Shown: in pieces, positions 1-64,000 of the stretch
Position numbering within the stretch: position 1 is the stretch's first letter
Layout of the letters: each line of letters opens with the position of its first letter
Assembly (NCBI RefSeq): GCF_029263665.1
Contig: NZ_JAJUFQ010000019.1
Coordinates: 18,604-82,603, forward strand
Direction: 5' to 3'
DNA length: 64,000 nt
Source: Halomonas sp.
GTDB taxonomy: Bacteria; Pseudomonadota; Gammaproteobacteria; Pseudomonadales; Halomonadaceae
Notes under the pieces: generated by a model
What the model saw: the letters and a program-made list of their open reading frames with translations, nothing else
Database searches by the model: none
Told to the model about the DNA's origin: nothing
Translations under genes and position numbers: made by a program

Positions 1-1
1 C

Positions 2-259
2 CTGGAACATGGCATCTGTTATTCCGAGGAAAGCCACGCCATTCAAGCCACCGTTGCGGGCCACGGGGTGGCGCTATTGAGCCTGCTGCTGGTGGAAGAA
101 GAACTCGAGCAAGGGCTGCTGCAAGTCGTCTCTGAGCCGGTTCTCAAGGGAATGTCCTATCACATCCTCAAGTCCCGCAACCGCCCGACATCAGAAGCCG
201 TTGCCACCGTGGAAGCATGGCTGACGCGCATGTCTCGATACGCGCCAGAAACTTCATGA
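2..259 (+). CDS. LysR-family regulator, C-terminal part (runs in from window start)
   Basis: Frame is open from base 2 (LEHGICYSEESHAIQATVAGHGVALLSLLLVEEEL..GLL), typical of the end of a GcvA-like LysR substrate-binding domain. Confidence 0.7.
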   Translation: MEHGICYSEESHAIQATVAGHGVALLSLLLVEEELEQGLLQVVSEPVLKGMSYHILKSRNRPTSEAVATVEAWLTRMSRYAPETS

Positions 260-261
260 CA

Positions 262-1155
262 TCATGCCAGTTCCAGTGCTTCGAGAAGTGTTGCCAGCTT
301 CTGTCTGCTCGGGCCTTCCAGCGCCTTGAGCGGCAGAGGCAGGCATGGCGACTCGACCAGTCCCTGAAGCTCGGCGGCAGCGGCCATCACACGCAGACTT
401 CCACCATACTGGCCAAACAGCTCCCACAAGGGTTGCAAGCGCTCGGACAGGCGCATGGCCTGGTGAGCATCGCCCTTCTGTGCAGCACGCGTGATCGCCA
501 GCGCTGTCTTGGGGAATAACCCGCCGATGACCGAATACCATGCATCACAACCTGCGTTCAGGCCCGTTGCTGCCAGGACATCACCGCTGACGCCAATGGT
601 CACATGCGCTGGAATCAGGGCCCGCAGGCGGTCGACTCGTGCCTTGGCTGCTTCGGGATCTGCCGGAACGCCGGGAATCTTGATCGAGCCTACGTTCGCT
701 AGCTGAGCAATACGACCATGCAGTTCGTCGCTGAATGTAAAGTGCGTGGTCGTCGGGTTATCGTACACACATAACGGCACGGAGAGGTGACGCGTCACAT
801 TTTCAAAGAGGCCGAAAACCTCATCTTCAGACAACTTCTGATACGACATTGGCGCCAGCAATACACCGCTTGCCCCGGCTTTTTGTGCATCCTCAGCCGC
901 ATCCAGCACATCACGGGTACGCAGAGCGCCGATACCGACGATCACCGGTACCTTGCCGGCCTGTGCTACTGCAAGCTGTGTCACTTGTTCCCGCTCAGCG
1001 CGATTGAGATAGGCATAGCTGCCCGTCGATCCAAGCGCTCCGATGGAGTCGACCCCAGCAGCAACCAGGCGATCGATCAGCCGGGCAAACGCCGCCTCGT
1101 CAATGCCGCTCTCATTCATCGGTGTCAAAGGAAAAGCACTGAGTCCGGAAAACAT
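262..1155 (-). CDS. Dihydrodipicolinate synthase (DHDPS/NAL) family aldolase
   Basis: AFPLTP, LGSTGSY and YDNP motifs, plus SIK Schiff-base lysine; 297 aa. Confidence 0.85.
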   Translation of the reverse strand: MFSGLSAFPLTPMNESGIDEAAFARLIDRLVAAGVDSIGALGSTGSYAYLNRAEREQVTQLAVAQAGKVPVIVGIGALRTRDVLDAAEDAQKAGASGVLLAPMSYQKLSEDEVFGLFENVTRHLSVPLCVYDNPTTTHFTFSDELHGRIAQLANVGSIKIPGVPADPEAAKARVDRLRALIPAHVTIGVSGDVLAATGLNAGCDAWYSVIGGLFPKTALAITRAAQKGDAHQAMRLSERLQPLWELFGQYGGSLRVMAAAAELQGLVESPCLPLPLKALEGPSRQKLATLLEALELA

Positions 1156-1298
1156 CGAGAAAGCTCCCTATTTTTGTGGTCGATATCGAATAGCTGTCGG
1201 AATCGAAAGGCACAAGTACCACATCGGCTTCACCACTCAAGTGCAACGCTCATCCTTGGCAGGTTGCACCGAGCCATGACATTGTTCCACTGATACTA

Positions 1299-2075
1299 TC
1301 ACTCCGAGCTTTCATGCCGAGTTAGATAAGCCCGAGGAGAAAACCCTGTCATCTTGCGGAAGAAAGCGATGAAGGCGCTGTCGCTGGTGAAGCCAAGCAC
1401 ACTGGCCACTCCCGTCGTGCGCTCTCCTCTTGCCAGTAACTCAATCGCCTTGATCAAGCGCCATTGTTGACGCCATTGTTGATAACCAAATCCTGTTTCG
1501 CGGCGAAATATCCTACCAATAGTCCTTTCACTGGCTCCCACCTGAGTGGCAAATATCGCCAGAGGAGGTGGTAATTCGTGCAACGACATTCTGGCAAGAC
1601 GACTATCCATCGGTAACGGCAAAAGCGTAGGCTCCCGACGTGCTGCATGAATTTCATCCAGGCATACCGCTAAAAGATGGGCAGCGGGCCCTCCTTGCCA
1701 GTCGGTATCGAAGCGCGATAGAGCAATACGCTCCAGAATAGCCCTCAACAACGGCGTCACCTCGAGCACCTGGACACTTTCCGGCAATCCCCTAACCTGT
1801 TTGGTATCGAGGTAAATGGACCGATAATCCACCGTCTCCATCATCTCAGCCCGATGGGGTGCCAAGGGAGGAATCCAGGCAACACGCGTCGGCGGCAGCA
1901 TGCATAATTGGTTCGTCAGGGTAATGCGAATACAGCCCCGCTGGGCAAACAGTAGTTGCCCCATGTGGTGCTGATGGACACCTGAGTCATGATGCCTCAG
2001 GTCGGCTGCGATACCCACCACAGGTTGTCCCAACACATCCGGTGAAAAAACGTCATCAGCCTGCAACCATGCCAT
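1299..2075 (-). CDS. AraC-family transcriptional regulator
   Basis: N-terminal cupin (HQHHMGQL) and C-terminal double HTH (LGFTSDSAFIAFFRKMTGFSP). Confidence 0.9.
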   Translation of the reverse strand: MAWLQADDVFSPDVLGQPVVGIAADLRHHDSGVHQHHMGQLLFAQRGCIRITLTNQLCMLPPTRVAWIPPLAPHRAEMMETVDYRSIYLDTKQVRGLPESVQVLEVTPLLRAILERIALSRFDTDWQGGPAAHLLAVCLDEIHAARREPTLLPLPMDSRLARMSLHELPPPLAIFATQVGASERTIGRIFRRETGFGYQQWRQQWRLIKAIELLARGERTTGVASVLGFTSDSAFIAFFRKMTGFSPRAYLTRHESSE

Positions 2076-2179
2076 AGCTGTCCGATCTCAAACATTTATT
2101 GTCACAATTGTTGTAACAGGTCATTTAATGCATGTCTAAGATCCATCGCCTCATATTCACTTACAGGCGATGAAAGATC

Positions 2180-3331
2180 ATGCAACGCCCCTCTCCTCCC
2201 GGGCTTCCATTGGCCACAGCGCTGATGATGTTCCCACAGGTCGTCGAGACCATCTATAGTCCAGCATTACCCGATATTGCCCGAGGTTTCTCCGTCACTG
2301 CGGAGCATGCGGGACAAACGCTATCGCTGTACTTTCTCGCCTTTGCACTCGGGGTGGTGACATGGGGGCGCACATGCGATCAATGGGGGCGGCGTCCCAC
2401 CATGCTGGCAGGGCTGTCACTCTACGGCGTAGCCTCTTTGGTTGCCTTGTTGAGTTCCAGTTTTGAATGCCTGCTGATAGCAAGAATGTTGGCGGCATTT
2501 GGTGCAGCCGTAGGCTCAGTGGGTACGCAAACCATGCTTCGCGACAGCTATCATGGCGAAAAACTGGCCCGCATTTTTGCGTTGATGGGGGTGGCACTGG
2601 CTGCCAGCCCAGCTCTCGGCATGATCAGTGGCGCCGTACTGACAGATTATTCCGGTTATCAGGGTGTGTTTACTTGCCTGGCCATGCTCGCCGCAGTGTT
2701 GCTCGGCTGGTCCACTATCATGCTGCCAGAAACTCGTCCCCCGCGTATTGCCAGCGTATCGCTTACCCAGACGTTGATGATGATGCTCAAGGACCAGGAT
2801 ATCTGGAGAACAGCCCTTCTCGTGGCGTTATTCAATGTATGCCTCTTTGCCTACTATCAATTAGCTCCCTTCGACTTCAAGAGAATGGGGCTTTCGAATG
2901 AAATGTTTGGCTATAGTGGCATGGCCATGGCCTGTGGCGTTGGCCTGGGAGCACTGTTGAACCATTATCTGCTCAAGGCAGGGTGGTCATCGAGCTTCCT
3001 GGTGTTGCTGGCAGCATTGCTGGTCTTGATAGGCGCGATGGGAGTAACTATTGCATCGACATGGAGATTCATCATGCCGATGGTTCTGGTCGTGATGGCC
3101 TATGGCATTGCCATCCCCAATATCCTGGCAACAGCACTAGCGAATTATGCAGACCGCAAAGGAACAGCAGGCGCTGTGCTTGGCCTTCTCTATTATTTGA
3201 TGCTAGGTATCGGACTGATGATGACTTCCGAGATACAGCGCCTTGGAGAAGTACTTTTCTGCTGCGGTATTGGTGCGTTGCTCTGCGCAACTCATGCGCA
3301 TTTTGCAACACTCAGAAAAGCGACAAGCTGA
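2180..3331 (+). CDS. Bcr/CflA-like MFS efflux transporter
   Basis: ETIYSPALPDIA and DQWGRRP MFS motifs; about 12 hydrophobic segments; divergent from the AraC gene. Confidence 0.85.
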   Translation: MQRPSPPGLPLATALMMFPQVVETIYSPALPDIARGFSVTAEHAGQTLSLYFLAFALGVVTWGRTCDQWGRRPTMLAGLSLYGVASLVALLSSSFECLLIARMLAAFGAAVGSVGTQTMLRDSYHGEKLARIFALMGVALAASPALGMISGAVLTDYSGYQGVFTCLAMLAAVLLGWSTIMLPETRPPRIASVSLTQTLMMMLKDQDIWRTALLVALFNVCLFAYYQLAPFDFKRMGLSNEMFGYSGMAMACGVGLGALLNHYLLKAGWSSSFLVLLAALLVLIGAMGVTIASTWRFIMPMVLVVMAYGIAIPNILATALANYADRKGTAGAVLGLLYYLMLGIGLMMTSEIQRLGEVLFCCGIGALLCATHAHFATLRKATS

Positions 3332-3348
3332 CATCCGAGCTTATTTTT

Positions 3349-3702
3349 TCAACACCCATGCTGCAAGATATTGACCAGCTTGCCGAAAGGATCACGAACG
3401 TAGAACCGCCGTACTCCCCATGGTTCGTTTACTGGCCCGTATTCAATAGCTACACCCGCACGGTGGAATCTGGCCAACGCAGCATCCAGGTCATCGACTT
3501 CGATCGACAGGTCAGGTACTGGCGTCCCTGAGCCGCCCTCGGTTCCAAAGCTTACTTGAACTGTCATCGTCGCGCCCGAGCCATATGTCTGGAACCAGCC
3601 ATGATCCATGATCAGCTCAAGACCCAGTATGTCACCGTAAAAGGCCTTCGCTTTCTTAAGATCTGATGTCGCGACATTGGACATGATACGTTTGACTTTC
3701 AT
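3349..3702 (-). CDS. VOC/glyoxalase family protein
   Basis: AKAFYGDILGL, SIEVDD and EPWGVRRFYVRDPFGKLVNI motifs; start set at the MKVKR ATG. Confidence 0.85.
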   Translation of the reverse strand: MKVKRIMSNVATSDLKKAKAFYGDILGLELIMDHGWFQTYGSGATMTVQVSFGTEGGSGTPVPDLSIEVDDLDAALARFHRAGVAIEYGPVNEPWGVRRFYVRDPFGKLVNILQHGC

Positions 3703-3817
3703 GCACCGCCCCATCCATATATTCCGTTTTAAAAGAATTATTTTTAAAGATTTTTGTAAGAACCAGCACCAAAGTCAGCTTCATTAAGCTTGCTTTCACA
3801 TCGCATGATCGAACCAT

Positions 3818-4183
3818 TTATTCCTGGCCGATTCCATGTTCTATTTCATATAAAAACGTCTCCAGAACCTTACGGCTTTGCGCGAGCTCTTGCGCCTTCT
3901 GGTCGGCCAGGCGAATTTGCTCATGCAAGGTATTGCGCAGCTCGTCACATGGTTCGAAGATGGGTCCGTCGCCTCTCACACAGGGCAGGAACTGACGAAT
4001 CGTCGCCAGCGTCATGCCTGCAGAGCCCAGCAGTCTGATCCGCTCGACCGTGCGAACCTCTGCGGGGTCATAGTCACGATAACCGCTGGCGGTACGGTGC
4101 GGCTTGAGCAGCCCTTCGGCCTCGTAATAACGCAGCATGCGAACACTTACACCAGTGCGCTTCGATAGTTCGCCTATCTTCAT
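3818..4183 (-). CDS. MerR-family transcriptional regulator
   Basis: MKIGELSKRTGVSVRMLRYYE..GLL HTH and a C-terminal coiled coil. Confidence 0.9.
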   Translation of the reverse strand: MKIGELSKRTGVSVRMLRYYEAEGLLKPHRTASGYRDYDPAEVRTVERIRLLGSAGMTLATIRQFLPCVRGDGPIFEPCDELRNTLHEQIRLADQKAQELAQSRKVLETFLYEIEHGIGQE

Positions 4184-4200
4184 CTCTGCATTTCACTCCC

Positions 4201-4232
4201 TTGACTCTGACAGCACTGTCAGGGTTTATGGT
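4201..4232 (+). promoter_or_regulatory. MerR-type promoter/operator
   Basis: TTGACT (4201-4206), dyad CTGACAG-CA-CTGTCAG (4207-4222), TATGGT (4227-4232); the elongated 20-bp spacer is characteristic of MerR targets. Confidence 0.75.
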
Positions 4233-4271
4233 AGCGGCTCTTTGATGTGCATCCACACGGGAGCAAACGAC

Positions 4272-5087
4272 ATGTCCAATGAAGCCAGCCTCTACCAAGC
4301 TCAGCTCAATGGCCGTCCAGCCACACAGGAAGAACTGGTTCCCCTGGCCTTTTCAGGCTTCGCCCACTTTACGGCGATGCAGGTGCGAAACGGCAAAGTC
4401 AAAGGGCTGGACCTGCACCTGGAGCGCCTGCGCAACGCCTCCATCGAGTTCTTTGGCAAGGCGCTACCCGACGAACCGTTGCAGTCCCATATCAAGACAG
4501 CCATCGACAAGAGCCCAGAAGACCTGTCATTGATCGTGACCGTCTTTTCTCGCCATGGCGAGTTCACCGCAGACAGCATGGATGTGGAACCCTCGGTTTT
4601 GGTTCGTACCAGTGCCCCATCCAATGGCCCTGAAGGGCCGCTAAGACTGGGCATCGTGGAACACGAAAGGCCGCTGGCTGCCATCAAGCATGTTGGCGAG
4701 GCCGGCAAGACCTATTACCTGCACCAGGCCATTCGCCAGGGCTTTGACGATGCCGCGTTTACCGATCGCCATGGTCGCTTGAGTGAGGCGACCATATGGA
4801 ACCTGGCCTTCTGGGACGGTGAAAGCGTCATCTGGCCAAAGGCGGACATGTTGCGTGGCACCATGATGAGCATCGTTCAACGGCAACTGGAACGGCTTGG
4901 CATCCCCCAACGTCATGAAGACATCAGCGTCGCGCGCCTTGCCAATTTATCCGGCGCAGCGGTGATGAATTCATGGACACCAGGTATTGCCGTCACCGCC
5001 ATAGGGATGCATGACATTGCCGAAGCCACCCCATTCATTCGCTTGCTGCATGAAGCCTACGAAGCAGAGCCTGAAAGCGCCTTCTGA
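4272..5087 (+). CDS. PLP-dependent aminotransferase class IV / ADC-lyase-like protein
   Basis: DLHLERL, IKH (candidate PLP lysine), SEATIWN and LRGTM motifs; start moved to ATG 4272, downstream of the MerR promoter. Confidence 0.8.
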   Translation: MSNEASLYQAQLNGRPATQEELVPLAFSGFAHFTAMQVRNGKVKGLDLHLERLRNASIEFFGKALPDEPLQSHIKTAIDKSPEDLSLIVTVFSRHGEFTADSMDVEPSVLVRTSAPSNGPEGPLRLGIVEHERPLAAIKHVGEAGKTYYLHQAIRQGFDDAAFTDRHGRLSEATIWNLAFWDGESVIWPKADMLRGTMMSIVQRQLERLGIPQRHEDISVARLANLSGAAVMNSWTPGIAVTAIGMHDIAEATPFIRLLHEAYEAEPESAF

Positions 5088-5159
5088 GGTCCTCTGAATT
5101 GCCTGTACCTCTATCTGCATGACACGGCATCGGTCATTGCGACCATTGCATTCTGCCAG

Positions 5160-5840
5160 TCAATCAGCGTTATCCTGGCTTGCCGATGTGGCAATCTGGT
5201 CACCTTCGGCAAGCCAGGCGATGACCTGCTGATCACTCACCTGCTGAAAGTCGTCATAGTAGGGGCTGATGGAATAGAAAAGCTCAGGACTTTCGATGCA
5301 GACAATCTCGTCGACTTCGCTTCGCAACTGCTGCAGCGTATCCTTGGGAGCCACGGGAACCGCCAGCACAAGCCTGTCCGGCTCGGCCAGACGCAATGCC
5401 TTGAGTGCAGCACGCACCGTGGCGCCAGTGGCGATCCCATCGTCGATGACGATGGCCGTCATGCCCTTCACACTGACGCGCTTGCGCCCTTTCAGGTAAC
5501 TCGACCGGCGACGCTCGATTTCCCTCAGCTCATGGGCCTTGAGCACCTCGAACTCTTCGTCGCTGACGTTCGCGTGCTGCTTGATATCCTCATTGACCAC
5601 CACCTGAGGCGTATCACCATCGACCACTGCCCCCAGTGCCAGTTCGGGCTGGTAAGGTACTCCTATCTTGCGCACGAGCAGCAGATCCAGGGGCGCCTGG
5701 AGCACTTTGGCAATTTCCAACGCGACAGGCACGCCACCACGCGGCAACGCCAAGGCGACCGGTTTCGCGTAATGCCTTTCCTTGAGACGTTCTGCCAGAA
5801 GCTGCCCCGCTTCCGTACGGCTGGCAAAGTGGCTGCCCAT
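5160..5840 (-). CDS. Type I phosphoribosyltransferase family protein
   Basis: LALPRGGVP and VIDDGIATGAT PRPP-binding motif. Confidence 0.85.
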   Translation of the reverse strand: MGSHFASRTEAGQLLAERLKERHYAKPVALALPRGGVPVALEIAKVLQAPLDLLLVRKIGVPYQPELALGAVVDGDTPQVVVNEDIKQHANVSDEEFEVLKAHELREIERRRSSYLKGRKRVSVKGMTAIVIDDGIATGATVRAALKALRLAEPDRLVLAVPVAPKDTLQQLRSEVDEIVCIESPELFYSISPYYDDFQQVSDQQVIAWLAEGDQIATSASQDNAD

Positions 5841-5980
5841 GATGACTTCCTGACGACATGTGCGCTGAACGACACTCGCCGTTTATCTATCAAATCTCAC
5901 CGATGACCAAGCAAGTCTGCCATTCACCTACCAAGTCTAGTCCAGGGGAAACAGGGCATAACGAAGATTCGCCTGGCATT

Positions 5981-6883
5981 TCAGTCGACCGCCTCGTCCA
6001 CTTTTCCCGTCTGCAGGATGGCTTGCCGACACGCTGGCACAAACTGCCCTTCCCAATCCCGGTCCACGGCGACCTGGGCCTGAACCCGGCTCTCTTCGAG
6101 CGCGTCAAAGTCAAGGTCGGCCACCGCCCACACCTGGTCACCCTCGGTGATGGCAAGAATGCCGTCGTCGGGAAAGCCATGGTCCATTGGCGCATAGAGC
6201 GCGGCTTCTCCGGTATTCGTATCCAGCGCCGGGCTCCACTCGGCATCCCCCGCGGTGACGGCATGTGCCACGAACATGCGGTTTTCCAGTGCCCGCGCCA
6301 TGCAACCCACGCGTACCCGCGTGGCACCGGCAGCCAGGTCGGTGCAGCTCGGTACAAGCAACAGGCGGGCGCCTGCCTCTTGCTGAGCCCGCACTGGTAG
6401 AGGGAATTCCGAGTCGTAGCACACGGCAATACCGGTACGGATGCCGTTCATGTCGAACACGTTCAGGACATCGCCGCCATCGATCACTTCGGCAGCCTTT
6501 TCAAAGCCGGTCAATTGAAGCTTGTCCTGATATCCCTGTCGTCCGTCTGGAGCGAACCACCAGGCGCGATTGCGATAACGCCCATCACCCACTGCGGTAA
6601 GGAAGGTGCCAGCCTGGATGATCAGGCCCAACTCCCGGGAGAGATCTGCATACAGCGTTATCCAGTCCTGCTGGAAACGTTGCAGTGCCACCAGCGACTT
6701 ATGCATGTCTCCCCGGATATCGTCCGCAAACATTCCTGCCAGTTCGAGTGAAAGGTACTCGGGCAATACTGCCAGTTCCGCTCCCGCCTGCCGGGCTTCC
6801 GACAGCAACTGACGCTGCCGGGCAGCGAACTGCGTAAAATCTTCCGGTGCCTGTACCGGATACTTGGCTACGGCGACTCTCAT
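5981..6883 (-). CDS. Carbon-nitrogen hydrolase (nitrilase superfamily)
   Basis: Glu-Lys-Cys triad motifs LPEY, QDKL and VCYDSEF. Confidence 0.9.
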   Translation of the reverse strand: MRVAVAKYPVQAPEDFTQFAARQRQLLSEARQAGAELAVLPEYLSLELAGMFADDIRGDMHKSLVALQRFQQDWITLYADLSRELGLIIQAGTFLTAVGDGRYRNRAWWFAPDGRQGYQDKLQLTGFEKAAEVIDGGDVLNVFDMNGIRTGIAVCYDSEFPLPVRAQQEAGARLLLVPSCTDLAAGATRVRVGCMARALENRMFVAHAVTAGDAEWSPALDTNTGEAALYAPMDHGFPDDGILAITEGDQVWAVADLDFDALEESRVQAQVAVDRDWEGQFVPACRQAILQTGKVDEAVD

Positions 6884-6938
6884 GGTGTCTTGCTCACAGA
6901 TGTCTTTTCCGGGGATATCTTTCTCGCGAATCTCTTGC

Positions 6939-7556
6939 TCAATGTACCTTCTCCAAGGGACGCAGCCAGAAGGTCAGGGCTTGCTCTGTTTCTCGCTCGT
7001 CCCCGATCTGTTTCCAGGCCAGCTGCATCTGCATGTCGGGATGCCGAACGTATCCACGGCGGGTCCAGAATGGATCATTGGCACGATAACCGGCAGGACG
7101 CCGTGGATCATCCTCGCTGCGATCGACCGCAGCGAAAGCTGTCCACTTGAAGGTGCCGAGCGCACGGGCATGCGCCTCGCGCTCGTCGAAGAAGCGATGG
7201 CCCAGCCCTTGGCCGCGATATTCGGGCAGCAAGATGGATTCGCCGAAGTAGAAGACATCGTCCATGTCCATGCCACGCTCGAGGAATGGTGCCTGGAAAT
7301 CCGTTTCCGCCTCAGCCAGCGGCAGGCCAGTGGATGCACCGACGACTCGCTCGCCATCCAGCGCAAGGACGAGCAGTGCATCTGATGCACGGGTGTAGGT
7401 CTGCAGATAATTGGCTTCGTAATCCACATCGCCATCATAGAGATAGGGATAGTCGCGAAACACGTCGATGCGCAGCTGTGCCACCTCTGATAGCCACTCA
7501 GCGATGTCACCTCCGCGACACACGATCACCTGCAGGCCAGCACTCACCTCAGGCAT
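6939..7556 (-). CDS. GNAT-family N-acetyltransferase
   Basis: ESILLPEYRGQGLG acetyl-CoA motif; start moved to ATG 7556, which overlaps the upstream stop. Confidence 0.8.
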   Translation of the reverse strand: MPEVSAGLQVIVCRGGDIAEWLSEVAQLRIDVFRDYPYLYDGDVDYEANYLQTYTRASDALLVLALDGERVVGASTGLPLAEAETDFQAPFLERGMDMDDVFYFGESILLPEYRGQGLGHRFFDEREAHARALGTFKWTAFAAVDRSEDDPRRPAGYRANDPFWTRRGYVRHPDMQMQLAWKQIGDERETEQALTFWLRPLEKVH

Positions 7557-7956
7557 CTCCAGCGACCTGCGCCATCCAGTCACCCAGGTTGTAGTAGTTG
7601 GTGACTCGCGTGATCTGGCCATCTCGAATATCAAAGAACGCCCCACCCGGCAGCACATAACGCTGACCGTTCGCCTCGGGCAGCCCCTCGTCGGTGACCC
7701 GATAGATGCCATGCACGACATACTCGGCCCCCGCCCGTGAACCATCGGCACTTGGCATCACCACGATGTCATGCAGCTGCTCGCTGTAACTGCGATCCAT
7801 GCGCTCGAGGAAGGTACGGAAAGCGTCGCGTCCGATTTCGCGCTCGCCCTGGTTGAGATCGTGCACGACATCATCTGACAGCAGCGCGAGCATGGCCTCG
7901 CGATCGCCACGATTGAACGCGGCGTAGTAGGCATTGATCAGGTCCAGCGTGTTCAT
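7549..7956 (-). CDS. Ketosteroid-isomerase-like (SnoaL/NTF2 fold) protein
   Basis: YYAAFNRGD..MLALLSDDVVHD and DGQITRVTNYYN motifs; 135 aa. Confidence 0.85.
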   Translation of the reverse strand: MNTLDLINAYYAAFNRGDREAMLALLSDDVVHDLNQGEREIGRDAFRTFLERMDRSYSEQLHDIVVMPSADGSRAGAEYVVHGIYRVTDEGLPEANGQRYVLPGGAFFDIRDGQITRVTNYYNLGDWMAQVAGDA

Positions 7957-8129
7957 TCAGGTCTCCACATTGTTCGATCCGCTCTGCGAGCCATTCAATG
8001 GCCGGGCAGCAGTATGAAAAGGCATGCGCATCGCTGTATATGGAATCATGTCGATTTCATAATTCCAGTTTGTGGAACAAAAGTCGTGGCATAGAATGAC
8101 CCAGAATGGGGCCAGGTCGGAGCGTCACG

Positions 8130-9044
8130 ATGCAGAACGAACTCGAATTGCTGCGGATCTTCCGGGCAGCCGCGGAATCACCGAGCTTTCGTGAAACGGC
8201 GGTTCGGCTCAGCCTGTCACCCCAGGGCGTCACGCGTGCCATCCAGCAATTGGAAGCGCATTACGGCGAGTTGCTGTTTCATCGCAATACGCGACAGGTG
8301 CGGATCACCGCCTTCGGCGAAACGCTACTCGCCCGCTCTCGCCCCGTGCTTGAGCAGTTCGAGGACCTGTGGCGCCCTCCCGGCACGAAAGAGGATGTAG
8401 CCCTCAGCGGTCTGGTCCGCGTCACCGCACCACATAGCCTCGGTGCACGAGCCGTATTGCCCGCCATGCAGCATGTCGCCGCCCATCACCCCGGTATTGT
8501 GCTTGATCTGCGCCTGTCAGACCGTATCAGTGATGCCGTCGATGAAGGCATCGATGTCGGCCTGCGGGTCGGCTTCATGCGTGATAGCCGATTTGTCGCC
8601 CGCCAGGCAGGTCAGATGCAGCTGCATACGGTGGCCAGCCCAGCACTTATCGAGCGTGTCGGAACACCACATGATATCGACGCCCTGGCCCACCTGCCTG
8701 TCACGGCGGCACTCGATATCAACACCGGCCGCCCCTGGCCCTGGTACTTCAAGGGCGGACGGCAATGGGTGCCGCCATCACCTGCCGTGATCGCCGACGA
8801 CGCAGACATGGAGATGGGCGCCGTGCTGGCCGGTATTGCCTTCGCCCAACTCGCTGACTACATGGCCCACCCCTACATCGCCAGCGGTAAACTGGTGAAA
8901 GTCCTTGAGGATCAGGCACCTCCCGCATGGGGCTTGTACGTCTACCGGCCTCAACGTGGGCCTGTTCCCGGGCGCGTGCGAGTCATGTTCGATGCCTTGT
9001 CCAACGCCGTCAGCGAACTGGCTGACTTTTCAGGCCAATGCTAG
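8130..9044 (+). CDS. LysR-family regulator
   Basis: N-terminal HTH (SFRETAVRLSLSPQGVTRAIQQLE); DmlR/CrgA-type effector domain; GGAG before ATG 8130. Confidence 0.9.
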   Translation: MQNELELLRIFRAAAESPSFRETAVRLSLSPQGVTRAIQQLEAHYGELLFHRNTRQVRITAFGETLLARSRPVLEQFEDLWRPPGTKEDVALSGLVRVTAPHSLGARAVLPAMQHVAAHHPGIVLDLRLSDRISDAVDEGIDVGLRVGFMRDSRFVARQAGQMQLHTVASPALIERVGTPHDIDALAHLPVTAALDINTGRPWPWYFKGGRQWVPPSPAVIADDADMEMGAVLAGIAFAQLADYMAHPYIASGKLVKVLEDQAPPAWGLYVYRPQRGPVPGRVRVMFDALSNAVSELADFSGQC

Positions 9045-9092
9045 GTTGTTGACCCCACTCCACGGCCGAACCACCATCGAACAGGCCATCCG

Positions 9093-10112
9093 TCAGAACC
9101 CCTCTTCCTCAAGGTAATCTGCCAGAGATTCCAATATCTCCAGCCCCTGTACATCGGTGGGCAGCCAAGGAAGTCGTGGCCGCGGCAAATGGCCAAGCTC
9201 GGTGTCGATACGCTCGAGATAGCGAGCTTCCTGTTCGCGACGGGCACTCAGGAAATCACCATCGGCCTGCACAGGAATCACACGGTTGACCAGCGTACCG
9301 GCCACCGGAATATGTACCTCTTCCAGTGCTGCCACTGCGCGCACGGTTTCGAGAATAGGCAGACGCTCCGGGGTCAGCACGAAAAGAAACCCTGTCTGCC
9401 CAGCAGACTCGATGCATCGCCGAGCACGATGAAAGAGCCGGCGCCGCTCGATCAGCGTACGAGCCACATCACGGGTTCGCTCGTCGAGGTCGGACAGCGG
9501 ATCCTCCTGAGGATCATCAAAGGGGGTGGAGACATCTCGGCCGCGCTTGGGTGTCAGGTGGGAAAGGACCTTGCCGAGCTCCTTGGACTTGCGGTTATGG
9601 GCCAGCAAGCCATCGGTCCAGGCGACCATGGCTTCGGGAAGACTCAGGAGTCTCAAAGTATGGCCGGTAGGTGCCGTGTCGATGATGAGCAGGTCATGGT
9701 CAGAGTCATCCTCGGTGATCAACCGCGACAACCGCTCCAGCAAAGCAGCCTCCTGAGTCCCTGGAGATTGCCGGGTCATACGCATCTGACGCTCCAGTTC
9801 CTTCATCATTTCTGGGGCAGCATAGCGGCGCATCTGTTGCGTAACTCTTGTCAGGTAGGATTCCACCTCAACGTCGGGGTCAATCTCCATGGCCTCCAGC
9901 CCGGGTAGCAGGCGTCGTGGAACATCGCCCAACTCACGGTCGAAGACATCCCCCAGGCTATGGGCAGGGTCGGTGGAAACCACCAATACTCGCTGGCCGC
10001 GCCGCGCCGCCAGCACCGCCAGTGCAGCAGATACGGTGGTCTTGCCTACGCCACCCTTGCCCCCCACCCACAGCAAGCGCTTTTCCAGTAACGCTTTCAT
10101 GCACCCTTTCAT
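9093..10112 (-). CDS. Single-domain ArsA/GET3-like ATPase
   Basis: GGKGGVGKTT, STDPAHS and DTAPTGH motifs; start uncertain (10100, 10112 or 10130). Confidence 0.9.
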   Translation of the reverse strand: MKGCMKALLEKRLLWVGGKGGVGKTTVSAALAVLAARRGQRVLVVSTDPAHSLGDVFDRELGDVPRRLLPGLEAMEIDPDVEVESYLTRVTQQMRRYAAPEMMKELERQMRMTRQSPGTQEAALLERLSRLITEDDSDHDLLIIDTAPTGHTLRLLSLPEAMVAWTDGLLAHNRKSKELGKVLSHLTPKRGRDVSTPFDDPQEDPLSDLDERTRDVARTLIERRRLFHRARRCIESAGQTGFLFVLTPERLPILETVRAVAALEEVHIPVAGTLVNRVIPVQADGDFLSARREQEARYLERIDTELGHLPRPRLPWLPTDVQGLEILESLADYLEEEGF

Positions 10113-10228
10113 GGCTTTTCCTGTGTCCATTCCACGCCCTTTCCATTGACGCAATCATCCTCAGCAGCGGAGACAGGAAGACCATTGCGCGGTAGCAGTT
10201 ATGATGCTTATGGGAAACGCTGAATAAA

Positions 10229-10531
10229 TCAGCAGCACCTGAAATGATCGAGCGGCGAATGCTCCATGCCCATGCGCTTGTGCCAGTCGTGGAAGCGCTC
10301 CAGCAGCAGCGGCTGAAGCTCCAGGGTGTAGTAGGCCACCGGGTTGGGCATCCCCATCATCTCGGAGAATACCAACAGCATGAACAAGTCGTCCTCATCC
10401 CGCTGGGCCCGGGCGATGGCGCCACGATAGCGGACAGAATAGGTTTCTTCCGCGAAGAATCGAGCCTGGCTCAGCCAGGCTCGAACCCGTTTGAGGCGCG
10501 GATCATGCTCCTTGTCATCATCATTATGCAT
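10229..10531 (-). CDS. Small 'cory-CC-star'-type protein ending in Cys-Cys
   Basis: 100 aa; EDDLFMLLVFSEMMGMPNP...RCC; lies between CstA and ArsA-like genes, the known context of this family. Confidence 0.75.
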   Translation of the reverse strand: MHNDDDKEHDPRLKRVRAWLSQARFFAEETYSVRYRGAIARAQRDEDDLFMLLVFSEMMGMPNPVAYYTLELQPLLLERFHDWHKRMGMEHSPLDHFRCC

Positions 10532-10545
10532 TCGCTACCTCCCGC

Positions 10546-12225
10546 TCAGTCCTGCTCGGCGGCCACCTCTGCACGGGAGCGCTTGAGTGCCGCAGCGCAT
10601 TCCATGGCCACCAAGATGGCGGCAATCAGCACCACGATATCCATCAACAGCAGGAAGATATTGCCCTGCTCGTAGAAGGTCCGCAGCTGGAGCAGCAGCG
10701 CGCCGATGGTCATCACCAACAGGAAGCACAGCGGTGCCAAGGTGTACCACATAGGCCGCCGCAGACGTACCAGCATCACCGTGATCACCAACAGAGTCAG
10801 GCCCGCCAGCAACTGGTTGGTGGTACCGAACAAGGGCCAGATGATCATGCCCCCGGAACCATCAGCGCCACCAGCCCCAAAGGCCAGCAGCAGGCAACTG
10901 CCCACAGCCAGCAGAGTGGCCGGTGCCCCCTTCTTCATCCACGGCAGGTTATATATCTCGCCCCACTCCTGGAAGATATAGCGCTGCAGACGCAGGCCAG
11001 TATCCATGGTAGTGCCGGCGAACAGTGCTGCCATCACCGTAAGCAAGGTCGCTGCCGTGGCCTCAGGCATCCCCAGGCCGTTGTGGATGATGAAAGCTCC
11101 ACCTTGGACAAAGGCCGTGACGCCGCCGCTGCCGAAAGCGGTATACATCGCCTGCCAGTCGGCAACAGAGGCAAAGCCGGCGGTTGCAGCCAGAATGGCG
11201 GCCAGTGCCAGCATGCCCTCGCCCACCGCACCGAAATATCCAACAAAACGGGCATCCGTCTCGCGATTCAACTGCTTGGAAGTGGTGCCTGAGGAAACCA
11301 GTCCATGGAAGCCCGAAATGGCGCCACAAGCGATGGTCACGAACAACAGTGGCAACAGCGAAGGGGTGCCAGGCGGTACGTCGGTATTGAAGGCTGGCGC
11401 CACCAGAGTGGGGTTGAGCAGCACCACGGCACCGTAGAGCACAATCAGGCCGATAAACAACTGCAGGCCATTGATGTAGTCACGGGGCTGCAACAACATC
11501 CACACCGGCAGCAACGAGGCAATGGCAGCATAACCGAACAGCAACAGAATCCAGGTAGCGTTGCCGGAAAGGCCAGGCATCACCTCGGTCGGCATCTGAA
11601 TCGGCACGGAGGGTCCGACCCAGATCAGTGCATAGAGGACAATGACCCCCAGCACCGAGACGACAGGCAGGCTGAGAATACGCCGATAGATCAATTGGCC
11701 AATGATCAGGGCTACCAGAATGGCGCCCCACACCGGAACCACGGCGCTGGAGAATTTCATCATCAACCCGGCGATGACCACCGCGAACACCGCGTTGACC
11801 ATCAGCAGAACCAGGAAGATGACAATCATGAATATGCTACGGGCACGCTTTCCTACCACATCGCCGGTCAATGCCCCCACCGACTTGGCCCTATTGCGCA
11901 CACTGGCCCAGATGGCACCGGAGTCATGCACCCCGGCAAAGAAGATCGTGCCTAGCACCACCCACAAAAAGGCTGGCAACCAGCCCCAGATCACCGCAAT
12001 GGCAGGTCCGACGATAGGTGCCGCCCCGGCCACAGAAGTGAAATGGTGGCCCCACAGAATAAAGCGGTTGGTCGGCACGAAGTCGATACCGTCTTCATAT
12101 TCATGGGCAGGTGTCTTGTAGTCGGGATCGAGTCGATAGATCTTCTCGGCGATGAACTTCGAGTACACCAGGTACCCTGCCGCCATTGCGGCAAGACCCA
12201 GGACCAGCAGAACGATGGCGCTCAT
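10546..12225 (-). CDS. cstA: Carbon starvation protein A family transporter
   Basis: WGHHFTSVAGAAPIVGP, GAISGFH and WPLFGTTNQLLA motifs; GGAGG RBS before ATG 12225. Confidence 0.9.
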   Translation of the reverse strand: MSAIVLLVLGLAAMAAGYLVYSKFIAEKIYRLDPDYKTPAHEYEDGIDFVPTNRFILWGHHFTSVAGAAPIVGPAIAVIWGWLPAFLWVVLGTIFFAGVHDSGAIWASVRNRAKSVGALTGDVVGKRARSIFMIVIFLVLLMVNAVFAVVIAGLMMKFSSAVVPVWGAILVALIIGQLIYRRILSLPVVSVLGVIVLYALIWVGPSVPIQMPTEVMPGLSGNATWILLLFGYAAIASLLPVWMLLQPRDYINGLQLFIGLIVLYGAVVLLNPTLVAPAFNTDVPPGTPSLLPLLFVTIACGAISGFHGLVSSGTTSKQLNRETDARFVGYFGAVGEGMLALAAILAATAGFASVADWQAMYTAFGSGGVTAFVQGGAFIIHNGLGMPEATAATLLTVMAALFAGTTMDTGLRLQRYIFQEWGEIYNLPWMKKGAPATLLAVGSCLLLAFGAGGADGSGGMIIWPLFGTTNQLLAGLTLLVITVMLVRLRRPMWYTLAPLCFLLVMTIGALLLQLRTFYEQGNIFLLLMDIVVLIAAILVAMECAAALKRSRAEVAAEQD

Positions 12226-12483
12226 TCGACCCTCCATTATTGTTGTGGCAAGACCAGTCTGTCATGAATATAGCGATAGTGTTGTCACCATGGGGTACAA
12301 CTATAGTCATGCTAACTATCATCATGATGCATACAGATCTTGCCTTTATTGGAAGATCATTCCTTTATTTGCTGAATGAACTCCGTCTCTCCTCCCTCTA
12401 GTTGTAGGACATGGGAAGGCTGTAGGACATGAAAGCCTGTAGGCCGCACTATGCAGGACCTTGGAATATGACCAACAAACTTA

Positions 12484-13056
12484 TCAGCCCTCCTTTGGCT
12501 CATTGCTGCTGACGGCTTCACGGTACGCGGCGAGATCAAGGAACGCTTCAGCTCGGGTCACCACGCCCTTTTTCATCCAGAAGATCCACACAAACTCATT
12601 GCGGTAAGGTGCCCCGGAAGTTGTCGTTGCACTGCCATCGAAGCGCACGATGACAACGTCTCCTTCCGCCCAGATCGCGTGTACTTCAGGCACGACCGGG
12701 GTCTGGAGCCGACGCACCAACGGTGCCGATGCACGCGACACGAAATCCTTCCTGCCGTTGTAGGTACCCGCGACCGGATCCGAACCGTGAATTGTCCAGA
12801 CGACATCATCTGCGAGAAGGTCATTGAAGACACTTTCCCCATTGGCCCATGCCTCGAACGCCCGTCGGACAATGTCACGATTACGCTCGGCTTCCGCTTG
12901 CTTGTCCGCTTCCGGGGAAACCACTTCCTGTCCGCTTGGCTGGGACAGTGCCGGTGCCACAGTCAGAAGCGGCATACCCCAGGCGACGGCATAGATGAAA
13001 GCAAGCCGATAGAGTGGACGAGGCTTGTGCACAAACAAAAGCGCTCTACTGTTCAT
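12484..13056 (-). CDS. SnoaL/NTF2-like protein with probable signal peptide
   Basis: VRRAFEAW, LLADDVVWTIHG and AEAFLD motifs; hydrophobic N-terminus. Confidence 0.75.
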   Translation of the reverse strand: MNSRALLFVHKPRPLYRLAFIYAVAWGMPLLTVAPALSQPSGQEVVSPEADKQAEAERNRDIVRRAFEAWANGESVFNDLLADDVVWTIHGSDPVAGTYNGRKDFVSRASAPLVRRLQTPVVPEVHAIWAEGDVVIVRFDGSATTTSGAPYRNEFVWIFWMKKGVVTRAEAFLDLAAYREAVSSNEPKEG

Positions 13057-13493
13057 TGCTCCGTCTCCTCTCGGTGCATGATCATTCCTGCATGGTGCAG
13101 CACGCCGTTGATGAAGGTTCCGTCGGCGGTGAACCCTGTGTCGTCCCAGTACTCAATATCATTTCCCATGATTTCGTAGCGGCCCTGATAGGCCTTTTCT
13201 CGCGTTCCACGCGCCTCGACATAACGACCATTGGCAAGCAACTGATGGCGGATATAACCATCCTTGGTGACCCACATGCCGACATAGGAATGGCTTTGTG
13301 CATTGCTTTCGATAGGTTCCCGATAGTGTTTCATTTGAGCGAGACTCCTTTGTCGAGAGACGTCTGTATCAGAGTGCTGAGCAAACCTTTCAGCCTGAGA
13401 AGAGGCAGAAAATGAAGCCATTCCCAGCGCCAGCACAACAGCAATCGTTGGCAAAATAGACCGGAAAGCGGACCTGGATTGATGAGTGCACAT
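13053..13493 (-). CDS. Atu4866-domain protein, probably exported
   Basis: YVGMWVT.DGYIRHQLL.NGRY.EARG...AYQGRY..WDDTGFTADG pattern; signal-peptide-like N-terminus. Confidence 0.75.
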   Translation of the reverse strand: MCTHQSRSAFRSILPTIAVVLALGMASFSASSQAERFAQHSDTDVSRQRSLAQMKHYREPIESNAQSHSYVGMWVTKDGYIRHQLLANGRYVEARGTREKAYQGRYEIMGNDIEYWDDTGFTADGTFINGVLHHAGMIMHREETEQ

Positions 13494-13503
13494 GACCCAT
13501 CTC

Positions 13504-14223
13504 CTACATCGCGGCGGTAGGGCGAACCACGATCTCGTTCACGTCAACATCCTCTGGCTGTTCGATCGTATAGCGGACCGCCCTGGCGATCGCATCCGGC
13601 TGCAAGGCAATGGCCCGGTATGTCATCATGGCCTTGGCGGCAACCGGGTCAGTGATCGTGGACGCCAGCTCACTCTCGACCACTCCGGGATGGATACAAG
13701 TGACGCGGAGCTTGTCATTTTCCTGCCTCAGCCCGTCCGAAATTGCCCGTACGGCATACTTCGTCGCGCAGTAGACAGCCGCCGTCGGCACGACACTCAA
13801 GGCTCCGACAGAAGCGATATTGATAATGTGTCCTGCTTCTCGTGCGGTCATTTCAGGTAGAACCGCGGCAATACCATGCAATACACCCTTGATGTTGACG
13901 TCGACCATCTGCTCCCACTCGTCGGTCTTCATCGAACTCATGAGGGACAGCGGCATGATGCCTGCGTTGTTGATGAGTACATCGACACGCCCCCAAGCTG
14001 CCCGGGCTGCATCGGCAAATGCGCGGACACTATCGCGATTCGTCACATCGAGATAGCGAGTCAACACCTCGCCGCCGCTCGCCTCGATCTCTGCGGCAAT
14101 GCTCTCGAGTCGATCCACGCGCCGGGCACCCAGCATGATCTTTGCTCCGCTACCGCCAAGTTCACGCGCGATTCCTGCGCCGATACCACTGGATGCCCCC
14201 GTAATAAGAATGACCTTGTCCAT
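13504..14223 (-). CDS. SDR-family oxidoreductase
   Basis: TGASSGIG, NNAG and YCATK catalytic motif. Confidence 0.9.
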   Translation of the reverse strand: MDKVILITGASSGIGAGIARELGGSGAKIMLGARRVDRLESIAAEIEASGGEVLTRYLDVTNRDSVRAFADAARAAWGRVDVLINNAGIMPLSLMSSMKTDEWEQMVDVNIKGVLHGIAAVLPEMTAREAGHIINIASVGALSVVPTAAVYCATKYAVRAISDGLRQENDKLRVTCIHPGVVESELASTITDPVAAKAMMTYRAIALQPDAIARAVRYTIEQPEDVDVNEIVVRPTAAM

Positions 14224-14322
14224 GCTGTACTCCATTGTTGGGTGACGTGGACAAGAGTGGACTTTTACGCCTGTCGTCGGTATCTATCACTCACTGGACT
14301 CAATGGTTAGCAGCACTGGACA

Positions 14323-15210
14323 ATGAAAATCGACATGAACCTTCTGCCGCTGTTTCTCGCCGTCGCAGAAGAAGACAACTTTCGCGCAGCCGCTGATCGG
14401 CTTGGCGTGACTCGATCGGCCGTCAGTCAAGGGGTGCGGCGCCTGGAGGACACCTTCGGTACGGCTCTCGTCATTCGCACGACACGATCAGTGCACCTGA
14501 CCGAGGCCGGGGAGCGCCTGCGCGAAGCTCTGTCACAGCCGATATCAGACATCACAACAGCGCTCGATCAAGTGGCAGCAGAGGATGAGCCGCGCGGACT
14601 CCTGCGAGTAGCCGTTACCTCCATCGCTGAGCGATTCCTGTCCGGCCCGCTCATCGCGAGCTTTGCCCAGACATATCCCAGAGTGACGATAGACGTCACT
14701 GTCACGGACGAGGAGTTCGACATCGTGGCTGCCGGGTTCGATGCCGGTGTCAGGCTGGGAGAAGTCATTGAACAGGACATGATCGCAGTACCGCTGACAG
14801 GCAACCAACGCGAAATGGCGGTCGCAGCCCCTTCCTATCTCACGACTCATGGAGCTCCAGCACATCCACGTGACTTGGTGCATCATCGCTGTATCGGCTG
14901 GCGACCGGCTCCGAACGTTGCCCCTCACCGCTGGGAGTTCGAAGAAAACGGAGTTCCCTTCGATGTCGCTGTCGAGCCACAAATCACTACCAATGACCTG
15001 CGTTTCATGCTTCGTTCCGCGCTGTGCGGGGCAGGGATCACCTTCGCGACGGAAGATACCTTCCAGCCCTATGTGGAAACCGGCCAACTCGTTCCACTGC
15101 TGCAGGACTTCCTGCCGCCATTCCCCGGCTTCTTCCTCTACTTTCCACAGCGCCACAATATGTCACCCAAGCTCCGAGCACTGATCGATCATGTCCGGCA
15201 GTGGCAATAA
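14323..15210 (+). CDS. LysR-family regulator
   Basis: NFRAAADRLGVTRSAVSQGVRRLE HTH; divergent from the SDR operon. Confidence 0.9.
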   Translation: MKIDMNLLPLFLAVAEEDNFRAAADRLGVTRSAVSQGVRRLEDTFGTALVIRTTRSVHLTEAGERLREALSQPISDITTALDQVAAEDEPRGLLRVAVTSIAERFLSGPLIASFAQTYPRVTIDVTVTDEEFDIVAAGFDAGVRLGEVIEQDMIAVPLTGNQREMAVAAPSYLTTHGAPAHPRDLVHHRCIGWRPAPNVAPHRWEFEENGVPFDVAVEPQITTNDLRFMLRSALCGAGITFATEDTFQPYVETGQLVPLLQDFLPPFPGFFLYFPQRHNMSPKLRALIDHVRQWQ

Positions 15211-15314
15211 GCCACCGAGGTTTTCGATTCGCTCTCCGCGACAGATATCTTCGCCACCGTTCGGAATGAGTCCCCTGGTCGAGGATAGGGCACGGTAGAG
15301 ATCCCTCTTACCAA

Positions 15315-16202
15315 CTACAGCGATATCCCCTGCAAGTGACGCTTCGCGGCTTCAATAAAAGCACGTACGTTCGGGTGATTCTTGCGCCCACTTTGAAACA
15401 GCAATGAAATGGGGAGAGCGGGTGCCGCATCATCGGTCAGGAGTCGTTCGAGTCGGCCTGCCGCGACATGATCGGCGATTTGATAAGACAGCGTCCGAAC
15501 CACACCGAGCCCGGCGACCGCAGCGGAAACGGCTGCATCCACATTATTGACTGACAGACGTGCGGGGTGCCCGGAACGTCGGGCATCGTCGAGCCCCCAC
15601 CCACGATGCGGCCCGGCCTCGTCCTCGATTCGAATCAGGTCATGATGGCGCAGGTCGGACAGAGACATCGGCCTGCCACGAGCCGCAAGGTAGTCCGGGC
15701 TTGCGCTCAACACACGCTGAACCTGACCCACTCGCAGCATGTGGAGCGAACTGTCGGGCAGATCAGCGATACGAATGGCGATATCAATGCCTTCCTCGAC
15801 CAGGCGGACCACCCGATCCAGCAACAGAAGCCTGACCTGAAGATCGGGGTACAGCCGTAACAACTCGACCACCACAGGCAGAACGTGCAACCGGCCAAAC
15901 ATGACCGGAGCCGTTACCGTCAGTGTTCCGCGTGGCGTCGACTGCCCACCCTGAACGATGTCGACTGCCGCATCGATCTCGGCAACGCCTGCCCGACACC
16001 GTTCCAGAAACAGCGCACCTTCTTCCGTCAGCCGCACACTGCGTGTCGTGCGCATCAAAAGCTGAACGCCAAGACTCGCTTCCAGCGCCGCAATCGTCCG
16101 AGTCACCGTTGTCGGCGACATCTTCAGCCGTCGCCCCGCTTCAGCGAAACTTGCATGCTCCGCCACACAGATGAAAGTTCTCAGTGTTCGCAGCCTGTCC
16201 AT
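15315..16202 (-). CDS. LysR-family regulator
   Basis: SFAEAGRRLKMSPTTVTRTIAALE HTH; divergent from the GST gene. Confidence 0.9.
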   Translation of the reverse strand: MDRLRTLRTFICVAEHASFAEAGRRLKMSPTTVTRTIAALEASLGVQLLMRTTRSVRLTEEGALFLERCRAGVAEIDAAVDIVQGGQSTPRGTLTVTAPVMFGRLHVLPVVVELLRLYPDLQVRLLLLDRVVRLVEEGIDIAIRIADLPDSSLHMLRVGQVQRVLSASPDYLAARGRPMSLSDLRHHDLIRIEDEAGPHRGWGLDDARRSGHPARLSVNNVDAAVSAAVAGLGVVRTLSYQIADHVAAGRLERLLTDDAAPALPISLLFQSGRKNHPNVRAFIEAAKRHLQGISL

Positions 16203-16351
16203 CGCCCTCTCTCTATTTTTATTTCCCTATTTCTCCTCTGCCTTCAAAGATTATTGTCAGAAATCGCAATAATGAAATGCAAATTTGACGGATTGTCGCG
16301 TTTTGGAACGAGGGACAGAATGAAGACATTGTTGCCAAGAGGATAATCACC

Positions 16352-16966
16352 GTGAAGCTCTACTATTACCCACTGTCCGGACATGCGCACCGCGCCGCCC
16401 TTTTTCTCTCCATCACGGGTATCGACCATGAGCTGATCGAAGTCGATCTGCCAGCCGGTGCCCACAAGCAACCAGACTTCCTCGCGCTCAACGCATTCGG
16501 CGAGGTTCCGGTGCTTGACGATAACGGCACCATCATCGCGGACTCACTTGCGATCCTTGTCTATATCGCGAGGAAAATCGGTCCCTCCCACTGGTTACCC
16601 ACGGACCCGGCCGAGGAGGCCCAGGTACAGCGTTGGCTCTCGGTTGCAGCGGGAAAAATCGCCTATGGCGTCTGCGCCGCTCGGCTCATCACTGTATTTG
16701 GTGCGCCTTTCAACGCTGACGAAGTGATCGAGCGCGCGCACGCCACACTCGCTGTCATGGAGCGGACGCTGGCAGACCACCAGTGGATCGCCGGAACTCA
16801 AGAGCCCAGCATCGCTGACATCGCACTGTATAGCTATGTCGAGCGGGCGCCGGAGGGGAATGTCGACCTGTCTGGATATCCAAGAATCCAGGCTTGGCTG
16901 CGCCAGATCGAGGGTCTCCCCGGCTTTATTCCCTTCCAGCGGACCCGTGCCGGTCTCGAAGCCTGA
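16352..16966 (+). CDS. Glutathione S-transferase
   Basis: [19 protein letters not shown] and [10 protein letters not shown] motifs. Confidence 0.9.
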
Positions 16967-16985
16967 ATCGATCTCTTTTTGTCAG

Positions 16986-17071
16986 GAGTCATCAACCTAT
17001 CAAGAGCCAGCAACGTATCAAGAGCCATCAACGTATCAAGAGCCATCAACCTATCGGGAGACATCAACATG
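16986..17071 (+). repeat. Imperfect 18-bp tandem repeat (~4.7 copies) ending in the RBS and ATG of the VOC gene
   Basis: Units GAGTCATCAACCTATCAA / GAGCCAGCAACGTATCAA / GAGCCATCAACGTATCAA / GAGCCATCAACCTATCGG / GAGACATCAACATG. Confidence 0.9.
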
Positions 17072-17479
17072 CGTTTTGACACACTACGTCTCGATCATGT
17101 CGGCATCCGCGTCACGGATCTTGCGGTAGCAGAGGACTTTTACGCCAAGCTGGGCTTCTCGCGCGATCCCGAGGAGTTCTCTCCAGAGGCCAAGGCCTGT
17201 GGGCTGGTACATCCCACGGGTCTGCGAATTCACTTGATCTACAACGGCCAATCCGCCGAGGAAGGCAACGTGCTGCTTGATGCGCCGATCAAACGGCCCG
17301 GCTACACGCACGCCGCCTTTATCGTCGACAACATGGACGAATTGGTGGAGTGGCTGGCGCGCGAAGGCATCGACATCAGCGAAGGGCCGGTCATGATGGG
17401 CCACGGCCGCCGTAACGTCTGCTTTATCCGTGATCCCGACCTGAATGTCCTGGAATTCAATGAGATATTGGTGCACTAG
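17069..17479 (+). CDS. VOC/glyoxalase family protein
   Basis: LDHVGIRV, HAAFIVD and FIRDPDLNVLEF motifs; GGAG before ATG 17069. Confidence 0.85.
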   Translation: MRFDTLRLDHVGIRVTDLAVAEDFYAKLGFSRDPEEFSPEAKACGLVHPTGLRIHLIYNGQSAEEGNVLLDAPIKRPGYTHAAFIVDNMDELVEWLAREGIDISEGPVMMGHGRRNVCFIRDPDLNVLEFNEILVH

Positions 17480-17582
17480 GGTGATGGACCGTGGACAACG
17501 ACTGTTCCTTTTCCGTTTGCTGGCTGAAGGAACAGTCGTCGCTGAAAAAGGCGATTTCTTATCTGCGCCCCCCTCTCCCCCT

Positions 17583-18611
17583 CTATATCCCACTTGCTGG
17601 CTCTCGCAAGAAGGCGATGATGGCGTCGAAGGCCTGCCAGCGGCCGGGCTCCATCAGGATCATATGAGTGCCGCTGCCGATCTCGACCCAACGTCGATAG
17701 CTAGCGTTGCCAAGACGCGAGAACAGATCCTGTATCATGTCGAGTCGCACATCCTGGTCCCACTCGGCATGCACCAGCAGTACCGGAGCGGTGATGGTAC
17801 CCGGGTCATAGAGTGGACGACCGCAAAGCCAATGTTCACGGGTATCCTGGATGGCCCCGCCGGGAGCTCGAATGGTGCCCGGTTCGGGAGCCCCCAGATC
17901 GGTGGCATTGGTCACTACAGCCCACTGTTCGAACCAGCCTGATGGCAACAGGGCCTCGTGCTGTTCTGTCGGCACCCCCGTCAACCATGCCTCACGGAAG
18001 GCATCGACACGCACGGAACGCCAAGCCGTCAGCGGCTGTCCTGCATCGATGCGCAATGGTCGACTCGACAGCCATAACGGTGCTACCAGCACCAGTTTTT
18101 CGATGTGCTCGCCATGCTGACTGGCATAGATCCCCGCAACCGAGCCCCCCCAGGACATGGCCACGAGATTGAGGCGCTCGATGGCATTTTCGTCAAGCAC
18201 GTATTCAACTGCCGAAGCCAGATCTCGCGCTGCGACCCGAGCCGGTGTCAGTGGCGGGTTGGCATCGTATGGGGCTGACATCTCGCTCGGTCGGGTCGAG
18301 CCGCCGTAGCCCCGGGCATCTACTGCCCATACGTCAAATCCGGCCATGGCCAACACGTCCATGAACGAAGCACCATCCACAGGAACGTCGAACAGGCTCT
18401 CGCTGGGAAAGGTGGCACCGTGCATCAGCAGCAGCGTGTTGCGCGAGCTCGGCTCGTGCATATCGGAACGGCGTCTCCGGCGTAGCTGCAACTGGATACC
18501 GGAAGTATCACTGTCAATAAGATATGTATCGCGACGTACTTCATCTCGACCTGGTTCATCTCGACCTGGTTCATGTCGACCTAGTACATCCCTCGAGGCA
18601 CCAATGTTCAT
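17583..18611 (-). CDS. Alpha/beta-fold hydrolase
   Basis: MHGATF, DARGYGGS, AMSWGG nucleophile elbow and GTHMILME; ATGA overlap with the upstream MBL gene. Confidence 0.85.
   Translation of the reverse strand: MNIGASRDVLGRHEPGRDEPGRDEVRRDTYLIDSDTSGIQLQLRRRRRSDMHEPSSRNTLLLMHGATFPSESLFDVPVDGASFMDVLAMAGFDVWAVDARGYGGSTRPSEMSAPYDANPPLTPARVAARDLASAVEYVLDENAIERLNLVAMSWGGSVAGIYASQHGEHIEKLVLVAPLWLSSRPLRIDAGQPLTAWRSVRVDAFREAWLTGVPTEQHEALLPSGWFEQWAVVTNATDLGAPEPGTIRAPGGAIQDTREHWLCGRPLYDPGTITAPVLLVHAEWDQDVRLDMIQDLFSRLGNASYRRWVEIGSGTHMILMEPGRWQAFDAIIAFLREPASGI
18540..18584. repeat. 15-bp coding tandem repeat (3 copies)
   Basis: TTCATCTCGACCTGG x2 plus TTCATGTCGACCTAG; encodes the (R-D/H-E-P-G)n stretch at the hydrolase N-terminus. 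Confidence 0.85.
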
Positions 18612-19552
18612 GCTTGGACTCCCTGAACGAACTGCCAATCGAAACCCTGTGCATGTCGGCTGACCCTGCCGACGGAGCTGTCGCCGAAGTGTGTGGTAAA
18701 GACCAGGGCATCGAGCTCGACGGCTTGACGCATGGCCTTGTCACGGGATTGCCTTGCTGCCTGCGCGAACTCGCAATACACCGAGTTGACCTCGGGATAT
18801 CGGAACTGCAATGGGTGGTGCATGATGTCGCCCCAAAACAGCGCCGTCTGGCCTTGGGAGGTCAAGGAGATGGAGGCATGGTCAATGCTGTGCCCAGGGG
18901 TGGAATGGAAGCGGAAGCCCTCAATCTCGGTATCGTCGATATCGATTCGCTGATCCAGCCCAGCCTCCACGATAGGCAGGACACTATCTTCAAAGACGCC
19001 GCCAATCGGCTCGTGCCCCGGCTCACCAAGCCCTGCCTGCCGCAGGATTGGTGTTACCGCCTCGCGTTCCTGGGAAAGCGCCCGGTTATACGCGTATTCA
19101 CGTTCGGAAAAGACATAGCGAGCATTGGGGAAGGTCGCTACCCACCTCCCACCCTGTAGCGTGGTGTTCCAGCCAACATGATCGGCATGAATATGGGTCA
19201 ACAGCACCAGATCCACCCTCTCGGGCGAGATACCGATCGCCTTCAGTCGTTCCAGAAAGGGTTGATCGAGCTGATGGAACAACGGTGCCGTTGGGCGCTG
19301 CTTGTCATTACCAGTGGCCGTATCGATCAACACGGTGTGCGTCGGCGTCTGGACCACCCAGGCGTGGATGCTCTGGCGCAGCAAGCCATGATCGGCGTCG
19401 AAGCTTCGCTCGCCCCAATGCATGGCGGCGCGGGCCAGCGCCTGGGAATCGCCTTGCGGGAATAACTGCTCGGTCTCGACAGTATCCAGGGAAAGTTCCG
19501 GCACCTTGGTGATCAAGGCATTGCCGACACGAAACGTTGTCAGAGGCGTCAT
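18608..19552 (-). CDS. Metallo-beta-lactamase-fold hydrolase (lactonase-like)
   Basis: THIHADHVGWN (HxHxDH), TPGHS and GDIMHH motifs. Confidence 0.9.
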   Translation of the reverse strand: MTPLTTFRVGNALITKVPELSLDTVETEQLFPQGDSQALARAAMHWGERSFDADHGLLRQSIHAWVVQTPTHTVLIDTATGNDKQRPTAPLFHQLDQPFLERLKAIGISPERVDLVLLTHIHADHVGWNTTLQGGRWVATFPNARYVFSEREYAYNRALSQEREAVTPILRQAGLGEPGHEPIGGVFEDSVLPIVEAGLDQRIDIDDTEIEGFRFHSTPGHSIDHASISLTSQGQTALFWGDIMHHPLQFRYPEVNSVYCEFAQAARQSRDKAMRQAVELDALVFTTHFGDSSVGRVSRHAQGFDWQFVQGVQA

Positions 19553-19625
19553 GAGGTTTTCCTGTTGACTGATGACAGCAGCCAGGGTATCCCTGTCATT
19601 CCCATTAGAAAAATCGATTCAAAGA

Positions 19626-20549
19626 ATGCAGCCAATTGATCACTTCGATCTTCGTAACTTTGACCTGAACCTGTTGATCGCCTTCGACGCGATGATGCAC
19701 GAGCGCAGTGTGACCCGAGCCGCAGAAAGGCTGAAGATTCGCCAGCCGGCCATGAGCCACAACCTATCGTTGCTAAGAACCCTGTTTCAGGACGAACTGT
19801 TCGTGCGTGTAGGGACGGCCATGCAACCGACAGCGCGGGCTCAAGCATTGGCCAATCCGATAGCGCAGGCACTGAGTGCGATGCAAGCGATCATCCATGA
19901 CACATCGGAATTCGATCCAGCACATGACCAGCGTATCTTTCGCATGGGGTTCTCGAGCGAGGTAGAACTGCTGTTGATGCCAGAGCTTGCTTCGCGCCTG
20001 CGTCAACAGGCTCCGGGAGTGAGACTCCATGGCCGCCCGGTGCAACAGCGCGATGTCTATCGCATGCTGGATGACCGAGTGCTGGACCTGGCGATCGGCT
20101 GCTTCGACAGCCAGGCCCAGCGTTATCGACAGCAATTGCTGTTCGAACAATCGCTGAGTTGCGTGTTTCACCCTGACATGATGGCACTCGGAGAGACGAT
20201 CTCTCTCGAGGAATACTTGAACCTGCCGCATGCTCTCGTCAGCCTCAGCGAGAGTCTGCATGGCTGTCTCGAATCGGCACTCGATGCCGTCGGTGGCAAA
20301 CTCAACGTGGCCGCTACCTCGTCGGAGTTCCTTGGCGTGCTGGGCATGATCGCAAACGCACCACTGATCGCCACGCTACCGACCCGAATGGCCCGACGTT
20401 ATGGCAAGGCGTTCGGCCTGCAGGTGGCCCCGGTGCCAATGACGCTGACAGTACCCGACGTGTCCCTGGTGTGGACGGCGCAGGAGGATAACCACCCTGC
20501 ATCGCAATGGTTGCGAAATGAGATTGCCGACATACTGGGACGGATGTAA
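19626..20549 (+). CDS. LysR-family regulator (NodD/NahR-like)
   Basis: DLNLLIAFDAMMHERSVTRAAERL..QPAMSHNL HTH. Confidence 0.9.
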   Translation: MQPIDHFDLRNFDLNLLIAFDAMMHERSVTRAAERLKIRQPAMSHNLSLLRTLFQDELFVRVGTAMQPTARAQALANPIAQALSAMQAIIHDTSEFDPAHDQRIFRMGFSSEVELLLMPELASRLRQQAPGVRLHGRPVQQRDVYRMLDDRVLDLAIGCFDSQAQRYRQQLLFEQSLSCVFHPDMMALGETISLEEYLNLPHALVSLSESLHGCLESALDAVGGKLNVAATSSEFLGVLGMIANAPLIATLPTRMARRYGKAFGLQVAPVPMTLTVPDVSLVWTAQEDNHPASQWLRNEIADILGRM

Positions 20550-20663
20550 ATGGCACTGGACAGGAAGGACAAAGTGTTGATGATGGCGCCACCTTTTGGT
20601 CCGATTCAACCTGTGCATGCTCCAGATACATCATGAGCCCTCGATGGTCTGTCTTCGCCTGCG

Positions 20664-22834
20664 CTAACCCTGGACGTGATCGGTCAACGGCAGGTGGCGG
20701 ATCCGCTGCCGCGAGGCGGCGAACAGCGCGTTGGCCAGCGCAGGCGCGAACGGGGGGATGCCCGGCTCACCCACACCACCCAGCGGAGAACCAATCTCCA
20801 CGATGCTCACCTCCACCAACGGCGCCTCCCCGATGCGTAGTAGCGGATAGTCGTGGAAGTTCGACTGTTCGGCACGGCCGTCTCTGATCGTGACCTTCTG
20901 CCTCAGCGCCGCGCTGAGAGCATCGATGACGGCGCCCTGGATCTGCGCCTCCACCTGATCCGGATTGATGGCGTGCCCGCAGTCAATGGCCGCATGGACC
21001 CGCTCGACGTGAATTCCTTCGTCATCAGCCTGCGCCTCAACGACCTGGGCCACATAGGAGCCGTAGCTCTCGACCACTGCCAGGCCGCGCGCAACGCCCT
21101 CGGGAGCTGGCTCGCTCCATCGTGACATCTCGGCCACTCGGTCAAGGACAGCGAGCATCCGCTCCTGCCCCGCACAGTGGCTTCTGCGAAATTCCAGTGG
21201 GTCGCGACCCGCTGCCGCAGCGCATTCGTCCATGAAGCTTTCGAAGAAGAAGCCGTTGAAGGAATGAGCGATCGAACGCCAGGGGCAAAGCGGGATCGGC
21301 AGATCGACCACGGCGTGTTCCACGGCAAAGTTCGGAATGACGTAGCGCATGTCCGACAGGCCAGCAAGCGAGAAGGGATCGAGGTCGCGAGGTTGCCGGT
21401 CGCCTGCGCCATCTGCTCCGGATCGAAGCCATATTCAAGGCCCATCTGCGGTCCGGCGAGTCGGATACGCATGCCGGTGATGTTACCGGCTTCGTCCAGG
21501 GTTGCCTGGAAGCGGCACCTCATCGTCTGGCGGTACTGGCCCTGCTGAACGTCGTCCTCGCGCGCCCAGAGGACCTTGACCGGTCGCCCGTCGACGGCGC
21601 GGCTGGCAAGAGTCGCCTGCAGCGCGATCTCGCCATGGGTCTTGCGGCCGAATCCGCCGCCCAGCCAGGTAGTGTTGATGAAGAGGCGGTCTGCCGGTAC
21701 CTGCAGGGCATTCTCCAGTGTCATTCTGAGCACGTCGTGCCCCTGCGTGCCGATCCACAGTTCTGTCCGCTCCCTGGTGGATTCGGCGGTGCAATTGATC
21801 GGCTCCATGCACGCATGGGCGAGTAGCGGTACCGAGTACTCGGCCTCGACGACCTGGCCATCGGTCGACAGCGCTGCCTCCGAATCTCCGCGCAAGGTAG
21901 AGACGGGGACATCGGGCCGGTCCAACGCCTCGCGAAGCATTCTGTCTATCTCATCCGTGGAAAGATGGTCTGCCGGTGTCTGGGTAAAGGTGATGTCCAG
22001 GGCGTCGGCAGCTTGCCTGGCCTGCCACCAGGAGTCAGCGACGACCACCGCACCGCGCGGCACTCGTACTACCTCGATCACTCCTGGCATGCCAGAGACA
22101 CTACTCTCGTCGATCGACTCAACATCGGCAGAAAAGACCGGGGCGAGTCGGACAGCGCCATACAGCATCCCGTCGCGTTCAACGTCAATCCCGTAGACAG
22201 CCTTTCCTGTCACCTTCGCCGGTGTATCGAGGCGTGGTATCGAGCGTCCAGTCAACGTTCGTTCGCTGTCGGGACGCAGGGTCGGTTCCTCCGGCACCGG
22301 CAGCGCCATGGCGTCTTCCACCAGCTCACCGAAGGGAATCCGCTGGCCACTGTCGGCATGAATGACAAAACCGTCCTCGGTATGCAAGGCTGCGGGCATT
22401 ACTCCGAGACGCTCGGCCGCCGCCTGCGTCAACATCTCCCGCGCCTGGGCGGCTGCGAGACGCAACGGTTCATGCCAATACCGGATGCCGAACGAGCCCA
22501 CGGAGCGCATCTGCCCCATCACCGGAACCCTGTAGGCGGCCACCGGTTGCTTCGGCATGTCGACAATGATGCTGGACCAGTCGGTGCCAAGCTCCTCAGC
22601 AAGAATCTGGGCCTGGCCAGTGTGGGTGCCCTGTCCCATTTCGCAGGTGGGGAGCAGGAAGGTCACCTGACCACTCGTATCAATGCGGACGAAGGCTAGC
22701 GACATGCCAGACCCTTCCTCCTGCTGTGCCCAGGCCATTGGTAGACGAAGGGGAACAACGAGGGCGGCTCCAGCCACGGCTAGAGTGCTGCCCAGAAAGG
22801 ATCTACGGCTGAGGGAGAAATGATGCGGTTTCAT
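20664..22834 (-). pseudogene. iorB: Isoquinoline 1-oxidoreductase beta-type molybdopterin subunit, split by a 1-nt frameshift near 21388
   Basis: Tat signal SRRSFLG, EMGQG and GGGFGR in one frame; DPFSLAGLSD..WRSI..FFFESFMDE..GGVGEPG in another frame; one added base restores GNLGDLDPF. Confidence 0.85.
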
Positions 22835-22907
22835 CGTTCTACCTGCCCTTTGAGTAAGCGTTGATGTAGAGCGGAGCGCGTTGCTTTCGGCGCTCAGCTT
22901 GCAAGGA

Positions 22908-23357
22908 TCAGCTTTCGGAGGCTCGGTGAATGGCCGCCCGGATACGCACATAGGTGCCGCAGCGGCACAGATTGCCGTGCATCGCTGCATTGATGTCCTC
23001 ATCAGAGGGATTCGGGTTTCGTGCCAGAAGTGCCGCCGCGCTCATGATCTGCCCCGACTGGCAGTAGCCACACTGAGGCACGTCAAGCTCGGCCCAGGCG
23101 CGCTGGACAGGGTGCGAACCATCCTCGGACAACCCTTCGATGGTGGTGACGGATCTTCCCTCAACCCCGGATAACGGGAAGGAACAGGAACGCACCGGCT
23201 CACCATCCAGGTGTACCGTGCACGCCCCACACTGCGCGACGCCACAGCCGAACCTGGTGCCGGTGAGCTTCAGTTGCTCCCGGATCACCCAGAGCAGCGG
23301 TGTATCCGTTTCAGCGGTAACTTCCACCGCACGCCCGTTGATCGTGAATGCTGTCAT
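22908..23357 (-). CDS. iorA: (2Fe-2S)-binding small subunit of a xanthine-dehydrogenase-family enzyme
   Basis: [20 protein letters not shown] and NLCRCGTY motifs. Confidence 0.9.
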
Positions 23358-24151
23358 GAATGCGACTCCTCGACCTGACCTGTGGTCTCATGCCGGGATG
23401 TGCCTGCACTCAAAGCACTCAGCATCTCGACCGCGTGATCGAAGTGTCCGTCACGCTCCGCCCAGCGCAGGAAGTTCACTCGTTCCACCAGGATTTCCCT
23501 GGGTGTTGGCTGTTCGCGGAACAGCATCATGACCTCGTCGATGAAGTCAGCGAGCGGCATATAGCCCTCTCGGGTCGACTGGCCAGGAGTGAGTTCAGTC
23601 TGCACCGCAGGAGGGGCAAGCTCGATGAGCTCGACCTTGCCCTTGAGTTGTTCGCGCAGGGACACCGTGTAGGAATGAAGCGCTGCCTTGGTCGCGTTGT
23701 AGGTTGGTGTGCCGCTCATCGGCACGAAGGCCAGGCCGGACGTTACATTCACGATCGCCGCATCGGGCTGGTTCACCAGATGGTCGGTCAATGCGTTCGT
23801 CAGCCGGATCGGCCCGAGCAGATTGGTAATGATCGTCTGCTCTGAGTCGCTCAGGTCACGGGGCCTGGACAAGTCCTCGCGCCGCATGATGCCAGCATTG
23901 TTGATCAGGACGTTGAGGCTGGGATGCTCGACGACGACACGGTCGACAAAGGCCATGATGGCCTCCGGATCCTCGATATCAACGACCATCGCATGCATGT
24001 CCTGTCGGTCGGCGATGGTTTCCTCCAGCGTCTCCTGGTGACGCCCCGCAACAATCACGGTGTTGCCAAGCTCATTGAAGCGCCGAGCGAGTTCTCGACC
24101 AATCCCGGAACCGCCCCCGGTGATGAGAATAGTGTTTTCCGATGTCTTCAC
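23354..24151 (-). CDS. SDR-family oxidoreductase (DltE-like)
   Basis: [12 protein letters not shown] and YNATK motifs; ATGA overlap with the 2Fe-2S gene. Confidence 0.9.
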
Positions 24152-24353
24152 TGTTTCGTCCTCTATCGGCTCATGGCCTAAAACGTAATCAATTCGACCA
24201 CCGCGCAGTCGCCTGCGCTGGCATTGCCATTGTCACGATTCGGCGAGCAATAGGGCTTGCCTATACTTGCGCAAGACTTGCCTTATCCTGCAGTGGTGGT
24301 GAACGGCTCTCACCACCATGCTAAGTTCGAGACAACATGTGGGAGGGATGTAT

Positions 24354-25277
24354 ATGAACTCGCTCAAGCAGGCTGTCCGAGCTTATGCCAGCCGCCACGC
24401 CAATGGTGATGGCCTGGCGCTAACACCAGTGTCGGGTCTACGGATGATGTGCCTCGAAGCGCCGGTCGGCGACCTGCATTCGGTTTACAGGCCGCTGATT
24501 TGCCTGGTTCTGCAGGGTGCGAAGCGCTTGACCGTCGGGAAGGAGATACAGATCTTCTCTGCCGGTCAGTCGGTCATCGTGGGCGCAGACATGCCAGTGG
24601 TTGGGCGGATTGTGCAAGCGAGCCAGAACGAGCCTTATCTGGCGATAGCCGTCGAACTGGATATGGTGGTATTGCGCGAACTCGCCGCTCACATGGGGAG
24701 CCTCCCTGCTGGGCGCCCATCCGAGATGACGACGCTATTTGCCGAAGACACCGAAACCGCATTGCTCAATTGCGCATCACGGCTGATGCACCTGCTGGAT
24801 CATCCCGAGGCGACGTCGATACTGCATCCGGGAATCATGCGGGAGTTGCATTACTGGCTGCTGTCGGGACCTCACGGTACTGCCTTGCGGGCACTGGCGG
24901 ACCCAGACAGTCATGCGAGCCGCCTCGCTGCTGCCATCGCGATCCTCAGAGCCGAATACCGTTCGCGCATTCCCATGGAACGGCTGTCGGCAGAGGCCAG
25001 CATGAGCCTCACCTCGTTTCACAAGCACTTCAAGCACATGACCTCGCTGACACCAGGACAGTATCAGAAGCGGCTGCGCCTGATAGAGGCACGCCGCCTG
25101 ATGCTCGACGAAGGTTTTTCAGCGAGCAATGCCGCCTTCGAGGTGGGGTACGAGAGCGTTTCGCAGTTCACGCGGGAGTACGGACGACTGTTCCAGGTGC
25201 CGCCGAAGCGCGATGCCCTGCGCCTGCGGAGCAAGCCGGCCCTTATCGAGGAGGAAAGCGAAGTCTGTTCGAATTAA
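24354..25277 (+). CDS. AraC-family regulator (YqhC-like)
   Basis: AraC N-terminal sensor (LVLQGAK); FEVGYESVSQFTREY HTH; GGAGG before ATG 24354. Confidence 0.9.
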   Translation: MNSLKQAVRAYASRHANGDGLALTPVSGLRMMCLEAPVGDLHSVYRPLICLVLQGAKRLTVGKEIQIFSAGQSVIVGADMPVVGRIVQASQNEPYLAIAVELDMVVLRELAAHMGSLPAGRPSEMTTLFAEDTETALLNCASRLMHLLDHPEATSILHPGIMRELHYWLLSGPHGTALRALADPDSHASRLAAAIAILRAEYRSRIPMERLSAEASMSLTSFHKHFKHMTSLTPGQYQKRLRLIEARRLMLDEGFSASNAAFEVGYESVSQFTREYGRLFQVPPKRDALRLRSKPALIEEESEVCSN

Positions 25278-25303
25278 AGTCAGTCACGTGGACAGTGAAC
25301 TCG

Positions 25304-26161
25304 CTACGCAGCATGGCAGGTAAAACGCGTTATCCGCACATCCACGCTAACGCTCAGCGATTCCAACGCCGCGGCTCGTGCTCGCCCTTCGGCATTGGCA
25401 CGGTGAAGATACGGCGTCATGGCCAGCAGATCAGCAATCTGTGTCGCATCGGCAAGATCGACGGCGTAACGCAGTGTCTCGCTGTCGCCTGTACGGACAA
25501 AGCCCTCTGGAACCGTATCGCTTTCACGACGCGGCGACTTGATCTCGGGATAGATGATTTCGCGCAATTCACGCAGGTGATCAGGGCCCGCCTCGACCAG
25601 AAGCAGCTCACCGCCTGACTTCAGCACCCGGGCAAACTCGGCGTATACGGGGAAGCCGAACATGCATAGCACCCGTTCCAGGCTGCTCGTCTGTACAGGC
25701 AATTGGGCGTTGGTGCCAACCAACCAAGTAGCAGACTTCCAGCTTTTGGCGGCAGCGAGCACCGCCCACTTGGAAATATCCACACCCAGTAGCGCCAGCT
25801 TTTGGTTATCACCAGCGACGCCTTCCAGCTCACGCAGGTAATAGCCCTCTCCACAGCCGGCATCAAGACAGTGCAGTGCCTCATCGGCAGGCGCGCCCTT
25901 CAGCACTGCCTGAGCGACGGCCTTGGCAATCGGCTGATAATGACCGGCATCGAGAAAACGGCGTCGCGCCGCGACCATTTCCTTGCTGTCACCGGGGTCA
26001 CGGGAGCGCTTGCGCTGCACAGGCAACAAATGCACATAGCCTTGTCGAGCGATATCAAAACTATGGCCAGCCTCACAACACCAGGCACCATCGCGTCGAT
26101 GCAACGGGCCTCCATCCAATGGGCAAGCCAGTGCGTCAAACGCTATTGTACTCATGCTCAC
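25304..26161 (-). CDS. rlmA: 23S rRNA m1G745 methyltransferase (RlmA-like)
   Basis: Zn-finger CPLD..C..GHSFD, RRRFL..GHY and DAGCGEGYY motifs. Confidence 0.8.
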   Translation of the reverse strand: MSMSTIAFDALACPLDGGPLHRRDGAWCCEAGHSFDIARQGYVHLLPVQRKRSRDPGDSKEMVAARRRFLDAGHYQPIAKAVAQAVLKGAPADEALHCLDAGCGEGYYLRELEGVAGDNQKLALLGVDISKWAVLAAAKSWKSATWLVGTNAQLPVQTSSLERVLCMFGFPVYAEFARVLKSGGELLLVEAGPDHLRELREIIYPEIKSPRRESDTVPEGFVRTGDSETLRYAVDLADATQIADLLAMTPYLHRANAEGRARAAALESLSVSVDVRITRFTCHAA

Positions 26162-26454
26162 TTTTCCCTCTTCATCATCCTGTAGGCGCGCAGGTCATCA
26201 TCCAGCCACATATTGTAAGCCGCTGCAGCGCCTTTTACCGCAGCTACCGCACCAGCTTCTTCTTGCTGTCCCCCTGTTTCTTTCTGCCCCTGTGCTTCAC
26301 TGCCAGGATGCGCTAGCATCCTTAGCATACGAATTATAAACCCGCTATTGCACGTTGATGACCCGCCGCTCACCCGGGCCGGTGTCCCTCTGGATACCGG
26401 CCTGTTTCTTGCGCGCCAATGGGTCCCTCCCCGACTGCATGAAGGAGAGTCTCC

Positions 26455-28035
26455 TTGTCGAATGACACCTCTCTGCGCGAGACGCCCCCGATGACCCAGG
26501 TGGAACGTCTGTTCAAGCGCTATGGCCCTCGCTATCGACTATGGGTAACGCTCACGGTGATGCTGGGCCTGGTAGCGCTCGGCATGTCGATCACCATCGT
26601 CAACGTGGCGATTCCCTATATCAAGGGCGCCTTCGGCATGAGCGATTCCCAGGTACAGTGGCTATCCACCGGCTTCCTGGCCTCCACCACCGTATCGCTG
26701 CTGGTCGCGCCCTGGTTGGTGGCCGCCATCGGCCAGCGTGCTACTTTCATGGGCCTTTTGCTGGTATTCATCGCGGCATCGATTCTCGGTGGTCTGGGCC
26801 AAGGCATGGCAACACTGGTCGCCGCTCGCATCATCCAGGGCGCGATGACCGGGCTGATCCGACCGGTGGCCATGCAGGCGTTGTTCGCTGCCTATCCCCC
26901 GGAGGGACGAGGCATGGCGGTGGCCATGTATGGCATGTGTCTGGGGTTGCCGTTGACGTTGGCAACGGTGATCGGCGGCTGGCTAGTGGAGAACTTCACC
27001 TGGCGATACGTATTCTTCATTACCCTGCCGATCTGCCTGGCGGCGGTAGTGATGGGCTATATCTTTCTGCCATCCCGTGAGCAGAAGGGGCCGCGCCCTC
27101 CTTTCGACTGGGCGGGTGTCGCCATGCTCTTCGCTGCGGTCTTCTCCATCCTCACGGCACTCTCCAATGGCCAGCGCTGGGGCTGGGACGATCCACGAGT
27201 GCCAGTGCTGGTGCTGCTCTCGCTACTCTGTGCCACGAGTTTCATTGCCTGGCAAAAACACGCCAAACACCCGTTGCTCGACCTGGCGATCTTCCGCTAT
27301 CGGATCTTTGTGGTCGGCACCCTGGCGATGCTGCTGTTCGGCGGTGCCTTCTACGGCGTGATGTATCTGCTGCCACAGTTTGTACAATCGGTCCTGGACT
27401 ACAGTCCCATTACCGCCGGGATGATCTTCGTACCATCGACAGCAGTGCTCGGCGTTCTGGTGCCGCTGGTTGGCTGGCTCAGCGACCGTCATCCACCACA
27501 CTGGATCACCCTGCCGGGACTGGCTTGCACGGTGTTCTCGGTATGGCACATGGCGCAGATGGACTGGAATACTTCCTTCGCTTTCCTCGCCGGCAGCATG
27601 GCGATCATGTCCATCGGCATGGCGTCCTTCCCGCCACCCACGCTGTCCAATGCCATTGCTGCGCTTCCGCTGCAGCTTACCGGTCACGGCTCAGGAGCGA
27701 TCAACTTCGCCATGCAACTGGGTGGAGCATTAGGTACAGCGGGCCTGGTCATTCTGCTCGACCGCCAGACAGCGCTGCATGGCCACCACCTGAATGCCGG
27801 CATCAATGCCAATAACGCCATGGCCAATGAACAACTCAGCTACTTGGCGGAGTTGACCGCACGCCTCGGCATTCCGGATACCCAGCAGCAGACCATGGCG
27901 GGTTATCTGACCGGGCGCCTGGAGTCGATCTGGGCCTCGCTCCTCGCCTACCAGGATGGTTTCTGGCTACTGGTAGGCGTCCTGTTGATCGTCAGCATTC
28001 CCTCGGTGCTGCTCAGCCGCTGGCGGTATGCCTAA
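26455..28035 (+). CDS. DHA2 (EmrB/QacA) MFS efflux subunit
   Basis: IVNVAIP, RIIQGA, WRYVFFI..P and FDWAG motifs; about 14 hydrophobic segments. Confidence 0.9.
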   Translation: MSNDTSLRETPPMTQVERLFKRYGPRYRLWVTLTVMLGLVALGMSITIVNVAIPYIKGAFGMSDSQVQWLSTGFLASTTVSLLVAPWLVAAIGQRATFMGLLLVFIAASILGGLGQGMATLVAARIIQGAMTGLIRPVAMQALFAAYPPEGRGMAVAMYGMCLGLPLTLATVIGGWLVENFTWRYVFFITLPICLAAVVMGYIFLPSREQKGPRPPFDWAGVAMLFAAVFSILTALSNGQRWGWDDPRVPVLVLLSLLCATSFIAWQKHAKHPLLDLAIFRYRIFVVGTLAMLLFGGAFYGVMYLLPQFVQSVLDYSPITAGMIFVPSTAVLGVLVPLVGWLSDRHPPHWITLPGLACTVFSVWHMAQMDWNTSFAFLAGSMAIMSIGMASFPPPTLSNAIAALPLQLTGHGSGAINFAMQLGGALGTAGLVILLDRQTALHGHHLNAGINANNAMANEQLSYLAELTARLGIPDTQQQTMAGYLTGRLESIWASLLAYQDGFWLLVGVLLIVSIPSVLLSRWRYA

Positions 28036-28064
28036 TCCTTTTCGCTCGTTCGAGGATCTTCGAC

Positions 28065-29222
28065 ATGACAACACCAAGCTCACAAGCCACATCCCGCCGC
28101 TTGCCCAAAGCCTCCCGGCTAGCACTGCTCACCCTGTTGGTGCTGGCCTGTCTGATCTGGGCTGGCTTGGCGATCCATCACCGCCTGACCCATGTCAGTG
28201 CCCAGGATGCGCGGGTGATGGCCGATCAAGTCACCGTCAGCAGCCGCCTGCCTGGCTGGGTCACGGATTTCACCCTGATCGAGGGAGACGCCCTGGCCAA
28301 GGACGACATGGTCGCCCGGCTTTACAGCCAACCGGATGAGCGCCAGCTCGAAGCACTGCAAGCAGGAGTAGCCGCGGCACAGGCCCGGCTGAACTACCAG
28401 AACTCACGTTTGAAGCTGTCCCAGGCGCAGCTCGAAGGCGGGGTGAATATCACTCAGCAGGAGCTGGAGGCCAGTCGAGCTGCCATGGATGCCGCCAATG
28501 CGCGTCTGGAGCAGGCTCGCAAGGACTATGAGCGCTCCAACTCATTGTTGGCCAGACACTCGGTCTCGCAGCAGCAACGTGACGAGGATTACTACGCCCT
28601 GCAATCTGCCCAAGCGGAGTCCCACCAGGCCACCCAAGAAGTGGCCGTCAGCCAGGCCCAGGCCGACAACGCTCAAGTCGGCTTCATCAACGGTTCGCAG
28701 ATGCCTCTGCCCAATCCCGACGTGATTCGCGCCCAGTTGGAGATGGCGACTCAGGAGCTGGCCCAGGCCCGTTCCCAGGTGGCTCAGCAACAACTGCGCC
28801 TCAGCGACCTGCAAGTGCCAAGCCCGATCAGTGGGGTCGTCGACAAGACACTGATCGACGAGGGCGAATACATCAGCGCCGGCCAGCCGATCCTGATGAT
28901 GCATAACCCCGACGCCCTGTGGGTCGAGGCCAACATCAAGGAGACCGATGTTGGCGAGTTGCGTCTCGGCCAGCCGGTCGACATCACCGTCGATGCCTAC
29001 CCCAACGACGACTTCCATGGCCATGTCGCCGTCATCGGACGCGCCGCGACCAGCCAGTTCGCGCTGTTGCCGGACCCCAACCCGTCCGGCAACTTCACCA
29101 AGATCACCCAGCGCATTCCCGTGCGTATTGCCCTGGATGATGGCCCCATCGAGCTGATCGGCCCCGGAATGATGGTCGAGGTCGACATCGATGTCACCGT
29201 GGATGGCCAACGCCATGGCTGA
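28065..29222 (+). CDS. HlyD/EmrA-family membrane fusion protein
   Basis: N-terminal TM segment, coiled coil, SQFALLP..NPSGNFTKITQRIPVRI motif. Confidence 0.9.
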   Translation: MTTPSSQATSRRLPKASRLALLTLLVLACLIWAGLAIHHRLTHVSAQDARVMADQVTVSSRLPGWVTDFTLIEGDALAKDDMVARLYSQPDERQLEALQAGVAAAQARLNYQNSRLKLSQAQLEGGVNITQQELEASRAAMDAANARLEQARKDYERSNSLLARHSVSQQQRDEDYYALQSAQAESHQATQEVAVSQAQADNAQVGFINGSQMPLPNPDVIRAQLEMATQELAQARSQVAQQQLRLSDLQVPSPISGVVDKTLIDEGEYISAGQPILMMHNPDALWVEANIKETDVGELRLGQPVDITVDAYPNDDFHGHVAVIGRAATSQFALLPDPNPSGNFTKITQRIPVRIALDDGPIELIGPGMMVEVDIDVTVDGQRHG

Positions 29223-29508
29223 CACCATCGCGGCCATGGCATTCGGCTGAGACAAGGGAAGATACAGAGACAAGAGAGGGCAACGTGCTTGGGAAGCGCT
29301 GAATAAATCGACGAGCATACTCAAGCACAAGGCGCCCGGAGCACAACAACCGGAGCCTATGGGGTATAGGTGAGGATGGTGAGCACCGCGTAACGCAGTG
29401 ATTGAGTAGCGCAGACATTTATGCAGTGTTTCCCTTGCCCTCATCATGGCGCCTGGAAGGGGAAAACATCCCTCTCCGCAATACGGCCTACCGTCTTTGC
29501 AATACGAC

Positions 29509-30255
29509 TTAGCGAAGCGTGCGCTCGAACAGCTCGAACATCTCGGCCCACCCCTTGTCGGCCGCGACCTTGTCATAGATGGGGAAGTCCGGCTTCATCC
29601 AGCCGTGAGCCGCACCTCGATACAATTCACTACGATATCTCACCCCGGCATCGCTCAACGCTTTCTCGAAACGTTCGGCCATTGCCGGTGGGTAGCTCTT
29701 GTCATTGTCAGCCACGGCGATATACAACTCGGCCTGGATCTTCGGTGCCTGCAGATGCGGGCTGGTGGGCTGATCGGTGGCCAGGTTGCCGCCATGAAAG
29801 CTCACCGCTGCCGCCACACGCTCCGGATAGCTGGCAGCCACGGTGATCGCCATGCCGCCCCCCATGCAGAAGCCGACCGTGGCAATCTTGCCACCGATCA
29901 CATCTTCACGCGCATCCAGATACTTCAGACACGCCTCGGTATCCGCTGCTGCCATATGATTGTCGGTGCTGGCCATCAGCGGCCCGATCACGGCACGAAA
30001 ATCGTCACCGGCAAAAATCTCCTTCGGTACCAGCGGGCCATAGTTTCCCAAGCGGTAGAACAGGTCCGGCAACAGCACCAGGTAACCATTAGAAGCGATA
30101 GTTTCCGCCATCTGCTTGAGCCCGGGCCGAATGCCAAAAGCATCCATATAGACAATCACTGCATGCCATGGGCCTTGCCCTTCCGGGGTGAATACATAGG
30201 CAGGACATTCCCCATCCCTGGTCTGAAGAGTGATCTCGTCGTAAGTCATCGTCAT
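29509..30255 (-). CDS. Dienelactone hydrolase family protein
   Basis: GFCMGG nucleophile, PDLFYR and AAHGW motifs; AGGAG RBS before ATG 30255. Confidence 0.9.
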   Translation of the reverse strand: MTMTYDEITLQTRDGECPAYVFTPEGQGPWHAVIVYMDAFGIRPGLKQMAETIASNGYLVLLPDLFYRLGNYGPLVPKEIFAGDDFRAVIGPLMASTDNHMAAADTEACLKYLDAREDVIGGKIATVGFCMGGGMAITVAASYPERVAAAVSFHGGNLATDQPTSPHLQAPKIQAELYIAVADNDKSYPPAMAERFEKALSDAGVRYRSELYRGAAHGWMKPDFPIYDKVAADKGWAEMFELFERTLR

Positions 30256-30463
30256 GTCTCCTTGCGGCGGCGTCCTCACGCCTTGCTGATATGCATTCCG
30301 AGATAATGGATACCGCTCATGAAACGAGCCGCTCCCTCACTGGATCGGCCCATGGTAACAGTGAGCCGACGGTGATGGCCCAGTGACACCTCCCCCTTGC
30401 TTGGCGAGGCATGCGATTACATGTAACATCAAAGATTACGTTACATGCTCATCCGGAGGAAAC

Positions 30464-31171
30464 ATGCAACGCAAAGAGCTGGAAGCGATCTTCGATCAAC
30501 AAGCCGCCGGCTACGATCAGCAATGGTCCAGACTGGCTCCGATTCGCGATGGATTGAACCTGCTGGTCAGCGCGGTGTTTTCCGGTCTTCCCGCCGATGC
30601 ACGAGTGCTGTGTGTCGGGGCCGGAACCGGCTCCGAGATTCTCCACCTCGCACAGCGCTTTCCCGAATACCACTTCACGGCCGTGGAGCCTTCCGCGTCA
30701 ATGCTGGAAGTCTGCCGCCGCCGCGCGGAGGAACATGGGATTGCCTCTCGCTGCGAGTTTCACAACGGCTACCTCGAAACCCTGGCACCCTCGACGCCCT
30801 TCGATGCGGCCACCTCGCTCCTGGTGTCCCAGTTCATCATGGAAGAAGAAAAGCGGTCGGATTTCTTTCGCGAGATCGCCGAGCGACTTCGGCCAGGCGG
30901 CTATCTGGCCAGCGCCGATCTAGCCTCGGATATAGACTCCATGGCGTATCAAAGCCTGCTGGACGTCTGGGTGCAACTGATGAGCGCCGGGGATGTATCC
31001 CCTGACACAGTAGAACGGTTCCGCGCCATGTACGGCCGCGACGTCGCGGTACTGCCGCCCGAGCGCATCAGTGCCATCATGACGGCAGGAGGATTCGATG
31101 CACCGGTGCCATTCTTCCAGGCCGGGCTGGTCCACGCCTGGTATGCCAGGCGGACATCGAGTGTCATTTGA
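30464..31171 (+). CDS. Class I SAM-dependent methyltransferase
   Basis: LCVGAGTG, AVEPSASML and LRPGG motifs; GGAGG RBS before ATG 30464. Confidence 0.85.
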   Translation: MQRKELEAIFDQQAAGYDQQWSRLAPIRDGLNLLVSAVFSGLPADARVLCVGAGTGSEILHLAQRFPEYHFTAVEPSASMLEVCRRRAEEHGIASRCEFHNGYLETLAPSTPFDAATSLLVSQFIMEEEKRSDFFREIAERLRPGGYLASADLASDIDSMAYQSLLDVWVQLMSAGDVSPDTVERFRAMYGRDVAVLPPERISAIMTAGGFDAPVPFFQAGLVHAWYARRTSSVI

Positions 31172-31185
31172 TGACGCCATAGACA

Positions 31186-31500
31186 CTAGTCATCCATAGC
31201 ATCCTCTTCCACATGACTCACCATGTCGACCAGCATGTCGCTTACATGGCTGTCGGCTACTTCGTAGAACACTTGCCTTGAGCGGCGCTCTCTTCTGACC
31301 AGCCGCGCTCCCCTGAGCAGGCGCAAATGGTGACTGACCAGCGTCTGGGACAGGTCCAGGCTTTCCGAAATATCACCCACCGACTTGGGCTCGCGCAGAC
31401 AAAAGAACAGAATTCTCAGTCGTGTCGGTTCCCCAAGCAGATGAAAGGTTTCTGCCAGAATGGCAATGTCATTCTGTGACGGTGAATTCGTGTGACTCAA
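31186..31500 (-). CDS. ArsR/SmtB-family metal-responsive repressor
   Basis: LGEPTRLRIL and SQTLVSHHLRLLR motifs; DSHV..HVEE alpha5 metal site. Confidence 0.85.
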   Translation of the reverse strand: MSHTNSPSQNDIAILAETFHLLGEPTRLRILFFCLREPKSVGDISESLDLSQTLVSHHLRLLRGARLVRRERRSRQVFYEVADSHVSDMLVDMVSHVEEDAMDD

Positions 31501-31521
31501 TGACAGTCTCCTGCTGGGCGT

Positions 31522-32490
31522 TCAATGCTTATGTCCGCAACTGCCATGTCCATCGGCTGAATCCTGGGACAGGCTGCATGACTCAGATTCGTCACGCCAA
31601 TCGAGAGCGACGGTGGCATGCTCAATCTCGAAACGCGACTTCAGTTCATGTTCGACCGATCTCACCACTGTTCGAGCGTCTGCATCGTCCTTTGGCTGCA
31701 CATGCATCGTGGCCAGTGTACGCCCGGACGTGATCGACCAGACGTGAATATGGCTGACAGTGGCGAGCCCCGGCACGGACTCGGTGAGATGGCGCTCGAT
31801 CAGCGCTGGCGTCGCATTGTCGGGAGCGCCTTCCAGCAGGATATGCAGCGATTTGACCAGAAGCTTCCAGGCACTACGCAGAATCAGCAAGGACACGACC
31901 ACCGACAGAATGGGATCGATCGGTGTCCAGCCCGTGAAATGAATCACCACGGCCGCAACGATCGCGCCAACCGAGCCAAGCAGATCGCCCAGCACATGCA
32001 GGGCCGCACCCTTGATATTGACGTGTTCACTATCCCCGCGCGTCAAAATCCAGAATACAACGACGTTGATCAGAAGTCCGACGACGGCAACGCCCAGCAT
32101 CGGCCCGGCAAGCACCGCATGCGGTGCCTGGAAGCGTTGCCAGGCCTCGTAGATGATCCACAACACAATGGCGAACAGGGTGACGGCGTTGACGAAGCCC
32201 GCAATGACCTCGAAACGCAGATAGCCAAAGGTCCGCTTGGCATCCGCGGCGCGTCGGCCAAAGCGAAAGGCCGCATAGGCCAGCGCCAGCGCCACGGCAT
32301 CGGTCAGCATGTGCCCGGCATCGGCAAGCAGCGCCAGTGAGCCCGAGATAAGCCCCCCTGCCACCTCCACGATCATGAAGCTGAAGATCAGGAAGAACGA
32401 CAACAGCACCTTGCGCTCGTTGCCCGCCGTGACCGTCGGCGCATGGGAATGGTCGTGGTCGTGATGATCATGCGAGTGCGAATGAGACAT
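31522..32490 (-). CDS. czcD: Cation diffusion facilitator (Zn/Co/Cd efflux)
   Basis: His-rich N-terminus; SLALLADAGHMLTD and LHVLGDLLGSVGA motifs. Confidence 0.9.
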   Translation of the reverse strand: MSHSHSHDHHDHDHSHAPTVTAGNERKVLLSFFLIFSFMIVEVAGGLISGSLALLADAGHMLTDAVALALAYAAFRFGRRAADAKRTFGYLRFEVIAGFVNAVTLFAIVLWIIYEAWQRFQAPHAVLAGPMLGVAVVGLLINVVVFWILTRGDSEHVNIKGAALHVLGDLLGSVGAIVAAVVIHFTGWTPIDPILSVVVSLLILRSAWKLLVKSLHILLEGAPDNATPALIERHLTESVPGLATVSHIHVWSITSGRTLATMHVQPKDDADARTVVRSVEHELKSRFEIEHATVALDWRDESESCSLSQDSADGHGSCGHKH

Positions 32491-32524
32491 GCCCGCCCCC
32501 TCCTGGAACGATTCAATACAATAC

Positions 32525-32540
32525 ATGAACACATGTTCAT
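32525..32540. promoter_or_regulatory. ArsR/SmtB-type operator
   Basis: Perfect ATGAACA-CA-TGTTCAT dyad upstream of the czcD-arsR operon. Confidence 0.7.
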
Positions 32541-32620
32541 ATGTCGTACGTCAATATCCCTGCACGATATGGCCGAATGCCAAACGATCACGGGCAGAAG
32601 CGGTAGATGGTTGTGAATTG

Positions 32621-32738
32621 AATTACCGTACGGTAACTTTTCTTGCCAGCAGCATCTTAACCGACGAGATAATTACCGAACGGTAATTATCTCGTTGCGA
32701 GTCATAAGAATCATGCCTAGAATTACCGAACGGTAATT
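32621..32738. promoter_or_regulatory. Three palindromic operators upstream of the hipB-like gene
   Basis: AATTACCG-NN-CGGTAA(T/C)T at 32621, 32671 (extends to a 15-2-15 palindrome, 32664-32695) and 32721. Confidence 0.8.
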
Positions 32739-32753
32739 ACCCATGAGCCTGCC

Positions 32754-33023
32754 ATGCCAACACACAAACCCCCTGCCAAGTCCCTTCAGGCCGCTCCCAT
32801 TCGCCACAGCGAAGAACTCGGCAAGCTGGTGCGTCAATTACGCACCGAACAGGGCCTGCTGCAGATCGACCTGGCAGGGCTGGCCGGCACCGGAAATCGC
32901 TTCATTGTCGACCTGGAACGAGGCAAGCCGACCTTGCAACTGCAAAAGGTATTGGACGTGCTGGACTTGATGGGGCTTGAGGTCATCGTGCGCCGCAAGG
33001 GTGATATTCGTCATGGCGAATGA
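32754..33023 (+). CDS. hipB: HipB/y4mF-like Xre HTH antitoxin
   Basis: LGKLVRQLR.EQGL.Q.DLAGLAG.G.RFI.DLERGKPT motif; overlaps the start of a HipA-like frame. Confidence 0.8.
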   Translation: MPTHKPPAKSLQAAPIRHSEELGKLVRQLRTEQGLLQIDLAGLAGTGNRFIVDLERGKPTLQLQKVLDVLDLMGLEVIVRRKGDIRHGE

Positions 33024-33460
33024 CAGCGCCCTGAAGGTTTACCACGGCGACGAATATGTTGGCCGACTGTACGATACTCAACCGTTACGCTTCGAATATG
33101 CCACTGAATGGCTGGAGCACCCTGAAGCGGTGAGCCTCTCGCCTTCATTGACGCTCTCACAGCGAGTTCACGTTGGCGAAGGAGTTCTGGCCTACTTCGA
33201 GAACCTGCTGCTGGAAGGTGATCAAATACGAACGCGACGGTGGCCCCAGTCTGATGTGCTGTCGCGAACTCCTGCTGCAGGTCGGCACACAGCCAAGGAC
33301 TTGCAGCGGCTAATCGGCAACAATGACGCCATGCCAAGAACCTCGCTATTCTCTATACCAACGAAGGCCCTCGGTTGGCACAGTTCTACGACCTAATGAG
33401 CACGACGCTCTATCGCAAACTCTCGCGCTGCTTTGCGTTTCGAGTTGCAGCAGTCAACTA
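33013..33460 (+). pseudogene. hipA: HipA kinase pseudogene (large internal deletion plus frameshifts)
   Basis: HipA N-terminal domain (LRFEY..EWL...SLS.SL..FENLL.EG), then out-of-frame KYERDGGPSL and IGNNDA[H]AKNL..LAQFYDLMST fragments. Confidence 0.8.
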
Positions 33461-33540
33461 ATAACTGATGCGGCTTGGTCACATCCACTTGTGTCCAAGC
33501 GAAGTCACCGCCTCTTCAAATGTGCGCAAAATATGCTACA

Positions 33541-33650
33541 TTATCGATCACCTTTGATAGCGTCGAGATCCATCTTGGCTGAAGCTGGTGCTGTGTTGCT
33601 TGCGTTTTCTGCTCATAATAAGATTCTCGTGTCGACCTAATTAGAGCTTA
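33541..33650 (-). mobile_element. IS3-family left-end/orfA remnant
   Basis: Minus strand reads MSRKRKQHSTSF/AKMDLDAIKGDR* with a frameshift, like an IS3-family OrfA N-terminus; preceded by an IR-like ...AATTAGGTCGACAC. Confidence 0.55.
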
Positions 33651-33698
33651 TCGCATAATCCAACCTTAGCTGCTCATTTCACTAAAAGCTGATAGTTC

Positions 33699-34916
33699 AT
33701 GAAAATTCGCTACACGGTTCCATTCAAACGGAAAATAATCATCGACGACCACTGGGAAATCCCGATGCAAGGAGGAAAACTCCGGGTCATCGAAGAGGCT
33801 GGCTACGCTAAAGCTCTTGAACTCATCTTCGAAAAACAACCTCTTGAATACGCACCTTATATTCAGCTATCTAGTCAAGATGAGATGCCGACAACAATTA
33901 CCCATCGCGATCTTCGCATGATATTCGTTAAGAGCCAACTCGATGATGCAGCTACGTTCCTAGAGTGCATATTTGACATTGAACTCAATACAGATGAGAT
34001 CAATGCCAAATATGAAAGTGAAACTCCCGAGGAAGAAGCCGAACTCCAGATTAAGACTTTCTCGAAAGGTCAAAATGATACCGCTCTACCACTCTCCTTC
34101 GATATGCTTACGCGTGCTATCATGGCTGCTAACGAACAAAGTGCCCCCAAGTTTGAAGCGACATTTGTAAGAAGCGCACGGAAGGCACTACAGGCACAAG
34201 AGTTCATAAATTCCTTTCGTTATTCTTTCTTACTTATTGAATCTCTTTATGGTGACGGGAAGTTTAACAAAGTGGGCTTAAAAACCGCATTGAAAAATAA
34301 CCAAGAGTTCCGAAATATCTTGGAATTAACTCTTAGAGAAGTCCCCCTGCCAAAGAGAAAAATCAACTCAGATACGGAAAAATTACTTTCCACTAAACCA
34401 TCGATAGATGATGTGATTAATCATCTTGTCGAGAAGCGAGGGTTCTATTTCCATGGAAATATAAAACGAAGGAACGCCTGGAAACCCCACGAACAGCACG
34501 CTGCAAAGTCTCTGGCCTTCCTCGCGATAGAAATCGTATCAAGAATATCCATAAATGCAGCGGAACCAATATTCGCTCAAGAATTAACGAAACGCCACTT
34601 TGAAGATGCCATCCGCGTGGGAGCAAAAATCGTGTTTGAGATAGAGTTCAAGTTCCGAGAACCAGAAGAAAATTTCGATCACAAGAATCAGATCAATATT
34701 GAGAGTCCTGGAACAAAAGTAACGCCTAGATCCGCCTTTGAGGTTGCCCAACACTTTCTCAAAGTATTCCAACACAATCAGCCTGCATCAGCTCTCCATG
34801 AAGTAAAATGCACAGTTCAGGGGACCGGAGAAAAGGTGTTTGATCTTACTTTTTATACCATTGAAGATGAAGCAGAAAGAACCACACCAAATACTCTTAA
34901 AACGAAACCCTCCTAA
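33699..34916 (+). CDS. Hypothetical 405-aa protein with HEPN-like Rx4H motif
   Basis: Long, visibly AT-rich ORF; helical block FLLIESLY...KRGFYFHG resembles a HEPN active site. Confidence 0.7.
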   Translation: MKIRYTVPFKRKIIIDDHWEIPMQGGKLRVIEEAGYAKALELIFEKQPLEYAPYIQLSSQDEMPTTITHRDLRMIFVKSQLDDAATFLECIFDIELNTDEINAKYESETPEEEAELQIKTFSKGQNDTALPLSFDMLTRAIMAANEQSAPKFEATFVRSARKALQAQEFINSFRYSFLLIESLYGDGKFNKVGLKTALKNNQEFRNILELTLREVPLPKRKINSDTEKLLSTKPSIDDVINHLVEKRGFYFHGNIKRRNAWKPHEQHAAKSLAFLAIEIVSRISINAAEPIFAQELTKRHFEDAIRVGAKIVFEIEFKFREPEENFDHKNQINIESPGTKVTPRSAFEVAQHFLKVFQHNQPASALHEVKCTVQGTGEKVFDLTFYTIEDEAERTTPNTLKTKPS

Positions 34917-35133
34917 AAAACCATATCAATACCATGCACCTTCTACTCGCATAGACATGGTATCATTACTTTTTTCATAGCATGCCTCCTACCTACTATG
35001 GAAAATTCCATTGATGATGTGGTTGGAGACTTTCTCCAGTAGCCAAATAGGGCAAGGGCGGCCATAAAGTCGATGGTAGACGATAAAGTAGAGCACACAG
35101 TGGAAGGCCGTTGACGAGGCTACCGCAAGTCAG

Positions 35134-35286
35134 TCAGCAGCTTCCTTTCTCTGCCTGCTCAATGACGCGCTTCTGGCGAGCGATGGCATTGTTGATGACC
35201 TTGCTACGCAGTGCCTGCTTCTGTTCTGCAGTTGCGTTGCGCGCAAAATGCGTCAGTGGAGTTGATTTCACGACTTTGTCATTCAT
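35134..35286 (-). CDS. Small 50-aa protein directly downstream of the zeta-toxin-family gene (not in ORF track)
   Basis: ATG 2 nt after the zeta stop; MNDKVVKSTPLTHFARNATAEQKQALRSKVINNAIARQKRVIEQAEKGSC*. Confidence 0.6.
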   Translation of the reverse strand: MNDKVVKSTPLTHFARNATAEQKQALRSKVINNAIARQKRVIEQAEKGSC

Positions 35287-35288
35287 GC

Positions 35289-36026
35289 TCAAGCCTCGTT
35301 TACGAGCAAGTCTTCCAACTGTTCTCGAGTGTAGCGCTCAGGAAGGTAGTCATCAATCGACTCGACGTCCGTCTCCCACCGCTGATTCGTGCCGTCGTTG
35401 TTCTTGATGATCATATCCAGTCCCACCTGTTGCCCGAATTCCTGCTTGATCCGCCTGGCGACATCCTGAACATCCAGGAACTGGCAGATGAAGCTGTCAA
35501 TGGGGATATTCCTACCTTCGACCTTCTCGCGGCTACATACGAACTGCCACGCAAGAGTAGGCTCCTGATATACAAAGTAAATCTGCACATCACGTTCTTT
35601 ATCCAAGGAGCGAGCAACATTCTCTCTTGCCACCTTGTAGCTAGCAAACGTGCCATCCAGGATGAACGACTGCCGCTGCTTCAGCATCAGATCATGGATC
35701 CTTGCCACCAAAGTGGAGACAGCACGCTGAAACAGCCAGGAATTGGCACCGGTGTAGCCCGGCAGCTCTTCTCTCAAGTCGTCAGGGTCGATTCGCAGCA
35801 CATTACTCAAGCCATCCATTCCTTCTGCCCTGACTTCCTCGATAGCGGCAACATACTCCTTGGAGATCTCGGTCTTGCCCGCTCCGGGTGAGCCAGCCAT
35901 AAAGATCGAAACGGGTCGCTCTTCCGGCGGATAGTCCTCGAGACTCGTTCGCTCCCGAGCGATTCGCTGTTTGTGCTGTTTGGCGTAGGCCACCGCATTG
36001 GCAATGATCTCCTCATCGCTGGCCAT
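35289..36026 (-). CDS. Zeta-toxin-family P-loop kinase
   Basis: MAGSPGAGKT Walker A, RIDPDDLRE and ILDGT motifs; GGAG RBS before ATG 36026. Confidence 0.8.
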   Translation of the reverse strand: MASDEEIIANAVAYAKQHKQRIARERTSLEDYPPEERPVSIFMAGSPGAGKTEISKEYVAAIEEVRAEGMDGLSNVLRIDPDDLREELPGYTGANSWLFQRAVSTLVARIHDLMLKQRQSFILDGTFASYKVARENVARSLDKERDVQIYFVYQEPTLAWQFVCSREKVEGRNIPIDSFICQFLDVQDVARRIKQEFGQQVGLDMIIKNNDGTNQRWETDVESIDDYLPERYTREQLEDLLVNEA

Positions 36027-36180
36027 ATTCTTCTCCCATGCCGACACGGTTGGTGAGGGTCTCGTCCTTGTAGGCTTGGGAGTAACGGGTACAGGTCTTC
36101 TTCATCGACGTTGCTTGCCTTGCCATGGGATACCTCATTCAGTGTACTGTCTTAATGGGGTGTCCACCGCTCCTGGGAAA
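36013..36180 (-). mobile_element. IS3 left-end remnant with truncated orfA
   Basis: CCCAG..GTGGACAC..TAAG.AGTA.ACT..GAGGT..CATG layout matches the IS3 left end as recalled; ORF 36126-36013 MARQATSMKKTCTRYSQAYKDETL resembles IS3 OrfA. Confidence 0.65.
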
Positions 36181-36457
36181 TGCCCACGGCGTCCGCCACA
36201 TCCGTCAAACCAACAAGGTCTGGCAAGGCCTCGATCAGGCGCGCGGAAGGAACTGCACTTTTGACATCTGCCAGAGCAGTATGAAACGCCGCTTCAGCGT
36301 TATCCGCCTCCCGGGAGAACTCCAGCGCCAGACGACCAGGCAGCTCCACGCCCACCAGGGCGTCATCACAACCGGCGGCGCCCAAGCGCTCCACCAGCGC
36401 TTCCTGATCGCTATCACGGTCAGCCAACTGGTATTTCAGCGTAAAAATGTATTCCAT
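36152..36457 (-). pseudogene. Truncated antitoxin-like/DNA-binding protein, cut by the IS3 end
   Basis: MEY.FTLKYQL..LGAAGCDDALVG..GRLALEF.REA..PDLVGLTDVAD; stops inside the C-terminal HTH at the IS3 IR. Confidence 0.6.
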
Positions 36458-36804
36458 GGCTCAACCCCAAGATTTCGTCTCGCTCCGGCGTTTGTGGGTA
36501 GAACATTTGTCCACCACTTTAGCGGAACGTCCTTGTCGGGCGCTGCGCCACGCGTGATACAGCAGATATTAACCCGGCATGCTTTTATGTTGGGTTAATG
36601 GCGGCACAGGGACGTGCCGCCGTCGGCCACCAGGCCGATGCGAGACCGCACCACACCAGCAGATCCGCCCATCTGCGCCAGTGTGGTGCGGACGAAAATC
36701 AAATCGGTCAGGATGAGCTATTTGATTCCCATGTTAATAGCTCCGAAATTCTCTTCAGTAGTTGATCGGTATCGGTGCGGCTGTCATATGTGCACGCACC
36801 ATTG

Positions 36805-36835
36805 AAAAAGCCGCTGGTGATCTCTCACCGGCGGC
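36805..36835 (-). terminator. Rho-independent terminator downstream of the two-gene operon
   Basis: Minus strand GCCGCCGGTGA-GAGA-TCACCAGCGGC followed by TTTTT. Confidence 0.7.
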
Positions 36836-37111
36836 CTGGTCTTCAAGGTGCTTGAGCATCCGCTCCAACTCATATCAGAAAAAGATTATTTACGCTCAAT
36901 TGTGAATAGATTACCAAAACTCTTTAATTTCAATGAAGTAAAAATGCGTTCATCAGAGATTCCATGAACAATCCCATAGCTCGGCGCTACCATTAGCCGC
37001 TCCGGAATCTGCCTCCTTCCCTTTAATCCTGTCGGATCTGTATTGCGGCAGGGCGTGTACGCACCAAAGGCTATCACTTTGCTGCTGCGGCATCTCGGAG
37101 TCCGATGTTGC

Positions 37112-38818
37112 TTAGCCCGAGGCGGTACTGTCCGGTGAGGAACGATCCTGACCTCGCCAAACATGCGGTGGTACAGGCATGCGATAGTGGCGGCAGGCCA
37201 TAAGAAAAATTGGAGTCAGGTGATTTCGGACAGCGCTTATCCGCTCATCCAGCGGATACTCCTTCATCACACGGTTCAGTAGGCTAAAAACGGCCTCTAG
37301 CGAGTCATTGAGTGGCAGACCTGGTACCGACACCCCGTGATCTCGATCACCATCCCAGAAAACCTCATCCGTTCGTGCGTCGGGAATCCAGATTTGGTGG
37401 GTCATGTGAGGAGCGTACTCTAACAGCGTGCTGCGCAACTGCTCTGCTCGCTCCTGATCTCCTATCATCGCAAGCCAAGCGAGCACGAAAGTGTAAAGAA
37501 TCCCCGCACGCGTATGCTCTTCGAAGTATGCATCGCTGCGGTCCCTCGGATGTGAGAGGACATCACGATATTCTGTCGTCGGCGTCGGATAATGCCGCCG
37601 AGCCCTCAGTCCGTAGCAGAGATGGTCGGACATGCTGCGGATGTAGTCAGCGACATTAGATAGGCGTCCGCGCACAGCTGCGAGACGCATAAACAGAGCC
37701 AGTTCAATCGTGAAATCGTCACGAACGGGAACGGCAAGCGTCGGATTCGCATTCAGCATCCCAATCGCTATGTTGAGCACCTTGTCCGCCCTTTCACTCA
37801 TTGCCTGCGCGAATGACTCGTCCTCCCCGGCACTTATAGCATCCAGCCATAGCCCGTGGAGAGACAACCTCCCTAGCACCTCGAATAGCGCGATGTTAAT
37901 GTCTACTGCGTTGCGTGAATTTACGGCCATTGAAAGCGCATAGCGCTTGTCAGCGAACGGGCCAATCTTCTCGACAAGTAGAAGGTGAGCGATGATGAAG
38001 TGCAGCTGCAAGACTTGATCGAAATGAGCTAGCCGCTCGTGTTGCGTCGCTCCCTTGCGCAGACGAGTACTATCACAGTGGGGCCAACTGCGTAGCAGCA
38101 CCAACTCGGATGCTCGATACGCGGCCTCAAGATTATCGGCATCGCGAGCCCAGACAAAGAGTATCCAAAGGCACAGGTAGGCCTTGCGTAGCTGACGTGT
38201 GCGCTCTGTCTGATTCTTCGGCTCAGTGAAAATGACATTGAGCAAGTGACGGAAATGCCGATAAGCGACCTCGGGCTGATCAAGCATCGCTAGCGCCTTC
38301 TGAAACAGCCCTCGATTCTCGCTCTCAATTAACTCAGCACGCAACATACCGCTAAGGATCAGATCTGAAAGACGATCCCCGTTCCATTCGGCAAAGTGAA
38401 TGTCAGCTCTCTCGTTCTTCCGACAGTAACCGCTCCACTGTGCCCGAACATCCTCACGCATCTCACCGCCCATGCAGACGCATATAACGACAGGCAGATC
38501 CGCAAAATGGGGCGGGATGCGGTTCGGGATATAGTCATCCAAAACCTCATTCAGCGACGGACGCACGGCCTGCTGGCTGGTATCCCAATGCTCTCGTGTC
38601 AAATCACCGGACTTGATCGTGAATAGGAACAGACTTCGAGTGCCATCCCGATCTGGATTGGGGCCAACTGCTGCTACGTCGACACCAGCTTGCCGGGTGC
38701 CGCGACGGGGACGGGTTAGAACTTCAAAACCACTTTCAGCCAAAAGATCAGGCAGAATAGCGTCGAGTTCGTCACGCTCGCGTAGCGAGCGCAGATAGTG
38801 CATCACGACAAGTTTCAT
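37112..38818 (-). CDS. 568-aa protein with N-terminal restriction-endonuclease-like (PD-(D/E)xK/Mrr-like) domain and long helical C-terminus
   Basis: ERDELDAILPDLL..GFEV..RQAGVDVAAVG..LFTIKSG pattern; ATGA overlap with the upstream ORF. Confidence 0.7.
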   Translation of the reverse strand: MKLVVMHYLRSLRERDELDAILPDLLAESGFEVLTRPRRGTRQAGVDVAAVGPNPDRDGTRSLFLFTIKSGDLTREHWDTSQQAVRPSLNEVLDDYIPNRIPPHFADLPVVICVCMGGEMREDVRAQWSGYCRKNERADIHFAEWNGDRLSDLILSGMLRAELIESENRGLFQKALAMLDQPEVAYRHFRHLLNVIFTEPKNQTERTRQLRKAYLCLWILFVWARDADNLEAAYRASELVLLRSWPHCDSTRLRKGATQHERLAHFDQVLQLHFIIAHLLLVEKIGPFADKRYALSMAVNSRNAVDINIALFEVLGRLSLHGLWLDAISAGEDESFAQAMSERADKVLNIAIGMLNANPTLAVPVRDDFTIELALFMRLAAVRGRLSNVADYIRSMSDHLCYGLRARRHYPTPTTEYRDVLSHPRDRSDAYFEEHTRAGILYTFVLAWLAMIGDQERAEQLRSTLLEYAPHMTHQIWIPDARTDEVFWDGDRDHGVSVPGLPLNDSLEAVFSLLNRVMKEYPLDERISAVRNHLTPIFLMACRHYRMPVPPHVWRGQDRSSPDSTASG

Positions 38819-40563
38819 CTCTGCTCTCGCTGCTCAAGCCTAAACTGGAGGAGCATATGATCGAGTCCAACTGGGTCAACGACGTTGAGGATGGGCAACT
38901 CGGACGAGACCGAGAACGAATGCATCGCAGTCTCGGTGAGATGTGTGGTGCCCTCTCCGGTGTGGATCGGCGTCAACGACGATCGGCCATACAGGATGTA
39001 TTGTTTGGCGACGAGATCCTCAAAAATAGATTCCCGGCGCCCCTGCTCCATGCCCCGTTCCATCTGCTCGTGCCATTGAACGTGTGCCGCCTCGCGCTGC
39101 ATTTCACTAGGGTGCAGCTCGACTAAACGCTCAATACCTTCCATCGCATCTTGAAGCGCTGCCTTTCGTGTGAGCACTTCAGCAAGGTCCGGGATGCTCT
39201 CAGCGTAACGCTCAAGGTAGTTCTTCAACTCTCCCCCATAGCTCACGAGCAAGGGGTGATAGATCAGATCGAGGACATCATTTTTGATATCTGAAGACCC
39301 ATCGCGAAGTACCGCTAACGGTATAGCAACTGCGGCCAGAGGATCAATGAAGAACCACCCAATGGCCTTGCGGCAGAGATATAGTTGATCCAATGGCTCC
39401 AATGGAAGAGATGACGTAGGGATGGAGAAGGGAGGATCATCGTTTCCGACACCGCAAACTTCGCTAGCCACGCATTGGTGGGTGTACATACTCCCGTTCA
39501 GCAGCCAGTACACAACCGCGCCACCCATCACATCAGAGCCGGCATTTTTCAGCGTGTAGCAAGTGCTCTGGAACGCGTTCAGCGTAATCCGGCCTTTTGA
39601 ACGATCAAATAACTCACGAAGCAGGAAAATCACTTTCTCAGCATGCCCAGCGCCCACAAGCTGATATGCTGCATGGTCGAGGTGCGAAATCGTTCCTGCG
39701 CTATCTGGGTCAACATCCGCAGCGGCATCAAGGCACAGGTTCATAGCGTTTTCTGTGAGCCCGACCTGGTGACGCCACAGCAGGTCCACTGCCAAGTGGA
39801 TCGAGATGGGACTTCTCGTCTGAACGACCCGTTCAAGTTGTTCGTCAAAACCGACTGGTGCAAGTGTTTTTCGCTGTGCAGCAGCACGATAGCCCGCTTC
39901 GAGGGACCGGAGTGCGATGTCTTCGTCATTACTGGACGCCTCTTGGAGCAGGATGTTGAGCACCTCATCGTAGCGTTCACCCAGCTCCATGGCACCCAAA
40001 GCAGAGAGGGCGGCGAGCTTCGCCTCCCTCTCGTGAGCCTGCGCAAAAATGAGGCTTTCCTCGATATCGGCGTTCATTACGAGAACCGTGAATAGTTGAC
40101 GCAGAGCCAGGCCATCACCGGCACGTACCGCTTCGTAGACCCTGGAGGATCTGACCGGGTCCTTCTTCGTCCACTCCCCAAAAGCGGTACTCGGGGCGCC
40201 AGCAGCCAGATCGTTGCCACCTGTATCGAGCAGGCGCGTGACGAAGGCAAGAAGAATGTCCTGATCTACGTTCAGAAGAGGTATCAGGTCGCATAGAACA
40301 TGCTGGACGAGGAAGAAGCGCGGTCCCTCCAGCTCTGCCAGCGCATCTTCGATATGGAGGTCAATCGGCGGCGCATCGGTAGCGTTCAATATGGTCGCAA
40401 GCGTCTCGAGCAACGCAGAATGGTTATCGTCCAGACTCCGACACTCACGATCCGCAACCGTACGGACCAAGCCGCGTGTGCGAAGTTGAGTAGCCAATTC
40501 CGCCTCGTCTACCGGTGTCCCCTCTGTTGCCATTGGTCTACCCATTGGATCCTTTGTTCCCAA
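38815..40563 (-). CDS. 582-aa hypothetical protein, predicted alpha-helical (HEAT/ARM-like)
   Basis: Long intact ORF with repeated amphipathic helices; no catalytic motif recognised; start may be 40533. Confidence 0.75.
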   Translation of the reverse strand: MGTKDPMGRPMATEGTPVDEAELATQLRTRGLVRTVADRECRSLDDNHSALLETLATILNATDAPPIDLHIEDALAELEGPRFFLVQHVLCDLIPLLNVDQDILLAFVTRLLDTGGNDLAAGAPSTAFGEWTKKDPVRSSRVYEAVRAGDGLALRQLFTVLVMNADIEESLIFAQAHEREAKLAALSALGAMELGERYDEVLNILLQEASSNDEDIALRSLEAGYRAAAQRKTLAPVGFDEQLERVVQTRSPISIHLAVDLLWRHQVGLTENAMNLCLDAAADVDPDSAGTISHLDHAAYQLVGAGHAEKVIFLLRELFDRSKGRITLNAFQSTCYTLKNAGSDVMGGAVVYWLLNGSMYTHQCVASEVCGVGNDDPPFSIPTSSLPLEPLDQLYLCRKAIGWFFIDPLAAVAIPLAVLRDGSSDIKNDVLDLIYHPLLVSYGGELKNYLERYAESIPDLAEVLTRKAALQDAMEGIERLVELHPSEMQREAAHVQWHEQMERGMEQGRRESIFEDLVAKQYILYGRSSLTPIHTGEGTTHLTETAMHSFSVSSELPILNVVDPVGLDHMLLQFRLEQREQR

Positions 40564-40665
40564 AAGAGCTTATAAGATTCTCACAGTCGAGGAAATTCCC
40601 CCAGTCTATTTCGCACTCATGCTGCTACATAAGAGCCCCACTTCCACTCACATACTGTCAGACAC

Positions 40666-40691
40666 AAAAAAGCCCATGAAAACATGGGCTT
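40666..40691 (-). terminator. guaA rho-independent terminator
   Basis: Minus strand AAGCCCATG-TTTT-CATGGGCTT running into a T tract. Confidence 0.8.
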
Positions 40692-40738
40692 GAATACGAT
40701 CTATTACTGGTTACTGCCAGCTAGTGCCTTACGTGTGA

Positions 40739-42316
40739 TCACTCCCACTCAATCGTCGCGGGCGGCTTGCTTGATACGTCGTAGGTCACGCGGGAGACGC
40801 CGGGCAGTTCGTTGATGATGCGGTTGGACACCTTCTCCAGCAGTTCGTAAGGCAGATGGGCCCAACGGGCGGTCATGAAGTCGATGGTTTCCACGGCGCG
40901 CAGGGCGATGACCCATTCGTAGCGACGACCGTCGCCGACCACGCCAACGGACTTGACCGGCAGGAACACGGCGAAGGCCTGGCTGGTCTTGTGGTACCAA
41001 CCGGAAGCGTGCAGTTCTTCGATGAAGATGGCGTCGGCATCGCGCAGGATATCGGCGTATTCCTTCTTCACTTCGCCGAGGATGCGCACGCCCAGGCCCG
41101 GTCCCGGGAAGGGATGGCGGTAGACCATGTCGTACGGCAGGCCAAGTTCGAGACCCAGCTTGCGCACTTCATCCTTGAACAGTTCGCGCAGCGGCTCGAC
41201 CAGTTGAAGCTTCATGTCTTCCGGCAGGCCACCAACGTTATGGTGCGACTTGATCACATGGGCCTTGCCGGTCTTGGCGGCGGCAGACTCGATCACGTCC
41301 GGATAGATGGTGCCTTGGGCCAGGAATTCGACACCTTCGATCTTGGCGGATTCCTCATCGAATACTTCGATGAAGGTGTTACCGATGACCTTGCGCTTCT
41401 GCTCGGGATCGCTGACACCTTCCAGCTTGCCGAGGAACAGCGACTCAGCATCGGCACGAATCACGCGCACGCCCATATGCTTGGCGAAGGTTTCCATGAC
41501 CTGATCGCCTTCGTTCTTGCGCAGCAGGCCATTGTCGACGAATACGCAGGTCAACTGGTCGCCGATAGCCTTGTGCAGCAGCGCTGCCACCACGGAAGAG
41601 TCGACACCACCAGAAAGTCCCAGCAGTACATGACGATCGCCGACCTGGTCACGCACTCGAGCGATCTGGTCTTCAATGATTTGTGCCGGCGTCCAGTTGC
41701 ACTCGCTCTGACAGATATCCACCACGAAGTGCTCAAGGATTCGCTGGCCCTGCAGGGTATGCGTCACTTCCGGGTGGAACTGCACACCGTAGAAGCGCTT
41801 TTCTTCCCAGGCCATGGCCGCGATCGGGCAACTGGGCGTAGAAGCGGTAATGGTGAATTCCTTGGGCGCTTCCGCCACCTTGTCACCGTGGCTCATCCAC
41901 ACATCCAGCAGGCCACGGCCAGTCTCGTGGTCGACGTGGTCCTTGATGTCCTTGAACAGGGCGTTCTCGGCATCTACACGAATCTGGGCATAACCGAACT
42001 CGCGCTTGTTGGAGCCTGCAACACTGCCACCGAGCTGTTCGGCCATGGTCTGCATGCCATAGCAGATGCCCAGTACCGGCAGTCCCATCTCGAACACGCA
42101 ATCGGGGGCGCGCGGAGAGTCCAGTTCGGTCACCGACTCCGGGCCACCGGCAAGAATGATACCGTTGGGCTGATACTCGCGGATTTCTTCTTCGCTGATG
42201 TCGAAGGCGCGAACCTCGGAGTAGACACCGATTTCCCGTACCCGACGCGCAATCAGCTGGGTGTACTGGGAACCGAAGTCGAGGATCAGGATCTTGTGGG
42301 CGTGAATATCGGTCAT
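40739..42316 (-). CDS. guaA: GMP synthase (glutamine-hydrolysing)
   Basis: [35 protein letters not shown] and KPPATIEWE motifs. Confidence 0.98.
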
Positions 42317-42449
42317 CGGACTTTCCTGGTAGAGGAACCTGAAACGTTACGGAAAGCGAAAAGCTGGAAGCGGTGCCTGCCCTTGCAAGGACCGACCACT
42401 CCCAGCTCGTTCATGCGGCCTGGCGAGTCATTGCTCAATCAGGACGCTA

Positions 42450-43919
42450 CTAGCCAACACGATAGTTGGGCGCTTCCTTGGTGATCTGAACGTCATGGAC
42501 GTGAGACTCGTTGAAGCCGGCAGCGGTGATCTTGACGAACTCCGGCTTGGTACGCATCTCATCGACGGTGGAACAGCCGGTGTAGCCCATGGAGGCACGC
42601 AAACCGCCCATCAACTGATGGACGATGGCGCTCATCATGCCTTTGTAAGGTACGCGACCTTCGATGCCCTCCGGCACCAGTTTCTCGACACCGTCATCCT
42701 TGTCCTGGAAGTAGCGGTCGCTGGACCCCTGGGTCTGGGACATGGCTCCCATGGAACCCATGCCGCGGTAAGCCTTGTAGGTACGGCCCTGGAACAGCTC
42801 GACCTCGCCGGGAGCTTCTTCGGTGCCGGCCAGCAGGCCACCGACCATGATGCAGCTGGCACCCGCCACCACCGCCTTGGCAATATCGCCGGAGAAGCGG
42901 ATGCCTCCATCGGCAATCAGCGGGATATCATATGGCTCGAGAGCTTCAGCAACGTTGGCCACGGCACTGATCTGGGGAACACCGACACCAGCGACGATAC
43001 GTGTGGTACAGATGGAACCCGGGCCGATCCCGACCTTGACCGCGTCCGCTCCCGCTTCGGCCAGTGCCTTGGCAGCAGCAGCGGTAGCGATGTTGCCACC
43101 GATGACCTGAATCTGCGGATAGTTCTCCTTGACCCAGCGCACACGCTCGATCACGCCCTTGGAATGGCCGTGAGCTGTATCGACCACGATGGCATCCACA
43201 CCGGCTTCGGCCAGGGCGGCAACACGATCGGGCGTGTCAGGGCCAGTACCTACCGCGGCACCGACCAGCAGACGACCATCGGCATCCTTGGCTGCATTGG
43301 GGAAAGTACGAGCTTTCTCGATATCCTGGAAAGTGACCAGGCCACGCAGGTGAAAGTCGTCATCCACGACCAGCATCTTCTCGACGCGGTGCTCCTGCAT
43401 CTTGCCCTTGATCACATCCAGCCCAGTGCCTTCCGCTACCGTGACCAGGCGCTCACGCGGGGTCATGATATCGGCCACGCTATCGCCATGATTGGGCTGG
43501 AAGCGCATGTCACGCTCGGTGACCAGACCGACCAGGCTCTCCCCCTCGACTACCGGGAAACCGGAGAAGCCATACTCCTTCGCCATGGCCAGCAGATCGG
43601 ACAGCTTGGCCTTGGGACCCACGGTGACCGGGTCCTTGACGATGACGCTCTCGTGCTTCTTGACCTTGCGCACTTCCGTCGCCTGCTGGGCGATTGTCAT
43701 GCTCTTGTGGATGATGCCGATGCCGCCTTCCTGCGCCATGGCAATCGCCAGGCGCGCTTCGGTGACAGTGTCCATGGCAGCGGAAGCGAGAGGAATGTTG
43801 AGGAAGAGGTCGCGCGTCAAGCGGGTCCGGAGACTGACATCCTTGGGGAGGATTTCGGAGTAGCCGGGAACGAGCAATACGTCGTCAAACGTAAGTGCTT
43901 CTTGGGCCATACGTAACAT
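42450..43919 (-). CDS. guaB: IMP dehydrogenase
   Basis: [12 protein letters not shown] pair, [11 protein letters not shown] and YRGMGS motifs. Confidence 0.98.
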
Positions 43920-44050
43920 AATCGGCAACACCCACAGGCTGGTAGGAGGGAGATAAGTTAATCGAGCATTATAACGTTTTGACCACGTTTCGGGCAATGT
44001 GCTCTAGCGATTACCTGGGGATCAAGGCGCCACTTTCTCATTCACGTCTC

Positions 44051-45136
44051 TCATTCATGTCTCTCGTCCACGGCCTCCCTGTCCCCAGAGAAAGCCTGCC
44101 GCCAGTGCTCGATGAAGGCTTCACGCCTGGCGGGGTCGACGAAGGCCAGCAGTGAGGCATTGATAGGGATCGGATACAGGCGATCTCCTACTTGCCCGAG
44201 CAAGCGAGCCGCGGTGTAAGGCCCCTTGATCCCTGGCCGAATGCTGAACATCGGCGTCTGCCCTGCGAGTACGCCCTGCCCTTCCTCGCTGAGCAGGAAA
44301 TTGACGAATGTCGTCGCAGCGGCAGGATGTGGTGCATCCCGATGCACGAACACCATACGCATCATGACCAGGCTGTAATCCGTGGGAATCTGGACGATGA
44401 CATTGGGGTGTTCCTGGGCATAGACCAGGGCATAGGAGCCCAGCAGGTTATAGCCTAGCCAATAACGTCCGCTATCTATGCCCTCAAGCATGCGCTGGGT
44501 ATTCTCCAGCGCCTCTGTCTCGACCCTCCCCATGCTGGTCACCAGATCCCAGAAACGCGAAGAATAGCGCGCATCCTGCTGGAACAATGTGTATCCGATG
44601 CCACTGTTAAAAGGCGAATAGGTCACGACCCGACCGCGCAGAAGGTTCTGTCGGGAATCCAGCAACTCAAGCAGGTCCGCATGGGTTTCCGGGGGCAGAA
44701 CATGACGGGAAAGCTCGAGATGGTAAGCCATCACAATAGGTTCGAAAGTGAAGCCGAAGACTTCATCGCGCCATTTGGCCCATTCCGGCCAGTTGAGTAT
44801 CTCCTCGCTATCCAGGCGGCGCGCCAGCCCCGCATTGACCTGGGCCATCTGCCAGGGCATCGCCGAACTGATCACCACATCCGGTGGATTTCCCTCGGTG
44901 ACACTGCGGTCAACCTCCAGGGAGCTCCGGTCGCGATATTCGAACTGAATATGCGGATAGGCGCGGCCAAAGGCTTCCAGCAGCGGCGCCACTACCGCTT
45001 CATCCAGCGCCGCAGCGATCACCAGCTTGGATGGCGGCGGAACACTGCCCTTGGGCCGTTCCACGACCAGCCACGTGGAGGCCAGCCCAATAGCCAGCAA
45101 GACAGTGGCCGCCAGGCTGATACGCAGGGCAGTCAT
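44051..45136 (-). CDS. Periplasmic-binding-protein-like protein (PgtC/AfuA-like), coupled to the sensor kinase
   Basis: N-terminal anchor; DVVISSA, GYNLLGSYA and FVNFLLSEEGQ motifs; ATGA overlap with tctE; no ABC permease or ATPase nearby. Confidence 0.75.
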   Translation of the reverse strand: MTALRISLAATVLLAIGLASTWLVVERPKGSVPPPSKLVIAAALDEAVVAPLLEAFGRAYPHIQFEYRDRSSLEVDRSVTEGNPPDVVISSAMPWQMAQVNAGLARRLDSEEILNWPEWAKWRDEVFGFTFEPIVMAYHLELSRHVLPPETHADLLELLDSRQNLLRGRVVTYSPFNSGIGYTLFQQDARYSSRFWDLVTSMGRVETEALENTQRMLEGIDSGRYWLGYNLLGSYALVYAQEHPNVIVQIPTDYSLVMMRMVFVHRDAPHPAAATTFVNFLLSEEGQGVLAGQTPMFSIRPGIKGPYTAARLLGQVGDRLYPIPINASLLAFVDPARREAFIEHWRQAFSGDREAVDERHE

Positions 45137-46533
45137 GAGGCCTCCTCCTCCGCCAGGCGTAAGCGCAACTCGACAACGAGCCCTGACGGCGACAGGTTCG
45201 CTACTTTCAAGTGACCGCCAAGGCGCCGAGCGATGCTATCGACAATCGCCATACCCAGCCCCGAACCCTCGGTTCCCTGCCTGCCCAGACGCTCAAAGGG
45301 TCGGCACAGGCGTTCCAGCTGTTCTTCGGGCACACCGGGGCCATCATCACGAATCGTCAGGCAACCTTCGTTTTCTTCTCTCCGCAGCCCCAGAGTAATG
45401 CTGCTGCCAGCCGGCGTATAACGCAGTGCGTTATCGATGACATTGCCGATCAACTCGCGCAACGCCCAGGCTTCCGCTTCCACCCACAACGGCTGGGTCG
45501 GTAACGTATCAAGCCCCAGGTCATGCCTATTGGCTTCATCGCGCCCCGCCCATTCCAGAGCAACATCCCTCATCAGTCCGCACAATTCCACACGCTGGCG
45601 CTGCGGCGCGTCATCAAGATGGCGCAAGCGCGCCAGCGACAGTAATTGTCCAGCAAGTCGGCTGGTACGTTCGGCACTGCCATGTACCTCTTCCAGCGCT
45701 GCGCGCCACTGTCCAGGGTCCGAGCTGCGCAGCGCCAGTTCACTGATGGTCTGCAAGCCGGCCAGTGGCGTCTTGAGCTGATGGCTGGCATCGGCGGTGA
45801 AACGCAGCAGCACTTCTCGTCCTTCACGTTGGCGTGTGAACAGTTGATCCAATGTCTGAACCAATTCATGCATTTCCTTGGGCACTTCGGCGTCCAGCGG
45901 ACGCATGTCGTCAGCCTCGCGCAGACGCAACTGGTGACGCAGGCGACGCAAAGGCATCAATGCCACGCGTATGGTCAGCGCCATCAGAACGCCAGCCAGC
46001 AACACCATGGCAAGGAAACGCGATACTGCTTGCTTGAACAGCGTAAGGGCCAGTGTTTGACGTCCACCGAGCGTGTGCCCGACCCAGACCTGAACCGGTT
46101 CCTGGCTGACCCACCCTGGCGCTGACACTTCGCGACCGTAGACACGCAATTCGCCATAGGCGGTATGCAATGCCGTTTCCAGGGGGGCCTTGCGCACGCT
46201 GTCACGCAAGGCTTGCGGAATCGTCACCTCCCAGTTGGAGGACAGGCGACGTTCTTGGCTATCGAGAACGGCATAGAACACTCGTTCCTGAGAACTGGTG
46301 GCAAGGATCTGCAACGCCGATACAGGAATCACCACTTCCGGGCGTCCATCCTGCCACTGGACGGCCTCGGAGATGCTCAAGGCGGCCGCCTCGAGTTGCG
46401 CATCGAACGCACGGTCCGCCGCCTGACGGCTGCTGACCCATGCTTCGATCATCAACAAAGCACCAAGCCCGATGACGGTCACCAGCAACCAAGCGGCCAT
46501 GCGCCGCTTGAGCGAACCAGTGACGACAATCAC
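45133..46533 (-). CDS. tctE: Sensor histidine kinase TctE
   Basis: Two TM segments; ASHQLKTPL H-box, NVIDNALRY, DDGPG and GSGLGM motifs. Confidence 0.85.
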   Translation of the reverse strand: MIVVTGSLKRRMAAWLLVTVIGLGALLMIEAWVSSRQAADRAFDAQLEAAALSISEAVQWQDGRPEVVIPVSALQILATSSQERVFYAVLDSQERRLSSNWEVTIPQALRDSVRKAPLETALHTAYGELRVYGREVSAPGWVSQEPVQVWVGHTLGGRQTLALTLFKQAVSRFLAMVLLAGVLMALTIRVALMPLRRLRHQLRLREADDMRPLDAEVPKEMHELVQTLDQLFTRQREGREVLLRFTADASHQLKTPLAGLQTISELALRSSDPGQWRAALEEVHGSAERTSRLAGQLLSLARLRHLDDAPQRQRVELCGLMRDVALEWAGRDEANRHDLGLDTLPTQPLWVEAEAWALRELIGNVIDNALRYTPAGSSITLGLRREENEGCLTIRDDGPGVPEEQLERLCRPFERLGRQGTEGSGLGMAIVDSIARRLGGHLKVANLSPSGLVVELRLRLAEEEAS

Positions 46534-47198
46534 CCCTGCTCTTCCTCGAGGCGATATCCCAGGCCACGAAAGGTGCGGATGCGCAAACCACTTCCCTTGA
46601 GCCGCTTACGTACTCGGCTGACGTAGACTTCCAGTGCATTGGAGCCAACTTCGCCGAAACCGAACAGGCGGCTTTCCAGTGTCTCCCGAGGCACGATGTT
46701 GCCGGCATGCACCAGCAGGCTCTCCACCAGTAGGCGCTCGCGGTGAGGCAATGACAGGGCACAACCGTCAAGGCTTGCTGCCCCTGTTGCCGGGTCGAAC
46801 ATCAGCGGTCCAAGCCTCAACAGGTTCTCGGTTCGCTGCTGGCTTCGGCGCAGCAATGCGCGGACCCTGGCTTCCAGTTCCGCCAACTGGAACGGCTTGG
46901 CCAGATAATCGTCGGCACCAAGATCCAGCCCGCGTACACGATCATCCAGGTTATCCCTGGCCGTCAGAATCAGTACCGGCGTGGAATCTCCTCGCTCACG
47001 CATCTCTTCCAGCAACCCCAGTCCATCACCATCCGGCAGGCCCAGATCCAGCAGCAGCAAGTCGAATGCTCCCTGGTGTATGGCCTCCTTTGCCGTGCGA
47101 TAGGTCGAAAAGGTCTCGACGGTATTGCCAAGGGACGTGAGAGCCTGAGTCAGGGAACGCGAAATCAATGAATCGTCTTCGACAACGAGAAGGCGCAT
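46530..47198 (-). CDS. tctD: OmpR-family response regulator TctD
   Basis: MRLLVVEDD, LLDLGLPD, DYLAKPF and LEVYVSRVRKRL motifs; divergent from tctC. Confidence 0.85.
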   Translation of the reverse strand: MRLLVVEDDSLISRSLTQALTSLGNTVETFSTYRTAKEAIHQGAFDLLLLDLGLPDGDGLGLLEEMRERGDSTPVLILTARDNLDDRVRGLDLGADDYLAKPFQLAELEARVRALLRRSQQRTENLLRLGPLMFDPATGAASLDGCALSLPHRERLLVESLLVHAGNIVPRETLESRLFGFGEVGSNALEVYVSRVRKRLKGSGLRIRTFRGLGYRLEEEQG

Positions 47199-47230
47199 AC
47201 GACCAAAGTCTCGGTAAGAAGGGGTCAAGA

Positions 47231-47247
47231 TGACAGGTAGATGAAAG
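47231..47247 (+). promoter_or_regulatory. Candidate TctD box
   Basis: TGACAG-N5-TGAAAG direct repeat with 11-bp period, typical of OmpR-family sites, between tctD and tctC. Confidence 0.5.
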
Positions 47248-47288
47248 CTCCACTGCCTAGCATCGAAAACTTCCAGCATCTGCTTTTT

Positions 47289-47334
47289 CTGAACGACAGC
47301 TGTTCTCGCTGAACGATAGCTGTTTCCGCTGAAC
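47289..47334 (+). repeat. 20-bp imperfect tandem duplication upstream of tctC
   Basis: CTGAACGACAGCTGTTCTCG / CTGAACGATAGCTGTTTCCG / CTGAAC. Confidence 0.8.
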
Positions 47335-47369
47335 ACCCAAACACAACAAGATGCATTCAGGAGTCCGCC

Positions 47370-48374
47370 ATGAAGATTACCACATCGTTCCCATTGCGCC
47401 GTTCCCTCCCATTACTGGCCTGCACAGCGCTTGGTACCGTTCTGCTCGGTGGCGCAGGAGTCACTCAGGCTGCCGAAAAGACCGAGTGCATTGCACCAGC
47501 AAAACCTGGCGGTGGCTATGACCTGACCTGCCGCCTGGCCGCCAATGGCCTGCTCGATGCCAAGCTGATCGATGCCCCCATGCTGGTCACCTACATGCCC
47601 GGCGGTATCGGTGCCGTGGCCTACAACCATGTCAACGGCGTGCGCAAGGATGACGGCAATATGATTGTCGCGGCCAGCACGGGCGCAGCCGTCAACCTCG
47701 CGCTGGGCAAGTTCGGCCAGTACGATGCCAGTGAAGTGCGCTGGCTGGGGGCGCTGGGTGTTGATTATGGTGCCATCGTGGTCAAGGCCGACGCTCCCTG
47801 GCAGAACCTCGAAGAGCTGATGACAGCACTCAAGGAAAATCCTTCCCAGGTCGCTTTCGGGGCTGGCGGCAGCATCGGTAGCCAGGATTGGATGAAGGCG
47901 GCACTTACCGCCCAGGCTGCGGATATCGATCCCAAACGCCTGCGTTATGTCGCCTTCGAAGGGGGCGGTGAAGCTCTGGCAGCGCTGCTGGGCAATCATA
48001 TCCAAGTGTTTACCGGCGACCTGTCCGAGCTCAAGTCTCAGCTCGAGAGCGGCGACATCCGTGTCCTGGCGGCGCTATCTGAAGAGCGCATGGATGGGCC
48101 CTACGCTGATATTCCTACTGCTGCAGAACAAGGCTATGACGTGAAGTGGCCGATCTGGCGCGGCTACTACACGGGCCCTGAAGTCAGCGATGAAGACTAT
48201 CAAGCCTGGGTGGATCGTATCCAGAAACTGGCCGAAGACCCTGATTTCGCCAAGCTGCGTGAAGCCCGCGGACTATTCCCCATGGATATCGTCGGTGATG
48301 AGTTCGACGCTTACGTCAAGCAGCAAGTCGCTGACTTCAAGGAGTTGGCGCAACAGGTGGGGCTGACCCAATGA
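47370..48374 (+). CDS. tctC: Tripartite tricarboxylate transporter substrate-binding protein
   Basis: PAKPGGGYDLT, YMPGGIG, GSQDW and FEGGGE motifs; signal peptide. Confidence 0.9.
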   Translation: MKITTSFPLRRSLPLLACTALGTVLLGGAGVTQAAEKTECIAPAKPGGGYDLTCRLAANGLLDAKLIDAPMLVTYMPGGIGAVAYNHVNGVRKDDGNMIVAASTGAAVNLALGKFGQYDASEVRWLGALGVDYGAIVVKADAPWQNLEELMTALKENPSQVAFGAGGSIGSQDWMKAALTAQAADIDPKRLRYVAFEGGGEALAALLGNHIQVFTGDLSELKSQLESGDIRVLAALSEERMDGPYADIPTAAEQGYDVKWPIWRGYYTGPEVSDEDYQAWVDRIQKLAEDPDFAKLREARGLFPMDIVGDEFDAYVKQQVADFKELAQQVGLTQ

Positions 48375-48823
48375 GCATTTCCACCAGCCAGGCAGCGGAC
48401 CGCTGCCTGGGCATCGCCTTGATCGTTCTGGCGGCATTCTGTGCCGCCCACGCCTTGTCCCTCAATGTGCCCTTCAGCTATGACCCGGTTGGCCCCAAGG
48501 CTTTCCCTCTGGGGCTATCGGTCCTGCTGGGCGTGTTGTCCCTGGTGCTGATCTTTCGCCCTGGCCTCAACGGCCATTGGCCGGATGGCCGTCTAGCGCT
48601 GAAGCTGTGCGCGGTGCTCGCCATGCTGCTGATATACGCCCTGCTGTTCTCCCGTCTGGGGTACGCCATCAGCTCATGCATTGTCATCACGCTGCTGGCA
48701 CGTCTGTTCTCCGCCTCATGGCGGCAGGCCATCATCACCGGTGTTCTCATGGCCCTGGGCAGCTACTGGCTGTTCACCCACGGGTTGGACATCACTCTGC
48801 CTAGCGGCACCTGGCTGAGTTAG
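48371..48823 (+). CDS. tctB: Tripartite tricarboxylate transporter small membrane subunit
   Basis: DPVGPKAFP and LDITLPSG motifs; 4-5 hydrophobic segments. Confidence 0.85.
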   Translation: MSISTSQAADRCLGIALIVLAAFCAAHALSLNVPFSYDPVGPKAFPLGLSVLLGVLSLVLIFRPGLNGHWPDGRLALKLCAVLAMLLIYALLFSRLGYAISSCIVITLLARLFSASWRQAIITGVLMALGSYWLFTHGLDITLPSGTWLS

Positions 48824-48872
48824 CAGTTTCTGGCAGGGCCAGACATGCCCCTGCCAAGAATGAGGTATTCCT

Positions 48873-50378
48873 ATGTTCGACTTTCTGATCGAAGGCTTTT
48901 CTGTCGCCCTGACACCACTCAATCTGGGGCTTGCTTTCCTTGGTGCCTTGCTCGGCACCCTGTTCGGGGCCCTGCCAGGTATCGGCCCGATCAATGGCAT
49001 TGCCATCCTGATGCCGCTGGCCTACACGCTGGGCCTGCCGGCTGAATCGGCCCTGATCCTGCTCGCGGGCATCTATACCGGCGCCGAGTACGGTGGCCGC
49101 ATGTCCAGCATTCTGCTCAATGTGCCTGGTGATGCCGGTGCGGTGATGACGACACTGGACGGCCATCCGCTGGCCAAGAAAGGCCTGGCGGGACCTGCAC
49201 TCGGGCTTTCTGCCGTCAGTTCCTTCGTTGGCGCGACCATCGCCATCCTCGGCCTGACCCTGTTTGCCCCCTTGCTGGCTCGGGTGGCGGTGATGTTTGG
49301 CCCCGCCGAGTTCTTCGCTTTGATGGTATTCGCGTTTTCCTCCATGGCCGTGATGATGGGCAAGGACCCGATCAAGACAGCCATTGGTGCCGTGCTTGGC
49401 GTGATGATTGCCATGATCGGCGTCGACTCCGCCACTGGCGTCATGCGCTACACCTTCGGCATGCCCGAACTGTTCGACGGTGTCGACTTCGTGGTCATGA
49501 TCATTGGCCTGTTTGCCATCAGTGAAATCCTGCTGATGCTGGAACACGCCAGTCGTCCGGATGATGACGGCAAACTGCCTCCCCTGGGCCGGGTGTTCGT
49601 GTCCACCAAGGAACTGCTGCTGTGCAAGGGCACCATGCTGCGTTCAGGCCTGCTGGGCTTCATCATCGGCGTGTTGCCGGGGACAGGTGCTTCGGTTGCC
49701 GGTGCGGTATCCTATACCACGGAAAAACGCCTGAACGACAAGCACGGTACCTTTGGCAAGGGCGACATGCGTGGCCTGGCCGCTCCCGAAGCCGCCAACA
49801 ATGCTTCCGCTGCGGGCTCCTTTGTGCCCATGCTGACGCTGGGTATCCCGGGGTCCGGCACCACGGCCGTACTGCTGGGCGCGTTGATGCTCTATAACAT
49901 CACCCCTGGCCCGACCATGTTCAGCGATAACCCGGAAGTTGCCGGAGGCCTGATTGCCTCACTGTATATTGGCAACCTGGTGCTGCTGGCACTCAACCTG
50001 CCACTGGCAGGCGTTTTCGCCAGGGTGCTGACCATTCCCCGCTGGGTGCTGGTCCCGGCCATCGCAGTCCTGTCCTTCGTCGGTGTCTATCAGCTGCATT
50101 CTGACTTGGCGGCGATCTATTTGATGCTGATCATCGGTATTGTCGGCTACCTGCTGCGCAAGCTGGGCTTTTCGCTGGCGCCGATCATCCTTGGCTACGT
50201 GCTGGGTGGGTTGATGGAAGACAACCTGCGTCGTGCATTGGCCATCAGCGGCGGAGACGTGGGCATCCTGTGGCAATCCGGCATCTCGTTATTCCTGTGG
50301 ATTGCTGCCGCTGCACTACTGGTACTGCCCTGGTTGTTGCCCAAGCTCATGGCAGGACGCAAGACCGGTACCGCCTGA
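48873..50378 (+). CDS. tctA: Tripartite tricarboxylate transporter permease
   Basis: [24 protein letters not shown] and LTLGIPGS motifs. Confidence 0.92.
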
Positions 50379-50439
50379 ACCTTTCATGCTCCGGGATCCG
50401 TGGATTCCGGAGTGTCTTTTTTCACATCCAGGAGCTTGA

Positions 50440-51507
50440 ATGTCGCCCCCACCTATCGCCATGCCCGGCATCCTGCGTTATATCCCCACTCTGGTACTGG
50501 GTGGCCTGGGGGGATTCGTGGCCTACCACTTGAACATGCCTCTGCCTTGGCTGCTGGGCGCGCTGATCACGACGACAGCCGTCAGTCTTGCCGGTATTCG
50601 GCTTGGCTCTCCGGGGCGTGTGCGCAAGGCGGTACTGGTAGTCATCGGCGTCATGCTGGGATCGGCTTTCGCCCCCGGCATGGCCAGTGATTTCGCTGCC
50701 TGGTCGGGTAGCCTGATCATCATGTTGATCGCGACCGCCAGCATGATGGTGGTCGCGGTCTGGTTCTCCCACCGAATTGCCGGACATTCGCTGGATACCG
50801 CCATTTATGCAGGGGCGCCAGGTGGCCTGTCATCCCTGTTACCCATGGCACAGGAAGCTGGCGCCGACCTGCGCGCTGTGGGCATGACACATGCCGTGCG
50901 CATCCTCGTGCTGCTGGTAGCCATTCCGCCATTGCTCAATCTGATTGGCCACGTGGATATCAGCGCGAGTCGCAGCAATGCCAGCCAATGGCTCAGTTTT
51001 CCGGGACTGGAGGATAGCGGTTGGCTTGCAGGGGCTGCCGTGGTGGGGGTCGTCGTCGGCCGTCTACTACGCTTGCCCAATTCGCTGCTGTTCGGCCCAG
51101 CCCTCGCCTCTTCTGTCCTCCACCTGAGCGGTACCACTCATGCCGTATTGCCACCTGTCCTGATCGCCTTGGCCCAGGTGATCATCGGCACCTCGGTGGG
51201 CGTACGCTTTGTCGGTGTCACGTTAAGGGAAATGGCCAGGCAACTTGGCCTGGCACTGATACAGGCAGTGATGCTCACCGTTCTGGCCGTGGTGGCGGCA
51301 TGGGTCGGGCATGAGCTGACGGGCTATTCTGTGGCAGCGGCCTTGATTGCCTATATGCCGGGCGGAGCACCTGAACTCAGCCTGGTCGCCCTGGCACTCA
51401 ATATCGAGCCTGCCTTTGTCACCTCACATCATCTGTTGAGAATCACAGTGCTGCTGATCACCCTGCCGCTGTTGATCGGCTGGCTGACACGCAAGGTCGC
51501 ACGCTAG
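50440..51507 (+). CDS. AbrB-family membrane protein
   Basis: PWLLGAL, GAPGGLSS and MPGGAPELSL duplicated motifs; typical neighbour of tctA. Confidence 0.8.
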   Translation: MSPPPIAMPGILRYIPTLVLGGLGGFVAYHLNMPLPWLLGALITTTAVSLAGIRLGSPGRVRKAVLVVIGVMLGSAFAPGMASDFAAWSGSLIIMLIATASMMVVAVWFSHRIAGHSLDTAIYAGAPGGLSSLLPMAQEAGADLRAVGMTHAVRILVLLVAIPPLLNLIGHVDISASRSNASQWLSFPGLEDSGWLAGAAVVGVVVGRLLRLPNSLLFGPALASSVLHLSGTTHAVLPPVLIALAQVIIGTSVGVRFVGVTLREMARQLGLALIQAVMLTVLAVVAAWVGHELTGYSVAAALIAYMPGGAPELSLVALALNIEPAFVTSHHLLRITVLLITLPLLIGWLTRKVAR

Positions 51508-51633
51508 ACAACATGCGGTGTACGACACGAAGATCGATCGGTTCATGGTAGGCTGGATACAGGTTTACCACTGTCCTGTTTTTATCTCGGTCCTGTTTTT
51601 ACCTCAGCTGCGCCCGTCGACAAGGAAGCTCTC

Positions 51634-52986
51634 ATGAACGATGCCCCCCAGGACATTCTCTCTGTCAGTGACCTCAATCGTCGTGCTCGCCAGGCTCTGG
51701 AAGCCAACATCGAGGAGTGCTGGGTCGAGGGGGAGTTGTCTGGTGTGTCTCGGCCGTCTTCGGGCCATGTCTACTTCACCCTCAAGGACGACCGAGCCCA
51801 GGTGCGTGCCGTACTGTTTCGCACTCGCAGCCGCTTTGTATCGACGCCAATGCGCGATGGCGACCTGGTTCGCGTGCGAGGACGGATCTCGCTGTTCGAA
51901 CCGCGGGGTGACTATCAACTGGTCGTGGAAGCCGTACAGGCGGCGGGGATTGGGGCTCTGCTTGCGGCCCTCGAGGCACTCAAGACCAAGCTGGCCGAAG
52001 AAGGCGTGTTTGCCAATGCCCGTTCTCTGCCATATCCACCGCGCCACCTGCTGGTACTGAGCTCGGCCACCGGTGCCGCCATTCGCGATGTCCTGGCTGT
52101 CCTGCGAGCCCGCTGGCCACTGGTCAAGGTCACGCTGATTCCGGTGCCCGTGCAGGGCAGCGAGGCAGCTCCCGCCATGATTTCTGCGCTGGGCCTGCTC
52201 AACCGGCAGTCGACACTGGATCCCCAGCAGGATGTCGTGCTGATCACCCGCGGAGGCGGAAGCCTGGAGGATCTCTGGGCCTTCAACGATGAGCACCTCG
52301 CCCGGGCCATCCACCACTCACGCCTTCCGGTAATGGCCGCAGTAGGCCACGAAATCGACTCCAGCATCGCCGACCTGGCGGCTGATGCCAGTGCTCCCAC
52401 ACCTTCTGCCGCGGCCGAGCGCCTGGTCCCCATGCGTGACACCATGCTCCAGCGCTTGAGCCAGCTTGAAGTCCAGATGCTTCGCACACAACGCAGACGC
52501 CTGGAGGTCGAAAGCCAACGCCTGGATCATCTGCGCCTTCGCCTGCGCCACCCCGGTGAGCACCTGCAGCGTCAGCACCAAACACTGCTCCAACTGCAAC
52601 GCCGTCTGCAGCGCGCCATGCAGGATACGCTCGATCGTTGTGCCCGCTCCCATCGCGAATTCGCCCACCGCCTGCGGCTGCGCGCTCCTCAAGCGACATT
52701 ACATGAGGCCCACACTCGGCTGCAACGCCTCGAGCAACGCTTGATCAGTGCACAGCAGCATGACCTCAAACGCCATCGCGAGCAGTTGGCTTCGCGCATG
52801 CGCCAGCTACATGCTGTCAGCCCTCTCGCGGTTCTTGGCCGCGGCTATGCCATTCTTGCAGACGACACTGGCCGAGTGATCCGCTCAGCGAATCAGACTC
52901 GGCCAGGTGAAGTGCTCGATGCCCGGTTGGGCGAAGGGAAATTGACGCTGACGGTCAGCGCTGTAAGTTCTGAGCCCCAGGCTTGA
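51634..52986 (+). CDS. xseA: Exodeoxyribonuclease VII large subunit
   Basis: WVEGELS..SGHVYFTLKD, RGGGSLEDLWAFN and TPSAAAE motifs. Confidence 0.97.
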   Translation: MNDAPQDILSVSDLNRRARQALEANIEECWVEGELSGVSRPSSGHVYFTLKDDRAQVRAVLFRTRSRFVSTPMRDGDLVRVRGRISLFEPRGDYQLVVEAVQAAGIGALLAALEALKTKLAEEGVFANARSLPYPPRHLLVLSSATGAAIRDVLAVLRARWPLVKVTLIPVPVQGSEAAPAMISALGLLNRQSTLDPQQDVVLITRGGGSLEDLWAFNDEHLARAIHHSRLPVMAAVGHEIDSSIADLAADASAPTPSAAAERLVPMRDTMLQRLSQLEVQMLRTQRRRLEVESQRLDHLRLRLRHPGEHLQRQHQTLLQLQRRLQRAMQDTLDRCARSHREFAHRLRLRAPQATLHEAHTRLQRLEQRLISAQQHDLKRHREQLASRMRQLHAVSPLAVLGRGYAILADDTGRVIRSANQTRPGEVLDARLGEGKLTLTVSAVSSEPQA

Positions 52987-54340
52987 AGGCAGAAGGCTCC
53001 AGTTCATGGCGCGACAACAGCTTGTAGAAGTCGGTGCGATTGCGTCCGGCGATCCGTGCGGCTTGCGTCACATTGCCTTCGGTAATCTTCAGCACCTTGA
53101 CCAGATAACTGCGCTCAAAACCGGCACGGGCATCATTGAAGGTAGGCAGCGCGTTATCTTCTGCCACGAGCGCCTGAGCCACCAGGGCTTCAGGAATCAT
53201 CGGAGCACTGGACAGTGCCACGCACTGCTCGACCACATTGACCAGTTGACGCACATTTCCGGGCCAGGAACTGGTCGCCAGCAGGTTCATGGCCTCCGGG
53301 GAAAAGCCCTTGACGAAAGGCTTGTGGCGCGAAGCAGCCTGGGCGACCAGGTGCTTGACCAGTAGCGGCACATCCTCGGCACGGTCCTTCAATGGCGGCA
53401 ACTTCAGGTTGACGACATTGAGGCGATAGTAGAGATCCTCGCGAAATTCGCCTTCGTGCATGGCCTGATCCAGATCGCGGTGCGTCGCAGACAGCACGCG
53501 CACATCTACCGGTATGGAAGAGGTCGAACCCAACGGGCGTACTTGTCGTTCCTGCAGGACACGCAATAGCTTGACCTGTAGCGACAGCGGCATGTCGCCG
53601 ATTTCGTCAAGGAACAGGGTGCCGCCATCGGCTGCCTGGAACAGTCCGCCATGTTCACTGATCGCGCCGGTAAACGCCCCCCGGGCATGACCGAACAACT
53701 CACTCTCCAGCAGTTGCTCAGGCAAGGCGCCACAGTTGATGGCAACGAATGGCTTGTCGGCTCTCGAACTCGCCTTATGGATGGCATTGGCCAACAGTTC
53801 CTTGCCCGAACCGGAAGGGCCGGTGATCAGAACACTGACATCAGAGCCTGCCACCATGCGGGCCTGTTCCAGGATGCGTTCCATTTCCGGGCTACGGGTG
53901 ATGATTTCATCCCGCCAACTGTCATCCCCCTCACCCGTATTGGTCAGATGCGCCAAGGCATCGTCAATGGCACCGAACAACTCATCGCGATCCACCGGCT
54001 TGGTCAGAAAGCTGAAGACTCCCTGACGCGTGGCGCTGACGGCATCAGGAATAGAGCCATGAGCCGTCAGGATGATGACAGGCAGGCCTGGCATGCGCCG
54101 CTGAATCTCCTGAAACAACGCCATACCATCCATTTCGTCCATACGCAGGTCGGACAGCACCAGGTCCGGACGTGCCTCATCCAGCCGCTTCAGTGCATCA
54201 CGCCCACTCTCCGCCGTGGTCACACGATAGCCACGGCTTTCCAGGCGCATACCCAACAGTTTGAGCAGGCTGACATCATCATCAACCAGCAGAATGTGGG
54301 CCGATACCTTCGCGCTTGGCGTCGTTGCAACGTGTTTCAT
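52955..54340 (-). CDS. glrR: Sigma54-dependent response regulator GlrR (QseF/YfhA)
   Basis: REC domain, [34 protein letters not shown]; C-terminal [10 protein letters not shown] typical of GlrR. Confidence 0.9.
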
Positions 54341-54453
54341 TTCGGAGTCTCCACAGGGCCTTGTCAGGCCCCTGTCTATCGCAGGTTGATGCTTTTCCCA
54401 CCTGCTACCGCAGGTAGATGATCAAGTCGACCTGCCGATGCAGATTGATACGA

Positions 54454-55083
54454 CTATTCCACCTGCTGACGCAGGTTAATGTTTTGCTCAATGGCAGTTA
54501 GAGCTTCGAGCTTCTTGGCAAGTTCCTGATTCTCCTTGCGCAGTTGCGCTACTTCGTCATCGTTGTAGCCAACGCGCCCCTGCAATGCGAGGCGCCCCTC
54601 CAGCTCATTGCGCCAGTAGCGCATCAGCGGTTGCAGTTCCTCAGGCGCCGATTCCAGGTCCGACTTGAGCACATCCGATGCCTCGCGCCATTGGGACACC
54701 GAACCCCAGGCCTGCACTACCGCTCGAGCCAAGCGCTGCTCAGGCGCGTATCCCACGGTACGCCCCAGCATATCCGTGCGCCATTGGTGATCACCGCGCT
54801 GGGAGGCCAGGCCAAAGGCGACCCAGTCTTCCAGCATGCAGTCCGACTCCGCGAAATTCGGCACGTTATTGCTGGCATCGACAGCACACTTCAGGGATGA
54901 GTCTTCGACCACCGCGGGTGCTCCATCACGTCCCTGCAGTATCAATGCATCGCATCCGGCCACCCCCGTAAGGCTGACAAAAAGGACCGCCAGAGCCAGG
55001 CGTTCCATGCCTTTGTGGAAAAACGGACTATCGCTCCATGGATGACGACATCCGCATAACAGGGTCTGCGCCCTCGTAATCAT
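54454..55083 (-). CDS. QseG/YfhG-like lipoprotein
   Basis: Lipobox-like VAGC after a hydrophobic stretch; C-terminal KKLEALTAIEQNINLR; lies between glrK and glrR. Confidence 0.7.
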   Translation of the reverse strand: MITRAQTLLCGCRHPWSDSPFFHKGMERLALAVLFVSLTGVAGCDALILQGRDGAPAVVEDSSLKCAVDASNNVPNFAESDCMLEDWVAFGLASQRGDHQWRTDMLGRTVGYAPEQRLARAVVQAWGSVSQWREASDVLKSDLESAPEELQPLMRYWRNELEGRLALQGRVGYNDDEVAQLRKENQELAKKLEALTAIEQNINLRQQVE

Positions 55084-56606
55084 AAGGTCAGGTTCCTTGC
55101 GTCCTTGCCCGACGAAGTGGGCTCATGTCGTGATTGTTGCAATTGTCGTGATTGCTGTACTGCCTTGCTTCCCTCATTGGCAGGAAGCGTCAAACGGAAG
55201 CAAACCGCCATATCAGGATCATCCACCAGGGCCAATGCTCCACCTTGCAGGCGGGCGCAATCAGCAGCCACGGAAAGGCCTATTCCGGAGCCCTTCAATG
55301 CGCCCTTGCGCTTTGCCTGGCCCTGATAGAACGCCTCGAACAGATGAGGACGATCTTGCTTCGCAATAGGGTCACCACTATTGGCAACTTCCAGTTCCAA
55401 GCGATCATGCAAGGCCTTGGCACGAATCACCAGCTCTCCACCATCCTCACCATATGCGATGGCATTGGATATCAGGTTGTCCAGCACTCGGGCTGTCGCC
55501 TGGTGGTCAGCGAACCAGTTGAGAGGCCCGGGAAAGGCCTCAACGCGCATCTCCTTCGACTGGAGAGCCAGACGATGCTTGGCTAATACCTCACTCACGA
55601 CAGTGGCCATGTCGAGACGCTCAATCTCGGCATTGCGTGAGTGCTGTATCAAATTATAGTCAAGCAGTTGCTCGATCAGGCGCTGAAGCTCTCCCCCGCT
55701 GGTATCCAGCAATCTGAGGACTTCGTGCTGTTGTTCGGTCAACTCTCCGACCACCCCATCAGACAGCAGCGCCGTACCTTCCCGCACACTGGCAAGGGGC
55801 GTTTTCAATTCATGGGACATATGGCGCAGGAATTGCTGCTTCTGCGCTTCCAGTTCCTCGAGTCGCGTGGTCAGCCAGTCGAGCCGCTCGCCAAGCACTA
55901 CCAGTTCTGCAGGCCCTTGCACCCGCTTCACTTTTCCATCCTCTTGACCGGCACGACCGGTGCCGATGCCCAGAATACGACGCTCGAGTTGGCGTACAGG
56001 ACGAGTAATCAAGCGGGTGAACAACAGCATCAGCAGCAAACTGGACGATACCAGCGCAGCCGTTTGCCACCACAAGCGTCGTTGTACCTGTATGGCCCGT
56101 TCACGAATATTATCAAGGCGCTCATCGATGCGAAGGTTGGTGGCCTTGCGCATGCCCTCTACATTTTTCGAGAACGGTTCAAACCAACCCAGGGCCCTCT
56201 CATAGGTCTCTGCATCAAGCTTCGGTAAGGTCGCCAAGTCATCCAGCAACTTTTCCAGGGCCAACACATGCTCTTCATCTACCAGCAGCAAGCGCTGCTG
56301 GGCAAGCAACTGACGAAACTCTTCCAGGCGCTCGTCATAGATATCGAGCAAGCTTTGTTGCTGAACCACAGCGTACTGACGCGCACCACGTTCTATTTCC
56401 ACCGCCAGCGAACTCAATGTACGCGCCCGGCGGGTTTCTACCACCGCCTGGCGTGCACTGACTTCGGCCAGTCGAGACCACTCGGATAGCGCTTGACCAG
56501 CCTGGTACATCAGCACGCCTAGAGGAAGCATGACCACGACAAAGGCCAACAATACTAATTGCAACAGTGAACGGGGGCGCCATCGGCGCGAGGCAGCAGA
56601 AGTCAT
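55080..56606 (-). CDS. glrK: Sensor histidine kinase GlrK (QseE/YfhK)
   Basis: RPRSLLQL N-terminus; FLRHMSHELKTPLAS, NLISNAIAY and FYQG..KGSGIGLS motifs. Confidence 0.9.
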   Translation of the reverse strand: MTSAASRRWRPRSLLQLVLLAFVVVMLPLGVLMYQAGQALSEWSRLAEVSARQAVVETRRARTLSSLAVEIERGARQYAVVQQQSLLDIYDERLEEFRQLLAQQRLLLVDEEHVLALEKLLDDLATLPKLDAETYERALGWFEPFSKNVEGMRKATNLRIDERLDNIRERAIQVQRRLWWQTAALVSSSLLLMLLFTRLITRPVRQLERRILGIGTGRAGQEDGKVKRVQGPAELVVLGERLDWLTTRLEELEAQKQQFLRHMSHELKTPLASVREGTALLSDGVVGELTEQQHEVLRLLDTSGGELQRLIEQLLDYNLIQHSRNAEIERLDMATVVSEVLAKHRLALQSKEMRVEAFPGPLNWFADHQATARVLDNLISNAIAYGEDGGELVIRAKALHDRLELEVANSGDPIAKQDRPHLFEAFYQGQAKRKGALKGSGIGLSVAADCARLQGGALALVDDPDMAVCFRLTLPANEGSKAVQQSRQLQQSRHEPTSSGKDARNLTL

Positions 56607-56734
56607 GACCAGCGTTCTATGAAGAAAAGTGAATGAAGCGTCCATCAATTCCTCCACAGAATACCAGAAGTGGGGTCCCAAACCCTCGTCATCACTTGTC
56701 GTAATCCATCCTTCTTCACCAAGAAAGGCTCCCT

Positions 56735-56760
56735 AAAAAAAGGGCCGGCATGGCCGGCCC
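56735..56760 (-). terminator. Rho-independent terminator ending a transcript upstream of glrK
   Basis: Minus strand GGGCCGGC-CAT-GCCGGCCC followed by a T7 tract. Confidence 0.85.
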
Positions 56761-57172
56761 GAATACGCAGGGAACTGAAGGGGTTGAAAAACCGATCAAT
56801 CGATAGCCTGGCCCACCCATTGAACGACCTTCCAGTGGCCCGAAGGCCCGAAGCCGTACCAACGCCTACATCACCAGGAACCGGACCGTTGGAACATGGA
56901 TGGAAAACCATCCAGCCTCGTACATCGCACTGACACCTTTCGGGCACCAGCACTAAATTCTCCCCGATAAGGGGGGCATCCATGCCAGAGCATCCTTGCT
57001 CTTCACGATACCTATCCATGCCATTCAGGCCGGTACCGTCTCATCGCAACCTTTGTGTCGCACATCTCGCGCGGAGCAGACGCTGGACACTTTTCGGGAC
57101 ACACAGGGCAGTGATTTCCCGAAGAGCGATCCGGGAAGAAGCATGACCGGAGCCCACTTCTTCCCCTGCTCA
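56735..57172 (-). ncRNA. Putative ~440-nt structured sRNA in the glmY-equivalent position
   Basis: Bounded by a sigma54-like promoter and a terminator; many hairpins (C-UUCG-G, C-GAAA-G, two ANGGAN loops); no credible ORF. Confidence 0.45.
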
Positions 57173-57183
57173 CCATGATATAT

Positions 57184-57199
57184 AGCCAGCACCGTGCCA
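57184..57199 (-). promoter_or_regulatory. Sigma54 (-24/-12) promoter
   Basis: TGGCACGGTGCTGGCT versus consensus TGGCACG-N4-TTGCW; GG and GC correctly spaced. Confidence 0.65.
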
Positions 57200-57295
57200 G
57201 TTATGGAAATATTGATATTTATCATACCTTTACATCAATACTATTTTTCTCTTTCAGTGTCATCGAAGCAGATATCGGTAAAACAGCAGAAGAAA

Positions 57296-57378
57296 CGTCT
57301 CCAAACGGCAACGCAAATATCATAGTTTTTAGGTAATTTAGAAAAACCAACAAGTTATCTCGTCTCCATATGGAGACA
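57296..57378. promoter_or_regulatory. Candidate GlrR enhancer sites
   Basis: CGTC-TCCATATGGA-GACA (57361-57378) is one mismatch from TGTC-N10-GACA; weaker CGTC-N10-AACG at 57296-57313; IHF-like AACCAA-N4-TTA at 57345-57357. Confidence 0.55.
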
Positions 57379-57408
57379 ATGCAATAAGACCAGAGTACGA
57401 AGAGAAGC

Positions 57409-57433
57409 CACCGCCCGAGAGCGTCGGGCGGTG
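57409..57433 (-). terminator. Probable argA terminator
   Basis: 10-bp stem CACCGCCCGA/TCGGGCGGTG followed on the minus strand by GCTTCTCTT. Confidence 0.6.
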
Positions 57434-57458
57434 ATGGAGGGAAAGAGGGTGCGGTGTT

Positions 57459-58769
57459 CTAGAGGGCCTTGAGCAGGACTTTCGACTTCCTCGCATGGTT
57501 GTATGCATCCCGCTTGAGCGGTGGCAACTCTTCCAGAGTTGCCTGGATGAAACCATGCTCCAGGAACCAATGTGCCGTATGTGTCGTCAGGGCGAAAAGA
57601 CTGTCAATTCCGCGCCGGCCGGCAATGCGCTCGACTTCTGCCAACAGGCGCTCTCCACGAGCACCACTGCGATAGTCTGGATGCACGGCGACACAGGCAA
57701 GTTCACCGAGTCTACTGCCATCAAAGCGATGCAGGGCGGCACATCCAATAATCATGCCATCGCGTTCGATCACCAGGTAGTCATCGATATCATGTTCGAG
57801 CCTTTCACGAGAACGAGGCACCAGCATTCCCCGCCGCTCCAGAGGCTCAAGCAGCTCGAGCAGGCCACCGATATCACTCAGTTCCGCCATTCGCAGTTGC
57901 TCATAACGATGCTGAGTGATCATCGTGCCCACCCCATCACGTGTGAACAGCTCACCAAGAAGGGCATCGGCATCACGCCAGGACAGCAGGTGGGTGCGTG
58001 ACACGCCGTGCAATGCTGCTTCGCAGGCCGCACCCAGATGGCGAGCCAGCTCACTGTCAGGAGCTGCCGATTGTAATAGCGGCGCCGCATCAGCCGGACT
58101 CAACTGACGCAATAGCATTCCTGCTTCATCCCGTAAGCCATCAGCTTCACCAAGCAGGATGAGCTTGTCCGCATTCAGTGCCACAGCAGCATGTTGTGCT
58201 ACATCGGCAGCATCCAGATCGAAGACCTCCCCTGTGCTGGAATACCCCAGCGGGGGTAGCAATACCAGTGCCTTCTGCTCCAGCAATGCCCTGATGCCCG
58301 CCGCTCGCACTCTACGCACTTCACCAGAACGATGAAAATCGACACCGTCACGAACCCCCAAGGGCTTGGCCATCACCAGGTTACCCGACACAGCAGTCAG
58401 CTCGATGCCATGCAATGGCGTATTCGGCAGCCCCAGCGATAACCTTGCTTCAAGCCATAGGCGCTGCTCTGCCGCCACCCGCTCTACCCTGGCCATGATC
58501 GCCTCATCAGCCACCCAGCGCCCGGCATGGCGCTCCGGCGTGATGCTCTCCTCGGCCAACGCGGCATTTACCTGGGGGCGAATGCCGAATGCAACGACCA
58601 GATTCACCCCCAGAGTATGCAGCAAGGCCAAGTCTTGAATCAGCGACTCCCCTCGCCCAGCGGCCATGGCCTCACCTTCAATCAGCACAACAAAGGTTCG
58701 GTCTCGGTGTGCATTGATATAGGGAGAAGAGTGGCGAAACCAGTCAACGAAGGAGAAGCGCGTGTTCAA
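57459..58769 (-). CDS. argA: Amino-acid N-acetyltransferase (N-acetylglutamate synthase)
   Basis: WFRHSSPYINAHR, GVDFHRSGEVR, ELFTRDGVGT and GNAT ELACVAVHPDYR motifs. Confidence 0.97.
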   Translation of the reverse strand: MNTRFSFVDWFRHSSPYINAHRDRTFVVLIEGEAMAAGRGESLIQDLALLHTLGVNLVVAFGIRPQVNAALAEESITPERHAGRWVADEAIMARVERVAAEQRLWLEARLSLGLPNTPLHGIELTAVSGNLVMAKPLGVRDGVDFHRSGEVRRVRAAGIRALLEQKALVLLPPLGYSSTGEVFDLDAADVAQHAAVALNADKLILLGEADGLRDEAGMLLRQLSPADAAPLLQSAAPDSELARHLGAACEAALHGVSRTHLLSWRDADALLGELFTRDGVGTMITQHRYEQLRMAELSDIGGLLELLEPLERRGMLVPRSRERLEHDIDDYLVIERDGMIIGCAALHRFDGSRLGELACVAVHPDYRSGARGERLLAEVERIAGRRGIDSLFALTTHTAHWFLEHGFIQATLEELPPLKRDAYNHARKSKVLLKAL

Positions 58770-58891
58770 TGTTGTGAGAACTCCAGCAAGGGCAGGGTTG
58801 CAGAATCAAGTATCTCCGCACTATATCAGACGATAGCGGGCACCGGAGAGGCTCTGGAATACACGGCAGCAAAAATGCATAAAATGACAAC

Positions 58892-58946
58892 GGCGCCTCT
58901 TCTTCACCATATCTCAATGAGCATATTTCAATGAAGAAGAGGCGCC
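58892..58946. repeat. Perfect 15-bp inverted repeat with 25-nt loop
   Basis: GGCGCCTCTTCTTCA ... TGAAGAAGAGGCGCC, between the tctA-like stop and the argA start. Confidence 0.85.
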
Positions 58947-58977
58947 ACTTCAGGTTGGCTTCAGATGATAGAGAACA

Positions 58978-60936
58978 CTACTGAAACAGCAGAGGATCTA
59001 GAACACCCACGTGATAGCTCAAGGCAAGAATATGTCCCATGCCTACAAGAAAGCCCGCAACGCACATGGCCATACCGGTCGCTATCCAGGGCTTTACTCT
59101 TGCGACCAGCAGCAGGAAAAGCAGGGAGAACAGCGTAGCGGACAAGACAAACCCCAGCGCCATAATGGCGCCAATCAGCAGAAAGAACCCCACTATCCAG
59201 AACAGTTGTACGGTAATGGTCTGCTTCACCCAAGTGACTGGATGCAGCAAGTTCCGAGCCATCTCACACAGAAGTGCCAAGACCAGGATGCCAATGGCCA
59301 GCCATGGCATGATGCCGCCGGTCAACGACAATCCCCAAGTGTCGACCAGCGCCACTCCTGCCATCAGTAGCATGCCGATGATGATGACCAGATCTATTCT
59401 CCCTAGAGAGTTGGCAAAACCAGACGCGTTGCTCGAGGTTTCCCCATCTGATCCACGCGAGACTGCACGACGACGCAGCCAGACCTTTTTGAGCATAGGC
59501 ATGAACAGGATCGCGACAATCAGTGCTCCGACGATGAGCACTCCGGGACGCGAAAACGCCGACATGCCCTGGAACTGGACTGCTTGATAGAAATAGTTTT
59601 CAGCCCCTGGGGCAAGTACGAAACCGATCAGGAAGGCCGGTCGAGACCACCCTGCCTGCTTGAACAGGATGCCCACGGCCCCGATCACACCCAAGGCAAC
59701 GAGATCAGCAATGGATCGAGTCGCCTGATAAGCGGCGAACATGATCAGTACCATGATGATCGGTGCCAGGATAGTGAAACGGACCCGGGTCAGACTTGCC
59801 ACTGGTCGAGCCAACAGCAGGCACAGCGCCGCTCCCAGTACATTGGCCAGTGCCAGCGACCAGATGATGGTGTAGGTCAGGTCGAGATGCGTCTCGATCA
59901 TTCCAACCCCTGGCTGGAGCCCGAGCAACAGCAGACCGCCCAGGAAGATTGCCGCAGTTCCCGAACCTGGCACCCCAAACAGCAGTGTTGGCACCATGGC
60001 ACCACAAGCACAGGCATTGTTGGCTGACTCAGGTGCAATCACGCCACGTATATCGCCCTTGCCGAACTGGGACTTGTCGCGTGCAGACTGCACTGCATGG
60101 CCATATGTCATCCAGTCGACGACAGACCCCGCCAGACCGGGAATCGTACCTACGAGACTGCCAATGGCAGCACAGCGCGCAACAAGCCCTTTCTGTTCGC
60201 GGACATCTTTCAGCCCCCGCGCCCATCCTTCTCCCAGCCGGCATGGACGCTCGGAGATAGCACCACGCTTGAGCAACAACTCGACAATCTCGGGCAAGGC
60301 AAAAATCCCCAGGCCGACCACGACCAACGGCAGGCCGTCATAGAGATAATCGAGACCAAAATTCAGCCGAAACTCGCCTGTGGCAGGGGCCATGCCGATA
60401 ATGCCTACCAGCAGGCCCAGCCCACAGGCAGCAATCCCCTTGAACAGCTCCTTCCCGGACAGCACTGCGACCATGGAAAGCCCCAGCAGGGTGAGCATGA
60501 ACAATTCAGAGGAAGAGAAGGACAGCACCAAAGGCCGTGCAATGACAATGAAAGCAGAAAGTACTACCGCGCCAAGCAGCCCTCCAAGCATCGATGACAA
60601 GAAGGCACTGGACAGCGCGCGTGCCGCCTGGCCGCGCTTTGCCAGGGAGAAACCATCGACCACAGTGGCTTGAGAAGCACTGGATCCGGGAATGCCAAGC
60701 AACACTGAGGCAAAGGTATCGCCGGTGGGAATCACCGCCACCAGCCCCATCAACATCCCCAGGGCAACCGATGGTTCCATGCCATACAGGAAGGGCAGCA
60801 ACAATGACATTCCGGCAATGCCGCCAAGGCCCGGTATAATGCCGACCACCAGTCCCACCAATACGCCGATGGTCATGAATAGCAGATGAGAGACAGTAAA
60901 CAACTGGCTCAAGCTGGACAGCATGACATCAATCAT
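58978..60936 (-). CDS. TctA-family permease with a TctB-like C-terminal extension
   Basis: GIIPGLGG, LLGIPGSSAS, APESANNA and LLFGVPGS motifs; about 150 extra hydrophobic residues at the C-terminus; no separate tctB. Confidence 0.85.
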   Translation of the reverse strand: MIDVMLSSLSQLFTVSHLLFMTIGVLVGLVVGIIPGLGGIAGMSLLLPFLYGMEPSVALGMLMGLVAVIPTGDTFASVLLGIPGSSASQATVVDGFSLAKRGQAARALSSAFLSSMLGGLLGAVVLSAFIVIARPLVLSFSSSELFMLTLLGLSMVAVLSGKELFKGIAACGLGLLVGIIGMAPATGEFRLNFGLDYLYDGLPLVVVGLGIFALPEIVELLLKRGAISERPCRLGEGWARGLKDVREQKGLVARCAAIGSLVGTIPGLAGSVVDWMTYGHAVQSARDKSQFGKGDIRGVIAPESANNACACGAMVPTLLFGVPGSGTAAIFLGGLLLLGLQPGVGMIETHLDLTYTIIWSLALANVLGAALCLLLARPVASLTRVRFTILAPIIMVLIMFAAYQATRSIADLVALGVIGAVGILFKQAGWSRPAFLIGFVLAPGAENYFYQAVQFQGMSAFSRPGVLIVGALIVAILFMPMLKKVWLRRRAVSRGSDGETSSNASGFANSLGRIDLVIIIGMLLMAGVALVDTWGLSLTGGIMPWLAIGILVLALLCEMARNLLHPVTWVKQTITVQLFWIVGFFLLIGAIMALGFVLSATLFSLLFLLLVARVKPWIATGMAMCVAGFLVGMGHILALSYHVGVLDPLLFQ

Positions 60937-61056
60937 GACAGTCACTCTCTCTTGAAATGAGTGGAACCGGGACCGCTGACAAACCAAGGCGTTCGTATGC
61001 CAGCAGTCTCGAACCCAGCCTTGATGACTCTCCGTTATCAAGGCCTCGGATAACGA

Positions 61057-62190
61057 TCAGATCGAAGCGTCATGTTCGGTCTTGAGCCAGTTGGCAAGCC
61101 ATTCGCGCGTGCTGTCCTTGAGATCCATGGACTCATCCAGATGGCGTTGCACCACTTCCCCGATCACCGGCTCGTAAGGACCCAGCTGAGCTTGGGATTC
61201 TTGCTTGAAGGCGTCGCTGGCCACGAATTCCCTGGCGGCTTCACGATAGGTATCGATCAATTTCTGAGGGGCATCCTTCGGAACCATCACCAGCTTCTGC
61301 AGCGTGTAACCGGAGGCAAAGAACTTGCGATAAGCGGTGTACGCTTCGCCCGTTGGCATCTGGTTATCATTCAAGGAGGCATAGACTTCCAGGAAAGTCG
61401 GCAACTCCGGGAATGCGGGGTCGCGCACGATGTCTCCCTGATCATCCAGTATTCCCAAGGAAAACAGCGGAATCGCCTTGCCGTCATCAACCAGCGGCTG
61501 CACGCTGCTCAGATATGCCGAGGTTGTCTGGAAATCGATATCCGCCTCGCCCCGCTCAAAGGCCAACCTCCCTTCTCCTCGACTGCGCATGCCGAAAACG
61601 GCATCCACATCCACGCCGAGCAGATCCAATGCCAGCAGTACCGGCAACTCGACCCCCGTAGGGCTCTGAGCTGCCAGCTTGACCGGCGACGTCAATATGC
61701 TCGCCATCACTTCATCGGCGGACTCTCCCAGACGAGGTTGTGCGTACACCACACCTCCTGTTGGCGTGGCCAGAATAGGTGTCCAATCTGCATAGTCGTA
61801 GCGAACTCGAGGGTCACCCAACATGGCGGGGTATTGGGTGGAAGCCGATGTCCCGATCCAGTTGTCTCCCTTGTGACTGGCCCTGATCGAAAAGATGTTG
61901 GCTCCGTTGATGGATCCCCCGCCAGGCACGTTATCGATTACCACAGTGGGGTTGTCAGGCAGGCTATTGCTGAACCAGGGAGCGAAAAAGCGTGCCCAGA
62001 CATCCGTTCCACCGCCCACTCCAAAGGGGATTGTCCATTTGATCTGAGCGGGCACATCCGTGGATGCCTGAGCCTGTGGAGAAACGATTGCCGAGATAGC
62101 CACGGTGGACATGGCAATGGCCAGTGTCGCACCACGTGAGAATTTGCTCTGAGCAATAACTGCAGGAATATGCATGGCGTGATACCTCAT
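61057..62190 (-). CDS. TctC/Bug-family substrate-binding protein
   Basis: IPFGVGGGTDVWAR and NVPGGGSINGAN motifs; signal peptide. Confidence 0.85.
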   Translation of the reverse strand: MRYHAMHIPAVIAQSKFSRGATLAIAMSTVAISAIVSPQAQASTDVPAQIKWTIPFGVGGGTDVWARFFAPWFSNSLPDNPTVVIDNVPGGGSINGANIFSIRASHKGDNWIGTSASTQYPAMLGDPRVRYDYADWTPILATPTGGVVYAQPRLGESADEVMASILTSPVKLAAQSPTGVELPVLLALDLLGVDVDAVFGMRSRGEGRLAFERGEADIDFQTTSAYLSSVQPLVDDGKAIPLFSLGILDDQGDIVRDPAFPELPTFLEVYASLNDNQMPTGEAYTAYRKFFASGYTLQKLVMVPKDAPQKLIDTYREAAREFVASDAFKQESQAQLGPYEPVIGEVVQRHLDESMDLKDSTREWLANWLKTEHDASI

Positions 62191-62242
62191 GATTAAAGTT
62201 GTTATGTGATCCTGATGCTGTGCCTGAATCTTGGCGGGTGCA

Positions 62243-63385
62243 TCAGGAGCCCAGGGCAATGTCTACCACAGGGTCTGATGGCACAGGCGCTACCTTCCTC
62301 TGGGGTAACGCATAGAAGAGAGTCCCACTCATGATCTTGCGAGCTGTACGCACCAGGGATACCTGGGCCAGTTCATGGGGATTGCCGTCACGATGTTCGA
62401 CTCGGAGCTCCATGACACCGGACGGATGCTCGATGCACACGTCACACAGACACTGTCCTTGGCTGATTCGGCCAGCTTGAAGGGCTATGCGATTGGCGAT
62501 GGTGCCAGGCACACTGATGGCGGCCGATACCGCTATGCCACCGGTGACGGCAATGGCCTTGTGGCATCGGGCAGGAACGAAGTAGCGGGCGGTGAGAACG
62601 CCTTCTTTACTACGCGGTGCTGACAGCACCACCGGCTTGGGCAACACACTGTCACGAACATCTCCCAGTCCCATGCGCTGCCCGGCTTCAAGACGCAGAT
62701 ATTCCAGTCTCGCCAGGAGCTCTGCATCCATATCCATCTTTTCAGGCGTCTCATCGCCTTCCAGTCCCAGGTCATGCGCAGCCACCATCAACACCGGCGT
62801 GGCAGCGTCGAGACAGCTGACCTCGGTACCATCGATCATCTCCATGGCTTGGCCAGTGGGTAAGAGCGCCCCCGTCTTGGAGCCAGCAATATCGAGAAAA
62901 CTCAGACGAATACCCGCTGCCTGGCCAGGCACACCACTGATCCGGGTGTTGCCTTCATATATCACTCGGCGCCCAGGAGTGGGCACATGGCAGTCGATCA
63001 AGCGCTGGGTATTGATGTTGAAGACACGAACGATGGTCACTCCGTCTTCAGGCTCCACCAGGCCAGCTTCAATGGCATAGGGACCAACAGCCGAAAGCAT
63101 GTTGCCGCAGTTGGGACTGAAATCGACATGACGCTCAAGCACGTTGACCTGAGCAAAGAGGTAGTCGATATCGGCATCATCGCGCTCCGAACGCTCGACA
63201 ATGGCTACCTTGCTTGTCAGAGAATTTCCGCCGCCGATGCCATCTATCTGCAGTGCATGCCCCGAGCCCATGGCATTGAGTAGCAGTTCACTCAACTCCT
63301 GCTGATTCTGTGGCAGGTCACGCCTCCTCAGGAAAGGGCCGCGGGAAGTACCACCACGCATGATCACACAGGGAATGCTGTTCAT
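62243..63385 (-). CDS. PrpF/4-oxalomesaconate-tautomerase family isomerase
   Basis: MRGGTSRG, QIDGIGGGNSLTSK, NCGNMLSAV, CHKAIAVTG, EHPSG and RTARKIM motifs. Confidence 0.9.
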   Translation of the reverse strand: MNSIPCVIMRGGTSRGPFLRRRDLPQNQQELSELLLNAMGSGHALQIDGIGGGNSLTSKVAIVERSERDDADIDYLFAQVNVLERHVDFSPNCGNMLSAVGPYAIEAGLVEPEDGVTIVRVFNINTQRLIDCHVPTPGRRVIYEGNTRISGVPGQAAGIRLSFLDIAGSKTGALLPTGQAMEMIDGTEVSCLDAATPVLMVAAHDLGLEGDETPEKMDMDAELLARLEYLRLEAGQRMGLGDVRDSVLPKPVVLSAPRSKEGVLTARYFVPARCHKAIAVTGGIAVSAAISVPGTIANRIALQAGRISQGQCLCDVCIEHPSGVMELRVEHRDGNPHELAQVSLVRTARKIMSGTLFYALPQRKVAPVPSDPVVDIALGS

Positions 63386-63535
63386 GAGCCTTGCACCATT
63401 GTTCGGTCGTTAGTGGTGCAAGGATTGCAGCGAGGAAATAATGCTTCAAATGCAAATATCTACCTATAATAATCGACAAAACACATTAATCAGGTATACG
63501 CATTAATATGGCCAACATCATGCAAGGAAGAACAC

Positions 63536-64000
63536 ATGCAACATCGATTAGAATTCCTTGACCTGCAAGCCTTCGTGCAAGTAGCGGAACTTGGCACCTT
63601 TCATGAGGCGGCCAATCGCTTGCACTTGTCACAACCGGCGTTATCTCGGCGCATCCAGAAACTGGAAGAAGTTCTCGAAGTCACCCTGCTCGAACGCACG
63701 ACGCGTCGTACTCGCCTGACGCCAATCGGCATCGATTTTCTGGCCAAGGCAAGGCGCATGCTCGATGAGTACGAATCATCGATTATGGGTATTCGGGATC
63801 TGGCTACCCACCAGAAAGGCACCATCACCATCGCTTGCCTGCCGACGGCAGCGTTCTACTTCCTGCCCAGCGTGATTCGCGAATTCAATACCGCCTGGCC
63901 AGGCATTCGCATCCGTATTCTGGACGTCAGTGCCCATGAGGGACTGGAGAAAGTAATACGCGGAGAAGCAGATTTCGGCATCAACATGTTCAGTGCCCAG
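63536..64000 (+). CDS. LysR-family regulator, runs off window end (not in ORF track)
   Basis: MQHRLEFLDLQAFVQVAELGTFHEAANRLHLSQPALSRRIQKLE; divergent from the PrpF-like gene. Confidence 0.9.
   Translation, partial: MQHRLEFLDLQAFVQVAELGTFHEAANRLHLSQPALSRRIQKLEEVLEVTLLERTTRRTRLTPIGIDFLAKARRMLDEYESSIMGIRDLATHQKGTITIACLPTAAFYFLPSVIREFNTAWPGIRIRILDVSAHEGLEKVIRGEADFGINMFSAQ

What the first reader, a model, noticed from the sequence alone, without database searches (positions are those of the whole stretch)
33699..34916. AT-rich orphan 405-aa gene with a HEPN-like Rx4H motif
Seen: an intact ORF, visibly AT-richer than the flanking core genes, standing alone between an IS3 scar and the zeta module. 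A helical region carries FLLIESLY...KRGFYFH. Known: HEPN RNases (RloC, PrrC, ApeA, AbiF-like) use Rx4-6H and are frequent stand-alone defence effectors. Inference: a horizontally acquired anti-phage or toxin RNase with unknown N- and C-terminal domains.
Basis: partly seen in the sequence, partly recalled or inferred. Interest (0 to 1): 0.65.

Follow-up and report, generated by a model that had tools for sequence, protein, structure and literature searches.

The report
Unnamed mobile gene with RNase-like motif
This is a real, horizontally mobile gene from a large, completely unannotated bacterial protein family whose invariant Arg-x4-His site suggests a latent RNA-cutting defence or toxin enzyme, but the predicted fold could not be matched to any known nuclease.

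Summary
The 405-aa ORF at 33699-34916 (+), its low GC and the FLLIESLY / KRGFYFH motifs are all real. It is not an orphan. An exhaustive profile search finds 611 clusters at 50% identity, all "hypothetical", with no Pfam, NCBIfam, PADLOC or PHROG model.

R247, G248 and H252 are invariant down to 18% identity, and position 181 is always acidic. In the AlphaFold model the R-x4-H sits at the end of a helix and the start of the next loop. The acidic residue lies on an earlier helix, with a helical insert between them. This is the layout described for HEPN RNases.

The fold itself is not confirmed. Foldseek with the whole chain and with the domain alone finds nothing significant. Only sub-threshold, non-robust hits to HEPN_Apea and MauJ appear in distant relatives, and the residue after R is Gly rather than the usual polar one.

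The gene travels alone, with no conserved partner, repeat or RNA element. It is AT-richer than its flanks in 32 of 33 loci, is absent from phages, and recurs downstream of guaA beside defence and toxin modules.

Best reading (confidence about 0.45): a self-contained, latent HEPN-like RNase effector.

The parts
33699..34916 (+). Complete gene, 405 aa plus stop. It belongs to a large unannotated protein family.
   Evidence: ORF. Homologues start at the same MR/KIRY N-terminus and are collinear over 95-99% of the length. 611 family clusters.
33699..34079 (+). N-terminal acidic, beta-rich domain (residues 1-127, pI 4.7). It carries the conserved D17-H18-W19, P53 and the acidic Y105-x2-E108-x3-E112 stretch. 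Proposed sensor or regulatory domain.
   Evidence: AF2 secondary structure. Conservation. pI. No fold or profile match.
34080..34628 (+). Central basic all-helical domain (residues 128-310, pI 9.8). Proposed catalytic, HEPN-like domain.
   Evidence: AF2 whole-chain and domain-only models. Both invariant motifs lie here. pI.
34212..34259 (+). Helix motif S172-FRYSFLLIESLYGDG-187. Position 181 is always acidic (E in at least 90% of sequences, D otherwise).
   Evidence: Invariant in A1. E/D in all 62 sequences of A2. Lies in helix 169-184 of the model.
34437..34460 (+). R247-G-F-Y-F-H252-G-N254: the R-x4-H motif. R247, G248 and H252 are invariant across the whole family.
   Evidence: R247 is the last residue of helix 236-250 (236-247 in the domain-only model). 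H252 lies in the following low-confidence loop.
34629..34850 (+). C-terminal beta-beta-alpha-beta-beta domain (residues 311-384, acidic). It is absent from a 313-330-aa subfamily, so it is dispensable for the core.
   Evidence: AF2. Short subfamily members match only profile positions 1 to about 300.
33632..33659 (+). Weak sigma-70-like promoter candidate 40 nt upstream of the start codon.
   Evidence: Consensus scan only: 9 of 12 positions match, and the number of sites found is no higher than in shuffled sequence. Only about 60 nt upstream are conserved between enterobacterial loci.

Best explanation
The gene encodes a self-contained, normally latent nucleic-acid-targeting effector, most likely a metal-independent RNase of the HEPN type. 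It is carried as single-gene cargo in horizontally exchanged islands. A basic central helical domain presents an invariant Arg247-Gly-x3-His252 at the end of one helix, with an always-acidic residue (Glu181) on an earlier helix. As in other HEPN enzymes, two such sites would be expected to pair across a homodimer to form the active centre. The acidic N-terminal beta-rich domain and the C-terminal alpha/beta domain would hold the enzyme off and sense a trigger, such as a phage-derived cue. Activation would cut tRNA or other RNA and arrest growth (abortive infection). Shown here: the gene is real and conserved; the motif is invariant and its position in the secondary structure fits; the gene is mobile on its own; and it often sits in defence and toxin islands. 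Inferred, not shown: the HEPN fold, dimerisation, RNase chemistry, the trigger and the defence phenotype.
For: R247, G248 and H252 are invariant, and position 181 is always acidic, in 62 sequences down to 18% identity. In two independent AF2 models R247 ends a helix and H252 starts the following loop. E181 lies on an earlier helix, and a helical insert (191-231) separates the two. [quoted passage not shown] The central domain is basic (pI 9.8) between acidic domains. Distant members give recurrent sub-threshold hits to HEPN_Apea (3 of 62) that cover the motif region. There is no conserved neighbour, small ORF, repeat array or Rfam element, so the gene is a one-gene module like ApeA or DARNA. 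In the window it lies in an island with Olokun, a PDC-M06B/zeta-toxin pair and a HipA remnant. Elsewhere it lies beside Gabija plus a RES-domain gene plus HipA, beside a NACHT ATPase, and beside NA-iREase2 plus RelA_SpoT. It is AT-richer than its flanks in 32 of 33 loci. The distribution is patchy, with 72% identity across proteobacterial classes.
Against: Foldseek against the PDB with the whole model gave no hit at E <= 1e-3. With the domain-only model the best E was 0.92, and Csm6 HEPN chains appeared only at ranks 21-44 with E 3-5. No HEPN family of Pfam reaches threshold for any member. Subgroup consensus sequences lose the HEPN_Apea signal altogether. Profile searches of PDB sequences find no HEPN protein. 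PADLOC has no match. The residue after the Arg is an invariant Gly, whereas HEPN families usually have N, D or H there. The acidic residue is not in an E-x3-K/R context. Many loci are lone insertions among housekeeping genes: of 150 nearest neighbours in 25 species only a minority are defence-related. No enrichment control was run.
Confidence: 0.45

Rival explanations
1. It is a mobile effector or toxin enzyme with an Arg/His/Glu active site, but the helical fold is not HEPN and the chemistry may differ (another phosphodiesterase, a nucleotide- or protein-modifying activity). The R-x4-H spacing would then be convergent.
For: No structural or profile match to any HEPN. Invariant Gly after Arg is atypical for HEPN. 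Most distant members have a His-rich RGxLHHH version and a conserved W261-(H)-P, which could indicate metal or ligand binding. The more frequent weak hits are to MauJ, a family of unknown function, not to HEPN.
Against: The position of the motif in the secondary structure, the upstream acidic residue and the basic domain all fit HEPN. Small helical bundles are hard for Foldseek, so the negative result is weak.
Confidence: 0.3
2. It is a MauJ-like accessory or regulatory protein with a cellular, non-conflict role, and its presence in islands is incidental.
For: MauJ (PF17419) is the Pfam family hit most often by distant members: 7 of 62, best E 1.3e-4. Three of the eight consensus sequences scanned also hit it, over the LET-helix region. 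About half of the loci have only housekeeping neighbours.
Against: All MauJ hits are below the gathering score. There is no conserved operon or metabolic partner. The gene is persistently AT-rich against any host (32 of 33 loci). It is found in only 34 of 185,579 species representatives, across several classes. It recurs at an island hotspot next to toxin and defence genes. These are features of mobile conflict genes, not of housekeeping accessories.
Confidence: 0.12
3. It is the toxin of a two-part toxin-antitoxin system whose protein or RNA antitoxin has been overlooked. One candidate would be functional coupling to the neighbouring HipBA-type module.
For: HipA genes or remnants lie next to the gene in the window, Klebsiella, Cronobacter, Erwinia and Providencia. 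Some HEPN toxins have RNA antitoxins.
Against: There is no conserved small ORF, tandem repeat or Rfam element in the spacers. Most loci lack HipA. The enterobacterial hipBA is a 96-97% identical block, whereas the window's HipA fragment is an unrelated lineage. That points to co-residence at the guaA hotspot, not coupling.
Confidence: 0.08

Closest known systems
ApeA (HEPN_Apea, PF18739): single-protein anti-phage tRNA anticodon nuclease
   Same: Both are single-gene modules with no partner. Both have an R-x4-H site on a helical domain, combined with uncharacterised non-catalytic domains thought to sense a trigger. HEPN_Apea is the only HEPN family to give any hit, and those hits are sub-threshold, come from a few distant relatives, and lie over the motif region.
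   Different: ApeA is about 580 aa, predominantly helical, with N-terminal and Mid domains and a split C-terminal HEPN. The target is 405 aa with a beta-rich N-domain, a central helical domain and a C-terminal alpha/beta domain. The hits are 15-17 bits against a cut-off of 24.4 and vanish with consensus queries. The PADLOC ApeA model is not hit.
DARNA / PD-T7-3: ssDNA-activated HEPN tRNase
   Same: It is a lone defence protein with an R-x4-H HEPN site. The site is kept occluded until a phage cue arrives, and the enzyme then cleaves tRNA. This is a mechanistic analogue for the proposed latency.
   Different: DARNA has an N-terminal HEPN domain (R117/H122) and a Pds5-like all-helical C-domain, 456 aa in all. 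There is no sequence match, and PADLOC gives no hit.
MauJ (PF17419), methylamine-utilisation cluster protein of unknown function
   Same: It is the Pfam family hit most often by distant relatives. The matches cover the region from the LET helix to the RGxLHH motif.
   Different: All hits are below the gathering score (13-18 bits in the tables seen, best E 1.3e-4, against a cut-off of 28 bits). None comes from the target's own subgroup. No function or fold is known for MauJ, so the link gives no mechanism.
PrrC / RloC / AbiF-AbiD type HEPN anticodon nucleases and Abi proteins
   Same: They have a conserved R-x4-6-H site, they lie in defence islands, and they act as latent toxic RNases.
   Different: These carry ABC-ATPase or other characteristic N-domains, or depend on partners or RNA antitoxins. 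None of those features is present here.

Membership tests
HEPN superfamily | Conserved R-x4-6-H motif | tested here: met
   R247-x4-H252 is invariant in 44 and in 62 sequences, down to 18% identity.
HEPN superfamily | [quoted passage not shown] | tested here: met
   In both AF2 models R247 ends helix 236-250 (236-247 in the domain-only model) and H252 is in the loop before helix 267-287 (263-292 in the domain-only model). A helical insert spans 191-231. The criterion is from PMC3710099. This rests on predicted, not solved, structure.
HEPN superfamily | Conserved acidic residue upstream of the motif (typically E-x3-K/R) | tested here: inconclusive
   Position 181 is E or D in all 62 sequences, but it is not in an E-x3-K/R context.
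HEPN superfamily | Polar residue (N/D/H) immediately after the Arg (typical, not obligatory) | tested here: not met
   G248 is invariant.
HEPN superfamily | Four-helix up-down bundle recognised by structure comparison | tested here: inconclusive
   Foldseek against the PDB: no hit at E <= 1e-3 with the whole chain. With the domain alone the best E was 0.92, and Csm6 appeared only at E 3-5. BFVD gave nothing.
HEPN superfamily | Significant profile match to a HEPN family | tested here: not met
   The target and its close relatives have no Pfam hit. HEPN_Apea appears only at 15-17 bits, below the 24.4 cut-off, in 3 of 62 distant members. It does not appear with consensus queries. Profile searches of PDB sequences were negative.
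HEPN superfamily | Metal-independent RNase activity from a composite dimeric site | not testable with these tools
   This needs biochemistry or a multimer model.
ApeA | Apea N-terminal region plus C-terminal HEPN_Apea, about 580 aa, with a PADLOC ApeA model hit | tested here: not met
   The architecture and length differ. There is no PADLOC hit.
MauJ (PF17419) | Score at or above the Pfam gathering threshold (28 bits) | tested here: not met
   Scores in the tables seen were 13-18 bits and the best E was 1.3e-4, in distant members only. The target itself has no hit.
Two-component toxin-antitoxin (type II or III) | Conserved adjacent antitoxin gene or upstream repeat RNA | tested here: not met
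   No neighbour is conserved across the loci examined. There is no conserved small ORF, tandem repeat or Rfam match.
Anti-phage defence gene (operational definition) | Enrichment next to known defence systems | tested here: inconclusive
   Defence or toxin neighbours are present in the window and in the Klebsiella, Yersinia and Pseudomonas loci, and in a few species representatives. Many loci are housekeeping. No background control was run.
Anti-phage defence gene (operational definition) | Protection against phage when expressed | not testable with these tools
   This needs an experiment.

The most novel reading that the evidence does not exclude
The family (611 clusters, entirely unannotated) is a new kind of single-protein immune or toxin effector. 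Its catalytic domain is not a HEPN but a previously undescribed helical fold built around E...R-G-x3-H, distantly related to MauJ. It is coupled to two novel sensor domains. That would also give the first functional clue for MauJ-like proteins.
Probability: 0.2. Interest if true: 0.7.

Novelty: new variant of a known kind. Interest (0 to 1): 0.5.

Why it matters
If the proposal holds, this is a widespread defence or toxin family that has never been described. It would be a compact one-gene RNase effector with two unknown regulatory domains, adding a new trigger-sensing architecture to the growing set of lone HEPN immune proteins such as ApeA and DARNA. It would supply a model for a protein family that current annotation pipelines and defence finders miss entirely. 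The invariant residues R247, H252 and E181 make the hypothesis cheaply testable. The recurrence at the guaA-proximal hotspot also marks that site as a place to look for further unknown systems. If the proposal fails, the family is still a large conserved 'hypothetical' group with a clear catalytic-type signature that needs a function.

Tried and rejected
1. Direct family assignment failed. The target has no hit in Pfam, NCBIfam, PADLOC, PHROGs or PDB sequences.

2. Foldseek with the whole model against the PDB and BFVD gave only noise. The vasohibin and USP protease hits at E about 0.1 were rejected because no Cys or His is conserved across the family at the relevant places.

3. A domain-only model followed by Foldseek gave no significant hit.

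4. Scanning subgroup consensus sequences against Pfam, as a rough substitute for a profile-profile search, did not strengthen the HEPN signal.

5. I tried to obtain genuine HEPN or ApeA sequences for an hhalign comparison. The supplement of the HEPN survey is only an index page. The ApeA preprint text gives no usable sequences. Motif-picked ORFs from the fetched loci were not verified as HEPN. The profile-profile test was therefore not possible.

6. DARNA/PD-T7-3 identity was rejected on architecture.

7. Phage or prophage cargo was rejected. There is no match in 50,697 phage records or in 2.9 million viral contigs.

8. Plasmid cargo: only two rhizobial replicons, at about 30% identity. There is no match in complete E. 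coli genomes.

9. A hidden antitoxin or RNA element was rejected.

10. Functional coupling to HipBA was rejected.

11. A literature search for MauJ returned only noise. Source names for distant relatives are all 'hypothetical'.

12. For transcription evidence, the only public run listed is a metagenome run tagged DNA?, holding about 7% of the sampled words. No RNA run was listed.

Full report
**Observation**

The window holds an intact ORF at 33699..34916 (+), 405 aa. Sliding-window GC drops to 0.41-0.43 across it, against 0.55-0.62 on both sides. Over the whole gene GC is 0.421 against 0.581 for the rest of the window. The protein contains F177-LLIESLY and K246-RGFYFH252, so R247-x4-H252 is present.

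Upstream on the minus strand, at about 33540-33616, lies a frameshifted remnant reading MSRKRKQHSTSF / SAKMDLDAIKGDR. When stitched, this peptide hits the N-termini of annotated IS3-family transposases in 90 plasmid records, the best from a Halomonas plasmid. Downstream on the minus strand is a zeta-toxin gene (35289-36047, Pfam Zeta_toxin E 2e-40). The description of the sequence is therefore right. The word 'orphan' is not.

**A large unnamed family**

A word-indexed search found at least 171 full-length homologues of 388-405 aa, with 45-72% identity among the 120 listed, all called 'hypothetical protein'. They come from Pseudomonas, Pantoea, Cronobacter, Klebsiella, Yersinia, Providencia, Salinicola, Vreelandella and Mesorhizobium.

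An exhaustive HMM search with a 44-sequence profile found 611 clusters at 50% identity with E <= 1e-3, and 369 with E <= 1e-10. These include a 313-330-aa subfamily that lacks the C-terminal domain, and longer variants of 435-506 aa.

None of Pfam, NCBIfam, PADLOC, PHROGs or PDB sequences matches the target. Public source names for distant members are also only 'hypothetical'.

**Conservation of the motif**

Among 44 relatives at 45% identity or more, S172, F173, R174, F177-LLIE181, G185, G187, H242, R247-GFYFHGN254, W261 and Q266 are invariant.

Among 62 sequences reaching 18% identity, R247, G248 and H252 remain invariant. E181, G187, W261, E112 and P53 are conserved in at least 90%. Position 181 is E or D in every sequence.

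The family-wide signatures are YIDAFYxFFFxLE(T/S)LFGxGKFK and LVxxRGxLHHH...W(H)P. This is the pattern of an active site, not a chance motif.

**Structure**

AlphaFold2 with the 44-sequence alignment gave mean pLDDT 79.8 and pTM 0.70. The model has three parts:
- a beta-rich N-terminal domain (about residues 1-113);
- a helical central domain (134-306);
- a beta-beta-alpha-beta-beta C-terminal domain (310-384).

A domain-only model of residues 128-310 gave pLDDT 78.7 and agrees. In both models R247 is at the C-terminal end of a helix: 236-250 in the whole-chain model and 236-247 in the domain-only model. H252 is in the low-confidence loop that leads to the next long helix. E181 lies in helix 169-184, and a helical insert (191-231) separates the two.

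[quoted passage not shown] The central domain is basic (pI 9.8) and is flanked by acidic domains with pI 4.7 and 5.8.

**The fold test fails to confirm HEPN**

Foldseek of the whole model against the PDB gave no hit at E <= 1e-3 and no HEPN chain in the top 50. BFVD gave nothing meaningful. The domain-only model gave a best E of 0.92, with Csm6 chains at ranks 21, 38 and 44 (E 3.3-4.7) among generic helical bundles.

At the sequence level, a Pfam scan of 62 diverse members gave recurrent but sub-threshold hits:
- MauJ in 7 members, best E 1.3e-4;
- HEPN_Apea in 3 members, best E 0.008, 17 bits against a 24.4-bit cut-off.

These hits do span the LET helix and the RGxLHH motif. However, subgroup consensus sequences lose HEPN_Apea completely and keep only weak MauJ matches.

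The invariant Gly after Arg also departs from the usual N/D/H. I could not run a true profile-profile comparison because no verified HEPN alignment could be obtained with the tools. HEPN membership is therefore plausible but unproven.

**Genomic behaviour**

The gene travels alone. Across the independent loci examined no neighbour is conserved. There is no conserved small ORF, tandem repeat or Rfam element in the spacers. Only about 60 nt upstream and about 200 nt downstream are shared among enterobacterial loci.

The gene is AT-richer than its flanks in 32 of 33 loci, by 11.9 points on average, in hosts whose flanking GC ranges from 42 to 72%. It occurs in 34 loci from 185,579 species-representative genomes. 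These span Alpha-, Beta- and Gammaproteobacteria and Nitrospirales, with 72% identity to a Pusillimonas copy. It is absent from phage records and viral contigs and from complete E. coli genomes. On plasmids it appears only twice, at about 30% identity.

**Neighbourhoods**

In the window the gene lies in an island of about 8 kb next to guaA (40739-42316, -). In order, the island holds:
- a HipB-like HTH gene and a truncated HipA;
- the IS3 scar;
- the target;
- a small ORF, the zeta-toxin gene and a PDC-M06B gene;
- OloB and OloA, a complete Olokun system (E 1.7e-197 and 1e-103).

The same guaA-proximal position recurs in four other genera:
- Klebsiella, with HipBA, a RES-domain gene and Gabija;
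- Providencia, with an Mrr-like gene and IS elements;
- Cronobacter, directly adjacent to guaA;
- Salinicola.

It also recurs in 5 of the 25 species representatives whose neighbours were scanned. Yersinia carries the gene in an integrase island with a NACHT ATPase. Pseudomonas carries it in an integrative element beside NA-iREase2 and RelA_SpoT genes.

Many other loci are lone insertions among housekeeping genes. The defence-island association is therefore real but partial, and I ran no background control. HipA co-occurrence reflects co-residence: the enterobacterial hipBA is a 96-97% identical block, while the window's fragment is an unrelated lineage.

**Interpretation**

The best-supported reading is a self-contained, latent effector with a HEPN-like R/H/E site, regulated by its own N- and C-terminal domains. 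It would be analogous in logic, though not homologous in architecture, to ApeA and DARNA. My confidence is about 0.45.

The main rival is the same kind of mobile effector with a non-HEPN fold or different chemistry (0.3). Less likely are a MauJ-like cellular accessory role (0.12) and a toxin with an overlooked antitoxin (0.08).

**Novelty**

The family has no model in any library searched and no mention in the literature I could search, so it is undescribed. If it is HEPN-like, it is a new variant of a known kind of lone RNase effector. If it is not, it may be a new catalytic fold.

Noticed in passing
window 37112-40563 (-): A complete Olokun defence system lies immediately next to guaA. OloB is at 37112-38818 (PADLOC E 1.7e-197) and OloA at 38815-40563 (E 1e-103). 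The two genes overlap by 4 nt.
   Followed up: partly
window 35134-36457 (-): This looks like a three-gene minus-strand operon. It has a 101-aa PDC-M06B-like gene (36152-36457, PADLOC E 4e-44, matching only the first 95 of 174 profile positions), a zeta-toxin kinase (35289-36047), and a 52-aa ORF (35134-35292) whose start overlaps the zeta stop codon by 4 nt. The zeta protein itself did not hit a PDC-M06A model.
   Followed up: partly
window 32754-33616: There is a HipB-like HTH gene (32754-33023) followed by a HipA gene reduced to its N-terminal 'Couple_hipA' domain (32977-33396). Next comes a frameshifted IS3 OrfA N-terminal remnant on the minus strand (about 33540-33616). This looks like a hipBA module destroyed by an IS3 insertion that was itself later deleted.
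   Followed up: partly
window 40739-42316 (guaA); loci L001, L007/L008, L012, L018-L020, L022, L023, L025, L028: The region just downstream of guaA is a recurrent island site across Halomonadaceae-like, Klebsiella, Providencia, Cronobacter, Erwinia, Enterobacter, Pantoea, Pseudomonas and Salinicola genomes. The cargo differs each time (Olokun, Gabija, RES, HipBA, Mrr-like, a TPR protein), but the target family is often present. From my own knowledge, the guaA 3' end is a known integration site for genomic islands. No integrase was seen in the window's island.
   Followed up: partly
L001 5832-7671, L012 7831-9652, L023 7834-9670: A hipA (424 aa) plus 177-183-aa HTH antitoxin pair is 93-98% identical at the protein level between Klebsiella, Cronobacter and Erwinia (HipA 96-98%, HTH partner 93-95%). 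This indicates very recent inter-genus exchange of the block that also carries the target's homologue.
   Followed up: partly
proteins P0208-P0267 (short subfamily) and P0175, P0176, P0181, P0188, P0211, P0255: The family has a 313-330-aa form without the C-terminal alpha/beta domain, and 435-506-aa forms with an extended or apparently duplicated C-terminal region. Most distant members have RGxLHHH instead of RGFYFHG.
   Followed up: partly
L030 16908-17582 (-): A 225-aa ORF in a Novosphingobium MAG carries a textbook-looking HEPN-type motif (…VRNKLVHGNW…) but has no Pfam hit at E <= 0.1. It lies about 6 kb from the target's homologue.
   Followed up: no
L026 (MAG labelled Anaerolineaceae) versus L027 (Advenella MAG): The two loci have the same gene arrangement around the homologue, and the copies are 68-69% identical to the query. 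The Anaerolineaceae label may reflect a binning error rather than true presence in Chloroflexota.
   Followed up: no
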